Assembly (NCBI RefSeq): GCF_006345805.1
Contig: NC_042999.1
Coordinates: forward strand, 46,624,001 to 46,688,000
Origin: Octopus sinensis
Taxonomy: Eukaryota
DNA: 64,000 nucleotides
Direction: 5' to 3'
Shown in pieces: positions 1 to 64,000 of this stretch. The stretch's first letter is position 1; every line of letters begins with the position of its first letter. Made by a program: the position numbers and the translations under genes. The notes under the pieces are model-generated. The model did no database searches. It was not told the origin of the DNA and saw only the letters and a list, made by a program, of their open reading frames with translations.

Positions 1-35
1 CAGGAAAGAAGAAATCTGGAAGGCACCGAAGAACC

Positions 36-104
36 TGTAAATTCTACCAGCGGGGCAAATGTTGGCAAGGGGAGGACGGCAAGAACTGCCGGTTCGCTCA
101 CCCG
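36..104 (+). pseudogene. CCCH zinc finger, remnant of LINE ORF1
   Basis: Manual translation gives CKFYQRGKCWQGEDGKNCRFAHP (C-x7-C-x8-C-x3-H) just upstream of the APE domain. Confidence 0.75.
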
Positions 105-1792
105 ACACCTCGGCAGAACTTCAGGGGACTCAAAGAGAAGAGCTTTACTGAGGGAAGACAAGAAATGCCTTCCAGGAAAACAATCAGAAAAGAAGTGTGC
201 TCCGCAGGTGTTCTGCGCAACGCAGTAGCTTAGCAACAGTCTTTTTTGTACATGGCGCAAAGGATTGTCAAGCAGCTAACCTAGCTGCACAAGGCACAGA
301 GAAGGAACCCTGCCCACCACTATGTAAGACCACCACAGTCAACAGACACGGGATTGCCTCCCCTAACGCCTGCACAGCCGTCACCCCAATACGTTTACTA
401 AATATTGGGGGCCTGTTGCATCAAAATAGAAACAAAATTTCTTTCCTCAGAGATCTTACTGCATGCCATCAAGCCCTATGCATAGCACTCGTGGAAACTC
501 ACCTCAGCCCTGATATAAAGGACGCAGAAGTACACATACCAAACTATGCCATACTGCGAACAGACAGAAGGGAAAGGAGCCATGATGGAGTTGCTGTATA
601 CATCCGAGATGACCTCACACCCCAGGTCTTAAAGACATAAACAAATTCGGTATGTGACACTTCAATTGTATACATAAGACAATATAATATAGTCATATGC
701 AATACATATTGCCCACCGGATGCTCCAAATCACATAGGCAAGTTTGAAGATTGCCTCACAAGAATTAAAGAAATCCTCATGAATCTGGAATACCACGTGA
801 CCATATATCTTATGGGTGATTTCAACTTCCCCAACGTCAAATGGCCCGAAGGCCTCATACTCTCAGGAATGAATCATTGCAAGCAAGTACAGGTGGAGTC
901 CCTGCTCAACCTCACCAATGCCTTATTCATGGAGCAAGTTGTACTCAAACCAACTAGGGCGAATAACATTCTGGATCTCTGCTTCACGAAGAATATGGAC
1001 ATCATTCATGATGTGAAAGTGACACCGACATCAGCTTCGGATCACAACATAATAGAGCTGCCTATGTTTGGGCCGAAAGTAACTAGAGACATACAGCCTA
1101 AAGGAAGCACCCGAAATCTCTCCAATCTGAACTTCCACAGAGCAGATTGGAAATCGATCCAAAAAGAGATCCTCTGAGAGGACTGGCCGGAATGTCTCTC
1201 CACACCAGACATTGACATGAAACTAGAATGTTTCATGTCTTCTGTGCAAGCCGTATGACAGAAATATGTCCCAGAGCACAAGGCCAAAACAAATAGGAGC
1301 AAGATTCCAAGAGACAGGAAGATCCTCATGAGACGACGGACGAAGGTTGCAAATCGTCTCAACCAACATCCCAAAAGTAGCGAGCGTCCCGCCTAAAAAC
1401 AACACTGATGGAGATCGAAAAAAGGCTGCAACAATCCTATGTGAGAGAGAAAGCAGACAAAGAAGCCTGGGTTATAAAAAACATTAAATCAAACCCAAAG
1501 GCCTTCTTTCATTACGCGAAAGAAACAGTCTCAGTACATTACAAGATAGGACCCCTCCTGCAAAAGGGTGGCTCCCTCACAGACACTCCAACCAAGATCA
1601 GTGAGATGCTGAATGACCAGTTCAAAAGTGTCTTTACCACCCCGTTGGAACACAGTCACGTGAACGAACCAGCGGACTTTTTTGCCGCCTCACCTATAAC
1701 CAGCGAGGCGGTTACAATAGAATGTATTGACATTAGCGAAGAAGATGTCCTACTAGCCATAGATGAAGTGGACACTTAACTACATTATATTT

Positions 1793-1833
1793 TGCTTGTT
1801 TCAGTCATTGGACAGCGCTCATTCTGGAGCACC
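1793..1833 (-). mobile_element. 3' tail fragment of SINE family A inserted antisense in the LINE
   Basis: cttgtttcagtcattggacagcgctcattctggagcacc resembles the reverse complement of the SINE A tail. It sits where the GPDG motif is expected, between IDEVDT and FLAILLK. Confidence 0.65.
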
Positions 1834-3517
1834 ACACTATACTTATTTTTCCTAGCAATCCTCCTCAAAGCGTGTAAGCATGCTCTGGCAAAACCCCTCA
1901 AGATTCTCTTCCCGAGCATTCTTACAAATGGCAAACTGCCAAGCAAGCTGAAGGAGGGAATAATATGCCCAATACATAAAGTAGAGCAGATGCCAAAAAC
2001 TATAGGCCTATCTCTCTGACTTCACACATCAACAAAGTCATGGAACGGATAGTCAGAAAGAAGCTAATCGCATTCCTTGAGGAAAATAACTTGCTGAGTG
2101 ATACCCAGCATGGTTTTCGACCAGGTAGGAGTTGCCTGACACAGCTCTTACAAAATTATGACTGGGTGTTTAGGCAGTTACTCAACAAATCAAATGTGGA
2201 CGTAAGCTTTTGTCAAGGTGGATCATGGTATGATATGCCACAAACTGCGTGACCTCGGCATAGCTGGAAAACTTGGAGTGTGGTTACATGACTTCCTGAA
2301 AGATAGGAGTCAGGCAGTAGTGGTTAATGGAGCCACCTCTATGAACACACAAATAGTGAGCGGTGTTCCACAGGCCACCGTCTTGGGACCACTGCTTTTT
2401 ATAGTGGCCTTCTCAGATATGCCCTCAAACGCCCGGATAGCAACTCTGGCAAGCTATGCAGACGATACGAAAGTCTCGCAGAAAATACAGAACCCCAGCG
2501 ATGTTGCACGTCTGCAGCAGGAGTTGGACTCAATCTACAGATGGGTTGAGGATAATAATATGCAGTTTAATGCTGAAAAATTCCAGGCCCTGCGCTATCA
2601 GTATCCAAAACTGACTATTAAACTTACAGAATACACCGGTCCACAGGGAATTTCAGTCCCAGAGCCTAAGTCTGTGAGGGACCTGGGTATCGACATGAGT
2701 GATGATACCTCTTTCCAAGCGCACATTACCCGGATACCGACAAAGTGCAGACGACTAGCTGGGTGGATCCTAAGAACATTCAGAACCAGAGATAAGGAAA
2801 CCATGATGGTCCTCTGGCGGACATTCGTCCTCAGCCGCCTGGATTACTGCTCACAGCTATGGTCACCCACCAGTGTAAAATTAACAGCGAACCTTGAAGC
2901 AATCCAGAGAAGATTCACAAAGAAGATCGTCACTTTGCAACAGTTCAGCTCCTGGGAAAGGTTGAAATAGCTAAGACTCTACTCCCTGGAGAGAAGACGG
3001 AGGGGTATGCAGTAATATATGTCTGGAATATCCTGGAAGGAATTGTGCCAAATTTTGGCATTGTAAGCTACACCAATGCTAGAACGGGACGACACTGCAT
3101 AGTGCCAAAGATCCCAGCAATGCCAACGCGCTTCAGGACCAGCTACTGCAACAGCCTGTGTTTCAAGGGCCCACAGATTTTTAATATTCTCCCAAAGAGT
3201 CTGAGGAACTTGCACAAAGTAGATGTAGCGGTTCTTAAATCAAAGCTGGACATCTTCCTGTCGAGAGTCCTAGGTGAACCTACCTCACGTCAAGAGGTGC
3301 AGATGAGAATAGCTATATCAAAGTCCATTCTTCACCAAGTGCCACATATTAGAGGAGGCTCTTCGTAATAACAGTGTAGCACAAAACGGCGGTGCATCAG
3401 CATGGCCGCAGCTCTGAGCTGAAACAAGAAAAAAAGCATATATATATACATACATACATATATATATACACACACATGTATATATATATATATTATATAA
3501 TATATATATATATATCT

Positions 3518-3580
3518 CAGTGGGACTGAACCCGCAACCATGTGGTTGGTTAGCAAGCTACTTACCACACAGCCACTCCT
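3518..3580 (-). mobile_element. SINE family A, tRNA-like head fragment
   Basis: Reverse complement of ggagtggctgtgtggtaagtagcttg...ggttcagtcccactg, the same as the head at 40558. Confidence 0.85.
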
Positions 3581-3621
3581 ATATATATATATATATATAC
3601 TATATATATATTATATATATG

Positions 3622-3653
<32 letters not shown>

Positions 3654-3661
3654 ATATATAT

Positions 3662-4274
3662 ACTTACTTCGTTCATTCCACTCTTCATTAATTCGTTCCC
3701 CCGGTCTCATATTTCTTGGCCTTCTCTTCATGCTCACTTTCCCCCTCTTTCCTTCACTGTGTCCACTGTTATTATTTTTCTCGCCCCTCCTTAATTCTTC
3801 TATCTCTCAGCATCTACCTCTCTCTCTCTTCTCTCCCCACGTGACCGGTGTTTGGCCAAGCCTGACATTATTTCTTGGTTCGACCACCATCCTGCAACAT
3901 TATATTCTTCACTGTGCCTGTCAAATAATTTGTCCCTGCCGTTAGGATTTACTGCCACACACAACAGCTTAATTTAATTCGCCCTTAGTCGAAAGACACC
4001 TGTTTTATGCCATGCTATTGCATGTGTATTTGTGTAAAATTTCTCCGTTTTTTCCGTCCTTGTTTTCGTATATATTCGCTGCTTTCTTCTAAGGAATCTA
4101 ATGCTCTTAGCTTAGTTTTTCCTGGGGCTGGCCAGATTGGAGCAATCTTGAGTATAACCAGCCGAAATTGCAAAGATATCTGGAACTCGACTGAGAAAGA
4201 AAACTCCGAATGACCCGTCCTTGTTTTTCTTTGTATCGTCTGTCTGGATGTTTTGTATTATTGTCCCATTTTTG

Positions 4275-4277
<3 letters not shown>
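3662..4277 (+). mobile_element. Probable Penelope-like 3' end/pLTR remnant between (TA)n tracts
   Basis: Pyrimidine-rich block bounded by (TA)n, with the same layout as hammerhead-bearing blocks nearby. No clean motif was found. Confidence 0.3.
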
Positions 4278-4332
<55 letters not shown>

Positions 4333-4348
4333 AGTGAGAGAAAGAGTG

Positions 4349-4417
<69 letters not shown>

Positions 4418-4474
4418 ATCTATCTATCTATCTATCTATGTATCTCTCTCTCTCTCCTCCCTCTCTCTCTCTCT

Positions 4475-5027
4475 ACATGAGTGATGATACCATCTTCTTT
4501 CCAAGCGCACATTACCCGGATACCGACAAAGTGCAGACGACTAGCTGGGTGGATCCTAAGAACATTCAGAACCAGAGATAAGGAAACCATGATGGTCCTC
4601 TGGCGGACATTCGTCCTCAGCCGCCTGGATTACTGCTCACAGCTATGATCACCCACCAGTGTAAAATTAACAGCGAACCTTGAAGCAATCCAGAGAAGAT
4701 TCACAAAGAAGATCGTCACTTTGCAACAGTTCAGCTCCTGGGAAAGGTTGAAACAGCTAAGACTCTACTCCCTGGAGAGAAGACGGAGGGGTATGCAGTA
4801 ATATATGTCTGGAATATCCTGGAAGGAATTGTGCCAAATTTTGGCATTGTAAGCTACACCAATGCTAGAACGGGACGACACTGCATAGTGCCAAAGATCC
4901 CAGCAATGCCAACGCGCTTCAGGACCAGCTACTGCAACAGCCTGTGTTTCAAGGGCCCACAGATTTTTAATATTCTCCCAAAGAGTCTGAGGAACTTGCA
5001 CAAAGTAGATGTAGCGGTTCTTAAATC
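4475..5027 (+). repeat. Near-identical duplicate of LINE segment 2693-3241
   Basis: Direct repeat of about 550 bp. The antisense ORFs at 2979-3215 and 4765-5001 are identical. It is embedded in (TCTA)n/(CT)n. Confidence 0.95.
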
Positions 5028-5072
5028 TATCTATCTATGTATCTCTCTCTCTCTCTACATGAGTGATGATAC

Positions 5073-5127
<55 letters not shown>

Positions 5128-5165
5128 AAAAAGGAGATGTGGAACACGAGTTGTGATATATAAAA

Positions 5166-5436
5166 AAGGAAATGAAGAAAATGCTGACAAAATAATTTAA
5201 GTAATTTAAGTAATTTAATTAGGTGGAAAGTTCTTTTTACCGGTTGCGCATTTGTTATGCTTATCAAAAGATTAGAGTTCCTTTCTGATAGATTTTTCCT
5301 CTTATCTGATAGAGGAAAAAATCTATCAGAAAGGAACTCTAATCTTTTGATAAGCATAACAAATGCGCAACCGGTAAAAAGAACTTTCACCTAATTAAAT
5401 TATTAAATTATTTTGTCAGCATTTTCTTCATTTCCT

Positions 5437-5437
<1 letters not shown>
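5166..5437. repeat. About 270-bp near-perfect palindrome (foldback), probably head-to-head PLE pLTRs
   Basis: The arms are reverse complements about a centre near 5307, (TA)n lies on both sides, and each arm has a hammerhead-like motif. Confidence 0.9.
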
Positions 5438-5476
<39 letters not shown>

Positions 5477-5788
5477 TATATATTATATATATACATATAT
5501 AGATAGATAGATAGACAGACAGATAAGTAAAGATATATCTTTTATTAATATTTTCTTTTTCAGTCACCAATCTCTATCCAGGCTTATATACCGTTTCAAT
5601 AATTTTAATCAAACAAATCGACTCTAGTGCTTTTGCTTTCTTAAGCCTGGCACTTATTCTATCCGGCATTTTTTTCCTGAAACACTGTTGTAAAGCGGTG
5701 GATGCGGAGAAACAGACACAAAAACAAACATGCACACTTACATACAGGTGCACACTCACGCACGCGCTGAGACGCACACACACACACC

Positions 5789-5836
<48 letters not shown>

Positions 5837-5912
5837 CAAAATGTGACCTCGTGTGTACCGTTGGCGATTTTTTTCCTCTGTCTTCCCTTCTCTGGATCTT
5901 TCCTTCTCCTAT

Positions 5913-5947
5913 GTTTCCGACGAAGAGCTCCGCTCGAAACGTTAAAC
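5913..5947 (+). ncRNA. Minimal type I hammerhead ribozyme motif (U4C variant) in a PLE pLTR fragment (about 5835-6050)
   Basis: gttt-CCGACGA-a-gagc-tcc-gctc-GAAA-c-GTT-aaac: stems I and II pair, and stem III is the palindromic ACGU. Confidence 0.7.
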
Positions 5948-6047
5948 CCTCCTTCTTTCCTGAGCGTCCAATAACACTATATTTGTTCCACGTCCTCGCG
6001 TTGTTGTGCTTTTTTGTGTTTTTTTTTGTGTTTTCTTGTTTGGATTA

Positions 6048-6094
<47 letters not shown>

Positions 6095-6095
6095 T

Positions 6096-6275
<180 letters not shown>

Positions 6276-6281
6276 ATCTAT

Positions 6282-6312
<31 letters not shown>

Positions 6313-6326
6313 CCACTATCTCTCTC

Positions 6327-6393
<67 letters not shown>

Positions 6394-8479
6394 ATATTAG
6401 TCGTCGAAAAGATCATGTGTTCTATCCGAATATGTTGCATGTTAAGAAGTCTTTTACATAGTTTTATATAACCCCAAAACTTATGAATGAATTTGAAAAG
6501 ACATAAATACTATGAATGCATATTGTATGGATTGAAAGTACAATTTCAGTGTCCAGTACTGTTGCACTGTGTCACGTTGATATTGCCTAAGAAATACGGT
6601 GAGCTGTCAAAGATAACGATGTCTGTGAAACGTTCAGCTACTTATGCGCCAAATCAAAGATCAAGCTACTTCATTTCGTCAAAATTCTGCAATGTTCTTC
6701 GTCGAAACCGACAAAGATCCATTTCTTTTTTTGTGTATTTATGAATGCTAAGAAGTTTGAAAGAGTTTTTGCAATATCTTCGTTTATATGTAAACATTCA
6801 TTCCAAATCGAAAAACGAAACTAGTATTTTCCTGATAAGTTTTCGAGATATCCTGCTCAAATCTTATTAAAATTATACACCAATTATATTTTCATTCCGA
6901 ATTTATGCATTTAAATTTAGGTGAGAAATCCAATAATTTACATGCATGTTTTATCTTCTTGGTGGGATTAGCTTGCTAAAAAGCGTCGAAGAGCAATTTA
7001 TTTTAGATTAGTATTCAGCTGAAAGATATGCCTATCAATATCAGATAACAATATGCCATCAGAAGCAGCAGACTGACTGGATTTGACATATCATTTTACA
7101 GTTTCTATTAATGACTATTTAAAGAAGATTGTCCGCCGTGGCTGCTATAATGCTTCGTATGTTGAAATAGATATCATTTCCATGAACACATACACACAAG
7201 TGTACATAAAGTAGGCAAAGAAAGAGAGAAAGAAAACGATAAACAGACCTTTGGGAACCGTTATTGTGTTGTATACCGTTTGCATTAGAATTCAACAAAA
7301 GGATTTCTGTAATTGCATATCATAATAAACATCTATTGGAAGTGATTCCGTGTAAATATGACAAAACAAATGTTTAACTTTTTGCTTCTTTGATTTATGT
7401 TGTATTTGTTATTTAATGATGGCAAAAGAAGATGTCAAATAGACAGATGCAAATATAGTTTGAATATCCAAAACACGGCCACGCAAGCATGCAAATAGAG
7501 GGATATAAATTATAGAAACGACAGAGAAAATGCGTCGTATGCTTGAAGCTATTTTGTTCTCTGCATATATAGTTTTCTGCTCTCACGTGGAAAACAACTT
7601 CTGATTTATTTCTGCTCGAACTGGATGACTTTATTGTTCTCTATCCAAGAAAGAATACAAATTAGAAATATAAATGAATCACTGATAAAATTTGGGTGAA
7701 CGGCAAAATTAGATACCTTACATAACTCGTTTGATACTGGACTGTTTTAGGTTCAACAAACAGCATATCATATCTTGTTTTACCTCCTGCAATTATGGAC
7801 TAGCAACATTCGTTATATTTCTCAACGCGTTATGAACTGTACCTATAAAGGAAACGAAATATGGCCTAGAATAATGATTATGAACAGAAAACTTACATTC
7901 ACACGTATTTTGAATAAATTAACTGATCTGAGTTCAAAGTTTTCGGAGTCGATATTGTATTTCATATATCCAATCGTAAGCAAATCACCACGTAATGCAG
8001 TGTTTATGTTATTTGATTATACCCTGCCTTCATGAATTTTCCATATACATAGACAATGATTTCTTTATTGACTTCAGTACTATTCCTTGTGTGTTCATTG
8101 CTTATTAGGCGAAACGCATATATGAGTAATCTTGTATTCTAATTAGGAAATATAATTAGGCTGCAAAAGAAAACCTGGATTATGAAATATAAATCGAATT
8201 AAAAAGGAAGCAAATATAGCTGCAATGAAATCACAATATCTTTATTATTTCTTCCTTACCCAACGCCATATAATTCGAACAAACAAGGAAGCCTATACCT
8301 AGCCTCTTGTCCTGCTAAAAATAGCAGCTATATGTTGCTCTATATACTTTAAAAGGGAGGACGCATCAGATAATCTAGTCCTAGTTACAAATAGCAGACG
8401 GAATGCCTTTAATAACAGTTCTAGATAATTAGACATGATCCTGAGATGAACAACACATATAGTTTTAAAGGCCTTTAGT

Positions 8480-10760
8480 AAAAATCTTCCATTTCACTAC
8501 GTTTTAGCTTAGAACTGAGGTGGGTTTATATTTGGAAGAAGACCAATTCGCCTGTTTATGATATAACAAATCTGACATAATGTGTTGTCACTTAGTTCTT
8601 GACATATGTCTGGACATTCGAGACTGATCGAATATAGTTCGTTGCGACGTTCAATAAGTCAGTTTTCCTTCTCCAGTAAGTGATGCGTATTTAAGAAATC
8701 ATTGTCGCTTCGTACTAATATGTCAGAGGGATGTGCTGGTATTATTGAGGTTGTTGTTGTTTGTGTTGTCGACATAGCTGTTGTATAACCAGAAGTTATA
8801 TCTGTACCAAAAGATATTTAATCAAAGGAATTTAATCGGTGTGGCCTTGGCCTTGACTATAATAACAAAAACAAACATATAAAACTAAAGAACACCTTTT
8901 TTTTTCCAATACGATGCTCTGAAGTTAAGTTTAATTGGTTTAGAAATTCAATTATTCATTGCATGACTTCATTATATACAAGTTTGAAAATAAAATGAAT
9001 AGACGTGTCCTGTTTCTTCAAACATACTTTCGTTCTCGGTAATAGATACCAAACTATTTTCCTGAGCAAAAAGAAAATGTAACGTGAATTAATCAGTTTA
9101 ACTTAGCAATCAATTAAAATAATAGTTTCTTTTGACTAAGCAGAAGAAAAATAAAAATCGTTTTTCAGAAGTAGAAATTGGTTGTTGTGACGTCAAGGAT
9201 CCCCAAGGGCATTAGGGAAGTCAAATAGTTAGGTTTCGAATCGGGATGAAAAGTAAGTTGGATTCTTGACTTGCAGAGACGTTATCGTTTGTCCTACTTC
9301 TCATCAAATAATAGTTACTGTTTATGGAGGTAATAGTGGCAATGTTCTGCTTAACGAAAACACTGACAGAGCAGACTGATGTATGATAACGGGCCATCTA
9401 TCAGTGGCCTTCGTATTGCTTTAAGTTAATCTAGCCCTACATTATCGAATTACAGAATTTAACTTTCATTTTCAAGGCGGTTTGGCCCCTCTTTCATCCA
9501 TGCCAGAGCACCACATAAGCGTTTCTCGTGGACTCAATAATTTTGTTAATGCGAGTACAATGCACACAGCATGGGCACAGTTAGTTACATCAACTTATGC
9601 CTCAAGTACTCCTTATTTTATCAATCTCTGAAGAAAGGAAACCCATATTACTATCGCTGGTATTTAAACATAAAGGCGTATGGCTTAATGTTCAGAGCGT
9701 CGAGTTTACATACCATCGTGAGATTCTGCGTTCAATTCTCGGACTGGGCTGTGTGTTGTGTTCTTGAGCAAGACACTTTATTTCAAATTACTAGTTCACT
9801 CAGATGCAGAAATGAGTTGCAATGTCATTGGTGTCAAGCTCTATTGGCAGTTATTTTCCCCTTGGATAACATCGGTGTTGTGAAGAGAGGAGACTGGTAT
9901 GCACGGGTAACTGCTGAACTTCCACTAGTAACATTTCCCAGACTTGTGCCTCAGAGAGAACATTCTAGCTGCAATCCCGTGGTCATTCCTCACCGAAGCA
10001 GGGAAGAGCTTAACCTTTTTATCTGAATATAAATAAATGCCAATAATTACCGAAACAGATATTGTCCTGAGTATAACATTTAACTGAATCCGGTCATGGG
10101 ACCTTGTTTGGGGTTTACCAGGGTTTTAAGGAAGTCGAACTACCTCTTAGTGTTCCTTGATGTTCTTTGACATGGAAAAGTAGCACCTATTAGTGTCCCA
10201 GCCATGGGATGAGCAACATGTCCTTTGGGGGTGTGTGTCACTGGATTTTTTCCGAAGGTCACTGACAGATATCCCCAAAAGACTCAAGGATGAGGAAGCC
10301 CATCAGCCCCTTAGCTGCTCATTTAGGAGAAGGTACTGAGTTTGTAGAACTTGTTGCACGCGAATGAATACAAGTTTAAAGGACGGAAGAGTAGGGATGG
10401 CTTTGCAAAAATCACGCAGAGAATAGTGAGAGAAATTTATTGGGCGTTTATAAATAGCTAAGGTGATTAAGAAAATTATCCATACAGAAAATCCGGAGGG
10501 GGATGGATATTTAAGACAAGCAAGTACGGTTATACTTGATCAATATCTGTCATCTCATGCGGCGTGGAGGATGCGGTGAACTTATTAATTTGTCTTTCCT
10601 TCAAGGCGTAGCCATCAGTAGAGCAATGGTAAATGCATTTGGAAACAGCCAAGGCATAGCAGGTTTGAGTGTTACTGACTCCGCAATACCGTTGAATAAC
10701 GGATGAAACATTTTCCGAACAATTTTCTAATAGTTTTCACCTTCACCTTTCATTTGAATA
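8480..10760 (-). mobile_element. Highly degraded Gypsy-like LTR retrotransposon internal region, interrupted by a SINE
   Basis: Faint motifs appear in gag-pol order on the minus strand: gag-like YAL..LKERQINKFTASS and DFL..FL, a CYF.H knuckle-like segment, RT C-terminal EYL(G), RNase H-like DTS, and integrase-like C..CQ..K and RF...IGLLP. All are frameshifted and no LTRs were seen. Confidence 0.4.
9672..10020 (+). mobile_element. tRNA-derived SINE family D (old)
   Basis: Head ggcgtatggcttaatg...gttcaattctc has A/B-box-like motifs, followed by tgtgttcttgagcaagacacttta, a central domain typical of metazoan SINEs. Confidence 0.7.
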
Positions 10761-10776
10761 TGAATTAATAATGGAA

Positions 10777-10980
10777 CTCAACTTTTGGCACAAGGTTAGC
10801 AAGTTACAAGAGGAGTGGGGGATAAGTCAATTACATCGATCTTAGTGCTCAACTGGTACGTATTTTATCGTTACTAAAAAGATGAAAGTCGAATTTGAGC
10901 TTAGAACATAAAGACGGACGAAATGCTGCAAACAAAGTATTTTGCCCGGCGAGCTAACGATTCTCTTAGCTGGCCGCCTT
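10777..10980 (-). mobile_element. SINE family B, degraded
   Basis: Reverse complement similar to 38010-38238 (ggcggcc..gaatcgttagc..tctaagctcaaattc..gtaccagttgagcact). Confidence 0.75.
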
Positions 10981-12591
10981 GAATATGAATTAATAATTAA
11001 AACCTTTGGGCATGAATGGAAAATGATTTTTGCAAAATTTAAAAGCAAATATCCTGAAACAATAAGACTCTCATCTCACGGTTCAATACCTTCTGAAACT
11101 TCCGTTTTATCAATTCCAAAGCATTTGTGTAGGATAGACTTTATTAAACTTTTTTCTTTTATGCTGCTTTTAGAAAATATATCTTTCTTATTCTAGATTT
11201 GGTGCTGATATCTTTTTCGAACTCCTGTATGATAAGTCATAGTATTCACCTTAGCAGAAATGAACTATATAGAAACTTATTCTGTGAGAACTGATATAGT
11301 TTCTTCCATAAATCTACGCAAAATATCTCACTTTAAAAGAAAGTACTCCATGTTAAGAAAGCATTTTGTCACATCATTTAAATACATTATACTCATCCCT
11401 TTGTAGCACTGCCCGTTCATATAATGTTATATAAAAAATCTTGATGGAAGGATGAGAAAAATGTTTCTTTTAAAATGTTTCGAGAAACCGCCCTAATTGC
11501 ATTGTTATCTAGCAAAAGCAGAATGCGAATTTTATAAAATTTCAAAAGTTAACCATGTCTTTTGCATAAAGTATATTCTTTTGAGAAATTATAAGAAAAA
11601 GAATTGTTAACCCAAGAAAGAATAAATAGGAATTACAGGATCAAAGAGAAAATATTTTAAAGTGACACTAACAATTGACAATAACTCACACACACAGACA
11701 CACACAGACACACACAAAACAAAATCTATTTACAATGCGTATTTTGGTTTAATTTAATAATGAAATCTCAAGAAATCAATAGTTATGATGTAGGACTTTT
11801 TTCTTGAAATGGCTAAGAATTGAATTCTTTTTCTAAACAGGTCTGATTGGAGAAAGAAACATTTGGACAGTCTTCTTCTTCATCAACCTTTCTCTTGTTT
11901 GTTGTCTAAAATACTTAAGCAAATTCACTAACATGAGAAAACTTCTGGCAAAATATAGATTAATGCCATTTAATCTCGCAATATATGCCGTATAAAAGGG
12001 ACGAACGTCACAAGTGCCACACGTTACATTTGACATAAAACAAAACATTTTTATGCATATATCTGTAAATAATATCAAAACAAATCGTGCGTGTTCAGCT
12101 TCCGCTGGTATTCACACCAATAAAATTGTTTCGATATTCAATAATAATGTTCTACAATATGTGTGAATAAAATTCTCAGACAAAATTTCCTTTCATTCAT
12201 CTGATATCGATGATATAAGAAGAATCCAGCACTAGAGTATTTCAATAGTTAAACATGTATTGAAAACAAATTCATTATCGTTTATAATAGAAGATATCGT
12301 ATACGAATACGTTTGTGTAAATAATGCGATGTCAGATAGAACGACTTGGTAATGAGTATATATGCATATTTCAAGAGTCATAGCTCTTTCACTAGTTCCA
12401 CTTTCAACTTATAAATGATCTTTGAATGCATTACTTAAATACCGACTAAGTTTAGCGTTGTTATAAAATAAGTAGACGACTTTACATATTAAATACATTT
12501 GTGGCAACTAGCACTTGCTAAGAAGGACACAGTATGTTGTTTTCCATATGCACATACGACCATTACGTAGTTTTCTATCTTCGATCGTATT

Positions 12592-12633
<42 letters not shown>

Positions 12634-12642
12634 TATATATAT

Positions 12643-12677
<35 letters not shown>

Positions 12678-12695
12678 ATATATATATGTATATAT

Positions 12696-13070
12696 GGGCG
12701 GCGAACCGGCAGAATCGTAAACACGCCGGGGAGAGATGCGTAGCCGTATTTCGACTGCCGTTACGTTCTGAGATTAAATTCCGCCGAGGTCGACTTTGCT
12801 TTTCATCCATTCGGGGTCGATAAATTATCTACCAGTTACGCACTGGAGTCGATGTAATTGACTTAATTCGTTTGTCTGTCCTTGCTTATCCTCTCTGTGT
12901 TTAGACCCTTGTGGGTAGTAAAGAAATAGTTATTTCGTCTATTGTTACGTTTTGAGTTCAAATTCCGCCGACATCGACTTTGCTTTTCGGAGACGATTAA
13001 ACACGTACCAGTTACACTCAGTCCTTGTGTGTCCCCTTTATGTTTAGCCCCCTGTGGGCAATAAAGAAAT
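12696..13070 (+). mobile_element. SINE family B, full copy plus partial tandem copy
   Basis: Head ggcggcgaaccggcagaatcg; central gactttgc..ttcatcc..ggggtcgataaa..accag (Meta-SINE-like domain); tail tttagcccc.tgtggg.a.taaagaaa. Confidence 0.9.
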
Positions 13071-13089
13071 ATATATGTGTATCTGTATA

Positions 13090-14060
13090 TAGTGAGAATT
13101 TACCAAAAATAACAACAAAAGATGAAGACAGGTGTGCAAACAACAAACAGATGTATTAGTTTAACAACACTCGGGAAGTGAGAAAGTATTTTACATTTCG
13201 AGCCTACGCTCTTCGACAGAAAGGAACACAGAAATAAAAAGGGAGAGAAAAAATAGTTTTGTGGCTAGCGATCTATCAGCGAATGCCGGATAAAAGCGTC
13301 ACACAGGGGAGTCAGGAAGAAGGGGAGATAATGAAGTAGTTGTGATCCCAAAACGAAGGTGTGTATGTATGTGAGAGCGTGTATGTGCGTGTGGAAGAGG
13401 GCTGGTGATCTTGCCGTGTGCGTGTGTGCATGTGTAGGTGTGTTGATGGTGTGGGTGCTGGGAAGTGGTCAGTGCTAGTGTGTGCACTGGTGTGGGTGCT
13501 GGGAATTAGTCAGTGCTAGCGTGTGCCGGGTGGTGTGATGTGGTGTGGTGTAGTATGGTGGTATGTGGGGTGCTGGTATGTTGTGTGCTGGTGCGGTGTG
13601 GTGGTGATGGGGTGTGGGGGAGGCGAGAGTGGGGAAAGTAAGGGTGGGGTGTAAGGAATGGGGTAGGATGGGATGTATAGGGATGTTGGGGATGGAATGT
13701 GTAGTGGTGGGATAATGAGGGCGGGGTGACTATGAAGGGAGAGTGTAGAAGGTGAGAGGAGTGAAGAGGGGAGTAGGTGTCAGAGCAAAGGAGGAAAAGA
13801 TGGGTGGGAGGAAGTACGTGTGAGAGGATGAGAGGAAAGAGGAGGAGGGTAAGATGAAAAGGGGAGGAGAGTTGAGCCCATGTGGCGCAAAGGAGCGAAG
13901 AAAGAAGATTAATCCCTGTTCACGGCGAAGACGGGAATCCGGATGGCCCCTGTGCAAGGACAATCTGAACAGATAGGTGTTGTAAAGAATGGTGGGTAGA
14001 GCGGAAATAGCACGAAACCGGGGTGTCGTTGCAGATAAGTTTTCACTGGTTAACTGTTTA
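13090..14060 (-). mobile_element. Penelope-like element 3' end: GIY-YIG C-terminus, C/CA-rich UTR and hammerhead
   Basis: ORF 13730-14110 contains SRLRREQGLIFFLRSFAPHGLN, a typical PLE endonuclease C-terminus, with a hammerhead motif downstream at 13188-13223. Confidence 0.8.
13188..13223 (-). ncRNA. Minimal hammerhead motif (A6U variant)
   Basis: Minus strand cttt-CTGTCGA-a-gagc-gtag-gctc-GAAA-t-GTA-aaat. Confidence 0.6.
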
Positions 14061-14099
14061 ATATTCAATTCTTTTATTCTTATATTTGTTTCATGCTGA

Positions 14100-14420
14100 G
14101 GCACCGCCATTAGTCGAACAAATCGACCCCATGATTTATTCTTTTAAGCTTAGTACTTATTCTATCGGTCTCTTTCGCCGAACCGCTAGGTTACGGGAAG
14201 GTAAGCACACATCGGTTGTCAAGCGATGGTGGTGGTACAAATAGACACACAAACATATACAAATATAGACAACGGGATTCTTTCAGTTTCCGTCTACCAA
14301 ATCCACTCACAAGGCTTTGGTTGGCCCAAACTATAGTAGAAGACAATTGCCAAGGTGTCACGCAGTGGGACTGAAGCTGGAACCATGTGGTTTGTAAGCA
14401 AGCTACATACCACAGCCACA
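14100..14420 (-). mobile_element. SINE family A
   Basis: Reverse complement matches the family A copies at 19754 and 40558. Confidence 0.9.
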
Positions 14421-14585
14421 GAAAAAATTCTCCACTACAAATGGGTATGTATACACAATATACAATAATAAAAGGAAATGGAGAGTTGAAAGTGGCATAT
14501 GTTTATTTATTATCATAATATTATATTTTTTGCGGTTTTGCGGTTCTTCCATTTCTTTCGTACCTATAGAGACTTACACATACTG

Positions 14586-15149
14586 TTGGGTTGTCCGGAA
14601 AGGTCGTGCCGATTTATAGTAGCTTACATTTCGACTTAATTTAGAACATGGTTGAGTCCAAAAATAGGATTTGCCTACACCTCCATTGAGAGCACAGTTT
14701 AAGCTATCTTTTCGTTGAAGAAGGTTTATGTTCCTATAACCTGTGTTAATTCCGTAATCCTTTAAATTGGAAGATAAGAAAGTTCATTTTTGGCACTTGA
14801 TGCTTTGGGAACCAGACAAAAATTGCTGCAGTTCGGCTGGGATGTGTTACCCCACTCTCCATATTCACCAGATATTGCTCCTTCGGATTTCCACTTATTC
14901 AGATCTCTGCAGAATAGTCTTAATGGTGGATATTTCAATTCCTTGGATGACGTAAAAAGATACCTTGATGAATACTTTGCCATGAAACCACCTCAATTCA
15001 GGGGAGAGGGTATTTTCAAGTTAAAGGAAAGATGGAGACGCATTATGCAACAAAATGGTTCATATTTGGTTGATTAAAATGTAATGGCAAGTATTTATTG
15101 ACCTTTTTCTTTCTTTTAAAAATCAGCATGAACTTTCCGGACAACCCAA
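14586..15149 (+). mobile_element. Internally deleted mariner (MITE-like derivative)
   Basis: TIRs ttgggttgtccggaaaggtcgtgccgattt and aaatcagcatgaactttccggacaacccaa, with TA at the right end. The transposase N-terminus MEDKKVHFWHLML is joined directly to the C-terminus PHSPYSPDIAPSDFHLF. Confidence 0.93.
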
Positions 15150-15728
15150 TATATTTACATTAGTTTGTTTACATTAAAAATAAAACTAAGTAACTTTTGA
15201 TTGAATACTTCACATACACATTAGTATAGACAATAGATAATGACTATAGTATGATTTATAAACTTAAAGTTAATTATAATATTATTTAGTGTTGGCGTGG
15301 TAGGTATGATAGATAGTTTTCTGAAAATTTTTTTATGTGTATGATGTAATTTCATGGATAGTATAGAATTGAAGGTCAATATTTACTGTCTTACAATAGA
15401 TTTGTAACGAATTTTTTCTGTTCTAGAATACTAACGGGCAGAAATATACTTCAGTTAATATTCTTAAATATACAGACACATATTTTATAGCCGTTATATT
15501 AATTGTTTATGTTATTTCATTCATAAATTTTAAAATTCAAACATAATTATTGACACTCACACTCACAAATATAAACATATATTCAGTCTGTTTTACAATT
15601 TCAGTCTTCTCACATGTTATTTTCATCCAGCTTACCCTGATGAGATTCTTACTCAAATATTTCAATAATACAAACTTTCGGCTTTTGATTTGAATTGAAA
15701 CAATTGAAGGGATTATATTTATTCTTAT

Positions 15729-15781
<53 letters not shown>

Positions 15782-15832
15782 AACAATAATAATAATAATA
15801 ATAAAAATAATGATAATGATAATAATAATAAA

Positions 15833-16376
15833 TGCCCTGATGCAGTACCAGGCAGTGGCTCTTGTGGCTTCTGATCTTAACTGATTGGAAGTGTTATCAT
15901 GTACATTGTTTTCTCTTGGTATAAAAGATAGGCCACAGCAAATATTCTGTTCAGTACCACAGATTTGCTTGTCACTTGTTTGACCTTAACCAGTTGAGCA
16001 TGTCCCTTAGTGGCTGACGATATGTACATCTCTGATCACGAGCAGAAGTAGTGGGGGATCATCATAAACATGTATTGAGAGGGATTCTATGGGGTTTGAA
16101 TAAATCACCTCTGGAAACATGGGTGTTTCGTTCAACATACTTAAACAACCCTTATTCTGATAGCTGGTGGGTTACTCGACCAGAAGAAAATTCTAACTGG
16201 GCCCCACCTACAAGGTCATATGCTGTTTATCTTGATATGAGATCACCATGTCGCACACATACGGTTGTGATGCATGTGTCTAGTGTACTCTTATCAGACG
16301 GGTATTCATGATGGGTATACTAGGCTTCGTATATTTTACCCCAGTGTCACTTTGATGGCATGTACTGCTCTCTCAC

Positions 16377-16378
<2 letters not shown>
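15833..16378 (+). mobile_element. Non-coding retroelement or 3' UTR inserted in (TAA)n
   Basis: Flanked by (GAT)/(TAA)n tracts. The same 3' end recurs 5'-truncated at 29398-29597 (+) and 40058-40104 (-). Confidence 0.75.
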
Positions 16379-16430
<52 letters not shown>

Positions 16431-17639
16431 TTGATTCACTAACTTTTTGCTGTGACAACAGATAGCTCATGAAGTGTTTTGTCTAGATTGATAATCCCTC
16501 ACTATTAGCTCTATTATGTGTGTGTGTGTGCATGTGTACGTATACATATGCGTGAGTCTGTCTGTGTATAGGTGTATGTACCTGGGTATGTACGGTTAAA
16601 CACTTTCTATGCAAAGACCTCTGTTCAAACTACAAGAGTAGAAAAGTGAGTTGTTCTCGATGCTGAGAGTAAAGTATTGCATCGATATTATATTTATTAA
16701 GAGGAAATCTAGATTTCGTCACACACAGGCGCGCACGTGTCTGAATAATAAAGCAGGCAGCTGTAACAAAAAACGAACTCAATAAAGAAGCATTTTATTG
16801 GACGTGTGTTTAAAGAGAAATTGGAAGAAATAAATAGATGTTATTTTGTGTATACGAAAACAAATGAACTATTTCATTTGATATGTATAAAATAAATAAG
16901 AAATAGCGATAAAATTCAATCTCAACAATTGAACATACCTAAGGCCGTGTATATACTGTTATTCATGCTTAAGAAGTACTATATCAAAGAATGGGAGAAA
17001 AGCAACTACAAAAAAGTAGAAGGAAATGCAAGTGAAAGAATTCCCTAATGAGAAAAAAAACAAAAAAAAAAAAAACAATGAATAAGAGAAACATTCGCTG
17101 ATTTTGGAACGATTTCATAATGTATTTTTCATTTATAAAACCATGTAAGCAAAAGCCCGCAACTAACACGACACAAAATTGTTCAACAAGAAGGATAGTT
17201 ATGTACAGATGAAACCAAATTGAAATAGGAATCACACGCAAAATTTCGTTGTGAAAGTTTCTACAGCGGACGCGACCCACGAATATGTTTCTTTTTGCAT
17301 TTTGTTAATTTAAGTATCAAGCACACACCATTGTTTGTTCCGTTCAAGTTGTTCGCATGATACAAGTATAGGGATATTAAAATATTTTCGGTGAAGCCAA
17401 AAAAATGAGAATTCAGATCTTATCTGATGTTACGAAGCTAGTGAATCTCGCTCACTCTCATTCGTGTTCTCTCTTTCTTTCACACTCTGTGAGACTGTAC
17501 ACATACATACATACATTCATACATACATACATATATATACACACACACATATATATATATATATACATACATATATACACACATGTATACAAACAGACAG
17601 TCACACTTATACAGATACATACAACCATACATATATACA

Positions 17640-17677
<38 letters not shown>

Positions 17678-17694
17678 TTATATACATATATATA

Positions 17695-18090
17695 TCTTTA
17701 TATATAAAAGAGAAGTTGTGTGTCTGTCTCCTACGATTTAGATTCCTAACTACTCCCACATTTTGCGGTGCAGTTTAACCAAAACCGGGTATCTTATAGT
17801 TGTGATTCATATCGAGCCCTTCTGGGTATTGGCGCGCGTCTACGATGAGTCTACGATTTAAAAAATAAATTACCATCATTTTTTTCCATTTTAGTGCATT
17901 TTTTTTGCTATTATATAAGGGAAGTAACTCTCTAAAAATGTCTACGATGAGTCAATGATTTAAAAAAATTTACCATCATTTGTTTTCCATTTTTAATGCA
18001 TTTTTTGCTATTTTTTGGCTATAACTCTCTAAAAATGCTTATATAGTTATTTCCCTTACAAACCCGAGCAACGCCGGGCGATACTGCTAG
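17695..18090 (+). mobile_element. Non-autonomous Helitron
   Basis: Starts A|TC, ends CTAG|T, has a subterminal hairpin cccgagcaacgccggg (18063-18078) and no TSD. It carries an internal tandem duplication of about 100 bp (17839-18036). Confidence 0.88.
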
Positions 18091-18217
18091 TATATATATA
18101 TATATACACACACATACATATACATGTATATAGACTCATACATTCGACCATATATATACATATATATGTGCGTATATATATAGATATATATATTCATATA
18201 TATGTGTGTATATATAG

Positions 18218-18291
<74 letters not shown>

Positions 18292-18420
18292 ATATGTATG
18301 TATATATATCTTTGATACTTATATTTGTGAGATTGATGTTGTACTATTCAACATATACTTATAGGTATACTCATACGAATGAATGCGGACCATTTTCTTA
18401 CTATACAGATGATTATTTTT

Positions 18421-18459
<39 letters not shown>

Positions 18460-18522
18460 TATACAAACATACACATACACGCCCATAGACACACATACAC
18501 ACACACACATATAAAAATAAGC

Positions 18523-18579
<57 letters not shown>

Positions 18580-18915
18580 ATATGTGTATTCAAGTGTATT
18601 TCTATGTGTGCATTTTGTTTGTCTGTGTCCGTCTATATTTTTACCAGAGAATATATCTACGCCTGTATATTTCCCCATATAAATGTATTTTTTTCAGTTC
18701 TGTGTGTTTATTACAAAGTCGAATTTCCTCTTGCATCATATAAGCATTTCTTAAGAGTTTGAAATTTTAAATTTCTAAATCCCTGCAGTCATCACTCATA
18801 ATTACACTTTTTCTCTGTTAACAATGATTCAATATCCATTCTCCCAACTCCAACATACCATTATGATGTAGAGACTACAAAAGGGAGAGTTGGTACACAA
18901 GGTGGAGAGTGTTTA

Positions 18916-19446
18916 CGAGTTGATTTCAAGAAGTATCCGACTTTATTTTTTTTCCACCTCAACTAATGCTGCGTAGGCGAAATCCTTTGGATGGAAGGTG
19001 ATATCATTCGTCTTATGCTCGCATAAAAATATTTGCGCCGGAAGGCCGCACCAGCTTCCAGCTGTTATGCCTAGAGTACAAACTTGTAGTATGCGTTCGT
19101 TTCATTATCACTGAACGCATGGAGCGGAGATATTGCATCAAGTTATATCAAGAGCTTGGTGATACTCAAGTTGAATCCATCAGATCAATTAGGCCTTCCA
19201 CAAGCATAGATGAGGAGCCGATTGAGAAGGTTCGGCGAATAGTCATGGAAGACCGTCGTGTTACAATCCTCTAAATCGATCACGAAGTGGGAGTAAGGAC
19301 ATTTTAACGGAGGATCTGAGCATGTGGAGTGTCGGAGAAATCCATCACCAAGGTGCTGGTGGAGCAGCAGAAGCAATTCCGCATGGAAGTTGCTCAGGAC
19401 ATGCTGGACTGTGCATACCACGACCCAGAATTCATGAAGGCCATCA
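18916..19446 (+). mobile_element. Mariner 5' half, decayed
   Basis: TA-cgag.. left end. Translations MERRYCIKLYQELGDTQVESI, EDRRVTI and EQQKQFRMEVAQDMLDCAYHDPEFMKAI match mariner transposase N-terminal regions. Confidence 0.75.
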
Positions 19447-19449
19447 ACT

Positions 19450-19590
19450 TTCATTCCTCGATATCCTCACTAAGTAACCCAACAACAAAATAGAAACATA
19501 TATATTATAAGCCTACAGACTCCAAGCAATATCTACTGTTCAACTCATGCCACACCAGAATAAATATTCCCTTCAACCTAGCAAGGAGTC
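19450..19590 (+). mobile_element. Penelope-like RT C-terminal fragment
   Basis: SFLDIL...YYKPTDSKQYLLFNSCH...NIPFNLAR. Confidence 0.75.
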
Positions 19591-19753
19591 ATATTTTATC
19601 ACAAAATATAAACCACTTTTGAATGCATCTGCTACAAAGGCACTACCGCAAGGGCCTCAAATAATACCCACGCAAATATTTTAAAACGATATATTCAGAG
19701 CAGTCACTACCTAGGAATTTATTCAGAACAATTCCAGCGCAGGAGTGGCCATA

Positions 19754-19927
19754 GACGTAGGATTGGCTGTGTGGTAAATAGCTTGCTTACCAACCACATG
19801 GTCCTTGGTTCTGTCCCACTGCATGGCACCTTGGGCAAGTGTCTTCTACTATAGCCTCAGGCCGACCAAAGCCTTGTGAATGGATTTGGTAGAGGGAAAC
19901 TGAAAGCAGCCCCTCATATATATGTAT

Positions 19928-19980
<53 letters not shown>

Positions 19981-20203
19981 ATATGTTTGTGTGTCTGTGT
20001 TTGTCCCCCCAGCATTGTGTTTGTCCCCTCAACATATGGTGGTATGTTTACGTCCCCGTAACTTAGCGGTTCGGCAAAAGGAACCGATAGAATAAGTACT
20101 AGGCTTACAAGAAATAAGTTCTGGGGTCGATTTGCTCGACTAAAGTCGGTGCTCCTGCATGGCCGCAGTCAAATGACTGAAACAGGTAAAAGAGTAAAAG
20201 AGT
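19754..20203 (+). mobile_element. SINE family A, full length (tRNA head, CORE-like accttgggcaagt, internal (TA)n/(TG)n, LINE-like tail)
   Basis: Complete head-to-tail structure ending gcatggccgcagtcaaatgactgaaac plus (gtaaaaga) repeats. It resembles the described octopus tRNA-SINEs, but the exact family name was not verified. Confidence 0.92.
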
Positions 20204-20301
20204 AATTAATTACTATTATAACCACAACAGGTCACTTTTATATCACATAACCATTTAAGAGGATTCCACCAATATCCTACTACTGTCATGCCACTCTTGT
20301 A

Positions 20302-20627
<326 letters not shown>

Positions 20628-20793
20628 TGAGAAATGGAAAATGTTCCTTGTATTTGAAAACTATGGAAGTATTTACAAAACACTTCATTTAATTTTTTAT
20701 ACTTTAACTTGAAAAAGTGGCAAAGTGTAGAACCGGTACTAAAATGGCTATTATGATTAAATTATTTCAGCATCATGGAAGGAAAGAAAGATG

Positions 20794-20828
20794 GTTTTAT
20801 GTTTCGAGCAAACCTCTTCTTCAGAAAC
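20794..20828 (-). ncRNA. Minimal hammerhead motif
   Basis: Minus strand gttt-CTGAAGA-a-gagg-ttt-gctc-GAAA-c-ATA-aaac, same layout as 5913 and 13188. Stems II and III each have one mismatch. Confidence 0.65.
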
Positions 20829-20927
20829 AGGAGACAGGAAGAGAAAAGAAGACGGAGGAAAAAAATCACCAACTATCTACAGTTAGTTACATTATATATA
20901 TATATATATTGATAAAAGCCACTCACA

Positions 20928-20968
<41 letters not shown>

Positions 20969-20969
20969 A

Positions 20970-21780
20970 AGTAAATGTTATTAACTGTTGAAGTTAATAA
21001 AGCTAAAGATATAAATAATGACTTGCAGAAAATTTATTAAATATTTCCCTGGTTTAGAAAAAAGTAGCTTGATAGATGCTTTAAACAATTTCCTTAAGGT
21101 TGGGGGCCTTATGGATTATTGGGAGATTTTACATAATGTTATGAAATGCTTATTAGTTTCTGGGGAGAAATAAGGTAGTGTTTTAAGGGTAGTTGTGTTG
21201 CTGTGAGTGGCTTTTATCAATGTTTTAATATCAATCAATTTTGCACGTTTAATCGCTTCATTTATGAGTTGAATTGGGTAGTGCCTGTCCTAGAATGAGT
21301 TTTTAAGCTTTAGCAATCTTAGTTGTCTTATATTTTTTCGGATCTATGATGAAAATTCTTATCAACTTCCTTTTTGGACCTCAACACAGGTAAGACTGAA
21401 TAAAGAAGCCTCATTTATCCAAAAATATAAGCCAGAAAAATAAAAGGCTTAGCTAGAATAAAATACAGGCCCAAAATATAAATTACAGATTTATTTCCTT
21501 CTTTACTGTAAAATAAATGAGTGAGCAATTATCTCCCCTAGTAATATGTCTTTCCCTAGCAATATGTCTATTTTTTAACCCTTAGCCTGATGAGCAATGC
21601 GAAACCGGTTCTTACTTTAATCATGGTGAAATAACAAAATATTATTTTGTACTAAATTGTATAATATCTTTATTTTATGACTCTATTATACCCCTTAACC
21701 CTGTGAAACAAATCTGTTTTTTTTACCATCTGTTCTCGTTCTGTATGTATCCAACCACGTGTGTTCCCTCACTAAAATAT
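20970..21780. mobile_element. Rearranged Penelope-like remnant: inverted RT-thumb piece (-), then EN C-terminus and pLTR (+)
   Basis: Minus strand ..DRHYPIQLINEAIKRAKLIDIKTL. Plus strand ..RLNKEASFIQKYKP, then a hammerhead core CTGATGA-gcaatgc-GAAA-ccggtt at 21587-21610. Confidence 0.65.
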
Positions 21781-22082
21781 TATATATATATATATATATG
21801 AGCACTTTTAGGCAATGTGTCTATACAAATGCATACATATATGCCCACATGTAATGATATAGATCAAGAGACAGATTCATGCACAGAATTATAAATAATT
21901 ATTAATCTGGATAATCTTAGATAATATTTGTCACCTCGAATTCAAATAACAATGTTTGGTAGGCTAAATGTTATTTAGAACAACAAATTAAGGCAGTTCT
22001 ATATTTAAGAGATGAGGAATTATGTACATTATTTACATTATTTAAATTTTGACAGATATTTGTCCACATCTAATTTGTTGTT

Positions 22083-22127
22083 GACACAACGTTTCGGCTG
22101 ATATACCCCCAGCCTTCATCAGGTGTA
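22083..22127 (-). ncRNA. Minimal hammerhead ribozyme with canonical core
   Basis: Minus strand acac-CTGATGA-a-ggctg-ggggtatat-cagcc-GAAA-c-GTT-gtgt. Confidence 0.8.
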
Positions 22128-22161
22128 TTGGAGAAATTTCGAATATGGGTTCTCATTCCAC

Positions 22162-22234
22162 GGGCATATGGCGTAGTGGTTAATAGCGCGGGCTACTAAC
22201 CCCAAGATTCCGAGTTCGATTCCAGTCAGTGACT
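22162..22234 (+). promoter_or_regulatory. tRNA-like Pol III cassette (A and B boxes), not a functional tRNA
   Basis: A box TGGCGTAGTGG at 22169-22179 and B box GAGTTCGATTCC at 22212-22223. The anticodon-like loop is CTACTAA and the acceptor stem does not pair. Confidence 0.75.
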
Positions 22235-22329
22235 TGAATAATAATAATAATAACAACAACAGCAACAACAACCACAACAACAACAACAACAACAATAATA
22301 ATGATAATATAATAATGATGATGATGATG

Positions 22330-22362
<33 letters not shown>

Positions 22363-24640
22363 TAATAATAATAATAATAACAAAAACAACAACAACATTG
22401 AAAAATATCTTAGGAATGAAAACCCAGGTTCGAAATTTCCCCAAGACATACCAGCCGAAACGTTGTATTAACAACAAACAACATGAAGACAAATATCCGT
22501 GAAATGTAAATAATGTAAATAATGAACAAATTAAAGCTTATTTACATGTATATAAGTATTATTGTAACACCTCACAATTTCACAAACAAATGATAATGGA
22601 ATTACTTTTCTGAGATCCAAGCTAAATTTAAGATTACTATATCTATTATGATGATATATATTGGTGTCAGTTAAACCATATTCTGAATTGATTAATGCTT
22701 TCCATATTTATAGAATATGTCAGCAAATTTAACTATAGATTTTCTCGTATCGAAGTCTAAACCAATACTCTGAGAGTGGCACAGTTTGTTGATCTCCAGA
22801 CTCAATTAATATGCAGTATTGTAATGTTGGTGGATTTGCAGAATCATTAACACACGAGAAATTGTTATGCAGAGTTGCCTACACCTCTTTAGATTTTGAG
22901 TTTAAATCCAGCCTTGTTTAACCTTACTATTCATACTTCTAGGGACAACAAAATATATTAAGAGTCGTGTATTGGAGAACGACATAATCGGGGTATTCCT
23001 TTAACGTATCACGAAATGCATCGGTGAAGACATGTTTAGTGTTGTTAGGTAATACAAAACTGTATTAGTATTCAAAAGTAGCCAGCAACCAATATAACCT
23101 TAAGTTTGGCTCGAAAATAAAATGGAATAAAAACAGAAAGATGGGTTATTTGTTATTGCAACAATTCTTTGGCTAAGAGTTTTTATTTTGATGTAAGCAT
23201 AGTAAAGTAAAGTATGCAGTATGCACAACATCCATGACATGACATTATGTTATATGTTACGCAACTCTCAATTCACCAAGCTAACCAAATAAACAAGCGA
23301 GCAATGACATGTCTATTAATAAACAAATGATGAACAAGAGAAATTTATAGTCAGAATTACCAACATTCAAGAAAGTAAAGTGACTCTGCCTACAATTTGT
23401 CAATCAATGAGTATGGATTGCAGAATGATGTTGTCAATGAAAGAACAGTTAAAAGTGTTCAGATTCCAAAGCTGTCTTTAAACTTAATAACCTCATTCAT
23501 AAAGGCTGGTGGTGGCAGAACTTGCTTATATACAAGCGGATGTCAAGCGCCGCCACGGATGACATTTGCCCCCTATCAACACATGTTCAAAAGCAGCTGT
23601 TAATGATGCTTTAAAAACCCATTTATTTTGTTATATTGATTTAAAGTTTACTACATTAAGGAGTGACATGGTTAATAAATCCCATTTGTTCACTTAATTA
23701 CCCTTGATAAAAGTGGTCCGGTTAATTATAATAAAACTAATAGGATATCAGTTTTAATGAATAGAAATCCAGTAAGTATAATTCAGAGCGAACTACTCCA
23801 GGAAAGCTGCAGATCAGGAAAGTTCTTTGCAAAATTTCAGAGAAGGGAGGGAAAGAGAAGAGGGAAAACGAAAAGATATAATGAAATAGGATAAATCAAA
23901 TTGGCTGGAAGAATAAAGTAAATCAATTGGTATCATACACTTTGAGTAGACAGCTTACGCGCTATCAAAATAATTTAAAATTATTGTAAAAAGGAAATGT
24001 TAAAAGTGTTTATCAAAAATAGAGAGAATGGAAAAGTCATAGGTGCTAAGTAATAACGAATTGGTAGCATTATGATTAGTTATAAAGATATTGAAACTTC
24101 GTAAGTAGAGAGGGTGATACAATTATTATAAAGGGCTCATCCATGGCTCGTAGCAAATTGAAAGTTTAGTAAATTAACTTAAAAGTTATTAAATTAAATT
24201 GTATAAAATATGGAAATATATACTAAATTGCAGTCACCGGTATCTGTCGTTTGAATCAAGAATAGGCAAACGTACGTTAAATAATAGCATTAAGAAGTCA
24301 TCTAAATATAGTTAATAAATCCTATTACTGGTGGTAATGTCTTTATCATAGGATTAGTGATACGTACCTAGCAGGCTGGAAAGGCTTATAAGAAAGTTCT
24401 ACGGATAGAATTTGATCCTTAATTCCTCTGATCTATTGATAACTTTACCCACGCATTTTGAGATTTTCCAATTTTAAAGATAAGTGATTGCAACCATATC
24501 TATCACTAAAAAAATTAATAATTGTAATTCAACTTTTTGACCTTGTTTTTAACGGCTTGAAAAATGGCGAAATATATTAATATTTCGACAAGAAATCCCT
24601 AGTATTCCATAAGAACTGTAGTTTTTATTATAATAATAAT

Positions 24641-24725
<85 letters not shown>

Positions 24726-24734
24726 GTACATATT

Positions 24735-25978
24735 CTAGATGTGTAAGGTATTTGAGGACATACCTCTTTTGGGTCATTGCTGTATTTTTGCTAACTCTAT
24801 AATCTTTGTTGCAGATAATAATAATATCAGACCCTCAGTTTACTCAAGAAATGAAGAGGAATGCTGTTATTGAGATTATAAAGGCTGAGCATAGCGGCTT
24901 AGAAATGCATCGGCTTTTAAAAGTTGTCAGATCTTTCGTCAACAAAATTTGTGGGGAGCTAGAAACAGAAAATGGAAAGGTATCACCAGTGTCAAACCAA
25001 TAAAAAGCATTCTAAACGCTCTGAAATCATTAGCACACCTTAATGCATCCACCAAGTTACAATCCTAAAATATCCATGCGGTCAGTTGCAAAAGCTCTCC
25101 ATATGTCGGAAGGAACAGTCAAAAATGTTATCCACGAACGCATCAGCTATAAGTCTTATATGATGCGGAAAGTCAATTTGTCAGAAAAGGCAAAAGAAAA
25201 TCACTACATTAGATCTAAAAGGTTCTTAAGCGAACTGAAAATCCAGCAGAATATCTGATTTGGTTTTTCTCAAACGAGAAAATCTTCGACCCAGATCAAA
25301 AAGTTAAGAGACAAAATGACAGATTATTATGTGCAGACCCTTCTGAAATTCCAAGTGTCATGCGTACAAAATTTCCTGCAACCATTATGGATTTAGGGGT
25401 TGTCAGGAATGAAGGGCATGTGATGCCTCCTTACTTTTTCCCCACAAGGCCTTAGAGTTAACTCTGCCACCTACATTGAGATCCTGGAAGTAATTGTTAA
25501 GCCCTGGACACACAGTGTATGCAATTGAATGCCATATGTGTTTCTGTAAGATTCTGCACTATCACACATGACTCTAGTAACACAGGAATGGATGATTGAA
25601 AATTTTCATGATCACATAACCCCTAACATTTGGCCTCCTAATTCCTCAGATCTCCATCCATTCGAATAGTACATGTGGAGCGTTGTTGACAGAGGGGTCA
25701 ATTAACACATCCATAACACCAAAGATTCCTTGAAAGCTGCCATAGTCAGAGTAATTTCCAAAACGAACCAGAACCACTGGATTCGTGCTTGTAGATGATT
25801 TAGATCTCATATAGAAGCAGTTGTTGAAGCTGAAGGTGGCTTTATTGAATAGCATTATACTAAAGAAGGTTTATTTTTATCCTTATAGCATTTTTTGATA
25901 AATAAAGTTATCTGTTATTATATAACTGTATTTTTTCTTATAAACATAAATCTGTCCTCAAATACCTTACGTACCCTG
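24735..25978 (+). mobile_element. Tc1/mariner superfamily, maT (DD37D)-like transposon, decayed
   Basis: TIR core gtaaggtatttgaggaca and tgtcctcaaataccttac..ccctg-TA. Motifs WFFSNEK, VFL*DSALSH and WPPNSSDLHPFE. It lies next to a (TA)n tract. Confidence 0.88.
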
Positions 25979-26479
25979 TATATGCATGTGTGTGCAGAAG
26001 TGGGTGTGTATGATTGTATTAATGTAACATATGTATATATAAATTCTTATATACACATATGTAAATCTAAGTGTACAACTCTCCAGCACCGTTTATGTGT
26101 GTGTTTATAAATATACACTAAGATACATATACGCACACATACGCAAACCTGCGAACTCACATACATACATATGTGCATATATAAATGTATATTATGCGCC
26201 CAGGGACAGAGCATCAACAACATAAATAAAGTTCGAGATACTTCAGGAAGTCTTGTTTATTCCATTAACTTGGTTATATGATTAATTTTCATTTGAAGCT
26301 AATCATTAAGAAAGCTATTGATACAGAATTCGTTATTGAAATTGGATGTCTTTAAAAAGAGCGTAATCTTCTCAAATATAGCATAGAAGAAGTCTTTGAT
26401 CTCTAAATCTACAGAGCATTGTGTGCCATTTATAAACATATTTAAGTAATACTTAATAACACTTCTGTATTTGAAGTTA

Positions 26480-26990
26480 TTTAAGCGCTTCTCATTCTTT
26501 CAAACTCATAAATATAGCTCAGTCTCAAAAGTCTGCCAATCCAAGCCGCACAGTGACACATTCCTTTTGAAATAACCCACAAATGAAATAATCAGAAGCA
26601 AAAAGGAAATATTTAGCGTAGGCCATTGTATGTCACCCCATTGGGAAATGAAATGGGTTGTAAGAATTTCTCCAACAAAGCCCCTGTAAGGGCTTCCTAT
26701 ATTTGCGGTAATTCCGATTTGTTGAAACCATACGTACAACGCATGAATGATACGTTTGTTCATTTCTTGTAAATTGAAGATATGCGATATCAGCACTTAG
26801 AAATCTGAAATTAGTGGTATAATTTGTTTTCCTGCGAAAAACAGAACGAAATAATGGGCTTATTAGAACAATCGTAGCCAATACGTCTTTACTTTTTTTA
26901 CCCTTTTTCAGTGAAAACGGCATTCATGTGATTGGGATGGAGTTCGGTCTGAACACTTGTGGTTATTTTGCTCGTTGCAACCAGACCGAT
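26480..26990 (-). mobile_element. Tc1/mariner (rosa/DD41D-like) transposase fragment
   Basis: WFQQIGITAN...ISQWGDIQWP...FVGYFK resembles WFQQDGATAH...GDI.WP..SPDL..DFFLWGYLK. Confidence 0.6.
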
Positions 26991-28044
26991 TGCAATGCCC
27001 ATAGGATCGAATCCGAAACCGTGTAGATACAAAACATACTTCTTAACGTAATCTAAGGTTTATATCTATTCAGAGGTAAATTCAATACTCACTTCATTAT
27101 GACAAATTTTCACTCGTTTCATGTTCACCAATCTGTAAGCGAACATGCTCAATCCAAGTTCAACAAATCCACTCTGTCGATGTACGATCGCGATCTCTAT
27201 CTTTACTCGAGCCTATGTCTTTCAGTTTTTTAAACTTCTGTTAATTTCTTTCAACATAGAACGTTAAAAGAAAAAAAGTGGAGAAAGATAAAAAAAAGAT
27301 AAAAAGAAAAACAGAAAAACTGGTGTATGGAGAATTAGTGTGATAATGATTATTGTTCTATAAACATAACCTAACGGATAATGATTCACAAATCTTCAGT
27401 CATATATGCACTAATAGGGTTGAACTTAAACAATCACCCACACAAATGCATCCAACTCACATATACAGGCGGATGTGTACAAATATAAATACTTATATAA
27501 GACGGTGTATGCATGTTTGTTTGTGGTTGAGCAGACACGAGCAGAAGGAATTGCGTAGAATATCGAAGGTACAATATAAATAATGATTTATCCAGAAATT
27601 TACATAGAAAATAATGGTATATATGTTAAAGATAAGAATGGCTATAATACATACAGACATATGTACACTGAACCACAAGCTTACATTCACGCACATATAT
27701 TCTACACGATATTATGCATAAAAATACCCATACTCCATCATATATGTTCACACAAATATATATGTATATATGTGTGTATACATATATAAATACGTACATA
27801 TATATAGATATGCACACAAATATAAGTATGTATGTATGTTTGTGTCTGTTTGTATATATGCATCCTCTGTTTATATGCACAAAATGTGTACGTATAGAGA
27901 CACGAGTGCAAATAAATTTTTCACTCACACACTGAAACCCAGACACGTCAAACAAAAATAATAAAAAATCGCATATATTATACACATCTAATCGCTCAAA
28001 TGCCGCGCATAAACACACACGAACAAGCACACACACACAAATAT

Positions 28045-28100
<56 letters not shown>

Positions 28101-28484
28101 TATATGCTTCTTTCGCTTTCTTTATAAATAATTTATTATTTATAGTAGAAGCTAGCAAATATGCCATCTCCAATTCATCGTGGAAATGAGTTATCTTCTA
28201 ACGTATGACTTTCAATCCCATTTTCAAGAAATCTTAAGTTCAATATGCCTATACAAATGCATACTTTCAACTTACATACAGTCAAACAGAAACAAATGAA
28301 ATACACACACACACAGACACCAACACAGACACACACACATGTGTGTGTGTGTGTAAATATATATAGAGACAAATATCTATATATCCGTGTCTCCCCACCT
28401 CTGTCTATCTCTCAGAATATACACACACATACACATATATCCATGCACATACATACACATACATACATGTACGTATGTATATAT

Positions 28485-28527
<43 letters not shown>

Positions 28528-28539
28528 TACATCCATACA

Positions 28540-28587
<48 letters not shown>

Positions 28588-28760
28588 TATGTAACCACAC
28601 ACACACACATATATACACACACACCTATGCGTATATACGTGTGTGTAGCTTGACGCTACTCATCATTTTTCTAGTCCTTTCCACCTCCCTTAGCATATTG
28701 GTCAATTACTTCACTCCTTCCATTCTAGCCTTCTTGTGCGCAGAATAATTATAATAACAC

Positions 28761-29397
28761 TTTATTTACTGGCCAGAAGGGCCTACACAAAAAAAAACAA
28801 CAACAAACAAAAGGACATTACACAAAACAAACAAGGATCAGAGGGGTTTAGACGATGCGTGTAAATAGTAAATAAACAAAACCAATTAACAATAGAATTC
28901 GAACAATAAAATTCTCCAATGGGGGAAATCCAAAAATGAGCATCCAAGGAAAGCCCACATACCATGAACACCCCGATCACACAGGACGCCTCAGGAAAGC
29001 ACATCTCTTCTCTTCACCCTCCCCAGCCTACAAGCGCGTACTTAGTGTAGGCCCATTCACACGGGCCATTGTCGCCATATTCACCCACCTTTCAACAAAC
29101 TTACCGGGGGTCAGCACCTCCCACTCCACCCGGATCTTCCTTTTCTGGTGGAACCTGAAAAAGTTAATGAGTCCTTGGCCGAAGAGCAAAGTGCCTATCT
29201 TCCATCCTTTCAGACGCGTCCTCCATACCACCCCTTTCGTCATAGGCTCCAGACAGAGAAAAACAGCGTGACCTTCCCGGAATGTGGTTGAGCTTTTCCC
29301 CTTTTACTAGGCCACTGTTTACGACGTTTAACATTTCGATAGAAGATCCATAGAAGGAATGTGGAGGAGCGATCTTTGCGATGGACTCGGACGAGAG
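28761..29397 (-). mobile_element. L1/Tx1-clade LINE 3' end
   Basis: ORF2 C-terminus ..SIAKIAPPHSF/REGHAVFLCL..KGVVWRTRLK..FFRFHQKRKIRVE..FVERW, then a T-rich 3' UTR ending gtaaataaa. Confidence 0.75.
29283..29350 (-). repeat. 68-bp mariner transposase fragment inserted inside the L1/Tx1 ORF
   Basis: 66/68 identical by eye to 32618-32685, in inverted orientation. Confidence 0.9.
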
Positions 29398-29634
29398 GGA
29401 TGGCTACTCGACATGAAGAAAATTCTAACTGGGTCCAACTGCAAGGTGACATGCTGTTTATCTTGATATGAGATCACTATGTCGTGCACATATGGGTGTG
29501 ATACATGTGCCTGATGTACCCTTATCAGATGGGTAGTTATGACGGGTATACTGGGCTTCGTATATTATACCCATGGCATGCACTGCTTTCTCACCCAATA
29601 ACAACAACAACAACAACAACAAAAACAACAACAA

Positions 29635-29692
<58 letters not shown>

Positions 29693-29701
29693 AACAACAG
29701 T

Positions 29702-29740
<39 letters not shown>

Positions 29741-29760
29741 AATAATAATAATAATAATAA
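29398..29760 (+). mobile_element. 5'-truncated copy of the 15833 element with an (AAC)n(AAT)n tail
   Basis: Matches about 16170-16378. Confidence 0.8.
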
Positions 29761-30432
29761 TGAGCCCATATATTTTGCGTCACGTTTTAAGTGAGGACAC
29801 AGAATCAGGACAAAACAATCCGTTACCCAGGGTTGTAACTTTGAATTACATGTAAAATGTAACCGGCAAGCTTCGCTGCAGTTTGCATTTATCGAATTTT
29901 ATTAATGATATAAGAGTGTAACTGAGGCTTTTGTAAATAACAATTGCCGAACACACCAGTCATATATCGAAGGCAAAATTTTCTTCAGTCACACGTGAGA
30001 AATATAGCGCCTATATATACATATATACATAATATGCTAAAATGATCCGTTGGAGCAGCATATATTTAGAATTCTAAATGAAAAAGCTTTCAGTGATTGT
30101 TCATGATTTCATTATCTACAACTGCTATTTACCATAATTACACAGTTAAGATACATAATTAATTAATATAAATTGATTTAAATTAAATAAATTTTAAGTA
30201 ATATTTATACGAAACTATCAGGAATATTACGGGTTATGGTAATCAGAGATCTAAATATTCCTAAAAACTTCGAATAAACGTAGCTTTAAATTCATTTAAT
30301 TTAAAGTATAATATATTAATTATTTATTTATCTTAATTACGTAATTACGAGATTAATGATGTTTTTTCCCAATGAAATAGCTGTGAAATGAAATTAAATT
30401 ATGAGCTAGTTGTGAAATATATGCTTTTTGCT

Positions 30433-30482
<50 letters not shown>

Positions 30483-30792
30483 TGAGAGAGAGAGAGAGAG
30501 ATATGTATAAATGCGCATTTATATATATATATATATATAGTCATGTATATAGTCATGTATATAATAATATAGTATATATATTTGTATAGATTAACTTAGT
30601 TGTAATGTATATACATACATGTATTTTGGATAGCCTAAACATTTTCTGATCTCAAAATCAGTTTAACAGCATCGTTTGAATAGAACGTATTCCATTCAAT
30701 ATTGACAGTCTTCTCTGAGTTTCGTCCATGGATGTTCAAGTTTTTGAAGAAGATCCAATATTTGATAAAACTGCAAAACTGCAAAACTGCAA

Positions 30793-31210
30793 GCTAGCAG
30801 AATCCTTCACGCCGGACAAAATGCTTAGCGGCTTTCCGTCCGTCTTTACACGTTTAGGGCTCAAATTCCGGTAGAGTCGAGTTTATTTTTATCCTTTCGG
30901 GGTCGATAAAAATAAGCACCAGCTGAGCACTGGGGTCGCTGTAATCGATTTACTCCCTCCCTTCCTCAAAATCTCTGGTTTTGTGCAAAATATGAAACCA
31001 GGATTTAATTAGTTTAAAGGCAGCAATCTGGCAGAATAGTTAGTATGATGGGCAAAATGCTAACCGTCATTCCGTCCGTCTTTACATTCTTGGTTTGAAT
31101 TCCTTCAGGGTCGACTTTATCTTCATCCTTTCAGTTTCTATAAAATAAGTACCCGCTGAGAACTGGTTCGTTTAAATAAACTTACTCCCCACCCCGAAAT
31201 TGTTGGCTTT
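30793..31210 (+). mobile_element. Two adjacent SINE family B copies
   Basis: Each has ggcagaat..aaatgct..ccgtccgtctttac..catcctttc..taaaa.taagtacc. Confidence 0.8.
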
Positions 31211-31968
31211 ATGGGTTGTTAAATGCAGCAGCGAATACTTTAGATTAAGTTAACTGATCCATGGTGCTGGAACGAGAGTAGGTGTTTATGCAACATGGTT
31301 GGAGCAACCAGACGCGGGTATCTGATATTAGATAACCTGAAATATCCGATAACTTCAGTTCTTACCGATAATGATGCACTGTATCACTTTTAGGAACATA
31401 TCTTACTCACACGAGTACACGTTCACACACACATACACACGCAAATGCACACTCACACGCAAACCTTCTCATCACCTCGCTCTTTCTACATATATGCATG
31501 CATACATACTTCCAAGCCACCTGTAATCGTCCGGGCTGTATATTAAGGGTTGGTGTCAACTAACACCCTCACAGGAAAAGCAGTAAAATGTGACAACCGA
31601 TGCAGACTTTGTGAAGCTAACTCTAAAGATACCACCCACATTATAAGCAGTTGTGCTTATGTCATCATGGGATTATCTATGGCATGTAGCTAGAACAATA
31701 TGTACTGAAATCCGACGGAAGAATAAACCCACGGACATAGAAATAAGAAACCACAATACTGGTAGAAGCCATAACCACTCTTAATAAAAAGGGAATATGT
31801 ATGTATATAACCATATGCACGGAACACGAACCCACATGTCTTTGTTTTTGCGACAAGTGTGCTAACTATTTACACCAACGTACAAACTCGATTCTTATCG
31901 TCAAATTCAAGAACTATAATTCATGTTTTTTTTTTGCAATGGTTTTGACAATTCTGTAAATAATAATA

Positions 31969-33252
31969 TAAGGTCATCCCATAAGTTCTGTCAGATTTTA
32001 TCTTTTTTTAAAATTGAATGAAAGTTAATAGTATTTTCGAATATCTAATGGAATTTAAAATCATTTTTATGTATTTGTGCACTTTTAAACTAATTAAATA
32101 TTATTTTACAGAATAATAGAATTAAAATTTCTTTGATTAAACCCTTTCTAATATGGAAGTATCCAAAGAGCATTTGAGGCACATAATGCTTTATGTGTAC
32201 AAAAAAGGAAACTCTGCTGCAGAAGCGACTCGAAACATACACTCAGTTTATGGGAAAGAATGCTTGAATGAAAGAACTTGCAGACGATGGTTTGCAAAAT
32301 TCAGAAGTGGAGATTTCAGCCTTGAAGTTGAAGATCGAACAGGACGTCCAGTTGAGTTTGATGATAAGCTCCTTGAGGCATTACTTGTAGAAAATCCTGC
32401 ATTATCAGTTAAAGAATTGGCAATAAAGCTTAGTTCAAACCATGCAACTGTTCATCGTCATCTTCAACAACTTGGAAAGGTTCCTAAACTTGGAAAATAG
32501 GTGTCTTATGAATTGTCCGAAAGCAACCGCAAATCCCGAGTTGACATCTGCTCTTCTCTCCATTCTAGTGAACTCATTTCATCCTTATTGGATAGACTTG
32601 TGACTGGTGACGATAAATGGATCTTCTATCGAAATGTTAAACGTCGTAAACAGTGGCCTGGTAAAAAGGGAAAAGCTCAACCACAACCGAGAAGGGAACT
32701 TCATAGGAAAAAGATTCTTCTCTTAATTTGGTGGGATTGCAAAGGAGTAATTCACTTTGAGTTGTTACCACCTAATGCAACAATCAATGCTCAAGTCCAC
32801 TGTCAGCAATTAGAGTGTTTGAACCAAGATTGGAAGAAAAAAAACCCGCTTTACACACACGAAAAGGAGTGATGTTTCATCAGGACAGTTCGCGACCACA
32901 CACTGCAAAGATCACATCACAGAGGATCGAAGAAGGTTGGGAAAAATCCTCATCCAACTTATTCTACCAACGTTGCTCCTTCAGACTACCATTTGTTCCT
33001 AAGTTTACAGAATCATTTGGGGGATATAACATTCGCAAGCCAGGAGCAGGTTGAAACTGAGATTTGAGAGTTCTTCGCTTTGAAACCAAGAGAGTTTTAC
33101 ACTGATGGGATTAAAAAGCTTGAAAATAGATGAAAGGAAGTCGTAGCTAATCAAAGAAAGTACATTGATGATTAAATTTCAGTTAAATATAACACTTGAT
33201 CACTTGTTTTTTGAAGATGCAAAATTCGGATAGAAGTTGTGTGATGAACTGA
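31969..33252 (+). mobile_element. Full-length mariner (DD34D), inactive
   Basis: Imperfect TIRs taaggtcatcccataagttctgtc and gatagaagttgtgtgatgaactga, with TA flanks. The transposase at 32153-33175 has RTCRRWF, VTGDDKW, FHQDSSRPH and PSDYHLF, but also a stop at 32500 and frameshifts. Confidence 0.95.
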
Positions 33253-34312
33253 TACTATTTTATAAGCTTAAAGCTTATAAGCGATGACTGTGCAATGACT
33301 AAAGAACATAATCTAATAATGGTCATATAAGCCCCGAAAAACCTACTTTTTTCCGTCGAGAGCATATTTCCTTCAAATGTAAGCTCACAATGACATAGTA
33401 ACTTATTCTCCCTATTCATTATTTTTAGGCATTAGTTTGAAATTGCATATTCTAACTCTTTTTCAAGTACATTATCCAAACTTGTATGTTGCCGCGAAAT
33501 ACATTCCGCTATTCACTTGTTTTAAATTGTAGGACCTGGTGTATTATCAAAGGAGAGCGGTATATCTATATACCAAATGAAAGGATTCATAAAGCATGCA
33601 CTTAGAATTGCGTGTTAAAATAAGGTGTTCTTTCAAAATGAACTGTATTTTTTGAGTCTAAATCCATCTCGAAGTGTTTGTGGATTAACGGTTTGTTTTA
33701 GAGGAAAGGTTTTATGAAACTTAGTACTGGATTCTACAACTCCAATGACAGCTGTATGCAATGCTATTATCTAATATATTTAAAAATATCTTCATTATGC
33801 ATATTGCAGATAACTGAAGAAATAGTATAGAGTCAATCGAATCTATTTCCGTCAACGAGTTACTTAATTCTCAACGCCCCACTGCGGTTCTTTATGAAGA
33901 ATTATTATAGCTACAGATTTGGAGCAAGTCACTATATGATGCAGAGGCTTAACTGCTCAAATGTTATTTCTATAGGGTCGATGAATATCAATGTAATACC
34001 GAGACGATGTAATCGACTATTTTTTTTTTATTTAACTGTAAAGTCATTTATGGTTAGAAATAGACACGTCTATTGACTTTGTTTAAGCTCAAAGTAAATT
34101 TTGGAAAGTAATTGAATGTAGCTAACTTGTTATTCTTCTTTAGTCCCACAAAAGCTGTTATCGAGCTGACATATGATCGAAGACTTTCCAAAAATCAACA
34201 ATCCTGTAATTTTAGATGCACATCTATGCACACACGTATATATATATATATATATATGTGTGTGAGTGTGTGTATATATATATATATACAAACATATACA
34301 TGTATATCTATG

Positions 34313-34389
<77 letters not shown>

Positions 34390-34756
34390 TATATATATTA
34401 TATATATATATATATATAGCTTTCACCACTTCATATCATCTTGGCATAACAGCCCTCACCGTTTGTTTTACTGTTTTGGTCTCACTGCCCTGTTTTTGTT
34501 ACCACTTTCACCCTCCGCAAAACATCCCAAATTTTATTTAATTTGCTTTACTGAACTGCTTTAACGAAGTCGCATGTTGTCCTTACCTTCGAAACACAGA
34601 CCAGATGAAACAAGGGACAACTGATGAAGGGAATGTTCTTTATGTTGCATGTCTCGTTTCTTTGTGTTTCTCGTTGTTCGAAAATAGTTCGTTTTCTATA
34701 GTCTTGTTTTTTCTTCTCATTCTACGTTTTTTTTTATGCCCTATACACTTATATGC

Positions 34757-34847
<91 letters not shown>

Positions 34848-35154
34848 GGTATGTACGTAAATGTAAGTATATATGCATATATTTATAAATCATTTATATT
34901 ATTATATGATCGAACGCCACGCATCCTTTTCCATGTAAGTGTTATCTTAAAAATTACGATGCGCACTCTTATTCTATCTCTTTTCTGTCTATCTATCTCC
35001 CTCTCTTTTTCTTCTTCCTTTCTGTTTTTCTCTCCCATCCTTTCCCTATTCTTCTCCTCTCCCCTTCACTCTTCCCTCTCTCTTTCTCTCACTCTTCCTT
35101 CTTGACTCTCTCGTTATCATTATTAATTTTATTATATATATATATATATTTATT

Positions 35155-35415
35155 TATTGTTGTGTCTGGGTCTGGGGTGAGTCATTCTCTTTCAGTGTCT
35201 CTTATAATTTAATACACCGGTAAAATTGCCACTCATTTTCTTCTTTAGTTTTCTAAACTTTTCCCTGTGTCTTGCAACCTTTTCAACAACTATCGAAAAT
35301 GTTTCAACGCAACGAAAATTTTAGAAAAATGAAGGAAACGAGTGGAAATTTTACGGGTGAGTACGTTAAATTATGAAGCACTAAAACAGAATGACTCTCC
35401 CCAGACACAACAGAA
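35155..35415. repeat. Imperfect inverted repeat (about 100-bp arms) between (TA)n tracts
   Basis: tgtgtctggg..gagtcattct..ggtaaaattgccactc versus gagtggaaattttacggg..agaatgactctccccagacaca. Confidence 0.75.
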
Positions 35416-35460
35416 TATGCTTCACCACACCAACCCACAAAGAATCTTGCAAAGGAAACG

Positions 35461-35541
<81 letters not shown>

Positions 35542-35571
35542 CATATATATATATATTTACATATATATATA

Positions 35572-35674
35572 TTTTTACACTGGAACATTTGTACGATTAT
35601 ATGTATTTTCCTACCCACACTATCACAGAATAATCGTACTCTTTTTCATCCGTAAGTACTAATTTCTATATATC
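35572..35674 (+). repeat. Direct duplicate of 36627-36729 embedded in (TA)n
   Basis: About 100 bp with a few substitutions. Confidence 0.9.
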
Positions 35675-38009
35675 AAATATATATATATATATATATATAC
35701 ATCAGCTTTTCATTGTCCAATGTATCGTCCTGTACATAGAACGCAAATGATTCCAGGGATTTGGCTGCTAGTTTTCGCAGACTGAGAAACCACATAAAGG
35801 TTATATCTTTCGCCCGAATAAAATCATATACATATTACTAGTATATATGAAGATAATTCCTTGGAAATGAGAATGCCGAACCAATATACCAATATTCGTC
35901 TTTTTATTTATTCTAAGACACTAACAAGTTTAATGTATTTCTGTCTGATATATTTAAAAAATATTTCTTCAGTCTAAATTACCACAAAGTAACTATCTTT
36001 TAATAAGCTAATAATATTCAGTTCAATCAAAATTGTGTAACTATATATTCACTCAAGAATATCATTTGCGTATCTTTATGTATGCGTAAATATGTAAATT
36101 TTGTACGTCTGTGGAAACAAACGTGTATTTCAATACATCTGTCAACTTTCTGAATATAACACATGTTTATATCCTCCTTTCCTTATGAGATACTCTGAAT
36201 ATATTTGATAAATATAACATCGACAATCTATACAGACAACTATTTATATCTCATATTTTTATTTATATTCTGGTAAATAAAATAACGAAAATAGAAAATA
36301 CAAAAAAAGAACTGTTAATGAACCTAAACCATATATAATTCATATCTATCTCGACAAAAAGTGATATCAATCTCTAGTTTTCGATCTTTATTTCTTCATT
36401 GAAGACAGTGAACTATTCTTGTTAGTCAGTCTTCATAAAGTGAAATCGCAAAGAGCAGGTACCTATTATCGTTGCCTATTAACATTGACAGTTCACATTA
36501 GTGGTTAGGTTATTTCTGAACTAGTCTGTGACAAGAGGTCAGCCCATGTCATAAGATCACTGAAGAAAAATCAAAGACCAATTCTTTTTTTTCCGATAGC
36601 ATCATTCAAACTGATGTCCGAAACCATTTTTACACTGGAACATTTGTACGATTATATGTATTTTCCTACCTACACTATCAGAGAATCATTGTACTCTTTC
36701 TCATCCGTAAGTACTAATTTCTATATATCGAATTTCTACAGTAACACATATATAAGTATGTATTCTAATGCTAGAAATGGGATTATTATATAATACTAAA
36801 GCAGTTATTTGGTGACTTTCTCGTACTACTATAACACTGAGATTTTATAAAAAAAGACAAACTTCCGAGAGCGAAGAAAAAGCAAAATGCTTGAATGCCT
36901 CTATAACTGCCTTGCACTAATAGTTCAAATCATACCTTTCCCATAAAGACCAATATTGTATGTTTTGAACCAGATCAATTAACTCAACAGTAATTTTGTT
37001 TTTCTGACCCTAATTCAATGTAACAACTGTCTTTTACTTCTATCATGTTATGTAACCCGCGATATTACTACAAGTGGAATTCTACAGATAAACAGAATCT
37101 GTAGAGCGAGGGGCAAATTATCTTGAGATATGTAGTTGCATCCATTTATTTTTTTATAGTTCAAAATACATCAAGACCAAAAGAGCCTCACTGAGTAACG
37201 TACACGTGGCATTGCGTTTATATAAATGCGTGATATTAGTAGTACCCTTCCAGTAAAAGGATATTCGTCGGTTTCACTGAAGGAGATTACCTGATCATTG
37301 AATTAGCGAGCTGAGTATTCGACAGCCACGTGCGCGATTAAATGTAAATTTTAGGAGGAATCAGTGAGACACAGTTTGTGACAAGGTTGTATTTTAAAGT
37401 ATGGACATAATTCATCGAACATGCTCCTGCACACTTTCCATCATCCACATTTCACTCATAGGCTTAAATTCACCAAATACATAAGTAAAGGATTCTTACC
37501 ATAGATGTGCTGTGGGATGGAACTAGAAATCAAATGATTATGAAGAAATCTCTCATTCGACGCTGCTGCATCGAATTGCTCATTTAAACTCTTGATTTAT
37601 TAGTATTATTACTAAACAGAACAATCTTCTCCTCCAATTTCATTCTGGCAGTGATTAGTTGTGAATGCATCGGCTAGTTTGCATCCGTTGATATTTCTAA
37701 ATTTAGTAATACGGCTTTTATACTTACCGACTTAGTATATAACTCCATTACATTTAGAACACAGGCGCCGTAAAGGAGATATATTTGAAGCAGCTGTAAT
37801 TGTCTATCTACAATGTAGGAAATTTCTGCTTAACCAGGTGGAATGATCCCAAACCAATGTAATCACATAGTCATCGTCTGTATTCTTAAAATGTAACCAT
37901 AATCTAACAAAAAGTTTGTTTATTTATTTAGTTTACAACCAACAGTGAGTTACCACATGCTCGTGTTATACAGGAGTTCGTTCTTAATCACGTGCTTTCA
38001 CTTTCGATA

Positions 38010-38238
38010 GGCGAGCTGGCAGAAACGTTAGCACGCCGGGCGAAATTCCTAGCGGTATTTCGTCTGCCGCTACGTTTTGAGTTCAAATTCCGCCGAGGTC
38101 GACTTTGCCTTTCATCCTTTCGGGGTCGATAAATTAAGTACCAGTTACGCACTGGGCTCGATATAATCGACTTAATCCGTTTGTCTGTCCTTGTTTGTCC
38201 TCTCTGTGCTTAGCTCCTTGTGGGTAGTAAAGAAATAG
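38010..38238 (+). mobile_element. SINE family B, well preserved
   Basis: ggcgagctggcagaaacgttagc..gagttcaaattccgccgaggtcgactttgcctttcatcctttcggggtcgataaattaagtacc..gtagtaaagaaatag. Confidence 0.92.
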
Positions 38239-38534
38239 ATATCACTGCATAGCATTTGGGTACAGTGTTCGTTACCGTTATATTCTGTCAACTCAAGCTT
38301 TGTGAAAGAAAGTAGGTAGACATTAATTGCACACAATATCGTTACGATGGACTGTTGCCGGTAATCGTTGCTATTTTCTCCATTTCACCTATTGTCATTG
38401 ATTCCTTGCAGAGTTCAAGGGCGCCGCCCTACATCATTAAATGCGGAAAACATTTGCTCCTAGCATATCTTATCCGAAGTTTCCCATTTACATTTCCTCT
38501 TCAAAATACAGTTTCGATATATTGTCAGCTTTAC

Positions 38535-39025
38535 TCTTTTACTCTTTTGCTTGTTTCAGTCATTTGACTGTCGCCATGCTGGAGCACCGCCTTTAGTAGA
38601 GCAATTCGACACCAGGACTTATTCTTTGTAAGCCTAGTACTTATTTTATTGGCCTCTTTTGCCGAACCGCTAGCTTACGAGGACGTAAACATACCAGCAT
38701 CGGTTGTCAAGCGAAGGTAGGGGACAAACACAGATACACAAACACACACACACACGCATATATATATGTATGCGACGGGCTTCTTTCAGTTTCCGTCTAC
38801 CAAATCCACTCACAAGGCTTTGGTCGGCCCGAGGCTATAGTAGAAGACACTTGCCCAAGGTGCCACGCAGTGGGACTTAACTCGGAACCATGTGGTTGGT
38901 AAGCAAGCTTTGGTCGGCCCGAGGCTATGGTACAAGACACTTGCCCAAGGTGCCATGCAGTGGGACTGAACCCGGAACCATGTGGTTGATAAGCAAGCTA
39001 CTTACCACACAGCCCCTCCTACGCC
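38535..39025 (-). mobile_element. SINE family A with a duplicated 5' 120 bp
   Basis: The head-CORE unit is present twice (about 38817-38906 and 38907-39025). Confidence 0.9.
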
Positions 39026-39971
39026 TGTTCTCTGATAATTTGTTTACATATTGTATCTGATCGCCGGGCACAATCATATTTATGAGGTTATGTTTATATG
39101 AACTCCAAATTAATTAATTAAATATCTGTTAATTACGCAGTTGCCCTTGATGATTTCCGACAACTTTTTATGCTCTATATTCATAACCAGAATAGTGACG
39201 TTCGGTTTAATTTGTCCCGAGAGCGGGCGTGATAAGGTGATATTCTTGTTTCTTTTGTAATATTTTACTTTATATTTTTTCAAATTCTCGTTGCTGTTGC
39301 TGACGCCGACGTTAGCGTTTTGGTTATCCTCAATGTTATTGTTGATAGTACATTATTTTGTAATGTTTCTTCGACTGTGTATATATTTTACGGGGTTATG
39401 ATATTAATATGTATTTACTAACTACAGTGTTATTCGCTTTTAAAAAGGCTACTGTTTCCATTTCGCTGAAGAGTAACTACCATCTCTGTAGGAAATATTA
39501 CCCACTGTTATCAGTGTATAACAATATTTAATACTTAATTCTGCCAAGACAGCAGTAGCAAATATCAGTTCGTACATAGAAAAACAATTCTTTCCTTAAA
39601 ATGGAAAAAAGTTACAATAATTAATAACAGTTAATACATTCCATTCCTTTACATAATGGCAATAAAGCACAGACATATCTCATTTTCGTTCGAAAAACAA
39701 TTAGCAAATCTAAAAAAATCGACTGTATCATATATCTTAATACGATAACTTCCTAGAGCAATAATTAGTTTTGATATTATTAAAGAAATAATATTAATAG
39801 AAATGTACAGAAATTATTCAAATATAAATGAACGAAATTTAAAACAAAAACAAAAGCAAAAATTAGGTTTGTAATTTATGTGAATTCGAGCTTCATTTTG
39901 CAGACGAAAACCCATTAAAGCGAGAGATGATACTGCTACTGATAATAATAATAACAATAATGATGATAATA

Positions 39972-40034
<63 letters not shown>

Positions 40035-40057
40035 AATAACTATTATTATTATTGTTG

Positions 40058-40103
40058 TATTTGAGAAAGCAGTGCATGCCATCAAAGCGACACTGGGGTA
40101 AAA

Positions 40104-40104
<1 letters not shown>
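40058..40104 (-). mobile_element. Extreme 3' end of the 15833 element within (TTA)n
   Basis: Reverse complement attttaccccagtgtcgctttgatggcatgcactgctttctc. Confidence 0.8.
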
Positions 40105-40157
<53 letters not shown>

Positions 40158-40171
40158 CATCATCATCATCA

Positions 40172-40220
<49 letters not shown>

Positions 40221-40240
40221 CATCATCATCATCATCATCA

Positions 40241-40286
<46 letters not shown>

Positions 40287-40557
40287 CATCATCATAACAG
40301 TGGCAAAGCGAACTGAAAATCGAAGTGAAATAAACAAACCTAGCATTATTGAATTGTAAACAATTCAGTTTACGTATGTATCTGTTATCCAGTTTTTATA
40401 ATCGGCATAAGTGGAAAATGATACTGTCATTTCTGAAAAAAATAAGTTGTCGGAAATCATCAAGGGCAACTGCGTAATTAACAGATATTTAATTAATTAA
40501 TTTTGGGTTCATATAAACATAACCTGATACAATATGTAAACAAATTATCAGAGAACA

Positions 40558-40720
40558 GGCGTAGGAGTGGCTGTGTGGTAAGTAGCTTGCTTATCAACCA
40601 CATGGTTCCGGGTTCAGTCCCACTGCATGGCACCTTGGGCAAATGTCTTGTACTATAGCCTCGGGCCGACCAAAGCCATGTGAGTGGATTTGGTAGACAG
40701 AAACTGATAGAAGCCCGTCG

Positions 40721-40763
<43 letters not shown>

Positions 40764-41010
40764 CTGTGTGCGTGTGCGTATGTGTGTGTATGTTTGTGTG
40801 TCTGCGTTCGCCCCCCCCCACATCGTTTGACAACCGATGCTGGTGTGTTTACGTCTCCGTTACTTAGCGGTTCGAGAAAAGAGACCGATAGAATAAGTAC
40901 TAGGCTTTCAAAGAATAAATCTTGGGGTCGATTTACTCTACTAAGGGCGGTGCTCCCACATGACCACAGTCAAATGACAATCAAATAAAAGAGTAAATGA
41001 CTAAAAGAGT
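40558..41010 (+). mobile_element. SINE family A, full length
   Basis: Complete head-to-tail match to 19754-20203. Confidence 0.92.
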
Positions 41011-41499
41011 ATCATCATGAAACCAATAGCAAATAATCCTAACAAAACAGCAGCAATGAAAGCGCATAACCTATAGCTGTGCATTATATGCTTGAACAAG
41101 GAACTTCATATCACTTAATGCAGTTTACTGATCTTAACCTGAGTACCAGCAGCAGATGATTGTGGTAAGCGTGTGACAAATTTGTGTCATATTTGAGGTC
41201 ATTTGTACTCTCAATCGTTTCACGTCAAAATGAAACCATAATAACCTTTTTCCCAGTGCGCAACTGAAAGTAGATCCGAAGTACATTTTTAACCTGTTAA
41301 CAATCAGCATTAAGGTTAATAAGGGTGGTGTATTTTTCGTCTAATATGGAAATTTTTAAAAATTGATCCGCCTTGAATTCGGCATCTCCAAAACCGAAAT
41401 ATATTTACAGCTATCAGCGACAATGATGGCTTTCAAAATTTACCCATCTTAAAATTAAAACAGAATAGGACTGAAGAGGTAAAAGTAAAAAATAACTTT

Positions 41500-43290
41500 T
41501 TACTTCTGCATGCGTATGATCGTATATGAAATGTCTCACTTCAAACCAACAAATATATCTATCCCAGTCCCAAGACATATCATGGAAACAAAGGTAAATA
41601 AATATATACTAACTTTCAAATCTGAAGCAGAACCAAATTTAAGGAAAACAGAAGAATTCTTGAGAATGAGATGAAGAACGAATGAATCAACACGGGGGAA
41701 TTAATTAAATCAAAAAATATAGTAACTGAAAAATAAGTGGTCATAACAACACAAGACCAGTCACTAAAGAATAATGAAAAAAATAAAAGTAAAGGTACGA
41801 AGATAAAATCTCAAAAATTCGCACTGACAGTGGCGTTTAATAAATACAGAGTTGGAGACACCTAATCATCGCACTGGGAGAAAAAAGTCTTAACCGTCAA
41901 GATTATAGAAACAGCTAACTCTAAAACACATCTTGCTTTCTTACAACTTCTAAAACCTTAAATGCATTGTTAGTGAGAATGAATCTGGAGAAAATACATA
42001 GCCTTGCTTAAATGAAGAGGAACTTTGTTACACAGGCTCTTGGGCTTGCAAAGTGCAATCGCTTCTCAATAAAACTATAACGGACTGTTGAAAGATAAAG
42101 AGTTTCACTATAATAAAGAAACGATTACAAACATGTTTTATAGTACCCCGTACTCGTGTGTCCTGGAATAATTAATGATAATAATCATAAATAGATGTAT
42201 TAAAAAAAACATCATGAATGACAAACAATTTTAAGGATACAGAGAAATGAATTAATTATAATCTCTAAAAGAACCCTATACAATTTCCATTTGGCATTTA
42301 GGTAGTTGAACTATTAACCAAATTATACTTAAATGTAGCTGCTATGGCAAGACAGTCAACAACCTTTTCTATATGGGTGATATCAAACTGATAACGATTA
42401 GAAACACTGTTCCAGACAGTTAACACACCATTGATGCGCTAGACGATTTAGTTTAAGATTCGGATTATAAAAATTCGATAAAGATACACTGATGACAGAA
42501 AAATTGAGTAAATACATTAATAACATACTAGATAAAATAAAAGTGATAAGAAAAATAGATTAAACACTGACATAAAAATACTTAGGAATCTATCAGCTAG
42601 ACAGTATACCATAAAAACAAATAAAAGATGAGAAAAGTATATTGTAGATGCATAAGATAACTGCTTAAGACTGAACTAAATGAAAAATAAATAAATGAGG
42701 TCATAGGCGTCCATTTTCTTGCAATACCAGTAATAATATGTAGTTGTAATATTCTTAGTTTGACATAAAACGAACTAGACAAGGAAGATTAGAGAGAAAT
42801 AAAAATAGAAAACAAGAGAGTAACAATTGAACTTAGAATAAAAAACAAACTTTTGGTATAACACAAGTACACGTAATGAGGGGCCAAATGCTAAATCAAA
42901 TGCGTTGCAAAATATCTGCTGCAATATTACCAAGATTACCACAAAAATATGATGAGAACCGTATGCAGATAACTAAAGTTACTTAGAAAACTAAGATGAA
43001 GTATAAGACTATTCAACTCTGAGAAGTTAAATATTCGGCAAAATATATAAAATCTGACAGTGATTTATGAGGAGAAAGAATAGACAAAAATAGGAAAAGC
43101 AAAACAACCAAAAAACTGTTAATAAGTTAAAAATTAAGTCAATCGTTGGGTTATTATGTGCCATGATAAAGTCATGACGAAGCGTCTCTAAATGTCAGAC
43201 ACCCGAAAAACAATAGAAAAACAAAAACGGAAGAGTGTGGAAGTTGACAAAATAAAATCGCAACACAGGATGACAAATGCAAGATGCTAA
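41500..43290 (+). mobile_element. Old degraded R4/Dong-type retrotransposon
   Basis: LFYMGDIKL (YMDD), KYLGI and LKTELN..AIPVIICSCNILS..NELDK are colinear with the Dong copy at 55000-55430. Confidence 0.7.
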
Positions 43291-44656
43291 ACATAGGGTG
43301 AAGTATTTTATATTTCCATATAAGAGAAGAGTTTCCTTTCATGATTAAAATATTATTAGAATAATTAACTTTAGATTATGCTGAGATTGGGAAGGCTGTT
43401 AATTCTTACACTGAGTTTGGGAATAATTGCTTGTGGTCTTTCAAATCAGCATCTTTCTGGTATCAATTTAAAGAAGAGAACGACTCTAGAAAAATGGAAA
43501 ATTGGCCCCGGCAAGGTTTGAAATCCGTGCTTAAATGAAGGCTACACAAAACGGTAAGTTATTGTGTCTGTTACTTTACTAATTTCGCTAACCCAGTGTA
43601 CTATGTTTCACAGCATCCAAGACCTTCAAAAACCTTAATAATGATAATTCTTAATATTGGCACGGTGACAAAATGTTCTGAAGGATGGATGAGTCAATTA
43701 TATCGGCTCATGTAATTTTCTGGTACTTATTGTCATCTAGTCCAAAGAAAGAAAAAAATAATGCAAAAATGCAACGAAAAATTCAAATCAAATCAAAAAA
43801 CGAAGATAAAAATTAACATTGCCACACGCTAATTTTGACGAGAAAAGAGTAACAGCACGTAACCAATAGCTCCGATACATTTTCGTCCATCTTCCTATTG
43901 ATCCTGTTAATCTACAGAATACTGATTTCCAGCCACTATCGTCGATAATGATACTGATAAAGATAATAATACACATATATTTCAAAAAATTCACAGCGGT
44001 CATAGATAGGTTTTCGTGGACAATATAAAACGAATGAATTTACAATGTAAGGCGTTGTTATTGCAAAAAAAGAATAACATAACAAAATAAATATATTTAT
44101 CATCAATATTTAGCATAGATTTCTGTAGACCTCTATAGAGATCAAATTCTTTAGTTTTTATTAGCCAACAACGTCAAGGCCATTAGGGAGTACCATCGCC
44201 TTGAATTTGATAGTATAATTGTTATATTTACGGTAAAAACATTTATTAAAAAAGTAAACATTTGGCACATTTACAAAAATATATTTGGATTACATGCTAT
44301 AAGTAACGTTTCTTAAAAAAAAAACATCCCTCTCAAGTTTCAAACGTTTAAGTGTTTTATGAAGAGGTTAAATATATAATGTAATAATGCATAGCAACAA
44401 ACGCGTGAAGTGCTATAAATATGTGTGCTTATATGTGTGTATATTAACACACTCATACACACATGCACACACACACATATATATTCACATATGTATGTAC
44501 TATTATATGCACAGATATAAGCATATAACACACACATATATGTATATATTTGTAAATGCTTTAATATTTATTTGTGTTACACAAATCTATGGAAATGCGG
44601 GTATATATATGCATGCAAATACATTCTTAATAGATACAATATATACATATATATAT

Positions 44657-44730
<74 letters not shown>

Positions 44731-46387
44731 ATGTGTGTGTGTGTGCATGTGTGCGCGTGTGTGTATGTATGTATGCATGCGTGTATGTAGGTATGTATGT
44801 ATGTATGTATGTATGTATGCATGCATGCATGCATGTATGTATGTATGTATGTATGTATGTATGTATGTATGTATGTATGTGAGCGTGTTTGCACATATAT
44901 AAATCTGTGATTTTACGCTGTCGTTACTTGTTCATTAACTATGAGAGGTCTGTGTTCCATGAAAAACGAAACCGATTTTGGAACTTAGCCCAAAAATATT
45001 TTACGGAAATATATTTATCTAGCACTCCTTACTGGATCTCTCAACGTGTAAGGAATAATAAAGAATGAAGACTGCCAGTGGCACGCAATTAAACATTTCA
45101 ACGCTCTCTGTAATTTTATTTCTATTTTTAACATTTATTGTGTATGAAGTTATATTACACATCATGAAATCACAAACATACAAATATATACATACATGCC
45201 TACGATATTTTGTTTAAGGCCATTTATTGTAGCTATCATAAATTCTTTTCCTAATCGTCTTTAAAGTCAATAAACTTATATAAACTTTTGGAATGCTATC
45301 ATATTTTGAAACGTAGGAAAAAGGAATTAAATTTAATAATTTGTAACAGGTTTTTAGGATCGTGAAAGAAGGAAGAGTTATAGAAGTTTACAGAGTGTGT
45401 CCGAAGAACGGAGAAACGATACGTCTCAAGCGATTGAGACCTATGCTTTCTCTGAAAACCCAAAAGGTAAAAGAACCAATGGTGTTGCGATGCAAAACGA
45501 GATTATTTTGGTAGTGGAGTGGAGAAGGCCAAAGTTCCACATAAGTTGTGCTGCCAAACATCTAATGACATTTTACTCGCAGCAGTTGATATTCAGGACG
45601 CAAACAGAACATCAGTAATATCATAAAACCACGAGAGCAGCAATAGCAACAACTGCAATATTAAAACTCAAACAGCCATTGCAGCAAGAAATGTGGCAAC
45701 AAATGTAACAGCAACAACAAATGTTGTACTCACATCAGCATCACTAACTGTCATAAAGAACACAAAGAAAAGATCCCATGATCATAACAACAACAACGTA
45801 AAATATCTAGTTCAGTGTCTAAGTATTACTGAGTTTCAGAGTTCAACTATTGTCATATGCAGGAAGGACAGATCCGACTATCACATTGTATCAGAGTGAA
45901 GATAATATCTGCCTACTTTCTTTAGGTTAAAGGGGTAGACACTTTTCGTATGCGTGAAAATCTCTAAAAAATTTTCATGTTAGACGCAATGTACTTAAGT
46001 GAGACAAGGTGAAGACAGAGGCGATGCTTCAATAAATTTGCTGAATGTTAGATGAGACGATGTATACTGTCTGAGAAAAAGGGTCTGCAACATCACTAAT
46101 TTGAAGGCGAGAAAATGATAATTATGATGGAGAACTCTTCCCATATGATCAGACTGATCCATGATGTGGGAGCGTCGATGATTGGTCTCCTAGGTAGAGC
46201 CTTCTCTCTTGCGAATACTCTTATATTTTAGTTATGTAGATGATTTTATTCATGTTATGCATATTTTCCATAAGTCCCTTCGGTTTATGAATTTCATTCT
46301 CTCCTTTTAACTGCGTCTTTTATGGGGCCTTCTCACAAGAAAAGAGCCGATATCATTGTTATTATTATTATTCATAGTAATATGGTG

Positions 46388-46660
46388 AGGCGGTGACATA
46401 GATTCGTTAGAAATTCGAGTAAGATGCTCAGCAATATTTCGGCCGTCTTCACGTTCAAATTCTGCTGAGGTAGAATTTACCTTTCATCTGTTCGGCATCG
46501 ATAACACGAGTACCAGTTGCTTACTGGGTCGATTACATCGACTTACCCCCTCCCGTAAAACTGATGGTAAATTCGACTTCCGCGGAATTTGAACTCAGAC
46601 GGGAGAAATACCTCAAAGCATTTCGTCCGGCGCACTAACGATTCTTCCTGCTCACCGCCT
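46388..46660. mobile_element. Convergent pair of SINE family B copies (+ then -)
   Basis: The plus copy spans about 46388-46560 and the minus head about 46567-46660 (gaatttgaactcag..ctcaccgcc). Confidence 0.75.
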
Positions 46661-46664
46661 TAGT

Positions 46665-46700
46665 ACTACAACAACAACTACAACAACAACTACAACAACA

Positions 46701-46747
<47 letters not shown>

Positions 46748-46757
46748 CACCACCACC

Positions 46758-46792
<35 letters not shown>

Positions 46793-46795
46793 GAT

Positions 46796-46829
<34 letters not shown>

Positions 46830-46851
46830 GCTGCTGCTGCTGTTGCTGCTG

Positions 46852-46882
<31 letters not shown>

Positions 46883-46892
46883 CACTACTACT
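46665..46892. repeat. Compound (ACA/ACT/ACC/GCT)n trinucleotide tract
   Basis: Seen directly. Confidence 0.95.
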
Positions 46893-46910
46893 AATAATGA
46901 TAATAATATT

Positions 46911-49165
46911 AAGTTCTATATTTAAGAGATGAGGAATTATGTATATTATTTACCTTATTTACATTATTTATATTTGACAGATATTTGTCCTCATCTTGTT
47001 TGTTGCTAACATTTCGGCTAATATACCCTACATTTTAAACCTAAGGTTATTTTTTTATGTTGTTGCTATCATTATTATTTTTAAGGTCACTGCCTGGAAT
47101 ATACTCGGGATCTTGGGGTTAGTAGCCCGCGCTCTTAACCACTACACCGTGGGCAATTAAGGAGTGAATTTTAGGGCTTATAAATTTAATATTCTCCTGT
47201 CCTTCCTTAATACCGGTTCCCATATGCTGTTCATATCTGCACTCGGTCTGCATAGGAGGTTAGCATATGTGCTGCTACTTTTAGTTTTGATATTTCCCAG
47301 TGGTGTTCTCTGTCTATTATTTTAACACCATCCCATAGTGGAGGTGGTCTCCATTTTCCCACACATGATCAGCTATACCCGATTTATCAATATCTTCCCG
47401 TGTCACAGCTTTGCAATGTCCCTCTACTCTTATTTTGAGGGGGAGGCATGTTTCGCCTTTGTATAACTTACCACAGCTGCATGGAACGGAGTACAGGCAG
47501 TTCGTGTTCATATTGTCTTCTATTGGTGGTGTTACTCGAAGGAGATATTTGCGAAGTGTTGTATTAATTTTGAATACTGTCCTGATGTCATATGGGTCGC
47601 ATATATTTTGTATCTTTTCGGTGAGGCCTTTCACATAGGGTAGACAGTTTGTGGACAGTTTATCGGTTTCATTCTCTCTTTTCGTCATAATTGGAGTGGA
47701 GAGTTGTTGCTTAATAGATTATTAATTGGTGTGGGATAGTTGTTGCTTAATAGATTATCACTGAGCTTGATAATTTATTCGTGGTGGGTACCACGGTCGC
47801 TACTTATATTCATCGCTCGATGTTTTAGGCTCTTTACAATGTATGGATGGTGGAAGTTAAAGTTGAGGCATCGTCCAGTGAATGTCGGCTTGCGGTATAT
47901 GGATGTCCTGAATCCATACTTGGTGCATGTTATTAATACATTCAGGAATGCTAGCTGATTGTCTTTTTCCTTTTTCATTGTGAACTGTACGTATGGCTTT
48001 ATTGAGTCACATGATCTTAACAGCACTTGGACATCTTCCTGGTGGGGCCAGAGTATAAAGGTATCATCAACATATCGCAGGCATAGGTTTGGTTTTAGTG
48101 ATGATGATCCTAAAGCTAAATCCTCAAAGTAGTTCATGTATATATTGGTTATTATCAGTGATAATGTTGAACCCATAGCTAAACCCTCCTCTTGTCGATA
48201 TATATCAGAGTCCATACTGAAGTAGGTAGTTTCTAAACAGAAGGTCAACATTTCCATTAAGTTTCTTATTGGTATACTGGTGAGTTCTTTTAGATGAGTG
48301 CCTGTCACCAGTTTTTTCCTGAATCACCAATAGTGCTTCACCAGTTGGGACTTTGGCGAACAGATTTATCACATCTAGACTCACCATCTGGTTGGAATCA
48401 GTTGTGGTATCCTTGATCAATTCTGTGAAGTGGGTGGAATTCTTCACGTGCGATGTTGACTTTCCTGCTAATGGACTGATTATATCCACAAGGAAACGAC
48501 TCAGTGGATGACATGCTGAACCTCTACAGCTCACCATAGGTCTTAATGGAATACCATCCTTGGGAATCTTAGGAAGACCGTACATGTGTGCCAGTTTACT
48601 GTAATGTTGAGTCAGTTGTTTGTACTTCATTGGTGTAAAGTGGTCCTTGTTCTTGATCAAGATCTGTGACAACTTCCTCTCTGTTTTCAAAGTAGGGTCT
48701 TTCTTTACTTTGCTGTAGCTACCATCACTTATAAGACTTGCCAATTTTTCAGAGTAGTCAGACGTGTTCATCACCACTGTAATATTTCCCTTGTCCGCTG
48801 GAAGTATTATGATAGAGCTGTCATTCCGTAGTCTTTTGATGGCGAACTTTTCTTCTTTGGTGATATTTGGTTTGGGAAGTTTCAGTTTTTATTATACTTG
48901 TCTCACTTTCCACCTTAGTCCATCTCCCTGAGTTTTTGATATCTTTTGGGCTGTCTCTTCAATAGGGGCTATTATGTCCAAGTATGGAATGCACTTGATG
49001 GTTGTCGGAAAGTTGAGGCCTTTGTTTAGTACTGCTGCTTCAGATCTTTCTAGATGTCGGCTACTTACATTAATTAATGCTTTCACAGGTGGGTGACGGA
49101 TTTCCGTCTTCATTCTCTGACTTTTGAGTTTCATGGACTTCTTAATCTGGCGTGTCTTCACCATT
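46911..49165 (-). mobile_element. Penelope-like element (RT plus GIY-YIG), 5'-truncated and decayed, with 3' pLTR
   Basis: LNKGLNF, YGLPKIPKDGIPLRP, SLDV..LF, GLAMGSTLS, RYVDDTF, YRKPT; GIY-YIG LYSVPCSCGKLYKGET; ORF ends ..NSIWEPVLRKDRRILNL* at 47178. The pLTR at 46911-47153 has a tRNA-like cassette and a partly deleted hammerhead. Confidence 0.95.
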
Positions 49166-49193
49166 TCAAAGAGAAATGTTTGTATATTATGAT

Positions 49194-49340
49194 CGTCTGT
49201 CTTTACGTTCTGAGTTCAAATTCTGCCGAAGTCGACTTTGCCTTTTGTCCTTTGGGGGGTCGATGAATTACGCACCAGTTGGGTACTGGGGTCGATCTAA
49301 TCAACCGGTCCCCTCCCCACAAAAATGGCAAGCCTAGAAA
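49194..49340 (+). mobile_element. SINE family B, 5'-truncated
   Basis: ttacgttctgagttcaaattctgccgaagtcgactttgcc.. matches family B. Confidence 0.85.
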
Positions 49341-49489
49341 AGTATGTGACAGTTACAGAAAGTAATGTGACACCAATGACTATATAATCCCACCAAAATA
49401 TTTTAGTTACACAAACGTAAACGGTATTATATTTAACCTTATAATACATCGTACACATTCAAAGAATCTTCTTTTCTGGTATTCTTTTA

Positions 49490-49685
49490 TTCTGTTACTT
49501 GTTTCAGTCATTTGACGGTGGCCATGCTAGAGCACCGTACTTTAGTCGAAGAAATTGACCCCTGGACTTAATCTCTGTAAGCCTGGTGCTAATTCTGTCA
49601 GTCTTTTCTACTGAACAGCTAAATTACAGAGACGCAAACATACCAACATCGGTGTGAAGCAATATTAGTGGTGGGACAAACACAG
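49490..49685 (-). mobile_element. SINE family A, 3' half
   Basis: cttgtttcagtcatttgacggtggccatgctagagcaccg.. is the antisense tail. Confidence 0.8.
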
Positions 49686-49887
49686 AGAGAGGCAGAGAAC
49701 CAGAGAGTAAGTGTCAGTCCACAACGAAGTTTTCACCACTCTCTCTCTTACTTCCTCTCTGTCCTCCTGTCTCTCGCTTTGCCACTTCTTTCAAGTGTGA
49801 CACACACCACAGGTACGTACAAAAACAAAAAAATAGCGTATTATTGATAATAATAACAACAACAACAACAAAAACAACAACAACAAC

Positions 49888-49934
<47 letters not shown>

Positions 49935-49936
49935 CA

Positions 49937-50240
49937 ATTTGATAAATATGGAAATCTGAGAATCGGGATCGCTTAGTTGTGGCAGCTTCAAGGGTCAAAC
50001 ATAAAGGTTATTCCTATTGTCATCGGAGCACTGGGTTGAATACTACCCAATCTGAAAACTTTAGAAATACCCTACAGTCTAAGTATATTGGAAAAGTCGG
50101 TATTACTTGGAACTGCACGCATATGGCGCAAAGTACTATCTGTCTGAAGCCCTTGTGACTTGATAAACAGTACAAACCCCCGGTAGACACAATATCTTCA
50201 ATCAACAACCTCATTATATTGTATACTCCGCGACTTCTAC
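49937..50240 (+). mobile_element. R4/Dong 3' fragment (RLE C-terminus plus UTR) within (TAA)n
   Basis: FDKYGNLRIGIA*LW..IKVIPIVIGALG..LEKSVLLGTARIWRKVLSV*, with (TAA)n on both sides. Confidence 0.85.
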
Positions 50241-50295
<55 letters not shown>

Positions 50296-50337
50296 TAATA
50301 ATAATAATTAATTAATAAATTTAAAAATTAATTTATG

Positions 50338-50385
<48 letters not shown>

Positions 50386-50574
50386 ATTATTATTATTTAT
50401 TTATGTATTAATTTTTAAATATATATTTTATCTGTGAATTTGCGCGTGTAATCTGGGAATGCATACAATGAGCTTCTCTACCCTAGGTGTATAGAAAACA
50501 CTTGACGAGAAACGGAAGAAAATTTGAAGAAAGAAGAAAAAATATTATTATTAATAATAATAATAATAATAATA

Positions 50575-50767
50575 AGGCCTGAAATTTGTGGAGAGGGGTT
50601 AAGTGGATTACATCGACCCGAGTACTCAAATGGTACTTAAATTATCATCCAGAAAGGATAAAATGCAAAGTCGACCTCGGCGGAATTTGAACTCAGAACG
50701 TAGCGACGGGCGAAACACTGTTAAGCATTCAGCCCAGACTGCTAACGATTCTTCTAGCTCGCCGCCC
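50575..50767 (-). mobile_element. SINE family B
   Basis: gcaaagtcgacctcggcggaatttgaactcagaacgtagc..ctcgccgcc. Confidence 0.88.
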
Positions 50768-50975
50768 AAGTAACAACAACAACAACAACAACAATGATAG
50801 TTATTAATTTTAATATTAAAATGTGTCAGTTGTAGAATGCACATACACACACTGATGCTACATACGTGAAGTGTCACAAAGATAATTTGACAATTATTAT
50901 TGCAACACTACAGAATGCATTAATTTTGCAAATGTCCCGAACATCGCACACACACATATACACATACACATACAC

Positions 50976-51013
<38 letters not shown>

Positions 51014-51539
51014 GCAGGTACATATATTTATGTAATTTCTCATAAGCAATATTCATTCTTTCGTGAATATATTTTTCTACATTTTTCTGTGTACATATAT
51101 CATTTTATTGTTAATGTTTTAGCAAGCGATATCGAAATTCTGTTTGAAAGCATTCTGTTAATTCATTTTTCACTAGATATTAGCTGGCAGGCAATCGAGA
51201 TAACCGTTACAAATTTTTCTGATGAATAATTCATGTAATTCATAATTCCACTATGCAATGATGCAATACTGTGTGTAATGTGACAATTTTTTTTCATATA
51301 TTTTTCAAAACTCTGTTTTAACATTTGTGAATATTTGAAACTTATTTCAATGTAATCGGCAATAATTTTTTGATTGAATTTATATTGGGGGTGACAAGAG
51401 ATATTGCAATTTTCAATTGTAAAAAAAATACTATTTTACAAATAAACTACCAAATTACTTTCATATATATTGTCTTCTGCTTAATATTTTTTATTGTGCT
51501 GCACATACCTATACATATATATATATATATATATTATTT

Positions 51540-51832
51540 GTTTGTTTGTTCCTTATCGAGCCATTACCTGGCTCATAAGGGCCGTTTTCCCGGTTTACTT
51601 GGCGTAAAGGTTTCCCAACTGGACGGGACGCCGGTGAGCTGCAAGATGCAGGAGGAAAGACTGAGAGAAAGTTGTGGTAAAAGAGTCAGGTTAGTTCGTC
51701 ATTACCTTCTGCCGGAGCCCCGTGGAGCTTAAGTGTTGCGCTCAAAAACACACACATCGCCCGGTCTGAGATTCGAATCCGCGATCCCTCGACCGCGAGT
51801 CAGCTGCTCTAATCACTAGGCCATGTGCCTCC
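51540..51832 (-). mobile_element. SINE family C variant (same tRNA head, different tail)
   Basis: Head ggcacatggcctagtg..gactcgcggtcgagggatcgcggattcgaatc is like 62497. The 3' part differs and ends in (aaac)n. Confidence 0.8.
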
Positions 51833-51890
51833 ACACACACAAACACGTATATATATATAGAGAGAGAGAGACGTATATATATGTGTATAT

Positions 51891-51956
<66 letters not shown>

Positions 51957-51965
51957 TACATATAT

Positions 51966-52000
<35 letters not shown>

Positions 52001-52391
52001 ATGTATATTGCGCATTTACTGTATTACATATGGCTGTCTTAATTTGTATAATTTGCTCATCGCATTTTCATGCATTTGCCGATGTCGTTACTTTGCATTC
52101 ATGCTCTTACTTTCTTCTTCTTCTTCTTCTTCTTCTTCTTCTTCTTCTTCTTCTTCTTCTTCTTCTTCTTCTTCTTCTTCTTCTTCTTCTTCTTCTTCTT
52201 TATAATTCTGCAAGACAAAAAAGCTGGGACACAAAATGAACGAGTGATATACTCTTTCGTTTCTCTATTAGCAATGTGGACTATCACACCAGACGGGATT
52301 TTGGAGTTTGTAGATTTTATTTCGAACTTATAATGCCTATGTATAGTCCTTTTAGCCGAACTATATATAGAAGCCTATGCCAAAGAAATGG

Positions 52392-52598
52392 ATTCCAAAT
52401 TTTGACAAAAGCCCGGCAATTTCGTGTTGGGGCTAGGTTGATTACATCGATTCCAGTCCTCAACTGGTGCTTATTTTATCGATCTCGAAAGGATGGAAGG
52501 CAAAGTTGACCACGGCGGAAATTAAACTCAGAAAATAAAGACAGGCAAAGCACCGCTAAGCATTTTTCCTGGCTTGCTAATGATTCTACCAACTTACC
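52392..52598 (-). mobile_element. SINE family B, degraded
   Basis: gaaaggatggaaggcaaagttgaccacggcggaaattaaactcaga. Confidence 0.8.
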
Positions 52599-52734
52599 GA
52601 ATAATATTTAACTCAGTGAATGCAGTAAACTATCGGGAAAAGAGTATAAGAGCAGGTATGGCAATGCAGGTACAAAGGGCGTGACAGAAAGTGATATGAT
52701 CGAAAGCTAAAAGCTGTGACTGTAGGGTGATCAC

Positions 52735-53135
52735 TACATGATTTTGTGGGCTTTCTCCACAAAAACCTGAATATACTGTAGAAGAATATGCTATTTAAGC
52801 AGAAACAAAATATGACGTAGAAGGTAAAGAAAAAAATGACTGATTAACAAAATTGAAAACAAACGCAGAAAGGCATTGTAATATCATAGATTTAGCAAAT
52901 TAGTATAGTAGTAGATCGGATGTTACAGCAATTAAGATAATTCTGAAATATAAGAACCTCGCCAGAGAGATGAGAATGTGGAACGCAAAGAAAAATGTCC
53001 GTGTCGTAATTGGTCCACTCGTAACAACACTTAAACAGCTACCTAAGAGGCCTGAGGGTACTGGAATTGTGACATGCATTGTCGACATTCAGTTGCACAC
53101 CATCATGTAACTCTGCTGCAATCCTAAGAATCCTG
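52735..53135 (+). mobile_element. Degraded R4/Dong-type RLE C-terminus
   Basis: ILWAF..HCNIIDLA..KYKNLAREMRMWN..VVIGPL. Confidence 0.6.
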
Positions 53136-53189
53136 TAAAGAATCCGGTATATTCACTCATTTTACAAATTTACTGGATAATAGGGGTAA

Positions 53190-53420
53190 ATGAATCCTTC
53201 TTGCTTTGCTTTCCAAGTAGTACTTGGAAAAGTTGATGAAGGCTTCATAGAAAAGGAAAATGTTGGTCTTCAGTGCTTTCAATCGCATTCTTCACACGAG
53301 CTCTTTTACCAAAGTCACTAGATAGAGGAAAAGCGCCTGTGCTTCCCGGACAAAGGAAGGTTGTAGGGCGAGCTACAAAACTGAGCCGGTCGATAGCCGT
53401 ATCCGGACTACACCTGATAG
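53190..53420 (-). mobile_element. Second L1/Tx1 ORF2 C-terminal fragment
   Basis: RIRLSTGSVL*LALQPSFVREAQALFLYLVTLVKELV*RMRLKALK is colinear with the 29130-29397 element. Confidence 0.7.
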
Positions 53421-53640
53421 AAACTGCTTGACTTATCTCTAGATGATAATGATGATGATGATCCCCATCATCACATTCACTAGTATTGTGAATGTTATTA
53501 TTTCGACTTTAACACCATGATCATCATGATCGTCATTGTGCTCATCATCGTTATCAACATCTTCATTATTATTATTATAGTTAATAATATTGTTGTTGTT
53601 GTTGTTGTTGTTATTATTATTATTATCATCATCATTATTA

Positions 53641-55885
<2,245 letters not shown>

Positions 55886-55902
55886 AAAAATATTTTTTTA
55901 TA

Positions 55903-55964
<62 letters not shown>

Positions 55965-55966
55965 CA

Positions 55967-56053
<87 letters not shown>

Positions 56054-56811
56054 TATTATTATTAATCTGCTGATGTTGCAACATTTATTATTATGGATAA
56101 CTCGGTTATCAAGACGAACCGATCACATAATGAAGGTAGCCGGAATCCTACGCAACCCGCTTTCATTTCAATATCACAAAGTCGCAGTACAATGCTCAGT
56201 TCTCCACACGCCGGATGTTCACTTCAAATAGGCTATTTGACCGGCTAAACATATATATCTTTCTCGGAAACGGAAAATTGCACTGTCTTGAGTTATATTT
56301 ACGTTGGTGTTAATAGTGGTGGTGGTAACGGAGGTGGAATTTTCAGCTTGAGTTGAAAGGACAATTTGAATATCCTTATTTCTTTCGTTTATGCTCATCG
56401 TTGTCGTTTCGTTCAGTATTGATGGCGCCAGTTCTGGAAACAGTACTGTTTGTTTCACGTCTTTTCATTTGTGTTATTTACATCTGTATTGTCGTTGACA
56501 TTGCTATTGTGTTCCTACATTATTTTTTTCAAAGGTAGTAGCGAGAATTTGATAATATAGTGTCTGATGAAACAGCAAACAACATACTAGATTTATGAAG
56601 ACGTTTGTTTTTTAAACTGTGTAATTTTGCCATAAAAATGCTTCACAATTTGCTTTGAGGGAGCAAACTTTTCACAAAGGCAACTAGTTTCAAAAAGATG
56701 CTGACTTGTTTATAGCAAAAACCAAAATTACTCTAATCAAAACAACAAAAGTCATTGACATCATACCAGACGATACTATCGGCTGCAGTAATTCGCTTAT
56801 ATTTTATTTTC

Positions 56812-56950
56812 TCCCTCCCCCCCACCAAATGATGTAAGGCACAGTCGATCTCGGTAGGATTTGCACCTAGAACGTAAAGACCCGGAATAAACACAAATTA
56901 TTCTTTCAACACTTTGCAACACTCTAATGATTCTGCTAAACAACGACCTT
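56812..56950 (-). mobile_element. SINE family B remnant
   Basis: aaggcacagtcgatctcggtaggatttgcacctagaacgtaaagac. Confidence 0.6.
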
Positions 56951-57013
56951 TCTGACATCGATGGTGACCATGATGATGTAGATGATGATATAATGATAAT
57001 GATAATAATAATA

Positions 57014-57059
<46 letters not shown>

Positions 57060-57372
57060 CATAATCATAATCATAATAAGAATAAGAATAAGAATGATGA
57101 TAATAATAATCTCCTCCACCGTCACAAAAAAACTATCTCAAAAATCTACCTTCTAATTTCTTCCACTCGTCTTCTACTTCAATCAAAATAGAGAAATATG
57201 ATAAAAATAAAGCAATATAGAAATATCCCAGAAAGAATTGGATTTCTCTTACGCTGATTTCTTTCTCTTTTTTATTCTTTCATTAAGAATGTATTATCTT
57301 TTTTCTGCCACATTGCAGCTGGAAGCTATATACAATGTATGAATATCGTTTTTACTACCGTACTGAACAATA

Positions 57373-57434
<62 letters not shown>

Positions 57435-57539
57435 CATGTAAATGAATAGGATAAAAATACAATGAATGGATATAAACAATAATAGACCAGAAAAACAATA
57501 TAACCTTTCTATTACCTCTTATTCTATGAGTTATATTGC

Positions 57540-57967
<428 letters not shown>

Positions 57968-58404
57968 TTATACATAACGTACATTACACATAGCACTAAT
58001 ACAATAGGATCATACACAGTAAATTCATCACCAAACACGTACCGGACACAATCACTCGTCAAAACTAAAACACTACACAATTCACACAACACATACGCAG
58101 GACCATCACCACCAGACACTAAAATTCACAATACAACCAGCATGACATATGCTGGACTCGATTACTTTATTCCAACAATTGATGATATATATCATAATGT
58201 TAAACGTAACTATTCCTAACACTGAAACATGTAACACAAGTGGCATAACTCATGCCACACACAATGACACCTCGACAATAAAATGTATAACTAAACTGCC
58301 ACATAATCCATATAGACACCATCCATTAAAATTAAGGCACTCCCACATTACATATGAAAGACAATCCGTACACAGCACTAAGACACATAACATACTTTTC
58401 TGAG

Positions 58405-58922
58405 TCAGTTCATTACAGCTGTTTCTAACGCATTTTTAAATAGAATGTGTATGTTTCATCATTGCAAAAAATTGTAATCATCAGATGAAACAGCATTTCA
58501 AAACACTAGGACAGACTATCCCAAGAACATAAGTGGAGCATGTCAGCATTCTTCTATGACAAAAAGGATGTAAGAAACAGCTGTAATGAACTGATATTAA
58601 TCCATCATCTGTTCTTATTCACGTGCTTATAATACACCATAGTGGCGGCGCAATAGTCCAGTGGTTTGTGCAGCGGAATCGCGGTCGTGGGATTGCGGTT
58701 TTGATTCGCAGACCGGGAGTTGTAAGTGTTTATTGAGTCAGTTCATTACAGCCGTTTCTTACACATTTTAAAATAAAACGTGTACGTTTTATCATTGCAA
58801 AAAATCGTAGTCATCAGATGAACCATCATTTCAAAACAATAGGAGAAAATATCCCAATAACACAGGTGGAGCATGTCAGCAATCTTCTATAACAAAAAAA
58901 TTTGTAAGAAACAGCTGTAATG
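58405..58922. repeat. About 190-bp unit with ~22-bp terminal inverted repeats, present twice (58405-58594 and 58738-58922), separated by a spacer and a SINE C head
   Basis: tcagttcattacagctgtttct..agaaacagctgtaatgaactga. Confidence 0.8.
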
Positions 58923-59239
58923 CCTTGCCGCAAACAAGAAATACGAAGGACGTTCACCATCCGGCAGTGAAACGTTTAGTATATATGTGCATTCAACACC
59001 TAGTGAAGAAAACACTACTCGAACATGAGATGTCAAAGACTCAAATACACGAGAAAGACAATCACCCCGGGATAAAATGATACAAATCTCACTACATATA
59101 CTGTACAGAACAAACAGACGGAACATTGATAGTACCAGATATAGCTAAACGAACCCCATCACCGATGCAAGACAGATGAAATAAAGAAATATATTTCAGC
59201 GAAAGACGTCAATTACATGAGTGTACATTATGGTGTATT

Positions 59240-59623
59240 CGGAGCCCTCCGTCGGTTTCGACGACGAGGGTCCCAGTTGATACGATCAACGGAACAGCCC
59301 GCTCATGAAATTAGCGTGCAAGTGATTGATCACTCCACGGACACGGGTACCTTTAACATAGTTCTCAGGGAGATTCAGCGTGACACTGTGTGTGACAAGG
59401 CTGGCCCTTTTAAATACAGGTACAACAGAAACGGGAATAAGGGTAAGAGAAAGTTGTGGTGAAAGAATGCAGCAGGGTTCGCTACAACACCCTGCCGGAG
59501 CCTCGCGGTGCTTTAGGTGCTTTCGCTCAATAAACACTCACGACTGGAATCGCGGTCTGGGAATCAAAACCACGATCCTACGACCGCAAGTTTGCTGCCC
59601 TAACCACTGGGCCATTGTGCCTT
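59240..59623 (-). mobile_element. SINE family C, full length, with TSD
   Basis: Reverse complement of 62497-62872. TSD cattatggtgtatt (59226-59239) and cactatggtgtatt (59624-59637). Confidence 0.92.
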
Positions 59624-60114
59624 CACTATGGTGTATTATAAGCAAGTGAATAACAACAAATGATGGATTAGTATCAGTTCATTACAGCTGTTACTTACGC
59701 ATTTTTATAGAAGAATGCTGACATGCTCCCACTGTATTCTTGGGATATTCTCCTTTTGTTATTATTCATTTGCTTATACACAAACACGCACACAGACACA
59801 CACATATAAAATTATTCTACAAAATACTCAATCTAAAGGCATTGCCAATGACCATTCAGAAGAGCTCTGAAACTGGTGGTAGGAAAGAGGAAAGTTATCT
59901 TCAGATCGGAAACCCGGCCTTGATTCTTACAAATCAGCTAAAGGCATTATCCCTGATGTGATATGTCGAATTCTTGAACCGGCCAGGGATTCACTCTACC
60001 ACAAAATTAACCATAGCAACAGTTCAACTCTGGATACAAAGAGCCGTAATTATGAAAATACACCAACCCATCACCATAAATTGGCCGTTTTCTTATCGCC
60101 TATGAAGACGTTAA

Positions 60115-60650
60115 GCTAGCGGTATACTTAGTGGGTCGGACAATATGTTTAATGACATTTCTTCCAACTATCTACATTTTGAGTTCTAATTCTACCGAGG
60201 TCGACATTTCCTTTCATTCTTTCGGAGTCGATAAAATAAGAACCAGTTTCATACTGGAGTCATTGTAATCAACTTACCTTCTTCTTTAAGGTTGCTGGCT
60301 TTGAGTCAAAATTTGAAACCGTTATCAATTATGAACGAATTAAAGACAAAGTTTAGATTTCCAAGGTATCTAAACTCCGATCTCCGAGTGTCTGCTCAAA
60401 ATGCCGCAGGGTATATAGTGCGATACAGTTAACCCAACCGATCCATCGCGCTAGATTATAAAATAGTTACCAGACCGTAGACTGGTCAGTTACGTCGACA
60501 TAATTATGTAGGTGCTATATCAGTTTATTCAACCTGAAAAAATGAAAGATATAGTTTACCGAGTGGAATATGAACTCAAAATGTAAGAAGCCGGAACACA
60601 CACCACAAAGCATTTTGTTTGAAAGTTCCAGCAATTCTGCCAGCCTAGCA
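60115..60650. mobile_element. Two degraded SINE family B copies (60115-60322 +, 60470-60650 -)
   Basis: gagttctaattctaccgaggtcgacatttcctttcattctttcggagtcgataaaataag and an antisense equivalent. Confidence 0.7.
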
Positions 60651-61469
60651 AAACAAATTATATTGGTTAAGAAACTGTACAGAAACGACAAGACCAACAT
60701 CATCACCATCATTAGTAGTAATAACATCGATAAAAAAGAATTATTATAAGAAAATATATATATGACAAATGGAACAAAAATGAAAGAAGCAATGTAATGC
60801 AAATATAAAACAGATAAATATATATACAGCACAGATAACTAAAAGTTACAGCGAGTTATGTATTTGCTAATAACTTTTAGATTATTATCTAAGTTCGTAT
60901 CGCTTTCATTTATTCGCTGTAAATCATATTTCTGCTTAAGCACAAACCTGTGCCTTCCAATATCTCATTCTTGTTCTTGTACGTCTGTGTGTGCTAATAT
61001 ATGGGACGTGCGTGTATAAGTGGTGGGTGCTGGATAGGCTCGTTCAACCAACCACACACAACACATACATATACATCCGTAAACAATAAATTTATATATA
61101 TGAATGACTGTGAATTCACACACACACATACATACACACTCACAAACACATATACATACACACACATACATACACATATACATATGAATTTGTGTATGCA
61201 TATGTATACATACATATTCATATATATATATATATATATATGTGCGTGTGTGTGTTATACATATACATATATACATAAAACTATATAATCATAAATACGC
61301 GCAAACACACACACGTATGCACATACACACATACATATATGTATATATATAATTACATATATGTATATGAAATTGTGTAGGTGTATATATACAAACATAC
61401 ATACATACATACCTACCTGCATACATACATACATACATACATACATACATACATAGAGACACACACATA

Positions 61470-61529
<60 letters not shown>

Positions 61530-62049
61530 CATATATCACTATTCCCTAATAAAAGCTATGTTGCCGGCAACCTTTTATTATAATCTTAATTAAACACTCG
61601 TATCTCTTTTTTCTATTTTTATTCTATTTTGTATTGTTTCCAAATTAGGAATATTCCTTGATGTACCAATAAATGTAGAACTGGGTTTGTCCACGGCAGT
61701 AATTATGTCGGTTCTCTAATTGCTTCGATTTACAGTAAACATATTCGTATAAGCTCACGTGTCTCTGTAAGCAATGTGAAGGTGGGAAATAACAGCAACA
61801 ACACCAAAATCAATAACAAATCTAACTAATAATATTATTGGAAATACTTATGAATTTTTTCTTGTCGCTATAAGGCTACCGTATGAGGGTACTTTACAGG
61901 CCACAAAATTTGTGGTGAGTTACACAAAAGTTAAATGAAACGAAATGTGATAGCATTGCAGGGAGTACTTGGCAAATAGTAATAATTACTGAGTCTCTGT
62001 GTTAGTCTTTTCTACTGCTGGTCTCATTATTTTGTCGCTTCGTCGGACC

Positions 62050-63180
62050 GAAAGAAGTGAAATTAGTTTTACTACATCGAGTTTAACATGAATTCCTTCT
62101 CTGTAATATTCCACGCTTCTTTCAGTGATCACGATGGGGACTAGCTATGAAATGTCACGTCGTTTTCAGGGGCCATGCAGATTTGTGTAACCATTGAGAT
62201 GTTACCTCAGATCTTTATACTTGTCCATACCATCTGCCAGGAATGTGACCACGGACGAACACTCCATCATTCATGACGCTGAACCACGCATTTCGTTGGC
62301 CCATTACTGTGACAAAAGTGAATGGGCAAGTGTGTATGGGCCAAAAATACTTGTAATTATTTGTTCGTCGGCGCAACAAAAGCACCCATATCCGTCGTAA
62401 TTCGTCGCCTTAATTACCCAAATGATTTAATTACCATCGACACAAATAGTTTTCGAACAACGCTCTTTCTACTTCTCGCTTCATTGGTAAATTACTGGGC
62501 ACTGGCCCAGTGGTTAGGGCAGCGGACTCGCGGTCATAGGATCGCGGTTTCGATTCCCGACCGGGCGTTGTAAGTGTTTATTGAGCGAAAACACCTAAAG
62601 CTCCACGAGGCTCCGGCAGGGGATGGTGGTGATCCCTGATGTACTCTTTCACCACAACTTTCTCTCACTCTTACTTCCTGTTTCTGTTGTACCTGTATTT
62701 CAAAGGGTCGGCCTTGTCACTCTCTGTGTCACGCTGAATATCCCCGAGAACTACGTTAAGGGTACACGTGTCTGTGGAGTGCTCAGCCACTTACACGTTA
62801 ATTTCACAAGCAGGCTGTTCCGCTGATTCGGATCAACCGGAACCCTCGTCGTCGTAACCGACGGAGTACTTCCACTGAAGAGTCTGATATAGGAGATTAT
62901 GTTTCCTCGTTAATTAATAACAAGGTTGGGGGAAATAATCCCCTCTTGGGTAACATAAACTCCCGATACAGGTCGTCTGAGAGATGCTTATTTCTCGTAG
63001 CGTCATAACTGGGCGTCAGTGCGCATATGTATGAATCCATAGTTTCTCCGAAGACAACCACAGTTATGTATAGTAACATGGGATCAGCAATCACTGGCCT
63101 TCCCTCGGAGCCGGCCCGGACAACACCCATTCATACGCTTAAATATTATGCTCGTAGGATTCTACATTGAACGGAAAGGA
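62050..63180 (-). mobile_element. Possible very old RLE non-LTR remnant (R2/NeSL-like), split by a SINE
   Basis: Weak minus-strand motifs CFCCADEQII, DKYKDLR and PIVIT.RSV. Confidence 0.3.
62497..62872 (+). mobile_element. SINE family C, full length
   Basis: tRNA-like head tggcccagtggttagggcagcggactcgcggtcataggatcgcggtttcgattccc and tail ccctcgtcgtcgtaaccgacggag. Confidence 0.92.
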
Positions 63181-63452
63181 ACTGCGGAAACTCATCATCA
63201 TCATCATCATCATCTGACCGTTGCAATGCAACTCATAGAATAAGGGGTAATAGAAAGGTTATATTGTTTTTTCTGGTCTATTCTTTGTTCTGTTATAGTT
63301 GTGGTGATGTCAGTAGTGGTCATACGTTGCCTATGTTTTATGGTAGGAGCAATTAATCATCGGAGGAGCATAAGACTAATATGATGCCAGACGTGAGGCC
63401 ATTTTTGCCTCTGTTTCCAAGATATATGTCTCTCCAAACTTCTTAAGCACTT

Positions 63453-63540
63453 CAGTTCTATATTTAAGAGATGAGGAATTATGTACATTATTTACATTAT
63501 TTACATTTGACGGGTATTATTTACATTACTTACATTTGAA
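63453..63540 (-). mobile_element. Isolated 3' tail of the 46911 Penelope family
   Basis: cagttctatatttaagagatgaggaattatgtacattatttacatt is the same as at 21994 and nearly the same as at 46911. Confidence 0.85.
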
Positions 63541-64000
63541 GGTCTACTGAGGATGTCTGAGAGACCCTTCTATTAGTTTTTTTATCTCATGTCATTCTGT
63601 TATTCATTCGCTTGGATAGGTCCGGAAGAATTTTTATAACAATCATATTTACTGGAATTATGAGGATGATCTTTGCAAATTCTTTTCTGGTTGTATGTTA
63701 TTGTATTGTGAAATGAGCATTTGTCCGAGGAATTCGATTTTGGAGTTTTGTGCAGCAGTTGTTTTTATTGTTTCTTTTTCTGTGTGATCTTGTTTGCCTT
63801 TTCTTGGTGGTAGCGGTGTGGTTGCGTTGCGAGTTATTCTTTGTTTTTCTTGTTATGTGTTTTGCATTTATTAATGTTTTATTGTTCAGTTCTCCAATCT
63901 TTTCGTTTCTTTGATGAGGTGTAGTCTGGTTTATTTCTACTGCAACATGCCATTCACATGTCTTCTCATCCTGCTCCTGATCATTTCATGGAAGGTCGGA

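Follow-up and report, generated by a model that had tools for sequence, protein, structure and literature searches.

A tRNA-derived head in the pLTR of an octopus Penelope-like element and its possible role in transcription

The insertion and its parent element

The window, the whole 64,000-nt stretch of Octopus sinensis DNA analysed here, contains a short insertion in which two arms of a pLTR are joined head to head (Table 1). The inverted arm carries a tail and meets the tRNA-derived head of the direct arm, which continues through an expanded microsatellite into a pLTR end that has neither the tail nor a complete hammerhead core; this arrangement, described in the first-pass annotation, was recovered in full. 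The two arms are identical at 96 of 112 aligned positions. The unit had been bounded by a 13-bp direct repeat with one mismatch; the duplication and its mismatch stand, and the length is 12 nt because the thirteenth base of the left repeat is the first base of the element itself. With up to one mismatch allowed, the left 12-mer occurs at only two of 63,988 plus-strand positions of the window, which are the two duplications.

Table 1. Features of the insertion and further copies of the family in the window
Feature	Coordinates	Strand	Remarks
Left target-site duplication, 12 nt	21982..21993	.	one mismatch to 22525-22536
Inverted pLTR arm with tail	21994..22159	-	5' truncation just within the ORF start region
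Optional PLE tail, 33 nt	21994..22026	-	this arm only; one tailed arm in most two-armed loci
Minimal type I hammerhead motif	22084..22126	-	intact core, 5-bp helix II and 4-bp helix I, without helix III; read directly, type according to PMC4209133 (partial text)
tRNA-derived head (5' end of pLTR)	22160..22236	+	2-nt leader, tRNA-like part from 22162
A-box-like motif	22169..22179	+	read directly; consensus from general knowledge, also quoted in PMC10886601 (partial text)
B-box-like motif	22212..22222	+	read directly
Expanded (AAT)/(AAC)/(GAT) tract	22237..22397	+	variable microsatellite of the family
3' part of direct pLTR, without tail	22398..22524	+	20 nt missing from hammerhead core
Right target-site duplication, 12 nt	22525..22536	.	
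Second copy, long and decayed	46912..49170	-	RT and GIY-YIG coding remnants, then the same head, tract and tail
Third copy	63450..63518	-	tail-end fragment only

On the minus strand, the hammerhead of the inverted arm retains CTGATGA at 22122 and GAAAC ending at 22091, and the cut is predicted to fall between 22088 and 22087. The motif had been called canonical, a description that the missing helix III and the short helix I of this copy do not bear out; it is the minimal PLE type. In the direct arm, the core deletion falls between 22447 and 22448, and the start codon of the ORF likely lies at 22416, judging from the frame read in L217 and L223. Rfam searches returned no hammerhead or tRNA match, either in the whole window at the gathering threshold or in five loci with E-values up to 5.

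The description of the head as tRNA-like holds in that it is colinear with a host tRNA-Arg(TCT) and has A- and B-box motifs; neither ARAGORN nor Rfam called it as a tRNA gene. tRNA-Arg(TCT) was the best of 27 distinct tRNA sequences, taken from 30 host loci and covering some isotypes only, and its score exceeded all 300 shuffles. Single-strand folding of the head and the hammerhead was uninformative (z from -0.65 to +0.59). Elsewhere in the window, a different tRNA-like A/B-box head, probably that of an ordinary SINE, lies at about 51740-51835 on the minus strand, and broken frames at 152-5163 (plus strand) and 53863-56084 (minus strand) read like two LINE types, which we take to be an endonuclease-RT element and an R4/Dong-like end, respectively.

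The head, the (AAT)n tract, the minimal hammerhead and the tail are together the pLTR of a Penelope/Poseidon element with RT and GIY-YIG domains. An open frame ends about 30 nt upstream of some head copies, and the peptide of this frame has 3694 candidates in the 2.72-Gb host assembly. Among 30 loci retrieved with the C-terminal end of the ORF, 29 have all or part of the head directly after the stop (scored by eye); in ORF-bearing copies, the 5' pLTR begins with the head as well. The same repeat was found on both sides of the ORF as tandem or partial-tandem pLTRs, and the ORF starts within the pLTR, upstream of the hammerhead. One long copy (L061) is made up of an inverted arm and a partial pLTR, then roughly 2.3 kb of broken sequence coding for RT and GIY-YIG, and finally a full pLTR. 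The RT domain (RVT_1) scored above the Pfam cut-off in two copies and is 27-35% identical to that of another PLE group of the same genome. The ORF's C-terminal end resembles GIY-YIG clusters in a feature comparison (cosine 0.97); a Pfam search of the GIY-YIG piece gave no match. Features by which EN+ PLEs are recognized were found: RT followed by GIY-YIG in one ORF, pLTRs that hold the ORF start and a hammerhead motif, an inverted 5' arm, an optional tail and a target-site duplication. Placement in the Poseidon clade is suggested by motif reading rather than by a tree, and a linker zinc finger was not seen.

The assembly has 1081 exact matches to a hammerhead motif of 39 nt and 4219 to a head motif of 17 nt, which at a divergence of about 6% suggests a copy number in the order of 10,000 or more. 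The family looks inactive in this genome, since every long copy examined is broken and these copies are 85-90% alike. Seventeen random 10-kb stretches held a single insertion, too sparse a sample to map ends. The (AAT)n tract is often broken up or replaced by other repeats (by eye; L005, L016, L026, L098, and L106) and appears to be a landing site for them. An assembly search for other minimal-hammerhead families gave 42 matches, nearly all variants of the same PLE family; minimal hammerhead-like motifs with a different helix II (L312:1501-1535 and L338:1501-1535, both minus strand) perhaps belong to another small PLE family. The assembly also contains a second GIY-YIG retroelement family with intact frames of 780-781 amino acids (L293:1032-3374, L302:1221-3563, L292, and L291). 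Two of its members, L293 and L302, are 99% identical; this family may be young or active, and the T4 counts of its ORFs are normal.

Ends of the copies and mode of integration

The first-pass annotation had predicted a sharp peak of 5' ends at the start of the head. Ends were mapped in 70 loci picked solely by the hammerhead motif (73 matches); the first 30 loci, retrieved with a query that began at the head, did not enter any count of ends or variants. Thirty-two of the 73 arms end short of the head, 15 stop inside it (+11 to +51), 21 stop at -10 to +8 of the head start, one stops at -12 and four reach far into the ORF (-42 to -591). The predicted peak is present and the ends are not spread randomly: 21 of the 41 head-reaching arms stop at -10 to +8, compared with a chance expectation of 0.15 derived from the stop rate within the head (binomial p about 1e-13). 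Upstream read-through was found in nine of 30 loci picked by the head and in about 25 of the first 100 listed of 4219 head matches (by eye). Among 30 loci picked by the ORF N-terminus, the 5' pLTR reaches the head start in nine distinct loci, of which four stop there and five continue upstream. The peak is common to solo and coding copies.

A short palindrome lies at the head start, and one exact mirror register accounted for 731 strand matches, compared with 461 read-through junctions. At one locus (L147 and L152), both arms of a head-to-head insertion extend into the ORF start and their joint lies at the head palindrome. Some copies (L095, L098, L105, L120, L136, and L169) have their 5' end at -2 to -7, and no mirror arm could be seen next to them.

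Two-armed insertions were scored by eye in 30 rows, which represent 29 distinct loci: 27 of the loci have a tail on exactly one arm, and target-site duplications of 8-14 nt flank 14 of the rows. Penelope-type integration, proposed earlier for the insert, is borne out by the inverted arm, the one-sided tail and the target-site duplication. Mobilization by the PLE protein was also judged correctly. The one-tailed-arm pattern and the lengths of the duplications are as predicted by the available text of work on PAc, a PLE of the green anole (PMC11167929). In vitro, PAc cut and extended both target strands, two internal start sites bounded the tail, the RNA had to include about 172 nt of the ORF behind the priming site, and ribozyme cleavage was dispensable (PMC11167929). 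By analogy, a solo pLTR copy would likely be dead on arrival because the ORF stretch required by PAc is missing from it.

In three cDNA RNA-seq runs of a different organism, about 6% of each, the head start is likewise marked by the depth step and the mirror joint, so this boundary is shared with that organism. These runs, which would reveal a short or circular transcript poorly, yielded none; no transcript start was observed in them, and no read-end pile-up or cut-to-cut joint was listed. The strands were equally represented and 75-89% of the reads extended into other sequence; together with the lack of an end pile-up, this indicates that the reads reflect copies within host transcripts, and they are uninformative about a promoter of the element itself. 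Depth over the ORF N-terminus was at least 100-fold below that of the pLTR, which is in line with copy number and gives no evidence of expression.

The tRNA-derived head as a candidate promoter

Judging indirectly from the boxes, the 5' peak and the absence of T4 runs, the A and B boxes of the captured tRNA likely start the RNA of the element. Against this, variation in the boxes is hardly lower than elsewhere in the head (4.9% vs. 6.2%). We tentatively propose a broader reading, which we consider possible without calling it probable: the element may be an autonomous coding retrotransposon whose whole 2.7-kb RNA would be made by Pol III from the captured tRNA promoter, its terminators purged over the full length, and which would shed thousands of SINE-like copies of its front end. 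Transcription by Pol III leaves the translation of an uncapped RNA unexplained.

A T4 run is the usual stop for Pol III. The sense strand is free of T4 runs in L061 (2632 nt), L227, L225 and the long copy of the window; three further copies have four T4 runs, none at a shared place, and L062 has one. For comparison, eight retroelement ORFs of this genome (ten examined minus two near-duplicates) contain 65 T4 runs in 18,426 nt, or about 3.5 per kb (Fisher p 5e-4). A first metagenome scan found no relative. RT relatives from other hosts were drawn from 80 metagenome loci: a usable block was present in 67, the non-redundant set numbered 46, and the T share lay at 0.20-0.27 in 37. The 37 T-matched relatives have 187 T4 runs in 52,435 nt, and only one of them (L359) has none. 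L359 encodes RT and GIY-YIG (L359:2500-4750) and revealed no A or B box; about 2.2 kb of its ORF are T4-free, but several T4 runs lie in the UTR and the pLTR. The absence was less striking under codon shuffling, where P ranged from 0.02 to 0.11 among the four T4-free copies and from 0.14 to 0.53 among three others. Given the L359 exception and these P values, the absence of T4 runs is suggestive as a Pol III signal, and it counts as one evolutionary observation because the copies descend from one source.

A separate idea, that read-through copies have worse B boxes, was rejected since two samples were inconsistent. Head position 51 differed in the first set (p 3e-4, or about 0.06 once corrected for 178 columns) and showed no difference in a fresh set, which consisted of 39 read-through heads and 46 mirror heads (p 0.79). 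In the fresh set, position 56 differed (p 0.0045 among 66 tests) and the B box was intact in nine of 34 and 21 of 41 heads, respectively.

The strongest competing account, which we nonetheless regard as unlikely, involves the same PLE with the head as an old tRNA-derived passenger. Its RNA would come from Pol II or host read-through, and the palindrome would produce the 5' peak, either through a cDNA that folds back or through the annealing of two cDNA ends. The stops do fall inside the palindrome, at -8 to +1, and the dominant mirror register is also the strongest strand-switch joint among the RNA reads. Palindromes at pLTR ends and self-priming have been proposed before, and the 5' ends of rotifer pLTRs have palindromes together with Pol II-like motifs (PMC3846280, partial text). 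The T4-free ORF of L359, which lacks A and B boxes, also favors a passenger, but the octopus element has no T4 runs in its AT-rich pLTR and 3' UTR either, whereas L359 has several in its own UTR and pLTR. Fold-back does not explain the copies that start at -2 to -7 because no adjacent mirror arm is visible, and several of the stops at -2 lack a mirror arm and fall before the 5' half of the palindrome would be copied. The palindrome itself resembles the relic of an earlier head-to-head join and may be a result rather than a cause.

The first-pass annotation favored a discrete non-autonomous element, and a PLE-dependent SINE, in which solo pLTRs are Pol III-transcribed sources copied in trans by the PLE protein, is improbable. 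Intact boxes in a tRNA-derived head, short length, copies that begin at the head with a sharp 5' peak, and an excess of pLTR copies over the ORF (4219 exact head matches vs. 385 ORF N-terminus candidates) are what a SINE would have. A SINE should, however, be a non-autonomous lineage distinct from its partner, and the solo copies are identical to the pLTR of the coding element, in which the head is fixed. When 40 ORF-linked heads were compared with 63 solo ones, they agreed in majority base at 178 of 178 columns, leaving no diagnostic column, and four of the nine ORF-bearing copies stop at the same place. Furthermore, the stretch of about 172 nt of ORF that PAc requires behind the priming site is absent from solo copies (PMC11167929, partial text), and under this account half of the tail-less arms should lose the tail, whereas one tailed arm is the rule.

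A non-LTR retrozyme spreading by self-cleaved monomer or circular RNAs, the other candidate put forward, is highly improbable: a type I hammerhead core is present and retrozymes have been proposed to derive from pLTRs (bioRxiv 10.64898/2026.07.22.740005, partial text), but instead of head-to-tail repeats with at least two intact hammerheads the insert is a head-to-head unit whose second motif is broken by deletion, no clean array was found in 70 loci, the ends lie at the tail and the head rather than at the predicted cut, and the motif is of the minimal type, which is weak in vitro (PMC4209133, partial text). The sole direct dimer inspected among the 70 loci (L210) consists of two solo pLTRs in tandem with a duplicated host spacer between them and looks like a later duplication rather than a retrozyme array.

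We read the insert as a decayed solo head-to-head copy of the pLTR, and consider it fairly probable that the tRNA-derived boxes, as an internal Pol III promoter, start the RNA and set its 5' end, that the PLE protein primes two cDNAs at the tail and that their run-off ends are joined. In a source locus of the form pLTR-ORF-pLTR, Pol III would initiate 2-7 nt before the tRNA-like sequence and, without a T4 terminator to stop it, could continue through the ORF. The PLE protein would nick both target strands about 10-12 nt apart, and two cDNAs would be primed internally, at both tail ends, as with anole PAc in vitro. cDNAs from the first pLTR would run off where the RNA begins, yielding solo pLTRs, and those from a later pLTR would extend into the ORF. 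A head-to-head join of the two cDNA ends would follow, often by way of the short palindrome that lies at the start of the head. In the present insert, one arm would have reached the head start and the other would have ended about 160 nt from its priming site; the expansion of the tract and the deletion in the hammerhead probably came later.

Significance and comparison with known systems

Autonomous non-LTR retrotransposons have been described as transcribed by Pol II, and Pol III promoters as a mark of non-coding parasites (PMC10886601, partial text). A coding PLE with a Pol III promoter, if confirmed, would break this split and raise the questions of how uncapped RNA is translated and whether the hammerhead participates. 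Such a PLE would, in addition, define where a PLE transcript starts, about which little is known. If the palindrome alone accounts for the peak, the element would be an ordinary PLE carrying a tRNA-like passenger. The case also shows how solo pLTRs can pass for a SINE family in repeat annotation.

Schistosome SM-alpha combines a type I hammerhead in a short pLTR-related repeat with Pol III boxes. Non-LTR retrozymes likewise have a type I hammerhead in such a repeat; in the accessible descriptions they form head-to-tail arrays with at least two intact ribozymes, whereas the octopus insert is a head-to-head pair with a minimal motif (PMC7229834; bioRxiv 10.64898/2026.07.22.740005). tRNA-derived SINEs, including OK, OR1 and OR2 of octopus (cited in PMC4758252 and PMC10886601), share the A/B-box head and short dispersed copies that begin at the head. 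The octopus pLTRs are set apart from these SINEs by having no separate lineage, no LINE tail and PLE-type ends. Closer in organization are the TRIMp3 elements (Cassandra, Helenus, and Ajax), which also have a small-RNA-derived Pol III promoter within a terminal repeat. They differ in being non-coding LTR elements of 0.3-1.3 kb, whereas the octopus repeat belongs to a coding element, and their autonomous partners, the author argues, must use Pol II (PMC10886601, partial text).

In the openly available text of the literature searched, no tRNA-headed or Pol III-transcribed PLE was found; Repbase, Dfam, subscription papers and supplements lay outside the search and may hold the family. The element is otherwise like Penelope/Poseidon EN+ PLEs such as PAc, with a single ORF (RT plus GIY-YIG at the C-terminus) that starts within the pLTR, a pLTR hammerhead, an optional tail of 30-40 nt, inverted and tandem insertions, duplications of 8-12 nt and a palindrome at the pLTR 5' end (PMC11167929, PMC8557442, PMC3846280). 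The promoter motifs of EN+ PLEs are described in the available portions of these papers as TATA- or Inr-like (PMC11167929, PMC8557442, PMC3846280). Unlike these elements, the octopus PLE has a tRNA-derived head with A and B boxes at the front of its pLTR, and T4 runs are absent from its sense strand.
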